A stretch of DNA of 64,000 nt from positions 229,173-293,172 of the forward strand of contig NW_003314272.1 in assembly GCF_000143415.4 (NCBI RefSeq), given 5' to 3'. The stretch comes from Selaginella moellendorffii (taxonomy: Eukaryota; Plantae; Lycopodiophyta). A program made the position numbers and the translations under genes. The notes beneath the pieces are model-generated. The model was given only the letters and a program-made list of their open reading frames with translations, was not told the DNA's origin and did not search any database. This document shows, in pieces, positions 1 through 64,000 of this stretch. Numbering within the stretch: the first letter of the stretch is position 1; every line of letters begins with the position of its first letter.

Positions 1-186
1 ACAATCAGATGCGGGATCACAAGAAACCAACTTCACTAACTCTGGTTCACCAAGATCTACGTAAGGAGTTATGAAATGAAAGGACCCTCTCTATTGAAAT
101 GTGTTTATGGTCCTAAGGGCATTGTGACATATCCAAGGATTTTTCATCAAGTTCTGTATTTGCATGTTTATCAAGCTACTGAATTG

Positions 187-219
187 CTAAACCCTAAACC
201 CTAAACCCTAACCCTAAAC
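187..219 (+). repeat. Interstitial telomere-type repeat (CCCTAAA)n with one CCCTAA variant
   Basis: ctaaa ccctaaa ccctaaa ccctaa ccctaaac read directly. Confidence 0.9.
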
Positions 220-954
220 ATGTGGCAAATGCTGCGTGAAGAAAGATGCCCTTTCTGGGCAAATGCTGTAAGAGGCAGATGCCGAGCAGATGTATCTCAG
301 GCTAGCGAAGGGGACAAACGAAAGCTAGCTATAAACATGACGGGATGCAAATAGATTACTAGGCTGGTCCTGCGAAAATCAAAAACCATAATTGAAAACA
401 TTGAAAATGCAAAAAGAAAGGTTTATAATATTTTTGAATTTTAAGCAACCAAAGGAATGTAAGTAGGGCATGTGTTTGTAAGTTTAAAAATGCCTCAGCC
501 ATATAAATTCCCAAGTAAATAAAGCTGTTTCTATTTTTGGTACAGGTAAACTTTATAGCGTGTGGGCTCATGCAATTTTGAACCCAAAAATGCACCAAAA
601 GATGCTCGACTAGCATTATTCTTTGAATGGCATGTGGCATTATATTGCCATAAATGGACGTACATACACAGCATAATTATTCCTTTACACGGCGAATAAT
701 CTTGGCGCGGATCGCTGACATGGCATGGCAAAGTTCGAATCACTGACATGGCACAGCTGGATCGAGGCAAGGACATGATGTGACAAAGTTCAACCTCCGA
801 CAGCAAAGTCTAGAAGCTACTCAGTTTGAAATTTGTCAGAGGAATCATAAGATCTGGTTTGTCAGAGGATTTGATGTGACGTTCAAGCGTGTGTTATTTT
901 TGAATTCTCGAACTCATTCCTAGGTCTATCATTTTTGTGCGCCGTGTTCTTGGT

Positions 955-1109
955 TCCGCTGAGCGCAGTGAGCGCTGCTTGTGTAAGCGGCGTTGTGAGC
1001 TGTGGTTTATGCGTCTACAAGCGGTTGCGGCATTGCGAGCGCCATTGCGAGCGGCAGTTTATGCGAGTGGCAGTTTGTGCGAGCGGCGCTACGAGCAGTT
1101 GCGGTGTTG
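955..1109 (+). repeat. Degenerate GC-rich minisatellite (TGCGAGCGGC-like units) running into an assembly gap
   Basis: tgcgagcgcc/tgcgagcggc/tgcgagtggc/tgcgagcggc units; N run starts at 1110. Confidence 0.6.
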
Positions 1110-1801
1110 NNNNNNNNNNNNNNNNNNNNNNNNNNNNNNNNNNNNNNNNNNNNNNNNNNNNNNNNNNNNNNNNNNNNNNNNNNNNNNNNNNNNNNNNNNN
1201 NNNNNNNNNNNNNNNNNNNNNNNNNNNNNNNNNNNNNNNNNNNNNNNNNNNNNNNNNNNNNNNNNNNNNNNNNNNNNNNNNNNNNNNNNNNNNNNNNNNN
1301 NNNNNNNNNNNNNNNNNNNNNNNNNNNNNNNNNNNNNNNNNNNNNNNNNNNNNNNNNNNNNNNNNNNNNNNNNNNNNNNNNNNNNNNNNNNNNNNNNNNN
1401 NNNNNNNNNNNNNNNNNNNNNNNNNNNNNNNNNNNNNNNNNNNNNNNNNNNNNNNNNNNNNNNNNNNNNNNNNNNNNNNNNNNNNNNNNNNNNNNNNNNN
1501 NNNNNNNNNNNNNNNNNNNNNNNNNNNNNNNNNNNNNNNNNNNNNNNNNNNNNNNNNNNNNNNNNNNNNNNNNNNNNNNNNNNNNNNNNNNNNNNNNNNN
1601 NNNNNNNNNNNNNNNNNNNNNNNNNNNNNNNNNNNNNNNNNNNNNNNNNNNNNNNNNNNNNNNNNNNNNNNNNNNNNNNNNNNNNNNNNNNNNNNNNNNN
1701 NNNNNNNNNNNNNNNNNNNNNNNNNNNNNNNNNNNNNNNNNNNNNNNNNNNNNNNNNNNNNNNNNNNNNNNNNNNNNNNNNNNNNNNNNNNNNNNNNNNN
1801 N
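1110..1801. other. Assembly gap (other gaps at 3757-3856 and 25813-25912)
   Basis: Runs of N. Confidence 1.
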
Positions 1802-4339
1802 CTGAGCACGAACCGAAAAGGCAGAAAATGGCGATGGAGGTTCGAATGGTCTCGACAGTTGCTTGTTGCAAGAGGAGGTGCTGTCAACATGCTGATTGGG
1901 ATGCTATTGAAGAGGAGAGAGCAAGATACAAGACATTGTCCTGGAAGGCAGCTCGCAATTTTGTGTATGAGGCATTACGGTCATCTATTGATGCTTCAGA
2001 ACATCAGGTGGGGGGCATGGTCTTCCAGAGGGGTTTGGTCTGCATGAAGGCATGGAGAATCATTTATGGAGTCCCTCGAACCACATTCTACAGAATCAAA
2101 ACTGAGTTCGAGGAACAAAGGGTTCAACAGGCAGTCCATGGGAACGACGGTACGCACAAAACCAGGGGTCATGTTGTATATGGAGAGGCAATCTTCAAGA
2201 GGTTTGTCGAGACATGTAGCGAGCAGCAACCACATAAAACCCGCCTCTTGGAAGATGGAACACGAGACACCCAACGAGTTCTCCCTTCCATGTATACCAA
2301 GGGGGCCATATTGGAAGATGTGAATCGGGAACTCCAGAGTAATGGCTACAGGAAGCTGAGCCAATCTAGATTTAGTAGATTGTGGAGCAACAGGTTCAGG
2401 GATGTGAGTATAGGAAAGTACTCCAGCTTTTCAAAGTGTGACGAGTGCACTGCTATCAAAATGGCTTTGTCGAAGAATTCTTGCAGCGCTCAAGAGCGAG
2501 AGACGTTGGTTAGAAGGCGGCTCGACCACAACATCGAGCAGAGAAGCTGCAGGACTGCATATTATCATAACAGGATTCTCTCCATGGAGAGACCTGACTC
2601 TTACCTCTGCATCATCCACGACAAAATGGATCAGAAAAAGACGTGCTTACCTCGACTCAATCCTGCCCCCAAGGCAATCTCTTCATCCATGCAGCTGCCT
2701 GTGTCTCTGTTTGGCATAATCGCTCATGGGCATGGTGCCCAGAACTATGGGAACTTCTTTGTGCCTCTATGGGGTGGCGGGGGTGCAAACATGATGATTG
2801 CGTCCTTAGCAAAACACTTAAGGTCTCTGCAAAGTGCGCAGACTGAGCTGAACGGCCAACCCTTGCATAAGGCCCTTGTCGATCGAACCCCATACAGGGT
2901 TCAGCTGGAGGAGGAGCAAAGGCTTGCAGTATCGCGTGGGGCCCCATGCCATCCTAGTGAATATGTTGGCCGTCAGATTGTAGGGTTATCACGTGAGGCC
3001 TCATGCCATTACGACGAGGCTGGTCGCCCGGTGAATGCACAGCCTCATCCAAACGAAGCAGAATCTCAAGGAAGTTCTTGCGGCCGATGTGGCCTTCCAC
3101 CCCATCTTCTGCTCCAAACAGACAATGCTGGCAGTGAGAACAAAAACATGTACGTCTTCGCGTACTTGGCGATGCTTGTTGCCAAAGGCATATTTGAAAC
3201 GGTTACACTTGGCTTTCTCATGGTTGGGCACACTCATGAAGACGTCGATGCCATGTTCAGTCACCTGGCAGAGTCCCTCCGGCGATCCAATGTCCTCACC
3301 CTCCCACAACTCTACGATGAATTCCAAAATTGCATCAAAGGCACTGTTGAAGCTGCACTTGTGACAGAGGTTCCAGACTTTAAGGGGTTTGTAAGAGGCT
3401 ACATCAGGGACGGATCCGAAACGCTGATTGGCCACTCCAAGCCTCTTCAGTTTCATTTCAGCATGCGTGACGGTGCTCCAGTGATGAGGTACAAGATGAG
3501 AGAATGGGACACAGTGTGGCTGCCAGTGGATGGCATTGAACTCTTCAAGAGAGATCCCATAATTGGGGAACCTATGATTCCTCAGGGTTCCCCACGGCCG
3601 ATGCACCCGGATGGACTCAAAGACCAGGAAAGTATAGTGGCCGGGATTAGACAGCATATTGCCTTCTGGAAGAGGGGGTTGGTGTTTGGTGGAGAATCCT
3701 ATTTTAAGAGGTGCAAGCCTTTGCTCGAATACTGGGAGAAGATTATATCTGCTATCNNNNNNNNNNNNNNNNNNNNNNNNNNNNNNNNNNNNNNNNNNNN
3801 NNNNNNNNNNNNNNNNNNNNNNNNNNNNNNNNNNNNNNNNNNNNNNNNNNNNNNNNATGCAGTGACAGATAACGATGTTGAGGATCACTATTGTGGGCCG
3901 AGGAACAAGAAGCCGGATTCAGCATTCAATCCAGTACAGGTCTGCAAAGGAATGGTCGTGCTTGTCAGACCCAGTAATAAAAAACAAATGATATGGGTGG
4001 GGCGCTGCATCACTGATGCAGAGGAGGACGCGGAAACTAACTCCTTCAATGTAACTGTGGAGTGGTTCAAGCCAAGTTCCGGATATACGAAGGATTGCCT
4101 AGAAAAGAGATGGGTGCTGAATCCAAGGGATCCCAGCATGAGCATATCGGTGGATAATGTTGTGCATGGTTGGATGCGGAAGCAGAGTGCCACCATCACC
4201 TTGCCAGACCATGCAAGAGATGCAGCAAGAGCATTCATAACCCGGGTTCAAGGTGAGATTCATTAATATTCCTTTACTAAGTTTCTAATGTATTTTATTT
4301 CAAGGTGAACAATCCGAATCTGAATCAGAGGAGGCGTGA
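1802..4339 (+). CDS. DUF7869-type / Sola1-like DD[E/D] transposase with a C-terminal SH3/BAH-like beta domain; 5' end may lie in the gap (first ATG at 1828)
   Basis: Open frame on both sides of the 100-N gap. Motifs KCDEC, HDKMDQ, QTDNAGSENKN, FLMVGHTHEDVDAMFS. Probable terminal intron 4253-4304 gives the C-terminus RVQ|GEQSESESEEA*. Confidence 0.75.
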
Positions 4340-4954
4340 TGGCATGTGGCCCTTTGCACTAGTATATCTTAATACCGGTCTGAGAAATAGAATGGCATGT
4401 GCCCTCAGGCCTTTTACTAAATCACCTTTGAAAGAAATGCAAGCCTCTATGTCGTAAAAAAAAGGTACTAGAGAAATTCCTTAATAATATGAATGTTATT
4501 TAGTTTCATGAAAATACACTAAGGGTCAAATGAGTTAAATGACTTCTCCAGACTAGCAATGCCTCTTGCTACACCTTCACAATTAGATTCGTTAGAAAAA
4601 GATAACATTGAATAATATCTAAATGTTCTCACCATTAAGTTATATGTCTGGCTAATAGGAATGACGTTCATCTTGGAAAGCTCACCACACGCTCAATGAA
4701 CAAACAAATAGTGTGTGCGCGCATGCCATCGCTCTTCTTTAGCTTCAGATTCGGCTTGTTCACCTTGACAATGAGATTTTTTATACAACCAGATGGACTC
4801 AGTCTGGACACAAAGTCACCGCGCTAGTCACCATGCCCCAGATATGTCTAGCCCCTGGACAAAAAACATATAATTTCACGTCATTTTCAAATACTTGAAA
4901 ATTTGTACCTAGTCCCATTTTACTGAATAAATCCCACTTTAACGAAATAGAGCT

Positions 4955-5450
4955 TTTAGTGAAATGTTGGAGGATCATTTGAAACACTTGGAGCTGATGT
5001 TTCAAAAGTTCCACGAACACAAACTGTATATTAAGGAAAGTAAATGCGCTTTTGGACAATTGCACATAAACTTTCTCGAACATATAGTTGGTGGTGGTGT
5101 AATTGAGGTGGATCCAAAAAAGGTGGAAGCGGTGAAGTCTTGGGAAGTCTTGACCACTGTATTAGATGTTCGTTTCTTTCTCGGTTTGGCGGGATACTAT
5201 TGCAAGTTTGTCCACAATTTTGTAAAAATTGCTCTTTTATTGACTAAGTTGACGAAGAGTAGTATTCCGTTTCATTAGACACCAGCTTATCAGCATGTTT
5301 TTGTATGGTTGAAGGAGATCTTGACTACGGTTCTTGTTCTCAAGATCCTAGATCTTAATAAACCCTTCGAAGTGCATTGTGATATATTTGGCTATGCTAT
5401 TGGTGCCGGATTGGAAGTGCATTGTGATGCATCTAGCTATGCTATTAGAA
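4955..5450 (+). pseudogene. Ty3/Gypsy RT C-terminal to RNase H fragment
   Basis: FSEMLEDHLKHL..ESKCAFG..FLGLAGYYCKFV..KPFEVHCD; internal stop; short tandem duplication of EVHCD..YAI at about 5370-5450; YxDD motif absent. Confidence 0.9.
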
Positions 5451-5553
5451 ATATAAACATTTTATCCATGGATGAAGGTATCCACCATGGGACTGTAGTA
5501 CGGGTGGATGATTAATTACCTCACATAGAAGACTAAATACCAAATGTAGCGCA

Positions 5554-5951
5554 CCTTTATCAGTCCCTCTTGTTCAAGTGTTAGTAAATTGAACTTTGCA
5601 TCTGTACTTGGTTAGACAAGCATAAGGAAGGAATTCGTAAGTGTCTATTTAGCCAATCATACTTGGCCCGGCTTATTAGTTCTCTTTTGCTCTGTCTTGC
5701 ATTGGCTTGACAAGAACCCTTGCGTATTGAGATTAGTCCCTTAATATTGTTGGATGATAGTTTATTGTGTTTACCAAACACCCTCGCTATCATGCCCTTT
5801 GTGTTAGTCTCATTTCGGTCCCAAATGTTAATTATGGAAAGTGTCTAAATTTGCTCATTTGGCATATCTACGGAATGTAGAGATTGTTCTGAACACAATG
5901 GTGTTCGTCCCGTGTCTAAATTCGCAATCTAATGACATTCCATATTTAGTA
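5554..5951 (+). repeat. About 400 bp dispersed repeat, copy A (inverted copy at 10238-10631)
   Basis: cctttatcagtccctcttgttcaagtg...gacattccatattta is the diverged reverse complement of 10238-10631. Confidence 0.9.
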
Positions 5952-6048
5952 AATTTTGAGTTTATCTCAGAGATTAACTCCTGATACTAAGGGAGGCTTG
6001 GGGTGAAAAGCCCAAAGCGTGTATTCCTCAAGGGGGCGGGGGGGGGGG

Positions 6049-6594
6049 TGCTGTGGGGGGTTCCAAATGTATAGTAAGGATAGTGGGTAGGTTGAGCAAG
6101 GCTGACCAACTTGAGGTATAGTCTAGCTCCCGCTTGCATGGCTGTCCTTATTTTGCGTCTGGCTTGGGTCTAAGCCTAAGTTCCATTCCATGCTAGCTAG
6201 TGGAGTACCCATATCCTTGCGTTAGGCCACCGGTATGTTAAAATAGTGCCAGACTCCGTTTGGCTCTGTTTTGCATACTGGTCCTGGCATTGGGATGTTG
6301 TTGCTCCAAAATTGTTCCAAATCGCTTCAGGCTCTTGTCCCTTCGCTCTTTGGGCTGTATGCTTGATGGTCCGATTTCGTCACTCCTTGGCTCCATGCTT
6401 GGGAGTTTGGCACCATTCTTTCGTTCAGTGGCCCAAGGTCCTGAACCTCGGGTTCCACACCACTGTCCTATGGACATGTGGCATTTGACATGTGGTATAT
6501 GACATGTGGCACATGGAAGGTTTAAGTTCCGCTTCGTGGTGTTATCCTATGGTAAATCACCATAGGATAAAAGGTAAAAACGATGTGCGTTACA
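6049..6594 (+). mobile_element. LTR copy 1 (TG...CA), preceded by a PPT and followed by a Met-tRNA PBS
   Basis: G-rich PPT at 6030-6048, TG at 6049, ends ttaca, PBS tggtattagag at 6597-6607; diverged direct repeat of 9161-9712. Confidence 0.8.
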
Positions 6595-6607
6595 TTTGGT
6601 ATTAGAG

Positions 6608-9147
6608 AATATGTCTCAACAAATACTATTCAATGAGATTGGGCAATTAGTCTCATTGCATATGCAGAGATGAAAATGATAATCCAAGTGGGTATACGTT
6701 TGGGTGCAAAGACTTCGCAATTATTCCTTAGGTATGGATTTGGTTACCTTTTTGTACTATAATAATGTGAGCTTGCTCTTGGGCTCATAAGATAGAAACA
6801 TTAACTCTTCTTTTCATAAAACTAGCATAGTCCACGACTAAATCACTTTTCAAGGAAAAGCTAAAGCTCAAAACCCTAAAAAAATAATCTCATCTAGAAC
6901 ACAACTAACTCAAACTTGCCGCTCAATTCATTTGAACGTCAACATAGTTGCTAACTAGCAAATGTGCAAATACTAATAACACAAAGCCACAACCAAATCA
7001 TCAACACTATCTCTATTAAGACTAATAAAACTCAATATCAATTTTAAGGATAAACATCTCATCTCACTTGAATCTCAATATCAATAATATCAATGACAAG
7101 GCATCACTTCAATACTATCAACACCATAATAAAGCTAAAAGAAAGCAAGAGTGAATCACCACTCAAAACTCTTTAACAACCAAGCTAACCAAAGTTGAAG
7201 ATATTATATTTAGTATCTGAGATCAATCCTTCAACAATACTCAGGTACATATAACACATCATCAAGGAGTGATTCACCACATCCAAGACTTAATGAAATC
7301 CAACACCTAAATGAAACACAACCAAATGATATCAACAGAGGTAGAATTAACATACGAATATGGAAAACCTATGTAAGTCTAATGACACGATCCTCCGCAA
7401 CACATCCGGTAAAGCAAGTCTATCACTGCTAAATCTTCATTGAGTGAAGCAAGTGTCAACAGTCCTCAATGAAGCCTACAAGAAATCACTAGTTGCAAAG
7501 TAACCAACAATCACTCTTCAACTTGCCTTCACAAGAACCAAACACCAAACTCGTGCCATCAAGTCATATACTTGTCCAATATGAACGTAATACCCTAGGT
7601 ACAAGATAAAGGTTCATGGATAAACACGAACTAAATGACCACTCGAATCCAACTCAACCGCAATAAGCTCACCAATGCATTTAGCTAACAGTTCTGAGCA
7701 TACCTTGTAGAAGTTAGCTATGTATGATCAACACTCAGTTGAAACCAAAGTGAAGATCATGAGATAAACTCATATTAGTACACAACCTCCTCATAGACAA
7801 AGCTATAGTATAAGTACTAACATCTCAAACTCACACAACTAAATTGGACCTCACCATCCTCAGTCAAGGGCTACTAAAACTAAATCAAAATTAGTGAGAG
7901 CTCACTACTCTCATAAAGTCTTAACGAAATGCAAAATGCAACCTACCACCGAGCATAACACTATAGAAGAAAGGCACAAGGGTTACCTTTCTTAGAAAAG
8001 TGCAACATATAAGACCATCATTTTCAATATGCACCAAGATAGGGACTTTTGATTGCATACCATGAACATAAGCAATGAGTCACACTTTGTTGCAAATTAT
8101 CTCTTCAAGAGAAAATGATTTACATGTTTGATACTTCATCCCTGACAACTTTCTTTTCGGCCTCATCTTTGACTAAACCTCAAACTTGCTTTCACACTGT
8201 TTTCAGTCTAATCCAAGAAAAGTTTATGAGAGAGTACGGCAATGACTATTTGAATCAATAGACTAATCCCTTTAATCTTGATTGATCCACTTATAATCAT
8301 GCCTAGGAAAGATCCATTAGTGCTGTGCTAAACAACTATAGACCAGCCTATTTGCCACTCATAACAAACTCAGAGAAGGTTTACCTTCACCCACGATGTA
8401 TGGAACAATTCATGGAACCAATGGAACAACTCATAGAACCACCGATAGGTTAATATTAGTCCTGCCAACTCAAAGTGTAACCTTGAGTTGCTAATGTGCC
8501 TCACTCACAAGCCCAAGCATAAACTCGTGCAAACAAATATTGGAATGTTTGAATCTTTATTGGATTTGAGTTGGAATATATTGATCATTGATGATTCTTT
8601 TTGTACTTGTTATGAAGTGAGTTACGTCTTGCTATAGATGGATTCATGGAGGATTATTTAGTGATCACTTGTTGAGCATAGCTCCATTGTGCTTGGCTTT
8701 TGGATTGATGCAGATATACTCTTTATTAGGTTTACATTATAAAGTTTAGTTTATTAATGTGTTGAGAAGGATATTGTGGGTTATACCATGATTTCTTCTT
8801 TAGCATTGAAGTTGGTTCATGCGAAACTTGTGATCATTACTTAAGTCTAAGATGTTGAAGTTAGTGTTTGCATCTAGCAATCATTGGTGATGATTGACTA
8901 TCATCTAAGATAGTTGATTATCTTTGTCAAAGGTTTTGTTTGATTATTGTTTGTATGGAAAGATTTGCTATTTTTCGAGATGGTGGATTCCTTTTTCGAC
9001 AATGATTATGCATATCTTTTGATAGGATGATTAATGATCTTCTATGATAGTTAGTTGTTTTTTTTTTATAGCTTATGGCTTTTCGCATTACCACATATTA
9101 TTTGTGGTTTACTCTGGATTGGTCTCTTGGATTTGAGACATTAATAG
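6608..9147 (+). mobile_element. Highly decayed LTR-retroelement internal region
   Basis: Lies between PBS and PPT; AT-rich with no long ORF; weak integrase-like traces near 8000-8230 (NESHFVANYLFK). Confidence 0.45.
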
Positions 9148-9160
9148 GAGGGGGGGGGGG

Positions 9161-9712
9161 GGGGGGTTCCAAATGTATAGTAGGGATAATAGGTAGGTCG
9201 GGCATGATCGACCAACCTGAGGCATAGTCTAGCTCCTGCTTACGTGGCTGTTTTTGTTCTACGTCTAGCTTGGGTTTAAGCCCAAGTTCCATTCCATGCT
9301 AGCTAGTGGAATACCCATATCCTTGCGTTAGGCCACCGATATGCTGAAATAGCACCAGACTCCATTTGACTTCGTTTTACGTGCTAGTCCTGGCATTAGG
9401 ATGTTGGTTGCTCCATAACTGTTCCAAGTCACTCTGGGCTCCTATCCCTTCGCTCCGTGGGTTGTATGCTCGAGAGTTGCTCCATGGTCCAATTTCATCA
9501 CTCCTTGGCTCCATGCTTGGGAGTTTGGCACCATTCCTTCGTTCAGTGGCCCAAGGCCCTGAACGTCGGGTTCCACACCACTGTCCTATGGACACGTGGA
9601 ATGTGACACATGGCATATGATATGTGGCACATGAAAGGTTTAGGTTCCGCTTCGTAGTGTTATCCTATAGTAAATTACCATAGGATAAAGGGTAAAAACC
9701 ACATACAGTACA
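9161..9712 (+). mobile_element. LTR copy 2, preceded by a poly-G PPT and followed by a Met-tRNA PBS
   Basis: G-run 9147-9166, ttccaaatgtatag start shared with LTR1, ends taca, PBS tggtatcggagc at 9715-9726. Confidence 0.8.
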
Positions 9713-10237
9713 TGTGGTATCGGAGCAAATGGCACAGACTCAATTCCTATTGATTAATGGCTACTTAAAAATATAATATCCCCTTGAGCAAGGTATATTC
9801 CTACCCCTAAATTTGAAATCATACATATTAGGCATTCATGCATATGTCCTTCCTCTTGTGTAGAGTATCCACGGACGAAGGTATCCACCATGGGACTACG
9901 GTATGAGTGGATGACTAGTTACCTCATATGAAATAGCTAATCTACACAATGGAAGGATTGGTAAATTTAATGCGGAAATGGAGGTGTTGGTTCCTCTTGG
10001 CTCAGTAAGGGTTATTAGTCAATAGTCAATAAAGACATTGATATCTTTGAAAGGGGGGTGAGTGTAATGCATGTGATCATGGGATGAAATTTGAATATAA
10101 TGTCACCATGGATCCTTAGAACCTTGGGGGATAAATGGGGATAAAATAGCCACTAAGGGCTCTCTCATCAAACAATTAAGAGTTTTCTAGTTGGTGTAAA
10201 GGGAGAGAGATATGGTTCCAATATTTAGTATTTCCAA

Positions 10238-10631
10238 TATTAAATATAGAATGTCCCTAGATTGCGAATTTGGACACGAGACGAACACTATTGTGTTCAG
10301 GCTAACCTTTACATTCCGTAAATATGCCAAATGAGCGAATCTAGACACTTCCCATAAATAGCATTTGGGACCAAAATGAGACTAACACAAAGGGCGTGAT
10401 AACAAGGGTGTTTGGCAGACACAGTAAGCTATCATCTAACAATATTGAGGGACTAGTCTCAATAGAGGGTTTTTGCCAAGCCAGTGCAAGACAAAGCAAA
10501 AGAGAATTAACAAGCCGAGGCAAGTATACTTGGCTAAATACACACTTAGGATTCCTTCCTTATGCTCATCCGGCCAAGTACAGATGCTAAGTCCAGTTTA
10601 CTAACACTTGGACAAGAGGGGCTAATAAAGG
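10238..10631 (-). repeat. About 400 bp dispersed repeat, copy B (inverted relative to 5554-5951)
   Basis: Reverse-complement match; mirrored ORFs 5581-5793(-) and 10396-10590(+) translate near-identically. Confidence 0.9.
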
Positions 10632-13284
10632 GAACCAGCAGTATCGACCTTCTGCCATCATGGCAGTAAGGAAAGAGTGCTCGTAAGGACTAGCCGACAA
10701 GTATCTTTTAATACCCGAAGTCACATTTGCGACACACACAATTCAGTCAAAAGCAAAACAAAAGTGACAACAATTTTACAAATGCCAATGGTTATATAAG
10801 GATTGTGCTAAGGTTCCAACCCAAGATGCATCAAGAAGGGCAACAGGCAGGTTAGTGTGGGGATAGAAAGCTTGGTGGCAGAAGACTTCAAGGAGTTTAG
10901 TGAACAAACATTTTACAAGATCATCAAAACAGTTTATTATAATTTGTTGATCTCATGCTTCTTGGTGGTGCCACAAGACCCTGTAAATAGTTAATGAATG
11001 AATGAAGTTATGTGAAGATCACTTTGGAGGCTATAATAGGCTTTCCAAGCTGTATCCACGTGATCAATTACCCCTGTATAAAACTAAATACATTGCTCTT
11101 TGCCATCAGTGTTAAACCTTAGCTTACTGTGGCCAAGGAGTTTTTGGTTTTGCTAGTGATTTCTTTATATACTTAACATCAGCCCTCACTTATCAATATT
11201 TTAGTTTGTGTAGTGCTTCCTTCCATTTCACATTTATCTATTTTACTAAGCAAGTCTTCAGGTTTTTTCAGAATTTGATCACCCAAATTTGGATGTTGAA
11301 CATATGCTAGATTCAAGGACTATATACACACCAACTGTACTGACACTGAATTAAACCATGGATTAAACTGTGCTCACCCAAAGCAGATTCTGTCACGAAT
11401 AGTTTGAATGTCAGGGCCAGATTGTTACATTATGATAAGTCAAGTGAACAAACATATGCTTATATTTATCCTGCTGTCCCATAAAAAAAGCTTTCGAGAG
11501 CCTTCCTCCATTCCATTCTCGTTATCATTGTTATCGCCTTCAGGAGCTTGATGTGTAGTATATGAGGAGTTGAGCACAGTTCGTGTTGGATTGAAGTATT
11601 CGTCTGGGCGCTTCTGTCTTTTATTCTATAGTCACGACAATTCAAGGTATTATAAATGAGTGTGAGCAATACGTATAGGAAGAGATTTATCCTTACTTGA
11701 GTCAGTTTTATTAATAATTCACAAGTACGAATCTGTTAGAAAAAGTGCTTTCTTGTGTCACCTAAATAATTTGTTGTGTGTTGCATGCAACAATGCTTGA
11801 TTTGCTTAATTGTAGTGTCTTTGAATAATCCAATTAATCAATAATTATAAACATGTTTATAATTTTTAAATCAAGATTAATCTTATTGCATATTAACCAT
11901 TAGATGGTAGAATAAAAAAGAATTTACTAGGAGGTGTTTAGGAAAATTATAAATTATAAACAAGATTAATCTAAATAAATAACAACCATCATATGGTAGA
12001 ATATTCTAAAATATTTAAATACATTTTAGGTATATCCACTATTATCTCTACAGGTTTTGTTTAAGCAAACCAAAAAGAATTAATCTCCAGGTATTCCTTT
12101 TCAAGATTACTACAGATCATATCTACAAACAAACTCAAACAAGCTAGATCAGATCTCTCACAATGTGAGACCAACTCCCATGTCTTTGCAATGACCAGGG
12201 AGCTAGTCCATGCGCCAGTGGCACGTGAGGAAGCCATGATCCTCTAGTTTCGTTCGTGCGTTTCTGGTATCGTAGCAACTAAGAACTTTTTCCTGTGGAA
12301 ATGAAACGGCTTGCATACTCTCAGTACAATAAAGGAAAGCATGAACAAGGCGTGCGCTAGCTTCAAATTTGTATTTATCCGTCAAAATCATTCTTTCCAT
12401 CAAACTTTTCGTCCCTTCACAGAGGAAATGGTTACAAGTTATTTGGTATTACACGTTCTTTAAAAGCTTCTAAATTGTCCAGTGTCTTTTATGGCTTTTG
12501 TGCTTCTACCGTTCTCTGAATGACAATCCTCATTCTCTGTTCGTCATATGAGAGATCTCTGGATTTCTACCGCGTGATTGTCGGAAGAGTCATTCTGATC
12601 CACTGTCCACAAGAGTAAAATTTTCTTAGCGATAGCAGAGATTGTGACTTACCAGCGTCAAAAAGACCAAAGTCCTCATCGTCAACGTGGCTTTGGCTTG
12701 AGGAAGTTTTTGTCCAAGGCTGTGAAATGCGAGCTGTGAAAGAAAATGGTCAGCACTAACTATAGGAAGTAATTACATTTGATATCTTGAGCTTGTCGGG
12801 CTATGAAGCTCCAAATTATTGTCGGTGCAAAAAGAGGCCCTTTATTCCAATCTAAATAGTGATAATAATCCCCAACGACTTCCAGCTTTTCCAGCATTGT
12901 TGATGTGAGCCTCCATATGAGGATTGCTGAACGTAGGAAAACGCAAAATAGACATACCTTGACAACGACAATAGCTGTTGTAGTGGTGAATATCGTCTCA
13001 CCATTAGATTTTGTTGGTAAATCACGCTTGCTCTGCAAAGCCAACCCGAACGCCATGACTCCTTGCAAGCCTATCAATAAAAACCATCAGCTCCGTACCG
13101 CTAAACCAAAGGGCCTTTTGATGCTTGAGAGGTATTTTCCTTGCAACTGGCCGAACACATAAAAGCTGTTGACAAAGGCAAGCGGATATTCTAATACATT
13201 TACCATGAATCCGACTTCGCTAAATCCAAGCCTGCAGCAAAGGCGTAGACGTGCAGCAGCACAGGAAAACTGATTCAATGTACC

Positions 13285-15497
13285 TCAACCAAGCCTGTTT
13301 GATCCAGGCCTTGCCACCAATCCGCTCGTGGACCAGCCGGCAGCTTGGAGCCCCTGTATCAGCTCGTTGAAACTTTGCTGCATGCTCTGGTACGAAAGTT
13401 TAAGTAGCTCGTCTTTAGAGAGGCTCTGTTGATTGTGAATATGTCTCAAGTATGAAGCTTGTACTACGGCTCTCAACATATCATGTGGCGACGCCGATTT
13501 CTTGAGTACGACCTGCACAGCGCAGTTCGCTTCTGCTGTTACAAACGGACACAACGTGTCTGCGATGTTACCTTAAAGCAATGACTGTCGTCATATGTTA
13601 AGAGGTACTCCTCTCCACTGTAAAGATCAAGCAACGCTTGAGCAGCTCCTCTGCTAGCCACTGCTTCGCCAAAACTGACTCCCAGTTTTAAGTTCTTCTC
13701 GATGTCAGCCGCGGCACATTTCGATTCGCACGAAATAGACAGCTATTGCCAACACACTTTGAGGTGAGCAAAAAGCGACCAACATGCGTACTAACCGGTG
13801 CTTTCTTGCTGGAAAAAAAGTCTGCGACCGTGAAAATGGGCTCCACGGAGTTTACGTCTCTTACGGATGGAATTCTCTGCGTCGTCAAATATTCTGCCAT
13901 GATAAGGCCTGCACAAAATGGCATCTTTTCAGTCTCAAGTAGGCTGGACGAGCACGCAAGCACCTGTTCTGTAAGGATTCAACGTGTGAAGCTGCACGGC
14001 TTGATAAGACTTGAGGTTGCACAAAACATGCACTGCTGTCACTGTACCAAAAGATAGTACTAGCAAAGGTCCGGATGATCCAACTTTGCTCGATATTCCA
14101 ATGCCCAAAGCAATTCCAAGCGACTTGCTCACCATTCCTTGAGCTTCACCTTTAGCAATAACCTGCGTACACGTGAGTTTAAACTACAACGGCAGCGCTT
14201 GTAAACTCAGACCTCTGCAAAGTTGTTTTGAGTTGCAAAACCAGCGTAGAAACAGCTCCTTGTTGCCGCCTGAATGGAAATTTTCGAAAGCTCTCCTTGT
14301 AACAACACTTAATTACCTGAATCAAACCAGCAGCGGACTTCCCAGCTCCAGCAACCGCGGTAAGAGGAACAAAGAGATGTGGAAACGTCGGAGTAAGCAG
14401 CTCCAAACCACATGCACCATCTTCAATCAAGTCCGATAATAACCTCCAACCCTTTGGATGGACGTCGAAGTGACGACCATACTTTGAGAGCACGATCTTA
14501 CTAAGGTATCCAATGCCGTCCTTGAGAACCCAATTGATTGCGGCTGCCGTGGGAATGGCACCTTTTCCTAGTCCAACTGCGTAAAGCAAAGCCTATACAG
14601 AAAAGAGATTTTGTTGTTCAATCGAAATCCTCCTGAAGGAACAAAAATTAAAAACCGAACCTGCGTAGTCAGGACTCCACTTATTTGGCTCGCTATGATC
14701 TGTCCCATCCTCCACAAAGTGTACTCCGTGTAGTCATCACTCACAGTCTTCGGGTATCCTATGGGAAGCATCGTTGTCTTGAGAGCATCCAAACACCAGC
14801 TGACAATCTCGTCAACTCCCAGCTTGCGAGATCTTCCCGTGCTCACGGCGCCAGCTTTGTCAGTTGAAGGAGAAGATTTGCCTTTGCTGTTCTTCTCTCT
14901 TTCCAGGCACTCCTGCTCGTAAGCCATGGCTTCGTCTTCGCTCATCTTCGTGACGTCCACAACCAGCGCCATGCTAGCCTCATCAACGATATATCTCGTC
15001 CATTTCCCATCCTTCACTTTCCAGATAGCATCGTCACTGATTCTACCAGCTTCATGCGTTAGAGCCTGACTGCTGCCATTACTACTGTGTACGAGAACGC
15101 AAACCCCCAGTGCCGCACAACACAAATATCTCAAGAGCTTGATCCAGTCCTTTGGATCCTTGCCACCATCGTTGTCACTACTATCCCCATCTCCTCCATT
15201 CCCAAAATTCTTAAACCCTCCATTACCGTCACCACCACTGAAATGCTCCAAATCGAGCGCAATCTCGATCTTCCTTCTCGACTCATCCCATCTGTTCTTC
15301 CCTATATTCCTACACGAGCTCCGGCCGTGACGATCCGGGGCATCGTGAAATGCCCGGAGCAAACCTCCGATCCCCCGCGTCTGCTGGTGCGCTACAGCTA
15401 GAATCTTACCAGCACGCCTCGGATTACGCGCGGACGAGCACCGATCGAGCCTCCTCCAGCCGGGCGCCTTGGCCGCGCCTACGCCACAAGAGAACAT
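13285..15497 (-). CDS. RUS1: ROOT UVB SENSITIVE 1 (DUF647), multi-exon, probable plastid transit peptide
   Basis: [22 protein letters not shown]|[42 protein letters not shown]; [12 protein letters not shown]; GT-AG introns such as 14660-14593. Confidence 0.92.
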
Positions 15498-15546
15498 TTG
15501 CTAAGAACCCTAAAAAAATGAACTAGATTGATTTGTTCCGAGCTCT

Positions 15547-16014
15547 TTAGCTCGTAGCATACATATCGAGGAGCTCATTGAGAGCTTCTCCGTGGAGCTC
15601 GGCTGGATCATAGTTCTCCAGCGTCCACAGGAGATGCTCAAACATGACAACCTCGCAAGAGATTCTCACCAGCGCGTCCTCCTCCTCCTCCTCCTCGAGA
15701 TTGCTCGCCGCGGATTTTTGGACGAAGGATTTAAACAGTGGATGCTTCAAGTGGCGCGCTTCCACCACGTATCGTCTCGCTTCCTTGCCCACGTAAACCA
15801 CGAACGCGTCTTCTGGAGCTCTTGCCTCCTCTTTTGCGATGATCTTGGATGCTCGCTGCGGCTGCTGCTTGTGATCAAACTCCTCCAGATCGCTCGCGCA
15901 AGTTGATAGCGGCGACGCCGACTCCAATGAAGCATACGATCGCCCCGATCGCTTGAGCTTCTTCTGCCACTTATCCACGATTCTCTTCACCTTGCTGCTC
16001 GCGCTCCCAGCCAT
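15547..16014 (-). CDS. SAUR (small auxin-up RNA) family protein
   Basis: PEDAFVVYVGKEARRYVV..HLKHPLF..ISCEVVMFEHLLW; intronless; ATG at 16014. Confidence 0.9.
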   Translation of the reverse strand: MAGSASSKVKRIVDKWQKKLKRSGRSYASLESASPLSTCASDLEEFDHKQQPQRASKIIAKEEARAPEDAFVVYVGKEARRYVVEARHLKHPLFKSFVQKSAASNLEEEEEEDALVRISCEVVMFEHLLWTLENYDPAELHGEALNELLDMYATS

Positions 16015-17041
16015 GAATCTCTCGACGGCGCTTAGATACGCAACATATAGATGAGGAAAACACCAACACAAACTGGGGAAAAGATGGATTTTGGGAGAGT
16101 AGCTTGCTTGCTAAGAAGAAGCTATGGCGGCCATGGATTGCATCAGAGCTTCCTTCATCTTGGAAAGGATGAGTGTTTGTTCGCCGCGTTTTAATGCGGA
16201 GAATGCGAGTTGCGACAGATGAAGACACAAACGGAGTTAATACCAACGGGTTTGTATAAAGGTTGTATCAAAGATGATGTGTAACCGTCCCTCGTCCGCC
16301 ATAGCCAGAGAGCAAACAAACAAACGAAGAAGAGAGAAAAAAAAAAGGGTGGCTTTTCTGGTCGCGTTCTCGTCCAGGGCTGTCAATGGAGCCCCTAGCT
16401 GTCAATGCTGCGACCGCTGCGACTTACGTATTTTTTGCGTTAGCTGGCTGGCCACTCCGACAGCCGTCTTGTTTCGCTGTTTTTTTCGCTGTTTTTTGCG
16501 AGATCAATCAATCAAGACCAAATCTCTGTCCAGGAAAGCTTGATTCTCCTCTCTTTCTTTTTGCTTCCTCGTGGTTCTAGAGATCATCTCTGGACGGAAT
16601 GCTCGAAGATGCGGCCGTAAGATTGCGAGAAAGCATCAAAAGTTTAGTTTTTGCGAGCGATGGTGATCGACGAGGAGATCCTTTCGAGCCTGGCATGATA
16701 TCTCTGCTCAAACAGCCAATTGCTGCAATGGATGTGTGGTTGTGGACGCCAATCGGGGTGCGTGAAGAGCAGGAAATCCAGTCGCTTTCGACACTTTCGC
16801 TTGCTTTTTATTCCAACTTGTAGTACGCGGATGAGTACGAAATTACGTTTCTACTCAGATAAGCAAGTTACGGGGTTACAGTTTGAGTATCGTGATTATA
16901 GTTTGATTTTCTTCACAAGGACGAACGATTTACAAAAACCCAGCAGACCCACTAGCCGATCTACTCGATCTTGGTGCTGCTGGCTTGGATCCATCTCCTG
17001 TGGAGTAGAGGGCTTCCTCTAAAACCTATATTAGAGAGCTT

Positions 17042-17464
17042 CTAGTCCCTGTTGTAAAACTCCACAAGGTCGTGGATCTGCTCGAGCTTCGCGCACACGG
17101 GGTCTTTCGTGTCCAGCAGCCATAGAAAATGCTCAAACAAAACAGCCTCGCAGGGAATTTGGAGAGCTCCGCTGTGACGAAATCCATACTCGTCGGCGGC
17201 CTTTTGGAGCAAGGCCCTGAAAATGGGATGCGTGAGGTGCTTTGTGCTCACGATGAACCTCTTGCTTCCAGCGTAAGCTGCAAAGAATCCCTTTGGAACA
17301 TCCGGTGGCGGTTGATTTGTTCTAGAGACGCTTTCTTCGTCACTGTCTAAGTCGCTCATTTGCCACGAAGGCATCCTTTGCATGCTCGAAACACTTGAGC
17401 TCGACCGTGACGAGCTTCCGGGAGATGGAGAGCTTTTGAGAGCAGCTAAAAATTTTTTGTGCAT
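17042..17464 (-). CDS. SAUR family protein
   Basis: DVPKGFFAAYAGSKRFIV..HLTHPIFRALLQKAADEYGF..IPCEAVLFEH; ATG at 17464. Confidence 0.93.
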   Translation of the reverse strand: MHKKFLAALKSSPSPGSSSRSSSSVSSMQRMPSWQMSDLDSDEESVSRTNQPPPDVPKGFFAAYAGSKRFIVSTKHLTHPIFRALLQKAADEYGFRHSGALQIPCEAVLFEHFLWLLDTKDPVCAKLEQIHDLVEFYNRD

Positions 17465-17564
17465 GCTACTAGCAAGGAATGATTGACTCAAAGCACACTA
17501 GAGAAAGAGAACCGAGGAAAAAACCGAGAAACTGGGAGTTGTGGCTCCTTGTTCACAACCAAGC

Positions 17565-19730
17565 TTTATAGCGTGGGAGATCGAACGTAAAGAACTGGAG
17601 AAAAAACTCTTTTTTCTTTCGTTTTCCATTCCTTTTCACTTGATTATTAAAGGGTGAGCGATGCGTTCCAACTGCTGGAGCTCTCTCCAGGTGGGAAGTG
17701 TGGCTCTTTCATTTCAATCGTTGCAGTTATGGTCCTGTGCGTTGTCTCGCCTAGTAACAGGAACTTGCTGGAAATCCTAGGGACAACTCTCGTGTCACCC
17801 AACCTGGGCCTCCTTGTCGGATCCTCAAAAAACTGCTGGTTCTTATTTCTTTTTACGCTAGGAAGGTTTGTGTCGCTGCAAAGCGGCTCCGCGATCTATA
17901 GACGGGAGCTCATTGGTTTGCTGGGCGATTTCCTTTCCATTCAAGTTGGTGTTTGGCTTTGAGGAACTAAATCGAATGTCGGTGTTTGCATTAGATGGTA
18001 GAGAGATGCATTCACTCAAGAGGCACTGTGCGCGCGCTTTATAAAAGTAATCACAATGAAGAAAAACCGGCCAAAATACTGGAGAACATGAACCTGATAT
18101 CAGCGAGTGTCAACTCAAGTCGCAAGGACTGTGCAGGAGGTCTGTATTCAAGCCTCCTCTTGCTTTTTTGCTTCTCTCTTTTTCCTCCAGTGTGTTCCTT
18201 TCGCCATTAAGTCGTGCTGTCTAACGTGCAGGGGTTGTGATCCTCCAGCTCCAAGCTCCAGCGAAGAAGCTGGCCGGACTGGATAGGGAACCTCGCTGAA
18301 TCCGGATAAAACGATTCAAAGCTTGTCATGCAACGTTCCGGACAATCGAAGAACCAAAGCCAAGCTCCGGCAATTATAAGAATCATTGCACATGAAAGAG
18401 ATTGGTGGGTAGCCAACACGCTCTGGCCAACTTAACTTGGTAGCTGAATCTTCACACTAGAGAGAAAAAGGAAAAAAGAGAGGAAGAAACAATGGGGTGG
18501 TACAAATTGTACCTCTACACGCTTTGTCCTGGGATCAGAAGCTCATAACTCCAGTGGTTCCAGCGCGAATGCGACGACGACGACGAGACAACGAGATTAA
18601 TCGTTCTCCAGAGATGTTGTGAATTAAAATTGCGGTGTTCTTGCTCGGGGAGCCCTCGCGGGAGCTTCTTTCTTACCGCATTTGCTGTTGTTCTGTTCAT
18701 CGGGTCATTGCAGAGAGGGGACCGCAAACTTAAGTGTGGCATGTGACTTTGATGAAAGAGGTGTGCGCGACAGTGAGGTATGATCCAATCTTTTCAAAGT
18801 TGGAGCTCGATTAGAACAGGCAGAAGAACTAAAAAAACGATTCTGATCGGTTTTTTGCTTGCCAAGAGTTTCTTTTGGCTGGTTGAGGAACAGAACTTGT
18901 GGAGGAGAAAAGGAGAGAAAAGCTTGTTTACTGGTTGCTTGCATGGGGCGCTACTCTTGAGGAGCTCTGGGGAGAGGTTTTGTTGCTGCCGAGGTATTGT
19001 CTCCCCCCGAAACAACGCTGACAAATCCAATCAGGAATGTCAAGCTAAAAAAATGGTTTGTGGAGGAACCAAAAAAATATGATTTTCAAGTTGCGGGGAC
19101 CATGATCACTAATTTCAGCTGGTACCCTTGCAGGCTTACAGCTGCTGCTGATGATAGCTAGGCTAATGGTTCCAGCCGAAAAAAAGGAGAAAAAGAAAAA
19201 AGAACGATTTTTTTTCTTAAAAGATAGAGTACCGGCGATGTTCCGATCGTCCTTTCCTTGATCATCGACCTTCGACGGAACAATTAGGTACTAAGTACTG
19301 CATTCAATGCTGTTTTTCCTTTCGTTTTCATAGAGCTTTTCCGATTGACTCTGGAAGTGAGATCTTTGGAAGGTTCATTTTGAGATCTTTGAAAACTTAA
19401 GAGCGGGAGGACCACACCGCAAGAAACCCAGGACCACTGGATGACAATGCTCAAGAGCTCCTGGAGGAATTCATCGCGAGCAGAGAGGAAAGCAAGAGAT
19501 AGATATGTATACTTTATGCAAGCTCAAGGACTGATTTTTTTTTTTTCCTTTTGTATTTTTTCCGCTCTCACAAAATTGTCATGAATCATGCTGATCTGCA
19601 TGTCTGGTAGGGAGCACAAGTTGTTCCAGCCGAGTAGTAGATCCCTCCGTCACGATCTTCCCCGTCATCTTGACGCGATTTATCTCCGGCGTAGCGGAGA
19701 AATGTGACTCTGCGGATCCTGCTATAAAAG
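17565..19730. promoter_or_regulatory. Divergent SAUR promoter region with TATA boxes and AuxRE-like cores
   Basis: GCTATAAA on - at 17565-17572 and on + at 19721; TGTCTC at 17743 and 18998, GAGACA at 18585, TGTCGG at 17815 and 17977. Confidence 0.5.
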
Positions 19731-19900
19731 TTCAGGGTCTTTGCAGGCTGAAATCAAGCATCAGCAGTGAGCTTTCTTTTGATCTTCCGCTTTGGAAGCT
19801 TTCAGCGTTTTTTTCCACCTCGCGGAAGAAAGATCAAGAAGAAAGAAAAGTTTCTCCACTTTGAAACGAGAAAAGTTTTGGAAGGAAGAACACACTGTCA

Positions 19901-20302
19901 ATGGCAAAACTTGTATCGATCCTCAGAAAGGCGCTCCCATCGAGCAAGCTACCAAGGAGCTACAGCAGCAATGGCTCCTCGAGCGGATTCTCCAGCGACA
20001 GTAGCAGTGACTGCGAAGGCAGCCTCAACTTTGCTCCTCCGAATGTCCCGCAGGGAAGCTTTGCAGTGTATGCCGGCGAGGAGAGGCACCGGTTCTTGGT
20101 TAGAATGGAGCACCTCAATCACCCCCTCTTCAGAGCGCTCCTGGAGAAAGCTGCCGAGGAGTACGGCTTTGATCATGCGGGAGCTCTCAGCATTCCGTGC
20201 GAGGCTGTTCTGTTCGAGCACGTACTTTGGCTGCTCAACAACAATGACGCTCAAGCCAGGCATCTGGAGCTCGACGAGCTTCTCCAATTCTACTCGTCTT
20301 GA
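19901..20302 (+). CDS. SAUR family protein
   Basis: NVPQGSFAVYAGEERHRFLV..HLNHPLFRALLEKAAEEYGF..IPCEAVLFEH. Confidence 0.95.
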   Translation: MAKLVSILRKALPSSKLPRSYSSNGSSSGFSSDSSSDCEGSLNFAPPNVPQGSFAVYAGEERHRFLVRMEHLNHPLFRALLEKAAEEYGFDHAGALSIPCEAVLFEHVLWLLNNNDAQARHLELDELLQFYSS

Positions 20303-20620
20303 TCATCATCGATCGAAAGGGAGAAAAATCAGAAAAGTGGAAGAGTTTAGAAGGGCGAGCTTGTTGGTCGATCTGATTCAAAGCTTGTTTGGATCGATCG
20401 ATTCTCGCGGAGGAGTTCTTCTCCTTTTTTTCGATTAAAATATAGTTAGCTAGTCCATCTTCTTCGTCTCCTCTAGACAGTGACAAGTTCTTCGTCTAGA
20501 TCGTGCTGACGTACAAAGTTTGCTCCGGGTAAATTCCGGATAGATTCCTTGTAATATGGGGACGACAGGAGATCCAACGGTGCATTTCCATCGATTCTTA
20601 TTTTAGGGCAGTGTTGCGCG

Positions 20621-22537
20621 ATGATGCGCGTCGCGGATGGAGCAGCGGGAGCGCCGCCTCCGCCGCTCGACTACGCGCAGCTCTTCTCCTTCCAGATCGC
20701 ATTTCGCGACGGCGGCAGCGGCGGCGGCAAGGTGAGAAGGAGATTGTCACGTGATTGATTGCAATGATCGCTGCGAGATGAAACGATCTGGTATTGCAGG
20801 AGTGGGAGAAGGCGATCTTGGAAGTAAATTTTGCGGTGCGTACATTCATCTTGCTGGATAGGGAGCGCGTCGTCGTGGTTGGTTCTTTTCTTCTTCGTGC
20901 TCTCTTCAGTGGAGATTTTTTGGTCCGAGCGAACACACTTATCATTTCAGACCTTTTCAGGCACGGCCGTTTGACTCGTACACGCGATGCGCGTTCGATA
21001 AAGATGTCGAGGATCCTTTCGTGTCGCTTTTCTTTGGGTTAGTCCATGCAAACATCAAATTTCTTTGGTTTTGTTGGTGTTAGTGGCCAATCTTAAAATC
21101 GCCCAGCTTGGCAGTTTACTTGAGTTAGAGCTCAACGTCCAGAACAGCGCCGAGAAGGAATGCATGCTACATCTTCTGCAGGTATCAATGCAGCAAGTAA
21201 GCTTTAGCGTCACTTACCGGGCTTTTGCAGTGTATCGCGAAAAATATGACTGCAGTAGAAGCTGTGCGTCAAGGCATTAGTATTGTCGGCCTGGTAAGAG
21301 ACTTGGAGAAAATGAAATTCCTCTCGTAAGCGTGTCGTACTTCTCGCAGGACAAAAGGATACTCAAATATGGAATCATTTTGCGCAAAGCAAAAGCTAAG
21401 CGGAGGAGGACAGAACGCTTTCTGGTGGTTGTACCTGGAAAGCTTCTTATGTTTGCCGTAAGTGGTTGCTTTAGGCGCGAACGATTTCTCTAACATGGCA
21501 CGTATTTGCAGGGAACAAACATACTTGGTCGACATGTGCGATCTGTGACCTCTCTTTTCCGCGCGAACGTCAAGGTAAGAAGCACGCCTAGACTGTTTGC
21601 TCTTTACTCACTCAATTTTTGTTCGTGATGACCCAGATGTCATTTAATCAGCTGGAGTTTCAAATCATAGCACATCACTCTAAAGAGGTACGCGCAATGC
21701 GCTGCAACTTTAAAAATCTAATGTTATTCTTTTGAACAGAAAGAGATGAGTTCCTGGATAACGGCTCTTGAGGAGTCAATCGAGCGTGCTGATCAAGTAC
21801 GTAGAGCACCATGCATGAAGCCGGAAGTAGAAAGCAGCAAAACATTGTCCGTGTCCGAGGAGGAAGATCGTAAACGAGCACGAAGGCCGCTCCGTCCGCG
21901 TTATAGTGATCAACTCACGGGGACTTCTAACGAGACACAGGGCCTCGACGAACCACGAGTTTCAGTCCGTCAGTTCGAGGATGAAGGAAGAACAGGCTAT
22001 TGGCGTCGCTGTGACAACGCCTTTGAAGAGGGCCACAGAAGAGTATCACTTTCCAGAGAACGCTTGAAAGCGGCAATTGAAGACATGTCAGATATGATCG
22101 GTCGACTGAACGTTAGAAAACGGCAAAGCTTTCCTCAGCCCTGTCTACCTGAGAATTATGTCAGACTATCGGAGGCCTATCGTCATCGCGAACACCGTCC
22201 AAGACGGCAGCAGCAAACAGACTCTTCGTCGGAGAATTTCTACACAAATGCTGTTCGCAGAGCTGCTGAGGAGTCCAGGTTTAGGGGAATCTGCAACAGC
22301 AGCAGTAGGCACCGACGCAGAAGAAGGAAAGAAGCCGAGAGATACTATAGAAACTGCTGGGATGATCCTGTTGCCGGTGGCGCGGTTGCTCGACTCGACA
22401 AAGATGGGAGCCTTGGAAACAGGAACAATATTGAAGCGTTCAGGGAGTCGTGGAAACAGCAACCGGCATCATCAATGATCGAACTCCCGGAGCGGAGGAG
22501 AAGCTTGGCTCCTTTCATCTCGAGGAAAGTCTATTAG
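20621..22537 (+). CDS. Multi-exon protein with probable tandem PH-like domains and a disordered, charged C-terminus
   Basis: Phase-consistent GT-AG exons 20621-20731, 20800-about 21037 (one uncertain intron), 21084-21181, 21231-21293, 21350-21457, 21512-21574, 21637-21687, 21740-22537; ILKYGIILRK..RFLVVVPGKLLMF..EMSSWITALEESI. Confidence 0.6.
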
Positions 22538-22780
22538 CACTCGTATTTTTTTCGGGGGGTACAGGACCAGCACTGTAAAGGGCGTCATCAATAAACTGGA
22601 TCAATTGGGAAAAGTCCAACCGAACGAGTCCAAAGTGTGAAGCTGCTACTGAAGTTTCGTTGAAGCAACAGGCTCAGATCCGGAAAAAACTTTTTTTCTA
22701 TCACGTCAATTCGGAGTCGACTTTCGGAAGTATATAAATCGCTGGGATGGGGAGGGTGCTGGGTCTAGTTTTGTGGCTTA

Positions 22781-24011
22781 ATGGCGAGCACAGGCAACAG
22801 AGCTATACTACACAAGGTTGATCCAAATTATACGGGGATTGGAAAACTGGAACTGGCTAGCAGGCCGATTCCCGAGGCGCTTCCAGGCAAGGTTGTTATC
22901 CACCTTCTTTTGAGGCCCATCAATCCGACGGATCTTACTTCCCCTCTAAGTCGCCATGGCCGTCCTGTTTCCACGCCAGGCTCGGAAGGATACGGGATAG
23001 TTCATGCTGTAAGTTCGCGAACAATTTTTGCTGTTTTTGTTTGCTGACTTTGAGAGCTTCCAGATTGGAGATGGAGTTACCAAAGTGAAGCCGGGGCAGA
23101 GGGTGGTGCCGTTTGTATGGGAGTCAGCGATTGAGAGCGGTGATGGTTCGTGGCAAGAGTATGTTTGTGTGAGAGAAAGCATGCTCACTTTGGTGCCGGA
23201 CTCCGTCTCCGACGAGGTGGCAGCGCAGTTTGTCCTGAATCCGTGGACTGCTGTTGGTTTGATGAGAGACCTTCATGTCCCCGAGGGCGATTTTATGCTG
23301 CAAACAGCTGCCGGTTCCATGCTTGGAAGGTAAAGTCTTGAAAGTTCTTCTAGTTTTCCTAATTTATCTCTTTGATTACAGGCTTGTGATCCAGCTAGCC
23401 AAGCACAAGGGGATCAAGACAATCAATGTTGTCCGACGGGAAGAGCAGAAAGAAGAGCTCAAGGCACTCGGGGCCGACGAAGTGATTTGTTCTACAACCG
23501 AAGGTAATCTCTTGTCATCCGTTTGCATTCTTCTAGATTTTAACGTGTTTGTTTTGACAGATGTTGTTGCGAGAGTCAAGGAGATTACAAGTAATAAGCT
23601 CGTGTATGGAGCTTTGGATTGCGTTGGTGGAGACATGACCAAGGTACTTTCTTTCTCCCTTTCTTACTGGGCATTCAAGTAAATGTGTGCTTCTGGTTTT
23701 AGATTGTGACAGGATGCGTGAGAAGAAAAGGAACGGTGTTTCTGTATGGCGTTCTCTCCGGCACGGAAGCCACCATAAACATCTATGATCTGCTCCGGCA
23801 AGTGGAGATCAAAGGCTGGCTCGTGATGAATTACTGGGACTCTGTGGAGCACAGAGACGCTTTCATCAGCGAGGCGTGGAGGCTTTTCGAAGCGAAGGTC
23901 TTTCAGCTCTCGCCGTGCAAGAGATACGAGCTCTCGGACGTCGAGGAGGCCCTCAAAGGCGTGGGAAAAGGCGGTGGAGGTACCAAAGTACTTCTAGAAA
24001 CCAAACTTTGA
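22781..24011 (+). CDS. Medium-chain dehydrogenase/reductase, 2-enoyl thioester reductase/quinone oxidoreductase-like (zinc-independent)
   Basis: RPINPTDL, PGSEGYG, NPWTAVGLM, QTAAGSMLGR, ALDCVGG; 5 exons; TATA at about 22731. Confidence 0.88.
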
Positions 24012-24104
24012 GAAAACGTTTTGCTCGTATGATCTGTGCCTTGGAATAAAGAATTTTTCACTGTTGTGTGTTCTAAAGCTGTGTATTAACAAGAGATAGT
24101 GAGA

Positions 24105-26147
24105 CTATTTGTCTAGTGCCACAGAGTTCGCAAGGAGGATATAGCCAGCGGCATCCGCAGGACTGCCGCCACCGTCAAATATCGATTTTGCTTCGTTGTG
24201 GCTGCCACAGGCTCCCAAGAGGCACGACCGATCCAGCGAATCGGGCTCGAACGGCATCGTCTCGGCGAGCTCCCGGGCATCCACAACGTATCCCCCGCGC
24301 GCCAGGAGATCGATCGCGCAGCTAAAGTGCTGCTTCGTGGGACGCTGCTGGAAATCTCGATGGATCGAAACAAATGCAGCGCGCCCTCGGTGTAACTCGC
24401 CCGCATGGATGCACGCCCTCAGCATCGTCACAAAGGAGACGTCGTTCGGAGACACCGCCTCGAGTACCATTGCGTGGAACAGATGTAAGGCCTCGTGTGG
24501 CCTCTGGTTGTGCCCATACGCTGCCATGAGCGCGTTCCACGATACCACGCTGGGCTCCTCGATGCCATCAAAGATCCTCCTGGCATCTTGCAGATGCCCG
24601 TGCTGGGCATATGCCGAGAGCATCGCATTCCGCGTCACAGAGTTTCTTTCGTCCATGGCGTGAAAAAGATACCACGCATCTTCAAGCTGGCCAGCTTGCG
24701 CCACGGCGGACACAACAATCGTCCAGGTGACTAGATTCCGTTCCTCCATTGTGCTAAAGATCCTCTTTGCCTCGCCAAGATGCCCTTGCGAGGCAAAGGC
24801 TGTGATCATTGCATTGATGGCGACGAGATCCCAGCGCGCCATTCGATCAAACATTGATTTCGCCTCTTCCACCCAACCAATCGACGCAAATCCACCCAGA
24901 AGCGTTGTCCACGAGACGAGATTCCTCTCCGGCATTCGATCGAACAGCTCACGGGCCTGCCGGATTTGCCCGCTCTGGGCATACCCGCTAAGCATTGCGT
25001 TCCAGGTGATAAGATCCCGCTTCTGGAAGGAGAATTCGAAGAGGTCCCTGGCTGAGTCCAGCATCCCTGCCTGGGAGAACGCCGCAAGCATAGCATTGCA
25101 GGCGATCAAGCTCCGCCCCTTCATCTCGCAAAACAAGGCTTGGGCCTCTCTAATCTGTCTGCTTTGAGTGTAGGCGACGAGCATCGCCGTCCAGGAGAGA
25201 ACATCCCTCTCAGGCATCGCATCAAAGAGAGATCTCGACTGCGATACTTGTCCGGCATGAGCATAAGCAGAGATCATCGAGTTCCAGCACGCCAGATCCC
25301 GCTGCTGGGCGGAATCAAAGAGCCTCTTCGCATCGCTCACGCATCCGGCATTAGCGTAGGCGGATTGGAGCGCCGTATTGCAGTGGAGATCCCATTCGGG
25401 CATCGTGTCAAAGAGGTTCTTAGCATCCAGCAGATGCCCCAGATGGGCATATGCCGTAAGCATCGAGTTCCACGTCACGAGATTCCTTTCGGCCATGGAA
25501 TCAAACATCCGCTTGGAATCCTGCAATCGGCCGTTTTTGGCAAATCCCCCCAGTAATGCATTCCACGTTACAAGGTTTTGTTCTGGCATCTTGTAAGAAA
25601 ACTCTTTCATCTTATGTATTTGCCCATTTTGGGCATATGCAGTCAGCATGGCATTCCAGGTCACTATGTCTCTCTCGCGCATTTCAGAGAATACTTGCAA
25701 TGATTCTCTAAGATTTCCTTCTTGGGCATATGCGACTAGCATGGTCGTCCACGTCACCAGATCCAGTTGAGGCATCCTGTGTACACCTGCGCTGCCTCTT
25801 CAATATGCCCGTNNNNNNNNNNNNNNNNNNNNNNNNNNNNNNNNNNNNNNNNNNNNNNNNNNNNNNNNNNNNNNNNNNNNNNNNNNNNNNNNNNNNNNNN
25901 NNNNNNNNNNNNGCATGGCATCAAACACTTGGCGGGCTTGCTTGACGGCCCCAAATCTCCCGTAGAGCTGGATCAGTGTGTTCGAGAGCCTCGTGTCGTG
26001 GGCGAAGAAATCCAGCTCCTTGAGCTGGGAGTGAGCCTCTCTCGTCATCGCCAGGCTCTTGCAAGATGCCAGGAGCTGGATGCAATGGTCGCGTTCTTGG
26101 AGCATGGCGGCAAATTGCGGGGCTTCCATTCCTAAATCTTTGTACAT
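24105..26147 (-). CDS. PLS-class pentatricopeptide repeat protein with E-like C-terminus and no DYW; assembly gap and apparent 1-bp frameshift near the N-terminus
   Basis: Many 31-aa S-type repeats (RDLVSWNAMLTAYAQ.G.L..A..LFD.M), SCAIDLLARGG..MPFEPD..LLGAC..H. Confidence 0.9.
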
Positions 26148-26155
26148 TGTAATTC

Positions 26156-26437
26156 CTACTCTTTCATGACTCGAGAGACTTGCTCACTCAAGGCTTGGTT
26201 CTCTTGGTCCAGCCAATCCATGAGCTCCTCGAGGCATTGATCCTCTTCCTCGAGGCGAGAGACGCTGTGCTGGAGGCTCTCGCAGCCCTGTTCAATCTGC
26301 TCAATATGCATCTCCAAGTAGCCATTCTTCTCCTCCAGCAGTGCAATGGACTCCTCTACAGCCCGATTCTCCTGCTTTACCTGTGAGAGGCGCTCGTTCA
26401 TCTCTTCCTCCAGTTGGGTGACGCACTCCTCTAGCAT
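26156..26437 (-). CDS. Small coiled-coil/leucine-zipper-like ORF (93 aa, 14-aa periodicity)
   Basis: LEEKNGYLEMHIEQ/IEQGCESLQHSVSR/LEEEDQCLEELMDW/LDQENQALSEQVSR; GC-richer than the AT-rich flank. Confidence 0.45.
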   Translation of the reverse strand: MLEECVTQLEEEMNERLSQVKQENRAVEESIALLEEKNGYLEMHIEQIEQGCESLQHSVSRLEEEDQCLEELMDWLDQENQALSEQVSRVMKE

Positions 26438-27572
26438 CTTCTTTAGAATTAACGATTCCAAGCCTCTCATATTTGCAAATGCAAAAAAAAAAATCCCTTG
26501 GCATTTCAAAGAATATTCTATTTTAATTGGGCTAAGTGACTGTTTCTTGATCACCATTTGAAGCTATGATACCTTGGATGTATAATAACTAGTAACTAAT
26601 GTTAATGCTAAATGCTCATTATTCTCTCTTGTATTTAGTGTGACTAATGCTAAAAATAATGATAATTGAATTTGATTCTTTGAACATTTGAAAATGTTGA
26701 TTGAAATTAAACATCAATATGTTTCACTTTATAATTTCCTCTTTAATTTGTGTTCAATTGGTATTCAATAATGCATATTATGGATTTTGTATGAGGCATT
26801 TTCTGATAATATTTGCAAAGTGTTTAAAGTTTTGAGGTTGTTCACTTGCTTTGGAAAACATGCCACACTCTCACCCCTTCAAACTTTGATGTAGCTATGG
26901 TAGAAATTTATGATAAAAATCTAGATATTTAGCAAGTAATATTTCAAAGTGTTTGAATGCATGGTTGCTTGAAACTCAAGATTTTCCTATCCTTGCAATG
27001 TTTGAATACATTTGACACAAAATAACTAATTAGTTTATTGAATGCTGATTGAAAAGTGATGGAGACATATAGCAAGACCAAAGAGGTACAACCAAAGCTA
27101 ATGAACAATATAGAAAAGCTTATTTATAAATGCAATTGCACGAATTTGCTACTATATTGTCATTTTCTCAAACTTTACTTTATTTGAGATACAAACACAA
27201 GAGCATACTCGTATAGTGAATATATTAACACACTCTTACTTATGCTTTGGATGGCAAGGAATTGGATTGCCTTCTACTCACGCAGTTGTCGCAATTTTTT
27301 TAGAAGAAAGAGCATGTGCAAGTTTATGCTAACATATGTTATTTACTCTCAAAACATATCAGATATACTTTATCCTTTAGATATTAAGCATTTAGAAATG
27401 GATGGTATGTTACTACCAAAAACTTGAAAACTTCCATAGTTTCATTTTAGCCTGTTTTTCTTGCTGTTGTCTTCACTAAAGAGTAGCATCTATACAAATA
27501 GATTTCCAATACCTTGTCAAGTTTCATCACAAAGGTGGAAATCTCAACCAGGAAAACGAAAAGGTTCGTGCC

Positions 27573-29214
27573 TCACGTCGTCGACTGAGAACCGTGCCCT
27601 GGAGAAGCCAGGAGAGATGACTCAGAATCACTGGTCTTCGCATCAGTCATCCTGGTCAAACTCACCTCCATCAGTCCACTTCATCATTTAAAGCACAGAA
27701 ACTAACCGGTGGGAAAAACGTTTGATGCGGGGCTCCATCATGTGGATTTTCTTCTCCATCTCCATTTCCATGACCTTCAGGATCTGCTTCTGTACCGCTG
27801 CTGCGCCATCTCCAGGATCGAACACGATGCCAGAACGAAAAAATGGATCCGCCACCTTCCCTCCTTGTTCCCGTCCATGAGATTGCTCCATTCCTTTGCG
27901 TGGGCACACTGGGAGCTCGTTTGCAGCCATATTCTTGCCTGCTGGTTCGAAGTGAGCAGCCGAGAATGGATCCTCTGGGTGACGAAGACGGAGGAGAGAG
28001 GCCGAGAACGGCCTTGGCTGCTCGTGAACTTCCTCAGGCGTGATAGCGATCAGAGGATCCTCCCCCATGTTTCCCTGATTTCCCTGCTGGTATGGATCAG
28101 TAGCAGGCAAGAGTGTATCCACCTGGAGGAGAGAGGCCGAGAACGGCTCACTGAAGATCAGAGGATTCTCCACCACGTTTTCTCGACTTCCCTGCTGGTC
28201 CGGATCAGTTGCACGAAGGAGTGGATCCACCTGGAGAAGAGAGGCCGAGAATGGCCTTTGCTGCTCACTAACGATCAGACAACTCTCCACCACGTTCCCC
28301 CAACATTTCTGGTGATCTGGCACTGGGTTAGCACGAAAGAGTGGATTCACCGCGACCTTGTTTCCCGATCCGGAGTCATGGCAAGCACCACCGAGAAGAG
28401 CTGAAGGTGGCAGCCGCCTTGGAGGCCTCAGGAACTCGCGAATCCGAGGATCGGCATTCAGCTGCGACGGTCGATGCTCCAGTCCATTCTCCACTTTGCT
28501 CAAGGGAATAAGATACTCCCGCTGGCTGCGGCCACCGGCACCGGGATGATGGCCACTCCCAGCATAGTGCACCAGGACCTCGTCACGCACCTTGCTTCTT
28601 CTTCTCGTGCAGTGTATCCAGATGCCGATGATGATGGCCACCATAGCCAGCAGGAATATGACGATGCCTGCCGCGAGCAAACCGGGAGATGTCACGAACA
28701 CTGCTGCGGCTGCTGCTGCTGATGAAGATGGTGATGCTGATGACGCCAGACACGGAGGCGGAGCAGAAGTGGCCAGGCCAGGCATGGTCAATGGTGGCGG
28801 AGATGGCAGCCTTGGGTGCCACGTTATGGATGAAGGTGGCGGCGGCCCAAACCTCCTTGGCCTCCAAGTTATAGTGTCGTGCTTGTTGGAGGAAGCAGCA
28901 GGTGGCGTAGCAGCTTGATGTCGAGGTGGAGGGCTCTTTGCGGGCCTATACCGGGATGGTGAAGGCGGTGGTGCTCTTCTTGGCGACGGTTTGGGCCTAT
29001 TGTGCGAGTGCTGCTGCGGCGGTGGCGATGGAGATGAAGCTCCGGTTGGCAGCGCTTTCGACGGCGGCCCGCTACTCCTCGTGTTGTGTGAGTGTGGCGG
29101 CGACGGTGGCGGCGGAGATCTCGCCCTCTTTGGCGACGGCTTGGACGGTGGCGCGCCACCCCTCCTGTGCGGGGACGGCGGCGGCGGGGAAGCGATTTTG
29201 CGAGCCGGAGACAA
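27573..29214 (-). CDS. Proline-rich (extensin/PERK-like ectodomain) single-pass membrane protein with a repeated cytoplasmic motif and no kinase domain
   Basis: SPPPP repeats; TM GLLAAGIVIFLLAMVAIIIGIWIHC followed by RRRSK; 3x PFSASLL motif; likely intron about 27706-27652 giving HR|MTDAKTS..STT*; begins at TTG. Confidence 0.65.
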
Positions 29215-29518
29215 CTCTTCGCTCGACTTGCTTCCCTTTTCTAGGGTATTAGGGCTTATATAGTGAGCCGGGGCGAATATACTTTTTAGAAATGTCTGTA
29301 TTGCAAGAAATTGTTTTCTTTTTTAGCAAATCCTTTTCTAAAGGCTGGCTCGACGTATTTGAAAAAAGCATGCTGAGCGGCCGTAAATTTTCTGACTGCC
29401 TGTGAAGTTCTGAGAAGCGCCTGGCAATTCTGGCCCGGAATTGTCTTGACGATCATCAAAGGGACAAGAGCGTAGTGTTTTAATCTCCATACCGTTTGTT
29501 TTTCGATTTTCCGACCTT

Positions 29519-29809
29519 CTAAACTTTCACCGTGGTGCCACCCTCGCGCCCAGCGGCGTGGACACACTGGATAATCTTCGCAATCCTATCTGTGGTCACG
29601 TAGAAATCGATGTCTCCTGGAGTTTCTTCGCTGCGGCAGTCGATATCGATGTGCCTCCCGCCGAAGTAAAAGGCCAGCTTCTCGTGTCTCGAGTCGGGCA
29701 CATCCACGATACGAACCACCTCCTTCAAGCTCTCGCCCATTTGCTGCAAACCCACCATGGGAAACAGGGTTTTTCCATAGCGGAACATCACGACCCTCTC
29801 GTCGGCCAT
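29519..29809 (-). CDS. Divergent SUMO/ubiquitin-like protein with di-Gly and a short C-terminal extension
   Basis: VVMFR..LAFYFGGRHI..ETPGDIDF..IQCV..REGG-TTVKV parallels SUMO EVFFRI..IAFLFDGRRL..QTPDELEM..IDAM..QTGG. Confidence 0.55.
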   Translation of the reverse strand: MADERVVMFRYGKTLFPMVGLQQMGESLKEVVRIVDVPDSRHEKLAFYFGGRHIDIDCRSEETPGDIDFYVTTDRIAKIIQCVHAAGREGGTTVKV

Positions 29810-29984
29810 GGCTATACAAACTTACAAACCCTAACACAATGGAATCGACTTAAATAAAAATACAATTTTCTAGGCACCCTTTTGCTGTGTGTCCTCCTAA
29901 CTTGGTTCCCTTTTTTATTGTATTAAAGTTTCTTTGAGGATTGTTTGTATATCCTTTATTTATTGTTTGCCTCTGGAAGGAGCG

Positions 29985-31100
29985 ACGCAATGCGAGAAGA
30001 GGGTCGACAGCTAATGAGGTTCTATCCTCTCGACCTCAAGTGTATACTGAAACAGGTTTTGCTTGCGCAAGGATGGACAAGAGGAGATCACTCAACGTGG
30101 TGAGTGCTTTCAAGTTTGCCTTCCTTTCCTAATCGTTTAATCCGCAGCACCTGTTTAAGGAGCTACAAATCAGCGGAGAATCCCTATCGCTGAATGTATC
30201 CGATGGATGGCGGTGTGCAAGGCATCCATGTGAGTGTTTTTAAGCATTTGCAGAACGTGTTCTGATCTCTTCTTTTTCTCAGTGGCCTATGATCTAGTGA
30301 TTGATAGGCTGGAGTACTTCAATATCCATGCGCTGGAAGCACTTAGCTGTTCGAGCGCAGGCCTTGGTGAAGGTATCGAAAAACTTTTCAACAGGTACGC
30401 ATGCACACTATTGCAAGGTTGACCAATCATCAAAGTAAACTTATAGTGTCGAGAGTTTGACAAGGGCAAGGATTCCTGAGATTAAATCAGTAGAGCACAT
30501 GTATCTTGAGGCTGCATCCCAGCATTGATACAATAGAGGCGTTTGTTCTTGGCATGGAAGTTAACTAATCATTCACAGGAACATGAGTGGCTGCCAAAGT
30601 TCCACTCGAATGTAATTGTTGTGAGGAAGAACATGATCTTTGTTGGTGGAGCTGGTGTCTTCAGTGTTGCCCTTGTTGGACCCCACCGAGCAATTCTTTG
30701 TGAAGCACATCAACTTGTCAACATTTACAGTGGCTGACTCCAAAGGGTCCTCAAGTAACCGTGTTGAACCAATCGATGCTTCCAAATGAGATTTTGGTCG
30801 TGGGACCTTCTTCGATAGAAGAGCTGGATATTTCAGTCATTGCAAGAAGTGCCGCCCGGAACTACTACGATGTGGTAGGAATTTGTGCGGAACTCTCTGA
30901 CTTGGATCCAGCACAGGAGAGTGTAGTTGCTGTGAAGATCTATGATGGAGACTCGCTCAGCTCGGCAGTGGCATGGGGGCCAAGGTGAGGGATGGTGGAG
31001 CTGCGACAGAGTTATAGAGAAGGTGGTCAGGCAACATCGATGGTGGGGCTGGGACAGAGTTATTTGTCTCGCCTAGATCCGGACAAATCTGTGGCTTGAG
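29985..31100 (+). pseudogene. Disrupted multi-exon gene with an RPA1-like OB-fold segment
   Basis: YYDVVGICAEL..VAVKIYDGDSLSSAVAWG resembles the RPA1 OB motif DVIG..L.D.SG..TLWG; frameshift near 30725; stops. Confidence 0.45.
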
Positions 31101-31157
31101 ATTAAATTGCTTTGGTGCTTATATTAAGAAGATCCACGGTTGTGTATTGACTTTTAG

Positions 31158-31450
31158 GGTCCTCTTGAAAGTGGGTTTCAAGTGTATACTGAGAGGTTTA
31201 CTCAACGTGCCTGTTCCTTTTCTAATCGTTCTTTAATCCACAGCACCTGTTCAAGGAGCTACAGATGAGCGGCTGCCGCTGATTGTATCCGATGGATGAT
31301 AGCATCGAAGCATCCATGTGAGTGTTTTTTAAAGTATTTGTGGAAAGTTTTCTGATCTCTTCTTTTTCTCAGTGGCCTAGTCTTTTAAGTACATGCACAC
31401 TATTGAGGCTGTAGCACAATCATCAAAGTAATTTACAATGTTAAGAGTTT
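31158..31450 (+). repeat. Partial duplicate of 30025-30460
   Basis: caagtgtatactga..agcacctgt..gcatccatgtgagtgttttt..ttctgatctcttctttttctcagtggccta occurs in both. Confidence 0.85.
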
Positions 31451-32449
31451 AATTATAGCAATCAATTTTTAGCAATCAGACAATAAGATAAGGCAAAGAT
31501 AAGGTGTACATAAACAAACACACGAGTCCACATTATAAAAATAATCTTTACTACATTATAATTGCATGTGATTTGAAATGTATGGGTATGGTATGGGCTT
31601 CTGCCACATCAGTATGACATGTCAAGCTAGAGAAGCCCATACCCTGTGGGTAAATGTGATGTCACTTGAAATCTAACATAGAACACTTTCTTCCTGCTTA
31701 GCTAAGAGTGATATCTTTCCCACAATCTTGACCCATGTGGGCAGTAGTGAGCTTGATCAAACAAGCTCATGCTTGTGAGGTCTGAGGTAGGGGCTTTTGA
31801 TCTGCATAGATGGGTGCAACATGGATGTTTCTTCTTTTCAGAAGCGAGTGAGATCTTGAGCATGTGAATAGTTCTATTTGTTAGTTTATGTGAGAGCTCT
31901 TTACACACAAAACTCTTTTTTTATGTGAGTCTCATTTGGGCACCATTATGCTATCTGTGCGGGTAGTTGGAATATTGTATTGGATTGTTAGTTAGTTGTA
32001 GTTTTTTCTCTTGCTTGGGCTGTGATAGAGATTCATGAGTAAGCTTTCATTTATTTCACTTTTCTTCTTAAGCCTTATACTCATTGTACCATCATGAATG
32101 CAATTGCAAAGATCTAGATTACGGGATTGTGAAAAACACTACATACTTGTTTCATTTTTCACTGGGTAAAAGATCCTAACAGTAGCCACTAAGGAAAGGA
32201 AGAAGAACAATCATAGAGTATGAGATATGATCTAGAGCTTCTTTTGCAAAGAAATATGATGATTTCACAATTTAAAAAAAAAAAAACCACACATGTTTTT
32301 TACGTGAGGATGTTTGTTTTTTTATTGGTTTCAAAACTAAGATTATTTAGATTAATATACATTTGTGATTTGGACTTCTTGCCATTCTAGAGTTATGGAA
32401 ACTTGGAAGCCATGCAATGTTCTACCTTTTGGTTAGTAGAGGGCATAGT

Positions 32450-34577
32450 AGCAACTTTGTAAAGCTTACAAGGTTAGAGAATTGCTAAAGTTGTTTAGAG
32501 TTAAAACTTTCAAATGATTTACCCAATTAATTTGGTCTCTAGAGACATAACATCATAAATAATCCTTTAGTTGCCTTTTTGTTTGTTCATTCATCAGGAA
32601 GTGTTATTGCCATCATACTTAACTCAAAACTCAATATTTTTTTTTATGGTTGATAGGTTATGTTGAATTTCAGCTTGGTGTGATATTATTTTATGAGAGT
32701 TCTTTAGAATTTACTGGTGAAAATTTTATCTTGATCTAAGATAATTTCATTTGACATTCCTTGCACTTAAACTAATTGTTTGAAGAACAACATCATCACA
32801 CTTTTTGCATCCATTTCTTTTGTGGTGGATATGAAATATGCCATTTTAGAAAATTGATCCACCACTATAAATATTAGATCAAACCCCTCACTTCAGGGGA
32901 GTCTCATGATAAAGTCCATTGTAACATATTTCTATAGATGATTCGGAATTGGGAGGTTTTGCAACAAGCCCCCATTAGTTTTAATCATAGCTTTTACTTG
33001 TTGACATGTTGAACATATCTTTACATAGTCTTGAATGTCCTAAATTATGTCTAGCTAGTAATACTTTCTTTTGAATAAGTCTACTGTTTTAGGCATTTTG
33101 TTGTGTCCTGAAAGAGGTCTATTATGACACTCTTCTAAAGTTCCTTTCCTTAATTCCCCTTTTGAAATATACACCTTTATCTGTTATAATATATGAGTCC
33201 ATTACGTTCTATATAACTTATTTTCTCTTCCTTATGTGGTTCGCTTCTTTAGTGAGCATCTTATGCCTCTTGGTTCTTTAGTAACACTTTTTATACTAGG
33301 CTATTGTCCTTATACATTATTTGTATATCATCCCAAAAAGTTGTTATCACATTGGATATTACCAACTTTAAGCTTTTTTTTCAACTTAGAGCATCTACCA
33401 TGATATTACTTTTCCTAGGTTTATATAAAATCTCATAATCAAACTTGGCCAAAGTATTAACCCATAGATCATGTTTTTTTCGCAAGTTAGGCTGTGACAA
33501 GAAATGTTTCATTGCCACATTATCTATGTATATTTTAAAGTGTTTCCCAAGGTAATGTTGCCACTCTTTGAGTGCCTTGACCACTATAAACAATTACTTT
33601 TCATAAGCAAACCACTTTTGCTGAGCTTTGTTTAACTTCTTTGAGTAGAATACCATTGGTTGTCTTACTTCAAAACTATGTCTAACATAAAGCTTAAAGC
33701 ATTTATTTCTACCTTGAAGTCCTTATTAAAGTTTGATAATACTAGCATGGGAGTTTTCTTTAATTTCTCTTTAAGGTGGATAAATACTACCTTACATTCT
33801 ACTATCTTTACCATTTTTTTTTTCTCATTTGGTCTATTAAAGGTAGGGTTACTCCCAAGTAGTGTTTAATAAACTTTCAATAGTAGTTACATATGTCCTA
33901 TAATGATAATGATATTTGTATATAATTCTTCATAAATAACTTTTACATTTTTTACCCTTTTACCTCTGAAGTAGCCACCACAAACTTCAATTTATAATGT
34001 TTATTCTCATTATTATGTCCATAATGATCATCATGATTGAAAGACTTCTTGAATGCTAGCATGATTTTTGTTTGTTATTGTCATGTTGATGAGCCACATC
34101 AAAGAGGAGATGAAAAGATGAAAAATAACTTCAAACTCATTTATAGTAGATATTGTATATTTTTTACTCACAACACGACTTTTTAAACCAATTTCACCAC
34201 TAAAAAATGCATTTAAATAGTGATTAAAGCCTTTGCATCTAGAGTTCCTTTGATAGCCAAGAACTTTTTTACATTGGCTAGCAAAAAAAAAATCATCCAC
34301 ACTATTATCACTAGAAAAAAAATAACTTTAAATTGATCCACTAAAGAATTTTATTTAAACACCACAATCTCCAACTTTAAGTGCCTCAATATGCCCATAT
34401 ATAATGTTGTATATTTTTTCTTACATCTCTTATTAATTTTTATTAAAGGCTTACAACTCATCAACAACATTGTAAATAGTTAAAACTTCTATAGCTCTAT
34501 AAACACCACCATTGGCAAATACCATCAACATTAAGATTTTAGTGTTTATCTTTTGTCAGCCATTGCATTTGATACCA
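32450..34577 (-). mobile_element. Decayed, internally deleted Ty3/Gypsy element (PBS, gag remnant, RT end, RNase H, integrase)
   Basis: PBS tggtatcaa at 34577-34569 next to LTR end (TG at 34579 on +); KALKEWQHYLG..YKPRKSNIMVDALS; integrase traces MDFIMRLP..VVDQFSKMAYFI; many stops. Confidence 0.85.
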
Positions 34578-35221
34578 ATGTTATAATTTAACATTAAAAC
34601 GAAAGAAACCTAACCTTTATTACACTTTATATTGAGGTTCTCCATTACCCAACCACCCCCAAGCTACCTTAAAAATTCAATATGCCACTGCACCATTGTG
34701 AGCTTACCATGACCCATGGTGAAAATGTGCTTCTAGGGGATTAGAGATTGTCCTAGAAAATGTTAAGGTTCATCAATCAAAGACTGGGTCCGTGGGGGAC
34801 TGTGTTGTGATCGGTTGAGAACTCAAGTGGAGGCTATTGCAATTTACATACAAACCGGATCACAATTAAGTTTGGTTTGGAATTTTGGCCATTAAAACGG
34901 AGCTCCAAAAGAACGAGAAAGGTTCCAGCTTTTGAGCACGGGAATGGCACCAAAGATCTTTGGAGGTTCATGAGAAGCCATCATCACGGAGACGCTATGA
35001 TGCTCCACTTGCACTCCAGGAAAGGAATTTGGGAAAAGCCCGCATTTGCTACATTGCTATAGATCTAGATAGCTAGCACAGCGGGCAATCGTCACTGGCA
35101 ACAAGACCAGAGATTAGAAGCGAGCACAACGCCGCGCGCTCTAGCCCTAACCCTACTCGCTGCCTCTGATAAGATCAAGTAGTCTACGGCTAGGATTGAA
35201 GAGCTCGGGCTATTATATAGT

Positions 35222-35300
35222 CCACGTATGCTGACACGTGTCGATTTACGAATGGCCTATTAACTCACACGTGGCTCTAGTGCTAAGGATGCCACGTGTC
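35222..35300. promoter_or_regulatory. ABRE/G-box cluster upstream of P5CDH
   Basis: ccacgt 35222, gacacgtgtc 35233, acacgtggc 35267, gccacgtgtc 35291. Confidence 0.65.
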
Positions 35301-35336
35301 AAGTTTGAGGTTTAAACTTAGGGCGATCTGGAGCGC

Positions 35337-37811
35337 ATGGCAGCTAGAAGAATGCAGCGGCTTTTGTCACGGGAATTTCCGATCCCTGCGAGGTTTGATT
35401 GGATTTGAATGCATCGAAGCGATTTCCATGGGCGATTAATCGTTTGTAGAGCGTTCTCTACTCGATCGTCAGTTCCTGTGATGGATTCATCGTCTGCGCT
35501 TGCATTTGCGACGGTATACCCGGATGATCTCTCCACGGCGCATCCTTATCAAGTGGAGAATCTGGGTATGTGGTTTTTCTTCTTTTTGGTTTTCTTGATG
35601 CGAGGCATCCAGTGCGTGGAAGATGGGGGAAGAGCTTGAAATCTAGCAAGCTGCCGGACCCTCTCAATGGAGGAGAGTTTATCACAGTTCCAGAGGCCAC
35701 AGGACACGAGTTGCCGGTAGGAGATCGTGGAATGGTTTTTCTTTCTTGTGACATTTATATGATCAGGAGTATATCGAAAGCTTGCAATCGTGTCCAAAGT
35801 CTGGGCTCCACAATCCTTTGAAAAATCCGGAGAGGTTGGTCTTAAGCTTGTGAAACTACGCGATGATCTAAGGTTGCGTTCGATCGCAGGTATCTCTTAT
35901 ATGGTGATATATCCGCAAGGGCGGCATCGTCTTTGAAGCACCGAGAGGTTGGCCTCACATTTATGTCTTCTAGTTTCTCACGAGATAGCAGGTTGGGCAT
36001 TTTTTTGCCAGGCTGATTCAACGAGTTTCTCCAAAGAGTTATCAGCAAGCTCAGGCGGAAGTGACCGTCACGCAAAAGTTTCTGGAGAACTTCTCTGGTG
36101 ATCAGGTCGAGTTCTCGCTTTACATTCGTTTCTACATTGTTTTCTTTGCTATTGAAGTGTCACGTAGCAGTATCTTGTTGTTCTCCAGGTCAGGTTCCTT
36201 GCAAAGTCATTCGCTGCACCTGGAAACCACCTTGGTCAGCAAAGCATTGGATATAGATGGCCTTATGGTCCCGTAAGTGTCTCGGTTCTAGTTTCTGGAT
36301 TTGACAAGCATGCGTCCAGGTCGCTATCATCACACCATTCAATTTTCCCTTGGAGATACCGGTGCTCCAGCTTATGGGGGCACTCTACATGGGCAATAAG
36401 GCTCTGGTGAAAGTTGATAGCAAGGTTTGCCAGTACCTTTTCTTTCTTGAGATGCGGAAAGTAGTTGAAACTTTGCAGGTTAGCGTTGTCATGGAGCAAA
36501 TGCTAAGATTGCTTCATGCCTGTGGCTTGCCTCCGAACGATACCGATTTTATTAATTGCGATGGCCCGGTCATGAACAAGCTTCTCGTCGAGGTAAGTTT
36601 CTGTGTAGATAGTGCCGCTAAAAGAAAACGAATCCAGGCAAAACCGAGTATGACACTCTTTACTGGAAGCTCTCGGGTAGCAGAAAAGCTGGCTTTGGAT
36701 TTGAAAGGTCGAATCAAACTGGAAGATGCGGGTTTTGACTGGAAAATCCTTGGGCCAGATGTCAACGAGGTGACTGGTTTCTAAGATCTTTTAGCTGCTG
36801 TGGTTGACGAGTACACTTTTGCAGATTGACTACGTTGCATGGGTTTGCGACCAGGATGCATATGCGTGCAGTGGTCAGAAGTGTTCGGCACAGTCCATTC
36901 TTTTCATGCACGAGGTCGATACTGTTTTCTTAAAGCTAGCAGGAGCTGAAAAGCCGTAGTTGCAGAACTGGAGCTCAAGGAATTTCGTGGAGAAGCTAAA
37001 ACAGCTAGCTGCCAAGAGGAAACTGGATGATTTGACGATCGGACCAGTTCTCACGGTATTCAGCTTTAAATCCCATCTTTCGACTAACGTCAGATGTTTT
37101 TCTCAGGTCACAACTAAAACTATGTTGGATCACATGGAAAAGCTGCTGAGCATTCCCGGTTCTTCTGTCGCGTTTGGCGGAAAGCCTCTCGAGAATCACA
37201 GCATCCCAGACGTGTACGGTGCCATCGAGCCGACTGCCATCTTTGTACCGCTGAAAGAGATCCTCAAGGACGAGCATTTTGATCTCGTTACAAAGGAAAT
37301 ATTTGGTCCATTCCAGGTTCGTCATCATCCAACCAAGCACCGAGTTCATTTCCAAATGCCTTGGAATGTGCATGCACAGGTTATTACAGAGTTCAAGCAG
37401 TGTGAGCTCCCACTCGTCTTGAGAGCTTGCGAGAGAATGCATGCGCACTTGACAGCAGCAGTCGTCTCAAACGACGTGGAGTTTTTACAGGTAACGAGAA
37501 CCCCGTTTTCGTTAATAGGTCCTTTCTCAAAATCTTGCAGGAAGTTCTCGGGGAAACCGTGAACGGGACAACTTACGCTGGCATTCGAGCTCGCACCACA
37601 GGAGCTCCTCAAAATCACTGGTAAGCTTCTCGAGTTTTGCGAGATAACGAGGAAGAAACTATTGTTTTGATACAGGTTTGGACCCGCTGGAGATCCACTT
37701 GGTGCTGGAATCGGAACTCCAGAAGCCATCAAACTGGTGTGGTCTTGCCACCGTGAGATCATCCAAGACTTTGGACCCGTTCCAAAGAACTGGACAAGCA
37801 CCACTTCTTAG
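35337..37811 (+). CDS. P5CDH: Delta-1-pyrroline-5-carboxylate dehydrogenase, mitochondrial (ALDH12A1)
   Basis: FPLEIPVLQLMGALYMGNK, LFTGSSRVAEKLA, KLEDAGFDWKILGPD, DAYACSGQKCSAQS, NGTTYAGIRARTTGAPQNHWFGP; many short introns. Confidence 0.97.
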
Positions 37812-37929
37812 ATGTAGTTCTAAGTTTGAAGCTTATCACTAGAGAAAAGTCAACTTTAGCAATCCACCATTTCACTATGATACGAACGTACTTTACACTG
37901 AGATCTTCCTTTATCCCACTCCGTTTTTG

Positions 37930-39006
37930 CTATGAGTCGCTTCGTCTCAAGTAACTCAACAGCGAGTTTCGATTGCAAACGATGACATGGAACAGCTTGT
38001 CCATGTCACGACGCACTCGATCCAGCCCCTCCTCGGCGCTCTTCAAAACAGCCGCTAGCTTTCGTGCTCCATCAGCAATGACGCTGCAACTCTCGCTTTC
38101 CTCCCCAAAATCTGTGACTCCTCCCAACTTGGCCTGGAGCTCTTCCACCACCACCTCCAGAGCAGCAAACTCGACCACCAGCGGAGAAAAGCGAGTGATC
38201 TTGTGCTGCAGCGAGCTCCTCACAAGCTCAAGGAGAGCACGCAACGTCGGCGACCACGCAAAGCTGTCGGGAATCTCCCACTCTGCGATCCCAAGTGTTG
38301 CATTGCTTCCGCTAAACAGCGCCACGACCGCCCCCAGGACGCAAACCGCGACCACCTTTGCCGCATAGAGTGCGCTCAAGAAACTCCGCCTCGCCTTGTG
38401 TGGAAGATCCTTCTCAAATCCCGGACGCTGCTCCAGCATCTCTCGCAAGACGCCGCAGCACGACTTCACTGCGATCCAAGTGGTGCTCGAGCCACCGGGG
38501 GAAGTAAACTCCGCGAGAGCTTTCCTGGCTTTGGCGTACCTCTCCTGCCTTGTGCCGTGGCCGGACTCCAGTGTAGACACCGCGAGATGGAGTAGCAGCA
38601 GCCTGTGCTCCAGATCCCCCACAACCTTCCTCAAGGTGTTTAGAACGTCTAAGAGCCGGCAAGTATCCTCCAGGTACTCCGAGACCCACTGCTCGTCCCC
38701 TTCCGGGAGGGGACACTCCAAGCCGGGGATGATAGACTGTGCCTCGGAGATGGTGGTCGTGACGAGTACCAGCGCTTGGTCCATCCAAGCCAGGCTAAAC
38801 CTCTGCTTGGTCGGTGCCAAGGCCAGCTCCAAAGTTGACAGCCGCTCGGCCAGCATTACGTCGAACTTCGCCGCTCGAGGATCGGACTGGATGGCGGCGG
38901 CGTTGTGGTGGAGTCCATGCTTGGGGGAGTTGTGGAAGTTTAGAGCTTGGCCGATAGTCGAGAACAACGATGGTCCGTGGTAGTGATGGTGATTCCTCGT
39001 TCTCAT
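37930..39006 (-). CDS. BYPASS1/ROH1-like (DUF793) protein
   Basis: FD..LAERL..L, FSLAWMDQAL, WVSEYLEDTCRLLDVLN; intronless CDS with a 5'UTR acceptor near 39017. Confidence 0.85.
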   Translation of the reverse strand: MRTRNHHHYHGPSLFSTIGQALNFHNSPKHGLHHNAAAIQSDPRAAKFDVMLAERLSTLELALAPTKQRFSLAWMDQALVLVTTTISEAQSIIPGLECPLPEGDEQWVSEYLEDTCRLLDVLNTLRKVVGDLEHRLLLLHLAVSTLESGHGTRQERYAKARKALAEFTSPGGSSTTWIAVKSCCGVLREMLEQRPGFEKDLPHKARRSFLSALYAAKVVAVCVLGAVVALFSGSNATLGIAEWEIPDSFAWSPTLRALLELVRSSLQHKITRFSPLVVEFAALEVVVEELQAKLGGVTDFGEESESCSVIADGARKLAAVLKSAEEGLDRVRRDMDKLFHVIVCNRNSLLSYLRRSDS

Positions 39007-39573
39007 GATGCAAGACCTGAAAAGAATGCACATAAGTGATCGAAAGTCAAACGAGAGTGGCTCTAGAGTTACACGAAAGATCACACCGACGGATCATTCC
39101 AAGCTCTATGGGTCTATAGAAAAGGCTAAAAGGAAGAGGAATCGCGCCAGACATTCTGCCCAGAGCAACGATCTCAAGCTCTGGCCGCTGAATTCCAGCA
39201 TCTCGAGCCAGCCCCAATCTTTGAGTGGATCAGTCCTAGCGACTGTAGAAGCCGAGGCGCGAGAATCTAGCTACCTTCTTACGAACGCAAGGGCGATCCT
39301 TCGCTTTAGCTCCTCGCCGAAAATCCTCGCTGAAAATCCTGATCGAGAGAGTAAAGAGCGACGGCGAGACCTAAGAACCTTCCAGAGCGCCACGTCAGCG
39401 CACTAAAAAGATAAATCCCTGTTGCCGTGTGGCGGCCGGATAAACATGCCACGCGGCGGTTAATACACGTGGCGTTGCCTTTTTCGTGCGATCGTGACGG
39501 TTGGAATCGAACGCGGGCGGGATATTTTTGAAAATCGGATTTTAGAGATCTTGCCTGTGAGGCGAGCGCGGCG

Positions 39574-40950
39574 ATGTCGAAGGAGGTGGAATGCGGAGGC
39601 TGGGCCGCCAAGGATGCATCTGGTGTCTTGGCGCCGTTCAAATTCCCCAGAAGGTACCGCGCTTTCGTGTTGATTTGCAGCGAAAATCGATCGGGGTCTT
39701 TGTCTTTCCAGGGCGCTGCGTCCTACTGATGTGAAGTTCAAGATCACGCACTGCGGGATCTGCCACACGGATCTCCATTTGATCCACAACGAGTGGGGAT
39801 CGTCGAAATACCCCATGGTTCCAGGGTAAGAAAAACAAAATCCTCGGAGAAGGCAGGCACTAAAATCGTGGTGCTCGAACAGGCACGAAGTTGTGGGATT
39901 AGTCACGGAGCTCGGCCCCGGTGCCAAGAAATTCAAGGTCGGCGATCACGTTGGAGTGGGATGCATGGTCTTTTCCTGCCTGAAATGCGATCACTGCAAG
40001 CACGGAGACGAACAGTACTGCGACAAGCTCGTCTGGACGTACAACAGTGAAGAAGACGGCAAAATCACAATGGGAGGCTACTCGGGATTCCTGGTGGCCG
40101 ACGAGAAGTAAATTCCTGTCGACGATGGTTGGAAAGAACAAGTTCTAAGAGTCTGAAGCGAGTGGACTGGTGTGCACAGATTCGTCGTTCGGGTTCCAGA
40201 CAATCTTCCGCTGGATGCCGCAGCGCCGCTGCTATGCGCCGGCATCACGGTCTACAGCCCGATGAAACACTTCGGCATGACGCAGGCCGGGAAGAACTTT
40301 GGAGTGGTCGGGCTCGGTGGTCTCGGGCATATGGCCGTCAAGTTTGGCAAGGCTTTCGGGATGAAAGTCACGGTGATCAGCACCTCGCCCAGCAAGGAGA
40401 AGGAAGCTCGGGAAGTTTTGGGGGCTCACAACTTCATTGTCAGCAAGGACTCGGCTCAAATGAAGGTAACAAGATACCTTCTCTTGATTTTTCTCCCGAG
40501 AGCTAGAACTCAACTTTAAAGTTTTGGATTCCAGAAAGCTGCGAAGACAATGGACTACATCCTCGACACGGTGTCGGCACCGCATCCGCTGGATGCCTTG
40601 CTTGAGCTTCTAAAGATCGATGGAAAGCTCGTCATGGTGGGATTGCCGGACAAGCCCCTGGAACTTCCAGCGGGAGTGATCATCTTTGGTACGTACAAGA
40701 ACTTTTCCTTTTTGTTTTCCACTTGAGCTAAGAGAATGTGGATCGACCAGGTCGTCGATCGCTGGCCGGGAGCTTCATCGGATCCATCAGAGAGACGCAG
40801 GACATGCTGGATTTCTGCGGCAAGAACAATGTCACGTCCATGATCGAGCTCGTCCCAATGGACTACGTCAACAAAGCTATGGAACGCCTCCGCAAATCGG
40901 ACGTTAAGTACCGCTTCGTGTTGGACGTGGAAAAGACTTTGAAGCCATAG
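39574..40950 (+). CDS. CAD: Cinnamyl alcohol dehydrogenase-family Zn-dependent ADH
   Basis: [60 protein letters not shown]. Confidence 0.95.
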
Positions 40951-41343
40951 AAGCGATAATAAAGAGAGATTCCCAAATTAAGAGACCTTTTCGCACGAAT
41001 ATGCGTCGCCTAATTTTAGCAAGTTGAAGGACAGGAAAATCGCGCGGGAACGTTCAAAGATTCCCATCCTAGGGTTCATTGACAGATGAAAGAACTTTCC
41101 CCGCATAGACATCCTGTCTGGCCCGCGGATTTTGCGCACGGAATCGCCGATTGGCTCCTCGCGCAGCAGATCCAATCGCCAAATTGCCAATACCAATCCT
41201 CCCTGCTCGTCCCCAAAAAGCGTCCCTTCGATCCGGCCAATGAATTGGCGCAGCAGGGGAGCTAGGGATTTTCCCCCCGTCTCCTCCTCTCTCTCTCTCT
41301 CTTCCTCTTGTTTCCCACCACGATTCATCGCCAATCGGATTGA

Positions 41344-42318
41344 ATGCGTCCATCGCTGATCCCCATGGCTCCTGGGAGGCATTCATATCTAGCTGCCGCC
41401 TCATCGTCTCCCCCTGTCCACCAGCAGGATACTTGTATCCCTTGTTCTTCGTCGTCAATCGCATCGTCCTCGCCTTGCTCCTCCTCCTCCTCTTCATCCT
41501 CCTCCTCTCCTCCGCCTCGGCTCATCGCCGCCGCCATGGTCAAGCCGCAATCGTCCTCAAGCGCGTCCTCCGCGATCGCAGGCCCCCAGCTCTCCGCGAT
41601 CTTGCGGCCCCAGCTCAAGCGATCACGTAAAGGTTGCATGAAAGGTAAAGGCGGCCCTGAGAACGCAGCGTGCCAGTACCGTGGAGTCCGCCAGCGGGTG
41701 TGGGGGAAGTGGGTCGCCGAGATCCGGGAGCCCAACTGTGGAGCTCGCATCTGGCTGGGGACGTTTGACACCGCCGTGGAGGCTGCCAGGGCTTACGATC
41801 AAGCCGCCTTGAAGTACTTCGGCGAGAACGCGCGTCTCAATCTCCCTGATTCGCTTCCTCCATGGCCGGCTCTTGTTCCTCCTCCCACCGCCACCACGTC
41901 TCCAGCACCAGTCTCCAAGAGGGCGATCAAGCGAGGACCGGTCGATCGCAAGCTCCTCCCCCCGCCCCGCGCCGCGGGGAGCAGCTCTGGTTCCTCGATC
42001 GTCGGGAGGCCTTTGGTTTCTTCCGTGCCGCCCGCCATCGCCGACCTCGGGGAGCCGATCATGCCGATGGTGCCGATCGCGTTCAACGTTTTTGGGATCT
42101 CCTCGGCCTCCGCGGACGAGGCGCTCCTCAATCTGGCAGCGCCCACCGCCTCCTCGGCCTCGTCTATCCCCAACACCGAGCACAGCGGCAGCGACAATTC
42201 CACGCTCGCATCGCTCAACGCGTATTCCTCCACCGAAGACGACATGGAAGAGGTATGGAAGGAGCTATCCAACGATCAGATCGATGGATTCTCCCTATCT
42301 TCCTGTAGATTCAATTGA
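41344..42318 (+). CDS. DREB2: AP2/ERF transcription factor, DREB2 (A-2) type; exact start ATG uncertain (41344/41365/41536)
   Basis: [14 protein letters not shown] followed by [34 protein letters not shown]. Confidence 0.93.
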
Positions 42319-42452
42319 TTCTTTGCTAGATTTGTCTGCAAGCACTACAAGAAGTCTGCCTGCCTACATGTACATATATATATATATATACGAACGATTG
42401 CTTGTTTTTAACTCGTGACATTTTAACTTATGATAACCTCTCTTTTCTTTGA

Positions 42453-44720
42453 TCATCGCGTTAGATCGCGCGTCGCGGTCGCCACCATCTCCAAAATCTC
42501 GCAAAAGTCCGGCCTGTCCAGGGGATTGCTCGCCCAGCACTGGTGGATCAGGTACTTGAGCAGCGGGAAGCAATCCAGCGGCACAACCGGTGCTGGCATC
42601 GATCGCGTTGTTCTGGATCTACGCGGCGTCTCCTTTTCCTTGCCGATATTTTGATCGGCCGTTGTGTGGCACGAGACGAGCTCGCAAAGGAGCGTCCCAA
42701 AGCTGTAAACGTCCGCCTTGGGAGTAATCGCGGATTTCTCCAAATCAACCTGAATCCCACCAAACATTTTCGTCCGCATCAGTCGCGTAAAAAGCTCTGG
42801 AATTTTTAATTTTTTTTTTCGCTCCACGCTAACCAGATTCAACGGCGTCAATCAATCAATGAACGCTCACTGACTGACCTCGGGTGGCACTGGCCATGAA
42901 GTCTTGTCCTCCTCCTCGCCATCCTTAAAGCTCCTCTCGTCCTTGGTAGGCGATTTGATCGCCCTCGCGATTCTCAGGCCACCAATCACCGCGCAGCCAT
43001 TGTCGTCCAGGAGAATGTTGGAGAGCTTCAAGTTGCTGCCAAGCACCAGAAGAAAAAACAAACAGAGAGAGAGAGAGAGCGCGTCAGGACTGAGGCCAAC
43101 TTGACCAGATCTTTGCAGAAAGGCAAGAAAACAAAGAGCGAATCCATCCCACGCCAAGCACACACAAAAATCACACTTGCCTGTGGACGATCCCGCATTC
43201 GTGCAAGAACTGCATCCCCTCGGCGATGTCGCAGGCCATGCGCAGCACGGATCGCAGCTCGATCTTCTCGCGCCTGTCCACCAGATCGCGCAGCGACCCC
43301 CCGGAGACGAGCTTGGACACCGCCCACAAGTTCCTCCCATCGATCCAGATGCCGCGAATGGGCAAAACATTGGCGTGCGCAAACCCCGACCGCGTGCACA
43401 GCCACAGCACCTCCTCCTGGAGCTCGCGATCGCCATCCCCTGGCGGGTTGATCAGCTCCAGCGCCACAGCCTCGCCGCCAAATCTCGCGCGCGCAGTGGG
43501 TATCGCCTCCTCCTTCTCCAAGCCGCTCATCTTGGATGGATCCAGCGCCCACTGCGAGAGCTCCTCCTTGCCGCTGGCGACGTCTCCCGATACATCGATC
43601 CGGATCCTCGCGCCCGCCACCGCGTCGATGCTCAGTCGGTGTGAGACGAAAGAGATCCGGCTCTCGAGATCCATGTCCGCCGCCACCGCCGCCGCAGTGC
43701 TGGGGATCGATTTGCTTGGGTTGTGGACGAGGATCTGCTGGGATGCCGATGAAGAGGAGGATGATCCATAGAGGCCGAGCGCCAGCCTTCTCAGCCGGGA
43801 TTTCTTGGCCGCCGCCTTGAAGATCTCTTGCATTCGGTCCAGGCGCATGTACTCCCTGGCGCAGTGGACCGATGCCATCCCCAGGAAGAGCGCCTTGCGG
43901 CAGTAGACGCTGGTGTGCGTCACGGGGATCGCCGCGCGCTTGAAAGCCCACGCGATCGAATGCTTGGTGATGGGGACGCCCATCGTCGCGAATGTGACCG
44001 TGAAATCGCTCTCTTGATCCTCCTCCCACGGCGCAGGAGACGCGATCGATGGCGGCGAGCTGGCCATGAAGAGGGATTCATCGCTGGCGTTGCTGGATCG
44101 AGCGGCGGCATTGGCGGCTGTGGCGGATCTTCTTTCTTGGATGATGGCGATGGCGATGGAGCCGCTGTGAGGGCTCATGCGCGCTTGCTCCACCAGGCGG
44201 ATGTGCAAGAAGATCTGATCGCTCCCCAGGCCGGCTTGCGCGTAGCTGCAAAGAAACAAGGAAAGATGTCCGCTTAGCCTTCTAGATCGATCGAGCAAGA
44301 ATGACGAAGAAATATTTCGAGAGGGATCTTGCGATACCTGAGTGGCAGCGATTCGAAGTGGCGCCGGATCATCGAGATGAGCCTCTCCGGCAGCTGGCTC
44401 CCCGGATGCCGCTGCATCAAGCTCTCCACGATCGCATTCCAAGCGGCCTTCTTCTCTTCGCGGCGGATCTTGATGGCGCCGCCGACGCTGCCGCCGCCGC
44501 TGTGGAGATAGGAGCACACAGATCTTTGGAGGCGCTTCCATCTGCCGCCGCCATCGCCGCTTCCGCGATTCTTGCCGCCGAGATTCGAGGCGGCGCCCGG
44601 TGACAGTAGCGGGCAATCGTCGACCGCGAAGAGCATGCGATGATCCAGCATTCCGGAATCATCCCCCCAGCTGATCTTGGCGCTGTGGCTGTGGCAGCTC
44701 CAGCAATCGACCCTGGCCAT
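42453..44720 (-). CDS. Raf-like kinase-fold protein with N-terminal ACT-like region (At5g58520/At5g07140-like); predicted pseudokinase
   Basis: RHFESLPLRY, DQIFLHIRLVEQA, FTVTFA..; kinase lobe with AVALE, HSNLKLSNILL, IGGL, PPE, KADVYSFG, CWASNPLDRPDF. Confidence 0.8.
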
Positions 44721-46522
44721 GCCGCCTCGAAATATCGCGATTGCTGGCCACCGCTGCCCGGAATTCGCCGCTATCGGAGTGCTATCGGATGGATCTGGAA
44801 TGCTTTATAATCCGCGCAAGAACACAAGGAAACGATGCATTCTCGCTTTTAAAATGGCGCTCTCATGTGGAGCACTCGATCGAGCAAGAAAAAAAAGGGA
44901 GAAAACAAGGGCAATGCAATCAACGCGGTGGCATGTAACTCTCCTCGTCCGCCATGGATGGATCGATCTCGAGCGAGCAAGGCGCCAAAAATACACCGAG
45001 GCACTCACGAACGAGGAGAGAAAGAATCCGTTAAGCGAGAAAGGGAAGCCAAAAAAAATGGATCCACTGGGATTGTCAACTTCAATCCTTGCTGCCCCGC
45101 TCAGATCGCTCGCGCGCTCGCTCGCTCGTAGCGCACTGATGGTCCATTCCTCGCACACTCGGATCAGATCACGGAGAAGGGGAAGGAATCGAAGAGAATC
45201 GCGCCAGGAATTTTAGGGTTTATCCGCGCCATACGTGGCACTTGCATACGTGGCACGCTTTGCTTCCCCGAGGGAAAGAAATCCCATCCCCTGTCTCCCA
45301 CACACTTGGAGGAAGATTTTTTGGCGATTGCCTCTCTCGATCGAAAGCCATTGCTCGCTCGCTCGAATCGCAAGCGCACAAGTCACTCACAAGGATCCGA
45401 GCTCTCAGCTCTCTCGATCGAGCAGCGAGCGACTATGCTATATCGATTTAATCGTTTTTGGTTATCTTCCATGATCGAGATCTCTCTCGCGCGCTCTTTC
45501 TTCCCCCTTTCGCTGCTCTTGGTTCTCGAATCCGGCCTGCGCTTCATTGATGAATGGCGTGGGAGTCCGAGCCACTGGCGTTATCGCGTCGTCACAGTTT
45601 CGCGCTGGCACAACAGGCCCGCGCAGGCCTCTGCCGCTCCCAAAATGTGTGTGGCTTTGTGTGGAGCTGTGATGTGGAGCGTGAGAGTGGTGTGTGTGTC
45701 TCCTTTAGCTTCAGCCCTGTCCTCGCTGCCCGGGAGAGATCGAGGCCTTTCTTTCCAGAAGTGTGCTAAGTCGAGTTTCTTCACTGCAATTCTTTCTGGT
45801 AGCAAATCCATCTCTATCGAATGCAAGTGCTCGCTTCCTTTCAGGAAAAAACGAAAAAAAAAAATCGATTTTGTTGCGAAGTACCATTGGCCACTGTGCA
45901 AAACGCGCCAAACCAAAACTAGTGCTGCTGCTGGCTGCTGCTGCTGCTGCTGCTAGCGAAGCGCGCGAAGCCTTTTCATCGTCCTTTTTCTCAGTCTCTA
46001 AAACTAGAGCTTGCATCAATGCTGCTGGACAATGCAAGACTTCCCACCCCTCGTACGCTATCAGTAGATTTCCGTGCCTAGATTTGCCACTGCCGGTGCG
46101 CTGCTTCCCGCTACGCAAGTATCTCCCGGGGCTTTTCCTCTCCAGGAAGTTTGGCTTCACGATCGAGCATGAAACTCATGTCACGATTGCTCACCGCTTT
46201 CTTCAGATCACAAATCCTGCGTAAAACATCATATTTCTCGAGAGTAAGAGTTACTAAGGAGTCACAAACCTGAAGAGTATATGGCTGCAATACTTCCAAG
46301 AGCTCAAGTCAGAAAAGGATATCAAACTATTTACCAGGACTGTCTGTGACAAAGTCGAGCTTCCTTCAGCTCTTGGACGAGTAACTCTGCCTAGATGGAC
46401 AACTAAGTGTAAGCTGGAAATTTTTTTTTCAAAGAGCTTTTAAGTTGTTTGTGCGTATAAACATTGTAGGATTACCTTGGAGAACTTATTGAGCCAGAAG
46501 TTTTATTGGATGCTTTCGCAAG

Positions 46523-47632
46523 CTATTCCGTCGGAAAATCCGGCTGGAGTCGTGGAACCGACTGCCGCACTTCTTCCAGCTTGTGAAGCTCCTCCTTGAG
46601 CCTCCGGAGTGTTGGATATGGCGTCTGTGTGCAAAACATATAAGAATTTTTTTTGCCTCTTGAGATGGACGAGAAGCTTACCATATCGACCTTGTAACGC
46701 TCCGCGTTGCCGATCTGTGGGATGACAAATACATCAGCCTGGAGTGACAAGAACCAAACGAAGATCCCGTCAGTTACGAAGGACAAGTGCAAAGATTCTC
46801 TAGAATGAAAGAACATACGAGGGTGAGTGTGTCTCCAAAGCAGTATTTTCCCGATGTCTTCTTCACGATCTCCTCGAGAGCTACATGAAAATCCAAGACA
46901 CTTGTGAGTTGCGGGGTGTGAAAGCAGAAAGCTCACCGTTGAAACCAATGACAATCCAGTGTTGCGCCCACTTGAGTGTCTCCTCGTCGCCAAGTTTCTC
47001 CTTGATCATATTCTGCCAAAGAGCAAGGAAGGATTCAGCCTTGCTGTGAAAAGCAGGCAAAACTTACCAGAACGCGGCCTCCATTTTGCAGAGGCTGAAT
47101 ATTTGACGCGATGAGATTGACAATCTTGCAAATGTAACAATCGAAACATGAGAAACAAATCGAGCTAAAACCGATAATACTTTTTACCTGGCGAATTGTC
47201 GCTCGCTGCTTCAAGTTTTTAGGCAGGAGTGGCTTCTCTGGGTATTTTTCTTCCAAATACTACGTGATAGCAATTCCACAAGAGATCACTTCCAAGAGAA
47301 GAGAAAAACAATAGCAAACCTCCACAATTGCTACAGAGTCAATCAAAAGTCCATCTTCTTCGGTTTCTAGTGCAGGCACCATACTCAAGGGATTGATCTT
47401 CGAAAACTCTGAGAATCACAAAGGATTTAAAACCCCGAATGCCACACAAAACAAACTCTACCATCGTCGAGCAGACCATTTGCGAAACCCACAGCCTGGT
47501 ACTCGTATGGAATCCCTGATCAAGTAGAAAATTGCGATCACATCCAGAGGGAGAAAGAGAAAAACCTTTCAATGCGAGCGCCAGCCTCACTCGCCAAGCA
47601 CAAGAGCTCCCCCAAAACGTGTAGAGCCTCAT
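46523..47632 (-). CDS. GSTZ: Glutathione S-transferase zeta (maleylacetoacetate isomerase)
   Basis: LYTFWGSSCAWRVRLALALKG, NIQPLQN, ADVFVIPQI, P..QPD. Confidence 0.93.
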
Positions 47633-47729
47633 CTCCCTCCACAAAATCCTAGATTTTCGAGACGACCCGGCTTGTGCCAGCCGGTCTAGATCCGAGGTAT
47701 ATCCCCGCCACGTCACTCTCTAACCTCCA

Positions 47730-48505
47730 ATGGTTGTGGCGATGGCGCTCCAGGCATCGCCGACGCAGGCCTCGAGCGTGAATGCGGTGCGCCTGGGATT
47801 CGTGGCAGGATCGTCGCCTCCCGGGAAATGTAGATTAGGGTTGGCGAGGAATCGGCAACGAGGAGCTGGGTCTCTGGTGGTGAGGGCGGCGATCTTGGAA
47901 GCCCCCGGCGTGGGCGTGGAGCGCGTCGACATGAGCGATTTCGTGAAGGAGGCCATGCCCGGAGGGATTGCCGCGCAGGACCTCTTGGGCACTGGGCGGA
48001 GGAAGCGAGCGATTGCCAGGGTTTGCCTGGTCGAAGGCACCGGACAGTATGTTATCAACAATAGGACTGCCCAGGTATGAGAATCCTCCTCTTTAGTTTG
48101 CAAGGAGGAGAAGAAGATAGAGATTGTTCTCTAGTTTGCATGGAGAAAAAGAAGATAGAGATTGTTCTTCAGAAGAAGAAGATAACCGAGCTGACAAGCT
48201 TCTCTTTTGATGGCCAGGAGTACTTGCAAGGAAATCCATTGTGGCTTTTCCACGTAAAGCTTCCACTCCGGAGCCTCGGCTTCGAAGGAAAGTACGACAC
48301 CATCGTCAAAGCGCACGGTGGTGGTCTCTCGGGCCAAGCGCAGGCAATCCGGCTGGGGATCTCGCGATGCCTTCTCAAGATCAACGAGTCCCACCGCCAG
48401 CCATTGAGGAAGCTGGGATTCTTGACAAGAGACCCGCGTAAGGTGGAGAGGAAGAAGGCTGGCAAGCACAAGGCAAGGAAGTCTCCTCAGTACTCCAAGC
48501 GTTGA
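47730..48505 (+). CDS. PRPS9: Plastid 30S ribosomal protein S9 with transit peptide
   Basis: [53 protein letters not shown]; one intron about 48076-48217. Confidence 0.96.
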
Positions 48506-48621
48506 GACGTAAAGCAAAAGCATACCTTTCTTGGTCTCTTCCTCCCTTTGCAATGGATGGATTTGCAGCTCCAGCTTCTTGTGTGGTGCTGCTCAAGAAG
48601 AAACGCTGTTCTATAAGTTCC

Positions 48622-51600
48622 TCATTCTGTAACGCGCCCGGTTTGATCCGTCTCGCTGCTCGCCAGTGATTCATTGCTCGCCTCCGTGACCAGCTTGTGC
48701 TGTGGATAGAGCCGAACGAAGTGAGCACCTATCCGTGAGACATTGTGTCGAAGTATGGAGAGGAACTGCGTCTCCCAATCTCGACCTGGGATGTCTTTGT
48801 TCTCTTCGGGTGTAGCCTGACAACTCTATCGGTCAGTGTGGAAGTTTGGCTGAAAGCAAGAGTACCTGGTGAGCGGAGTTGGTTTCGGAAGGATTTTTGG
48901 CTGAAGCTAGCTCGTTGTGCATGCACCGCCAGATTATCAGCAGCAGTGTCGTCACGTCTTCGGTGTTGATTAGCGCGATTATCTCCCCACATGACGCGAG
49001 AGGTTGCGGAAGCCAGCGAGCGGACGTGACGAGCTGAATGATGTTGAAGAGCTGCATTCTGTCCTTGTCCTGGAGAAAACCAAAACGTTTAGAGCGTCGA
49101 GTGAGAGAAGGTTTTCTTCAAGTTAAGCTGACCGCGGAAGCAGTTTGCTGACGGCGAAATGCTCCATACCAGTGCGAAATAGAGTCCGCCAGTAAAGCAC
49201 GGACAAACTCTGCACAGGCTTCGAGCTGTCTAGCTTGTCCGTGTTCCATGACGAGCTCGAGCACCTACAGAAGTTCAATTCTTAGCGTGGCAGAATCAAG
49301 CAAGCTCTCCAACCTTGAAAAGGAGCGGGTTTTGATGAAAGCATTCGGTGAGGAACGTGTGTCGAACAAAAGCTACATGTTTTGGAAGAACCTGGCAAAA
49401 GAGGAAAACAGTTTCACACAAATAAGATATAAACTTTGAATACACGCACCTCCTCATACTGTTCCATCGTGATAGAGATCTCATGTGGTGTTTCCAGTCG
49501 ATCAACCAGCAGTTTTTCTAGGATTTCAACTGGATGGCACGGCCACGCTTCTAGCTTTTCTTGATGTCGTGCAATAGATTTTCTGAAAGATTGCTCTAAG
49601 AGACTGCAAATTTCGGTGAAAGTCGGATTTAGAGCTTCAGTTCTCTTAGAGTCGTTTCTGCTCTCCATGCTATGAGTGATACCTGCCAGGAATACCATGC
49701 TAAGAAAACACAAAAATACAAACAGACAATGTAGTCTACCTGAACCTTTACTACAATCATCCAACTGCCGCTGCTTTGAAAATATGAACTCCATCCTTCC
49801 GTAGCGATCAACATTTCCAGCCGCTAGTGCGATCGTGGTTTGAAATCCTGGCTTTGACATCAGATGCTCCACCTTTGAGATATCAACTGTAAGAAAGAGT
49901 GTTATTGATATACACCAAAACGTCCAGGTGCAAGTGAAATGCAAATGCAAGATAGTTTCATGCTGTACTCACGCACTGTTTGAAGACATTCCAAGTTGCC
50001 TCTTAATGCCAGCTTCAAAGGAGAAATTGAGTAGGATGGTCACCAGCTGCAGCAGTAGACAAGTCAAAACACATTCTATAAGATAACTTGTTCGTACCAA
50101 ATTAAATAGCGCAAAGGAAAAAGAACCCAGGTGAGCTATGATTCTTCTCAAGATTGCAGCTTCTCGTAAGAAAATCCATCGGCTATCAGTAAGCGTATAG
50201 TCAGAAAAATTGTCCATCTTTTTTAGACGATAAAACAGCAATCCTAGTGCTCCCTGCACGCACACGTAAATTTACCGCAGCTTTGACCCATCACAAACCT
50301 TAAGGTGTCGAGAAAGCTCTTCAGATGACATAGTTCCTTCCATGGCAAGAGACTGAAGAACACCCAGCGTATGCAAGGAGCTTTCGTCGTTGTCAGCTCT
50401 CTGCAATAACGCTAGAATCCCCAGCCATTTTCCATTCAATGCGTCGCATAAGTTTTTCCGTGAAGACCTCCAAGCAGTTCCGACAACATGCCGGCTCCAA
50501 AAGGAAGGATTCAGAAGTTGACGGATTGCCAAAATTCGCACCAATACCTACGCAGCGGATTAGTAAGTTAGAACTTTCCAAGTGAAGAAAAGCAAGTACC
50601 TGAGCGCTATTACAGACGTGAAGCTGGTCGACAACCTTCTTAGCCCAAAGTGTGAGGATCGCAGGATCCTTGCCCATAACTCCAAGCATCTGTGTTAGCG
50701 TTACAAAGATTGCCAAAACTTCCGCATTTCCGCCGTGTGCACAAGCTTGTACCAGAAACTCAGTGGCTGCTTCATTATCGGATCCCAGTAGCGTAATCTG
50801 GCACGTCTGTACCAGAGCATCCCTCGCATAGACAGGATCCGACTGACAGCTCGCCGATGTTCTAGAAAAGATATTGTTCCAGAGTCTTTGCGTGTTCTGC
50901 ACCAGACTTTGCAGGAAGGAACTGCTGACTGAATTTCCTGGAGCGTTATAACTATGAGCAACGTTCAGCTCCAAAAACTTAAGCATACCTGCTGCTTCCA
51001 TCATAACAAAAGACGATAATCTCTTGTTCAACCACTCCAGTAATGCGGGATCGACTTTGCTGAGAAGCAAAACTATATCAGCAGCAACAGGCGACAGCTG
51101 CTCGAAATGCTTGATTATGAGCACGGAAAGCCACGCCCTGGTATGACATCCGTCTAGAGCAGGCTTATACTCCTATAAAATACAGTGAGAAACAAAAATA
51201 GGCAGCACGGTTAATCGCATACCAATCTGCTTGTCCAGAAGACTGGCAAAAAAACATGCCTGAAATTCGCAGCCTTCCAAAACTTTTCCAGGGACTCAAG
51301 CCCGACACTCGTCACCAGCGCGGTTGCTACGGCCGCGAGGAAGTTCGGACAGAGTGCCGACTGCACAGCCCATGCATGCATCTTGTACTGAAACTCACTC
51401 CCATCGTCATTTTGCATCAAAAAGATCACTGCCGGTACTACCAACTCTGGTACCCTGCACAGAGTGAAACTTAGTCTAGCAAAGATATGAAACCCCATAC
51501 CCTCTTACCTTGAGGCAGCAAATTCAAGAATCCCTGCTTGCTTGACGTAAGGAACGATGGACGCATCCTTCGATTTGTATCCTTTCACAAGGACGTCGTG

Positions 51601-52215
51601 CATAAGTGACTGGAGAAAATTTTCTGGCGCCGCGGCTGTGAGATACGCCAGCAGCCAATCGAGCTCCGGGAGCTCGATCAAATTCTCGTCACGGCTTGTC
51701 GGATTGGAGCACAAGACCTCTCTAACCATCACCCAATGTAACCATAGATAGTTAACGCTGCCGTCAGCACCTCCTTCTTCTGGAGACTGATCTAGGCTCA
51801 AGAGGAGACACTGGCTGACAAAGGCAACCAAGGCTGTGGCGTCCAACGATCGCATATTGGATGAAACACGCTCGGCCATCCAGTTTCCAATCTCGCCACA
51901 CTCCACCATCTTGAGAAATCCCTGCAAACTCCACCTAGAGGTAGAATCCAGCCTCGGAATCTTGCTGCTTGGATTAGCCAGAGGGGACTCCGAGACTCTC
52001 CTCTTGCCGCTGCTGCTACTCGAAGCCTCATAACCAGCCGCATTCTCGACGGCTTCACGCGATTCCACCCTGCCACTGCCGCTGCACTGAATTCGAGCCA
52101 GCATTTGCATACCCCATCGCAGCGCCTCGCGCGTCGCCCGTGGATCGGTGGCATCTAGTTCCAGCGCCTCGAGTCGCGCCTGGCATTGCGACCCAATTTC
52201 TCCCTCCTCCTCCAT
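48622..52215 (-). CDS. INTS5: Probable Integrator complex subunit 5 homolog (multi-exon, alpha-solenoid)
   Basis: N-terminal [25 protein letters not shown]...P, GILEFAASR, ALCPNFLAAVATALV and C-terminal LPQPLASCGEII..VTTLLLIIW, FLSILRHNVSRIG, colinear with recalled human INTS5 segments. Confidence 0.8.
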
Positions 52216-52764
52216 AAACCCTAGAAAGAATATTCTCCAACCCGATAACAAAGTTACTCTTTTCAAACGCCATGCCACGTCATCAATCCGGCGGCATCGT
52301 CTGGACCAACGGCTCTTTTGCGTACGGACTGAGGGCACGTGGCGCCGCGCGAGTGGCTCCCGCTCGCGCTTGTCCGCGCCCGTATGGGGGAATGCGAGGC
52401 GTCTTGGAGCCCAAAAAAAGAAAAAAGAAGTCGTAGGTGTTAGCTCGCTCTACTGTGTTGTTATTTTGCGCTGGCTATGGCAGCTTTGTTTTTACCTCTC
52501 CGCTTTAGGGCTCCTCGCGCGCGTCCTCCTAGGGCTTAGCTTCTCCCGCGGCGATGGTGTGAAACGGTGCCGCATTGGAGCTTCAGAGGCAATGCGGGTG
52601 AAATGCCGGGGGCGCCGTGAGATTGGTACGTGTTTTCTCGAGCTCCACTGGAAGCAGGGATTTCGAAGAGCGGAGCAGGGATTTTGACGAGATCGTCAGC
52701 TCCGGGGCGCTGGAATCTGGCACCTTTACGGCAGAAAGCAAGGGAAGTGGGAGGAGGAGCTAAG

Positions 52765-54282
52765 ATGATGGAGGGCGGGCAGAGAGGCGCCCTAGTGGTG
52801 TTTAGCAGCTCGCCATCGCCGCTCCCATCGCTGCAGCAGTGCTTGTCGCCGCTGCCACTCGACGCCAAGCTTGGAACTCCGGACGCCAGCGCCACGAACT
52901 TCCAGCCCTGTTCGGTGGCTCTCGCCCCGCCGCCGCTGCCAGCGCCGACTTTTCCATTCGCTCTCGCGGATTCCAAGTCCCTGGGAGCAGCGCCGCTCGC
53001 GATGGAGCCACCGCTGGTCGCGCTCAACGATCCAGCGGTGGCGGGCGGCGTTGGGAATGGCAGCGCCACCGTGACCGAGGCGGAGATGGAAGTGGAGGAG
53101 GATAAGAAGCAGCGGGACAGGGAGCACAAGAAAAGATCGAAGAACTGGACGAGGCCCGAGACGCTCAAGCTCATCCGGCTGAGGACGGAGCTGGAGCCGC
53201 GGTTTGCGAGGACGGGAAGGAAGACGGAGCTGTGGGACGAGATCGCGGAGTCGCTCCAGAGGGAGCGATTCTGCCGGGACGCGCAGCAGTGCCGGGACAA
53301 GTGGGAGAAGCTCACCGCCGGGTACAAGGAAGTCCGGGACGGTGTCAAGGAGAGGGAAGATAATCCTTTCTACGACGAGCTCTACCCGCTTCTCTCCGGG
53401 AAGCTCATCAAGAAGGCCGCCAGCACCACTGGCAAGGAAAAAGAGATTTTTGGGATGGACAGTGGTGGCGAGGCTCAGCTTCCCGAAGGTGGCGGTGGTG
53501 GTGGCGGCGGTGGTGTCTTGTTTAAAGATGTGCTCGACTTTGAGTCGGGGTCGAGGGGCGGAGACAAGGCCACGACCAGGGACGAGGAGGAGGAAGACTT
53601 GGAAGGGAGGCCTCCGACTGCGAAGAAGCGGCGGAGGGTGCCAAACAAGTATGTCGCGGTGACGGACCTGCTAGCGGTGCAAAGCCTGCTCGAGACGGTC
53701 CTGGCGAGGCAGCAGAGATTCTTCCGGGACGTGCTCGAGGCGATGGAGCGGAAGGAGCAGCAGCGCGAGCAGCTCCGGCTGGAGAAGGAGGAGAAGTGGC
53801 GGGCCGAGGAGAGAGCCCAGCGGCTCGTCTTTAACAACGCGATGGTGGCGCTCACGCAGAAGCTCGTTGGGGAGAGGCTGGGTGTGCCGTCGGAGAGCCT
53901 GATGGTGTTCCCGCAAAGCCCCGACGGTGGCGGAGCTCATCAAGGCGGCGGCGGCAGTGGCGGGGGCCCGAAGAAGCGGAGCAAGAACTGGAAGCGGACC
54001 GAGGTTCTCCAGCTGATCAAGCTCCGGGGGGAGATGGAGAACAAGTTCACCAAGAGCACCCGGAGAGCCGCGCTGTGGGACGAGGTGGCCGACTTGCTCA
54101 AGGCGCAGGGGATCAAGCGGGACGGGAAGCAGTGCCGCGAGAAGTGGGACAAGCTCATGGCCGAGTACAAGGACGTTGCCGACGGCAAGCGCGAGCGAGG
54201 AGAGAGCCACTACTTTGCGGAGCTGACGGCCATCGTCACCAAGCCACCGGAAGACTTTGCTGGTGGGAAGAACGTAACGTGA
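52765..54282 (+). CDS. Trihelix transcription factor, GT-2 clade (two trihelix domains plus central coiled coil)
   Basis: WTRPETLKLIRLR..LWDEIA..RDAQQCRDKWEKL; ERKEQQR..EEKWRAEE; WKRTEVLQLIKLR..QCREKWDKL. Confidence 0.93.
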   Translation: MMEGGQRGALVVFSSSPSPLPSLQQCLSPLPLDAKLGTPDASATNFQPCSVALAPPPLPAPTFPFALADSKSLGAAPLAMEPPLVALNDPAVAGGVGNGSATVTEAEMEVEEDKKQRDREHKKRSKNWTRPETLKLIRLRTELEPRFARTGRKTELWDEIAESLQRERFCRDAQQCRDKWEKLTAGYKEVRDGVKEREDNPFYDELYPLLSGKLIKKAASTTGKEKEIFGMDSGGEAQLPEGGGGGGGGGVLFKDVLDFESGSRGGDKATTRDEEEEDLEGRPPTAKKRRRVPNKYVAVTDLLAVQSLLETVLARQQRFFRDVLEAMERKEQQREQLRLEKEEKWRAEERAQRLVFNNAMVALTQKLVGERLGVPSESLMVFPQSPDGGGAHQGGGGSGGGPKKRSKNWKRTEVLQLIKLRGEMENKFTKSTRRAALWDEVADLLKAQGIKRDGKQCREKWDKLMAEYKDVADGKRERGESHYFAELTAIVTKPPEDFAGGKNVT

Positions 54283-54672
54283 GAGAGCTTCCACCGCCAC
54301 CAAAGTTTTGTAAGTAAAGTATACCATCACTCTCCTCCAGCGACACACCGAGCTTGACGAAGGGATTTCTTCACAGCAGCAGCTCTCGAGCTCGAGGATG
54401 ATCAACACTGCCCAGGGACAGGCCGCCATTCGGATTGTACAGAGAAAGAGAATGGCGGCCGCGGGCGAGATAGCTTACTTGACAGGGGTGCGAGTAAACG
54501 TGACACAGCACCCTTTTGATTGATCGAGCTCTTCTGTGCTTCACTTGGAACTTTTGTTGCTTATATTTATTTTTGATGAAGCTTCACTTTTGATGAGAGG
54601 CTGCAAGCATCCATCGGATCAGTCAATGGTGTGTAGGAAATCCTATTTGATACTTTGTGGGTGAGCGTTTGT

Positions 54673-55883
54673 TTAGTACTCCGTTTCGAGCAACCCGTCG
54701 ATCAATCCAAATTCCATAGCCTGTACGTTTGATTGAAGCGTCAGCGCAGGAAAGTACAAAAGACTTGGCTACCTCGGCTGCCGAGAAAAAATGGTCACGC
54801 TCTGTGTATGTTTGGACTATCTCCAGTGGCTGCCCAGTGAAAGCCGCGTACATCTTATCGATTTTCTGGAGCCAAAAGACAAACGCTTGAGATTACGAGC
54901 AAAAGAACTACAAGCAGAGTTCTTACATCTCGTGATGCTACCACTTCATTCACTTGCCTTCTCACATCCTCCATCGTTCCCTGATCAAGAAAAGAAAGAC
55001 TTTTCGAGTATCCATCTTTAAAACAATTGCTACTTACACCACAGCCTCCTTGAGGTTGATGGATCATGACTCTGGAGTTTGGCATCGCAAAACGCAAGCC
55101 TTTCGTTCCACCGGCTAGAATCAAAGCTCCTTGACTTGCGGCCATGCCGAAGCACACAGTGCTCACTCTTGGTTTGATCTACACAAGAAGAAAACCATGT
55201 CTCAAAATCCTGGCAAACAAGTATTCTCTTCCTACCCAAGACATGCAATCGTAGATGGCAAGAACGGAGTAAGTGCTTCCTCCAGGACAATTGATATAGA
55301 GCTAGACAAACCGAGAAAAACAAACTAAGTTTAAGAACAAGCGAAGAACAGAAGAAAGAAAAAAAGATATGAGTAAACCTGGATATCTTTTTCTTCGTCG
55401 ATGGCAGCAAGCATCACGAGCTGCGAGATGACGCGCTGGGCTACTTGCGAATTAATCGGTTGGCCGATGAAGATAATCCTACTGCGAAGCATGATGCTCG
55501 TAAGGTCGGCGATTCCTGCTGGAGTAATCACGGCTGGAGCCATTGGCGGAGCCCCTTTCTTTGCTGCCCTGATTGTATTCTCCTCACTGCCCTGTGCACC
55601 ACTGAGAATCGATCGAAAATATTTCGATGCGTACCTTGAGGAATGGAAGATCGTAGCTCCTCGCCGGGGTAGCGGCTCTCATCCCGGGCGATGCCAATGC
55701 GTGAAGAAGAGCCGGCGATGGAGGCGGCGGAGTGATTGCCGAGCCCTGAATCGCGCATTCTCTCCTCCGGAACCTGACGAGGCCTGATCTACAGCTCTGG
55801 AATCCATGCCCGCGCCAGCTCTTGCCCGGCGAGCACAGCGCCTCCACGCCGCTAGCGCCTGGGGCTAGAGACATCGTCGCCAT
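54673..55883 (-). CDS. CLPP6: Chloroplast ATP-dependent Clp protease proteolytic subunit 6
   Basis: [57 protein letters not shown], ends LLETEY*. Confidence 0.93.
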
Positions 55884-56047
55884 AGCCAAAAATCCGTTAA
55901 GACCGTTAGATGGCCTGGATCTGACGGCCGAGGTAGAGCTACGATGAGTGCTCTCTGGCCGTTAAAGTTGACCGCCAGGATTTGTCCATTTGCCTCTCAG
56001 GAGTAGGGTGTGTTATTTTGTGCGTGAGTGGATGATTCTCCTCCGGC

Positions 56048-58278
56048 ATGATGGATGATCCGCCGGCGGCGTCGTCTAACACCAAGCGCTTCCCCGCCGG
56101 CATTGGATCGATGCCCTGGGTCCAATCGCTCAAGAAATATGTGGGATCCGGCGCGGGTCTGGGCTCCGAGGCGCTCATGGGTAAGTTTCTTTCTCGAATC
56201 GATGCTCCAATGTAGCTTAGTGTTTATGGTGTAGAGCTCGAGACGAAGAGAATTCTTCTCGACGGGTACAAGGAGCAGCAGCAAAGAACTCTACAGAAGG
56301 GAACCATTCCAAGTTTTTACAAAAGGGTACTTTGCTGCTCTTTGACGAAAGAGGAACACTGTTATCATTTTTCTTGTTCTTGTGTAGAAACCTTCTGAGG
56401 GATCGATTGGTGCCAAAGTCCAGCATTTGGCGAGATTCAGGTTTCTGAAGGTCTTTGAAAGGTTTTTGATTTCATCTTGAGGATTTTTTCTCTGAAGTGG
56501 TATTGTTTTTTGAGGTGTTCAGAAGCAAGCAGAGATGCTGTTAAATGCTGATGATCTCGATGCTCTGTGGGTTTGTTTACGCGAGAACTGTGTCATTGAC
56601 GATTCCACTGGAACTGAAAAGGTAAGATGATTTCGTCTCTTGTTTCTTTCGTGTTTTGTGCAGCTGAAAGTTTGTCTTGTAGATGAATTACGAGGATTTT
56701 TGTCACATTGCATCCCTATGTAACGATCAAATCGGACCAAAGTGCCGACGGTTCTTCTCGCCATCAAACTTCATGAAGTTTGAGAAGGATGAATACGGTC
56801 GAATTGCCATTCTACCGTTCTACTTGTATGTTATGCGAACTGTAAGTGTCTGTAGACCTGCTAGTGGATTATCTTTGTTCGTGTTGTTTAGACTTCTAAC
56901 TAAGGAAATTATGCAGGTATCTTTGACACAAGCGAGGATTGATATGAGTGAGCTTGATGAAGATGGAGACGGGCTTTTGCAGCCACCGGTAATAGTTCCA
57001 CACTTAATGCTCGAGCCTTGTTTAATCTTGACACATTTGCCAGGAAATGGAGGCATATATTAGAGGACTTTTTCCTAATTTGGCTCAACTTCGAGATATC
57101 CCGGTTCCATTCTTGTCTATGTATTGCCGAATCGCTGCGCGTAAATTTTCGTTTTTCTGTGATCCTCATCGTAGAGGTTCGTTTATTCGTTTAGATATAT
57201 ATATGCTCTGACGAATCGTTTGTGCAGGAAAACTATGTATAAAAAAAATACTTCTAAGTAACTGTCTAGCTGAACTCATGGAACTACATCGGGTATGCAT
57301 TTTTCTGTTGTTTCCTGGATTTGTATTAGACATGGCTTGCGTTTTAGGAAAACGAAGAGGAAGTTTCCGAAGGAGAACATACAGAAAACTGGTTTTCTCT
57401 TGGCAGTGCTCAACGGATTTGTGGTGAGTGCATCTCTACTCTTTCTTTTTTATTTGTATCAACAGTCCTTTAACTTTGTAAAATTTGTAGATGTCTTTCT
57501 CGCGCTGGACAAAGATATGAACGGTACATTGAGCAAGCAGGAGCTTCAAGACTATGCCGATGGCACATACACTACAATATTTATTGAACGAGGTAAGGTC
57601 ATGAGTGTTTCTTCTACTGCTCGCTGACATCACTATTGAGTCCAGTCTTTGATGAACACGTCAGAAGAGGAAAAGGAGGTGGTGGGAAAGCTCGAGAAAT
57701 GGACTTCGACAGCTTTCTGGACTTCGTCCTTTCTCTAGAAAACAGAGACACCCCGGAGGGCCTCACTTATCTCTTCCGGTGCCTTGATCTCCAAAACCGA
57801 GGATTTCTTTCAACGGGTGACGTACACACTCTCTTCAGGTTCGCCTCTCTTACTAACTCAATGGAAGAAAAGAAGGGTGAAAGTCCTAGCTTTGGCTTCC
57901 ACTTGATATGCTCTTCCGAGATTCGACAGGAAGAGTTTTTCCTGCCTGCGCACTCGAGACGCTGTGCTGCAAGCCTCGAATCTTCCGTACATTACTGGCT
58001 GTTCGTCACTGCTCTAAATGCGCCTTTCTCCTTACAGGGACGTGCACAAGAAATGGATCGAAGGTGGAAACTACGACCTGTGCATCGATGATGTGAAAGA
58101 CGAGATCTGGGACATGGTGAAGCCGAAAGATCCTCTCAAGGTCACACTCGCCGACCTCTTGGCATGCCGGCAAGGAGGCACTGTAGCCAGCATGCTGGTG
58201 GACGTGAGAGGCTTCTGGGCTCACGACAACAGGGAAAACTTGCTACAGGACGAGGAAGAGACTGAAGAGGAAGAGTAG
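56048..58278 (+). CDS. TON2: PP2A B'' regulatory subunit TONNEAU2/FASS
   Basis: YVGSGAGLGSEALMELETKRILL, FFSPSNFMKFEKDE.GRIAILPFYLYVMRTVSLTQARIDMSELDED, RGFWAHDNRENLLQ. Confidence 0.96.
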
Positions 58279-58921
58279 GAAGATGGTTGACAGAAGCGGG
58301 CAGCGACTGTTGTAAGTTTATCCGATTGCTTTTGGTTGCTTGCTCTGCGATAGCTAGAAACTGGAGGCTTGATCGATTATTTTACTACTAATACATTTAT
58401 CTTTTAGTGTACCACATCAAATACGGAAAGCCACAGACAGAGATATCATCCTTGCATGCTAAGAACAGGGCTTCGTCCTTACGGTTGTTGCCATTCAGTT
58501 GATGCGGTTTACAATCTTTTTCCGCCTCGAATCACTCGTGAGCACATGGAACGGGACAAGCCAAGTCAATTTCGTGGTACTTATGCTTCAAAGTTTCTGA
58601 TCTTAACGCTTTGGCTCCAGTTTTTCCAGGAATTCCAACCAGGCTCGCTCGCTCGCTGTTCACAATCTGGAAAGCCAATGTGCCGGACAGATCGAAATAA
58701 ATGAAACGCTGCCGAAAAGCTTGGAGCGAGCAACGAACTTCACTTTCTCTCTGGTAAGCAGCGTAAAGTTCTTTCCGGTCACTATCGTCAGCAAAGCAGT
58801 AGCAGTAGCTAGCGGGCGATCTGATCAGCGCTGAGAGTAGCAGGGGCGATTCATCGATTGCTCGCAAAGTGCTCGCTTGCGACAGCGCACCACTAATCTC
58901 TGCTTGAGCTGCCAAACAGGA

Positions 58922-58953
58922 AAAGAAAGAGAAGAAGAAGAAGAAGAAGAAAA
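58922..58953 (+). repeat. (AAG)n microsatellite
   Basis: gaagaagaagaagaagaagaa. Confidence 0.85.
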
Positions 58954-60139
58954 GATTAAAAGTGACGAGCAAAGTGCTTTGCTTGACATCCCAGCAACCG
59001 GTCTCTCGAAGAAATAAAAAATGCGTGAGTTTGCCCAGTTCTTCGATTTAATCTATCCTCGTGATTTCTCGAAGAACATGTTTCGTATGACCTGGCTAGC
59101 TTTGAGTTTAGCGCGCCTCCAAATCTAGCGGCGTTGCTAGTTTGCCCAACCTCGCCATTAAATGTTGTAACGTTAAAAGTGAGTAGCGAGTGGGAGTATT
59201 AAAAAGCCCTTTAGCACGAAAGCTGGAGGTTTCGCCAAGTGTGGCTGGCTGGCATTCACAAGCAAATTTATTTTTTTTTCTTCCCCTTCTCTTTGGCTAT
59301 GGGCGAGAAAGTGATGAATGTAGCAGCAGGGGAGGCAGGGCACACGCGGGCGATTGATGCATCGCATTGGCATTGGCAGTGATCAATCGTCCCAGCTACA
59401 CAAGGAATCAAGAGAAAAGAATCGCAGCGCAACGGGACGGGAGAAGCAGCGATTGGGAGAGCTAGCTCTCGGATTTGGGGGTTTGTGGGTGCTCGATTCG
59501 ATCGGTCTGTTCGATCCGCGGGGACGCGAGCTCGCTGGGCGCACGACCCACGAGATCTTTGCTCGCAATGCGGCCGCCCAATGGGCTAGATCGACCCGGA
59601 GTAGCAGTAGCAAGCCAGTAGCTCAGTAGTAGTAGCTCTCTCCAGAGGAGGAAGAACAAGGTGGAATAGGAAAGCTCCCAGGAGAGCTCGCGCGAGGAGG
59701 TTCTTCACACTCCCTCTCGCTGTCGCTCGCTCGCTTGCTCACACAGAGATTGCTCGCTCGCGCGTGCCTGGAGCTGCGAAGTAGCTCAACGGAAGCTGTG
59801 AGGAGGTGGATTGGAGCTTTCATCGCTCGTCGCGCTCGCCCGACCACATTAGATGTGTGTGTGACTCGCTCACTGGCCATTTGGTGGCCGGTTCCTTTCT
59901 TCTTTCTTTTCTCTTTCTTCTTCTTCTCTTCCCCGACGCCATAGTTTGGATAAGCCGATAGATAGCTCGGGATTTATGGTATTTTCACTCCAATCCGGAT
60001 CTCACTCGAGAGCACCATGATCGGCCTAAGGTTTGTGGTTTCTTCCTTTCCTTTTGCGAGAGAACGAGATTTTTAGCTTGCCTGCGCTTTCTTCTCCATA
60101 GCCTAGCTCAAGTTCTTTTTTTTTTTCCGGATGGATCAG

Positions 60140-61508
60140 ATGGCTGTCAACAAGCTAAATAAGCAGCAAGAAGTTCTGGATGTCTGCGTAGACACTACCA
60201 AGGTTCTTTGCGTTTTGCTCAATCTCCATCAACCTTTCCTTTGATCTCACGCGAGAAAAAATAAATTCTTCCAGGAGATTCCGGCTGGGCGAGTTCTTCG
60301 CAAGGCGACGCTGGTATGGAAGCTGCTGGTGCTGCTCCTCGTCGCCGGCTGCGGCGTTTACATGTGTTTGATCGGCGTGGATCGAAGAACCACGTACGAT
60401 CGGCTCAGCCTCGATCCAATCCAGCAGGTCTGGCGGCGAGAGAATCTCTGCCCGAGGTTGTCGCGAGCCAAGTTCCCGCAACACTACCCCCAGCCAAGAA
60501 CTTACTCGAGGTTCCAGAAATCTTGGAAAGGATCTCTAGCTAGTTTCTAACAAAGGTGGTCGAAACTTTTTTTCTTCCAGGAAGGAATGCAGGTGCGTGC
60601 CAGTCCATTTCTTCGTCCTCCTCTCGATGCAGCGATCCGGCAGTGGATGGTTTGAGACGCTCCTCAACAGCCATCCAAACGTGAGCTCTCACGGCGAGAT
60701 CTTCTCCATCGGCCGGCGGCGCGCAAACTTTAGCACGATCAAGCAAACACTCGACGAGGTCTACAATCTGGAATGGTATTCCAGCGCTGCCAAGAACGAG
60801 TGCACGGCCGCGGTGGGATTCAAGTGGATGCTCAACCAAGTAGGTGAAAAAAGGTCTCTTTTCTTGCGTGATTCTTTCGTTTTTTCGCCATCCAGGGAGC
60901 TCTAGCACACGGTGACCAAGTCGCCGATTACTTCCGCTCGCGCGGCGTCTCCGTGGTTTTCCTCCAGAGAAGAAACTATCTCAAGCGATTGATCTCGGTC
61001 ATGGGAAACGCTTACGATCGAGCAAAGCCGCTCAATGGAACGCACGTCGCTCACGTCCACTCGCGAGAAGAGGTAAGCGATCAATCAGTCTCTTCCACAC
61101 CTCTATACCATCTCTTTTGCTCCAGGCCGAGCTCTTGGCTTCGTTCAAGCCCACCATCGACGTCGCAAACTTGCTCCAAAACCTCCGCCGCGTCCAAAAC
61201 ATGTCCGACGAGACGCTCCGGATCTTCGGCACGACACGCTTGACAGCGCTCTACTACGAAGATCTCGTAAAAAATCCTCGAAAGGTGATGGTTGATCTTG
61301 AGCTTTTCAGCTAAAAGAACCGCTTTTTTTCCAGAGGGTGGACGTAGTTCTTCGATTCCTGGGAGTGCCACGCCAAGATCTCCGCAGCAAGCACGTAAAG
61401 ATCCACACGAGACCCCTCCGCGACTCCATCACAAACTGGGACGACGTCTACAGGGCTCTCAACGGCACCGAGTTTGAGAGCCTTCTTCACGATCGCGACT
61501 ACTTGTGA
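60140..61508 (+). CDS. NodH-like P-loop sulfotransferase, type II membrane protein
   Basis: TM KLLVLLLVAGCGVYMCLIG; FFVLLSMQRSGSGWFETLLNSHPN.SSHGEIFS; SAAKNECTAAVGFKWMLNQG; YYEDLV. Confidence 0.9.
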
Positions 61509-61761
61509 TAGTGGAGGAAACCAAGACCATCTTGACGGAGTGTACATACAAGAGCTAGGCACGATCGATTCAACCTGGAATTCTTCTCCTCTTTTTTTTT
61601 TTGTTTGAAGCGTGTGTTTTTGTCAAGAACAATCGTTGACAATCGAAAGATTTCTTGTGTAAAGAATTTGAGTTATAGTAACACAAGCCTTTGTACAGTA
61701 AGGTGTCCTTATTGCACACGAAAAATGGTGCCTACAAGGATTTACACTAACGAGGAGCGAG

Positions 61762-62769
61762 CTAGCGAGCGAGAGAGAATGGCGAGCGAACCTGAGATCC
61801 ATCCATGTTTTGATCGGCTCCTGGCACTGGCACTGGCTGCGCTGTGAAGGCGAAGTTGGTCGGGTTCAATCCAGCGGAAAACGCGAAACCAGCCGGCGAC
61901 GTGGCTTCCAAAATCGGGAGTGATCCTCCCACTGCCGCTGTGATGGACGATCCGAATGCTTGGCCTCCGGGTTGCGACGTAAAGCAGTTGCCGAAGATCT
62001 CCTTCTCAAGCTGCTGGAGCTGCTGCTCCACTTCTGCGAGGAGAAACACTATAGTAAAGAAAGGAGCTTTTAAGGCTACGCACGACTTACCGGGGTTGAG
62101 CTTCACTGAAGGGCTCCTTTCCTTGACCCATTCGTAGCTTTGAGACAGTCTCCAGCCTTTGTGTCGCATCAAATACGCTATAACAACTGCCGGGGATCTG
62201 AAAAGGAAGACGAGAGTCTTATATCCATACTGTTTGATCCAAAAAGGATCACTCCACTATATGACCAACCTGCTTTGTCCGGACATACAATGGACGAGAA
62301 CCTTCGCGTTGTTTTGCCGGCTTTTCTCTACACACAATCCATCTTCCGATAGAACCACGCAAACGAAAGAAAAGAAAAGTTACCGATGAAATCCAGGCAC
62401 TCTTCCAGCGGTAATCTCTCCTCTTGTATGCAGTGATAAGTGAAAGAATTCTTGTAGAGATTCTGGCATCTCGCTACAGTCTAAGACAAACACCACAGTA
62501 TGAGGATACCCTAGAAAGGAGGAGAGGAGAGATCTTACATTCAAGATGTGCGTAATTCCCTGCGCCTTGAGGAGCTCCGCCCTGGAGGCATTGTCGTAGC
62601 TGCCGAGAAACAGGAAAGGCAAAATCTCCGCCGAGAAGGCGCTCTGCTGCGAACACTTCTCCTCGCCCGCCGTCCGGCGATGGCCACACACGCCGCAGGG
62701 CTCGCCATCCTCGAATTTGTGGTAGTGATTGCAGATGAAGCACGGATTCTCCCTCTCCCGCTTCCTCAT
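61762..62769 (-). CDS. IBR5: Dual-specificity protein phosphatase IBR5
   Basis: MRKRERENPC.IC.HYHK.E.GE.CGVCGH; FLFLGSYDNASRAELLK; VLVHCMSG. Confidence 0.95.
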
Positions 62770-62963
62770 GGCGCTCGCTCTCGCAAAGACGAGAGAAAGG
62801 ACTATAAGAACCCTAATCAAAACCCAGAGCGGTTGGCTTGAAATGAGCCAATAAGTCTTTGCCACATCAGCGGCAAAGTTGAAAGGGCTGCCACGTCGGC
62901 GGCCAAAGGGTTTTTACTTGGGCACTTCTTTGGTAGCAAGGCTCTCCCGCGCTGCTTGGGGCG

Positions 62964-64000
62964 ATGCCGCGCGAGATCATCACGCTCCAGGTGGGGCAAT
63001 GTGGGAACCAGATCGGCATGGAGTTTTGGAAGCAGCTCTGCCTGGAGCACGGCATCAACAGCGATGGCATCCTGGAGGATTTCGCGACTCAGGTCAGCTG
63101 CGCTCTCTTTCTCGCGATCTTTAAGGTTTTAGGTCTTGAGGGATCGATTGATTCGTCGCGGCAGGGCGGCGACCGGAAGGATGTGTTCTTCTACCAGGCC
63201 GATGACGAGCACTACATTCCCCGGGCGCTGCTTTTGGATTTGGAGCCCCGGGTGATCAACGGCATCCAAAACAGTGAATATCGAAATCTCTACAACCATG
63301 AGAACATCTTTGTGGCTGATCATGGAGGCGGTGCTGGGAATAACTGGGCGAGTGGCTATCACCAGGTATGAACTTTCTCTTGTTTTTTTTCTTCTTCTTT
63401 CTTTGGTTCTCATCTGGGAAAAAAATGCAGGGTGAGCAAGTTGAGGAAGATATCATGGATATGATCGACCGAGAGGCTGACGGCAGTGACAGTCTCGAAG
63501 GATTTGTTTTGTGTCACTCAATCGCCGGAGGAACAGGATCAGGTAGATTTTTCTATCCGTTTGTCTTAGAAAGCATGACCTCACTTGTTTCTAGAGCTAT
63601 AGATCTCTTTTGTCTGCCTGCTTAGAGCCAATGTGCTCACGTTGCTTTGGTTTGGTTTTCTCAGGAATGGGATCTTATCTACTGGAAGCCCTGAATGACC
63701 GATACAGCAAGAAACTCGTGCAGACTTACAGTGTGTTTCCAAACCAAATGGAGACAAGCGATGTGGTTGTCCAGCCATACAACTCACTGCTGACACTGAA
63801 GCGGTTGACGCTCAACGCCGATTGTGTTGTTGTCCTGGACAACACTGCGTTGAACAGAATTGCGGTGGATCGTCTTCACATTCCGAACCCGACTTTTGCA
63901 CAGACGAATTCCTTGGTGTCGACAGTGATGTCTGCGAGCACGACCACGCTGCGATATCCCGGCTATATGAACAACGATCTCGTTGGGCTTGTTGCCTCGT
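62964..64000 (+). CDS. TUBG: Gamma-tubulin (5' part, runs off the window)
   Basis: [53 protein letters not shown]. Confidence 0.98.

Follow-up and report, generated by a model that had tools for sequence, protein, structure and literature searches.

The shoulder of human Integrator consists of INTS5 and INTS8, and the phosphatase module INTS6-PP2A as well as the backbone INTS1/2/7/12 both bind INTS5/8 (bioRxiv 10.1101/2024.01.30.577955). Furthermore, human INTS15 binds INTS5 and thereby tethers the arm module (bioRxiv 10.1101/2024.01.30.577955). Solved structures of human INTS5 are available as PDB 7CUN chain E, 8RBX chain e and 9EOF chain G. The preliminary description of the locus presented here had referred to a role of the INTS5/INTS8 shoulder in the docking of PP2A, which agrees with the contacts of INTS5/8 to the phosphatase and backbone modules reported in bioRxiv 10.1101/2024.01.30.577955.

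Among plant counterparts of Integrator, experimental characterisation is confined to the Arabidopsis DSP1 complex, which processes the 3' ends of snRNAs and comprises DSP1 (INTS7-like), DSP2 (INTS3-like), DSP3 (INTS4-like), DSP4 (INTS9-like) and CPSF73-I. An INTS5- or INTS8-like subunit is unreported in this complex (PMC5079582, PMC10533338). It had been noted before that the DSP1 complex as described contains only a subset of Integrator homologs, and the literature indeed describes DSP1-4 and CPSF73-I as a 'smaller version' of Integrator (PMC5079582, PMC10533338).

The window analysed in our study is a stretch of 64,000 nucleotides from the genome of the lycophyte Selaginella moellendorffii. 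Very probably, a gene in this window is the S. moellendorffii orthologue of INTS5, vertically inherited, under purifying selection and, by inference, with a non-catalytic scaffold role.

Gene structure, splicing and expression

The coding span (48622..52215) is located on the minus strand and extends from the ATG at 52215-52213 to the TGA at 48624-48622, so that the limits given in the preliminary description were exact. In the splice model of the reverse strand it comprises 13 exons encoding 974 amino acids, with a frame free of internal stops and 12 introns of 45-90 nt, all of the GT-AG type. The translation is identical (100%, 974 aa) to the S. moellendorffii protein XP_024529648.1, annotated as "uncharacterized protein LOC112345984". 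A second protein, XP_024519499.1, shows 97.5% identity; its annotated gene lies elsewhere, on a different scaffold. We take it as the copy of the other haplotype. The final splice choices were guided by a 973-aa relative from an exhaustive phmmer search. An alternative model of 940 aa, with a 199-nt intron 3, a 51-nt intron retained in exon 3 and a different exon 8 donor, was rejected because the 13-exon model equals the RefSeq protein and fits the RNA contigs.

Transcript evidence was obtained from Logan contigs of 4 runs from 4 different studies, aligned to 48500-52400. All 12 introns were absent from these contigs, at precisely the modelled junctions, and the skipped pieces were CT..AC on the plus strand, i.e. 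GT..AG on the minus strand. Contigs without introns must come from spliced RNA, and the gene is therefore transcribed and spliced as modelled. In run X8, the intron 7 donor was located 4 nt further downstream (GTGAGT vs GTGCGT), leading to a frameshift and an early stop. The resulting isoform is probably unproductive. In total, 29 single-base variants were detected in the contigs, all of them exonic (15 synonymous, 14 nonsynonymous). The resulting crude pN/pS of about 0.28 is consistent with purifying selection. A scan of the 3' end for bacterial promoters and terminators, which is irrelevant to a eukaryotic gene, gave nothing.

The following coordinates all refer to the minus strand. Exon 1 (51509..52215, aa 1-236) encodes two N-terminal helices and the first three of six segments that had been compared with human INTS5 in the preliminary description. 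The AlphaFold2 model predicts a disordered Ser-rich linker (aa 47-92) within this exon, and its junction 51453/51508 was found in 3 runs. Exon 2 (51223..51454, aa 236-313) contains ALCPNFLAAVATALV and is supported by the splice model and RNA contig junctions, as are exon 4 (50600..50937, aa 375-487), exon 6 (50098..50253, aa 571-622) and exon 11 (49133..49264, aa 799-842). Between exon 3 (50989..51172, aa 314-375) and exon 4, the 51-nt intron 50937-50989 was spliced out in 4 of 4 runs. The 52-nt intron assigned to exon 5 (50299..50547, aa 488-570) was supported by 3 runs. Exon 7 (49977..50046, aa 623-646) ends with the weak donor A|GTGCGT, and the 90-nt intron behind it was spliced out in 3 runs. 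The alternative donor GTGAGT used in run X8 extends exon 7 by 4 nt (49973..49976; joint 49886/49973, 86 nt skipped). Exon 8 (49740..49886, aa 646-695) lies within a loop modelled by AlphaFold2 with low confidence (aa 641-712) and is backed by the splice model and the RNA contigs, too. This also applies for the last exons. Exon 9 (49450..49682, aa 695-772) encodes the terminal plant-invariant motif TPHE...MEQYEE, seen in the plant alignment. The Pfam scan places the start of the INTS5_C match in exon 10 (49314..49391, aa 773-798) and includes exon 13 (48622..48816, aa 911-974 and stop), which contains SILRHNVSRIG. Exon 12 (48866..49069, aa 843-910), containing WLPQPLASCGEII...LLLIIW, matches INTS5_C on its own (E 3.3e-4).

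Similarity to human INTS5

The preliminary description had proposed to search the spliced model with both Pfam models of INTS5, and one of them was matched. INTS5_C (PF14838) detected XP_024529648.1 with 51.8 bits (E 7.8e-14) and XP_024519499.1 with 55.4 bits, at a cut-off of 27. The match comprises aa 782-938 (48733..49364 on the minus strand, introns included) and corresponds to profile positions 545-702 of 703, i.e. only the last quarter of the model is covered. INTS5_N (PF14837) was unmatched at E <=0.1 in XP_024529648.1, in XP_024519499.1 and in the exon pieces, and the best score for it among the plant relatives was that of Ceratodon (E 0.074). As INTS5_N is a separate Pfam domain model, its absence lowers the sequence support for the N-terminus and does not contradict the structural match described below. 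In an exon-by-exon Pfam scan, exon 12 was the only positive one of eight pieces. Since the other seven gave no Pfam match, single exons are considered too short to classify.

Searching the PDB sequences with the single protein by phmmer did not retrieve INTS5, and a profile was therefore needed. With a profile of 11 plant sequences (A1), human INTS5 (7CUN chain E) was the sole significant match among 177,635 distinct PDB sequences (E 1.8e-4; next match E 0.52). A profile of 13 plant sequences (A2) likewise yielded INTS5 as the sole match at E <=1 (E 0.0033). In a language-model feature search of the ESM Atlas, animal INTS5 accounted for each of the 8 nearest clusters; the three listed scored about 0.93-0.94. 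Taken together, the Pfam, PDB profile and language-model results therefore assign the protein to the INTS5 family across its full length.

The six plant segments quoted in the preliminary description are all present in the protein in the order given there (aa 126-146, 183-192, 228-236, 269-283, 862-889 and 930-940). Their alignment to human INTS5 was reproduced in part. The alignment of profile A1 to human INTS5 consists of three collinear pieces and covers four of the six segment pairs, namely those with the human sequences PHFDWVVAHI, GILGHLASR, AVMSPALLGTVSGELV and the LP..LG/LLLSVW block, whereas the first segment (ATALVAF...) appeared in none of the alignments displayed. The last one (SILRHNVSRIG) lies within the Pfam INTS5_C match, which reaches profile position 702. 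The human text LPPPLG, given for the LLLSVW block in the preliminary description, was incorrect; the human sequence there is LPPALGNMHEVF.

The AlphaFold2 model (pTM 0.57) is a predicted all-helical solenoid. Its comparison with solved structures by Foldseek, which had been suggested as a further check, returned human INTS5 chains as the top 7 matches (E 1.8e-9 to 1.7e-6, TM 0.42-0.60, 752-996 alignment columns). The matches following INTS5 had E-values of about 1e-3 and TM scores <=0.27. Sequence, profile, structure and RNA evidence thus bear out the earlier proposal that this land-plant gene has several exons and encodes an INTS5 of full length.

Compared to human INTS5, the plant protein carries the predicted disordered Ser-rich linker and the long low-confidence loop mentioned above, sequence identity is 12-15%, and INTS5_N is undetected. 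An exhaustive phmmer search with a central exon of 243 aa against 1.84 billion representatives retrieved Selaginella only, which indicates that the middle of the protein diverges fast.

Land-plant relatives and possible role

With the C-terminal 234 aa as a query, relatives were found in the liverworts Calypogeia, Riccia and two Marchantia species, in the mosses Sphagnum, Ceratodon and Physcomitrium, and in the lycophyte Diphasiastrum. This query retrieved the fern-clade transcript P0010, too, which in turn led to two further fern-clade proteins, one of them from the fern Psilotum nudum. One INTS5-like copy per species was present among the relatives recovered. Marchantia polymorpha MPTK1_4g16060, Ceratodon purpureus KC19_11G062900 and Psilotum nudum EP00249_P023254 belong to the same orthologous group as the Selaginella protein. 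The land-plant proteins show 41-46% identity over the C-terminal 230 aa and have the invariant motifs TPHE, EQYEE..PK and WLPQPLA in common with Selaginella. In bryophytes and ferns the proteins are larger than the 974 aa of Selaginella, with 1046-1320 aa and longer inserts. For the majority of bryophyte members, the Pfam INTS5_C score is slightly below the cut-off (16.5-23.7 bits), in contrast to the Selaginella protein, which is well above it.

A maximum-likelihood tree resolved three clades, i.e. ferns, lycophytes and bryophytes, with mosses and liverworts each monophyletic within the bryophytes. This topology is that of the species tree, each species being represented by one copy, and fits vertical descent within land plants.

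By analogy with human INTS5, the plant protein would be a non-catalytic scaffold. Retention of the whole solenoid and of the most conserved C-terminal motifs would make such a role the most likely one. Together with an INTS8-like partner, plant INTS5 may build a shoulder in an Integrator-like complex, through which the backbone (INTS1/2/7) would be connected with the phosphatase module (INTS6-PP2A) and perhaps also with an arm module. This putative complex would support the co-transcriptional cleavage and termination of Pol II transcripts, e.g. snRNAs. Complex membership, partners and the link to PP2A we infer from human INTS5 only. Most plausibly, a complex of the DSP1 type is what the Selaginella protein would join.

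The retention of a single copy in four major plant lineages for more than 400 million years, together with the invariant C-terminal motifs, the pN/pS given above and a predicted fold that is still INTS5-like from end to end, makes it unlikely that the protein is a true INTS5 descendant acting outside Integrator-PP2A in plants, be it as a repurposed scaffold of another nuclear complex or as a leftover, subject to drift, of a complex that has been partly lost. Such a fate would fit the fast evolution of the family, with branch lengths of 1.3-1.7 changes per site to Selaginella and Diphasiastrum, a central region unrecognisable outside the species and the unmatched INTS5_N. It would also fit the composition of the sole plant complex characterised in the literature searched, which has five subunits and is without INTS5.

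The N-terminal third of the model by itself did not set INTS5 apart from other helical repeats, and shape searches in the ESM Atlas returned generic repeat proteins only. The predicted fold over the full length superposes on solved INTS5, clear of other repeat proteins, and the similarity to INTS5 exceeds chance, judging from the E-value of the INTS5_C match, the sole significant PDB match and the top 7 structural matches. It is highly improbable that we are dealing with a generic HEAT/ARM-type helical repeat protein that resembles INTS5 by convergence or by accident. Contamination or a horizontal transfer from an animal or protist, which the usual description of INTS5 as metazoan in PMC9006982 and bioRxiv 10.1101/2023.03.05.531184 might suggest, is dismissed as having next to no probability because of the genomic context and the tree: plant-type genes flank the locus (a trihelix GT factor and an organellar-type rpS9, with PPR and AP2 genes further away), introns of 45-90 nt are typical of Selaginella, two haplotypes carry the gene, and the land-plant orthologues give the species tree.

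Distribution among plants and significance

An INTS5 orthologue at this locus is not a discovery of kind, because a Pfam PF14838 match was already precomputed for XP_024519499.1 in the collection searched and the UniRef name of the moss relative Ceratodon purpureus KC19_11G062900 begins with 'Integrator complex subunit 5 C', after the C-terminal domain of INTS5. In the literature searched we found no discussion of INTS5 in any plant. Reviews label Integrator as metazoan-specific (PMC9006982; bioRxiv 10.1101/2023.03.05.531184), and plant reviews mention only the 'smaller version' in Arabidopsis (PMC10533338). The phyletic pattern is thus not a result, but a lead of modest interest that can be tested. 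An expressed, selected and full-length INTS5 in lycophytes, bryophytes and ferns means that a structural subunit not belonging to the cleavage core is older than the split of plants and animals. It raises the question whether non-seed plants possess a fuller Integrator, perhaps coupled to a phosphatase, which was trimmed in seed plants. In addition, INTS5-like would be a suitable new name for XP_024529648.1 and XP_024519499.1, both of which RefSeq still lists as 'uncharacterized protein'.

The recovery of relatives only from bryophytes, lycophytes and ferns fits the idea, put forward in the preliminary description, of an animal-like Integrator-PP2A module that is kept in this lineage and reduced in angiosperms. 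No search yielded a relative from a seed plant or a hornwort; these searches were insensitive, and the word-seeded method was non-reciprocal. The fern query did not retrieve the proteins of Selaginella and the bryophytes, even though a search in the opposite direction had connected them. In view of such non-reciprocal searches and of the fast evolution, the lack of seed-plant matches is not taken as evidence of absence. Profile A1 was swamped when run against a collection of 5.8 billion sequences, where there were 8000 candidates and only the cluster of the query itself was returned. The feature search revealed no plant cluster of at least 50 members near the query, which is mildly suggestive only, and neither the unnamed-cluster search nor the C-terminal feature search in the ESM Atlas gave a plant lead.

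We tentatively consider a scenario in which the land-plant ancestor possessed INTS5 and a shoulder coupling the Integrator backbone to the PP2A module. Bryophytes, lycophytes and ferns would have retained them, whereas in seed plants they would have disappeared or changed too much to be recognised. This course of events is possible, its probability being somewhat below even. If it is true, the DSP complex of Arabidopsis with its five subunits would have been secondarily reduced, and an animal-like Integrator-PP2A of plants would best be studied in Marchantia, Physcomitrium or Selaginella.

The groups in which INTS5 relatives were found are land plants with swimming sperm. Integrator is reportedly needed for ciliogenesis in animals. 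A link between swimming sperm, ciliogenesis and the retention of INTS5 is pure speculation.

Introns and alternative splicing of the INTS5 gene

All 12 introns of the INTS5 gene (48622-52215) are very short (45-90 nt), 11 of them measuring 45-63 nt, which explains why several in-frame intron read-throughs occur among the raw ORFs. The RNA contigs from four sequencing runs revealed that intron 7 is spliced from two donors, spaced 4 nt apart (49973-49977, minus strand), both of which are in use. The donor A|GTGCGT was used in three runs and keeps the reading frame. The donor GTGC|GTGAGT was used in run X8, causing a frameshift and an immediate stop. The X8 splice form may be an unproductive isoform targeted for decay, or else it may reflect a haplotype difference.

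Genes adjacent to INTS5 and elsewhere in the window

Upstream, the product of a 550-aa open frame on the plus strand (52630-54282) carries two Myb_DNA-bind_4 domains (E 4.8e-39) and is a trihelix protein (GT factor). This gene and the INTS5 gene are divergently transcribed with their start codons about 415 bp apart, and they may therefore have a promoter region in common. Downstream, a two-exon gene on the plus strand (47730-48505) matches Pfam Ribosomal_S9 (E 3e-31) and codes for a ribosomal protein S9 of the organellar type. It and the INTS5 gene are convergent, with only about 117 bp between their stop codons. One RNA contig, from run X5, extends beyond 48500 into the S9 side of the window, and thus the 3' ends of both genes may overlap.

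Further plant genes encode a PPR protein (24105-25775, minus strand), a ROH1-like protein (37930-39084, minus), an AP2-domain factor (41344-42318, plus) and a kinase-domain fragment of a receptor-like kinase (43171-44616, minus). A 1109-aa open frame on the plus strand (937-4266) strongly matches DUF7869 (E 3.1e-42) and is possibly a transposon-derived gene. The stretch holding this frame has a G+C content of just 28% in its first 2 kb.

Pfam detection of INTS5 relatives in the Psilotum nudum clade

The clade containing the fern Psilotum nudum is heterogeneous by Pfam. The relative P0010 scored above the INTS5_C cut-off (50.7 bits), and P0028 and the Psilotum protein P0029 had no Pfam match to INTS5 whatsoever. 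Pfam alone therefore undercounts the members of the INTS5 family in ferns. To this clade observation also belongs the Logan contig L001 (SRR32617117, 3241 nt).
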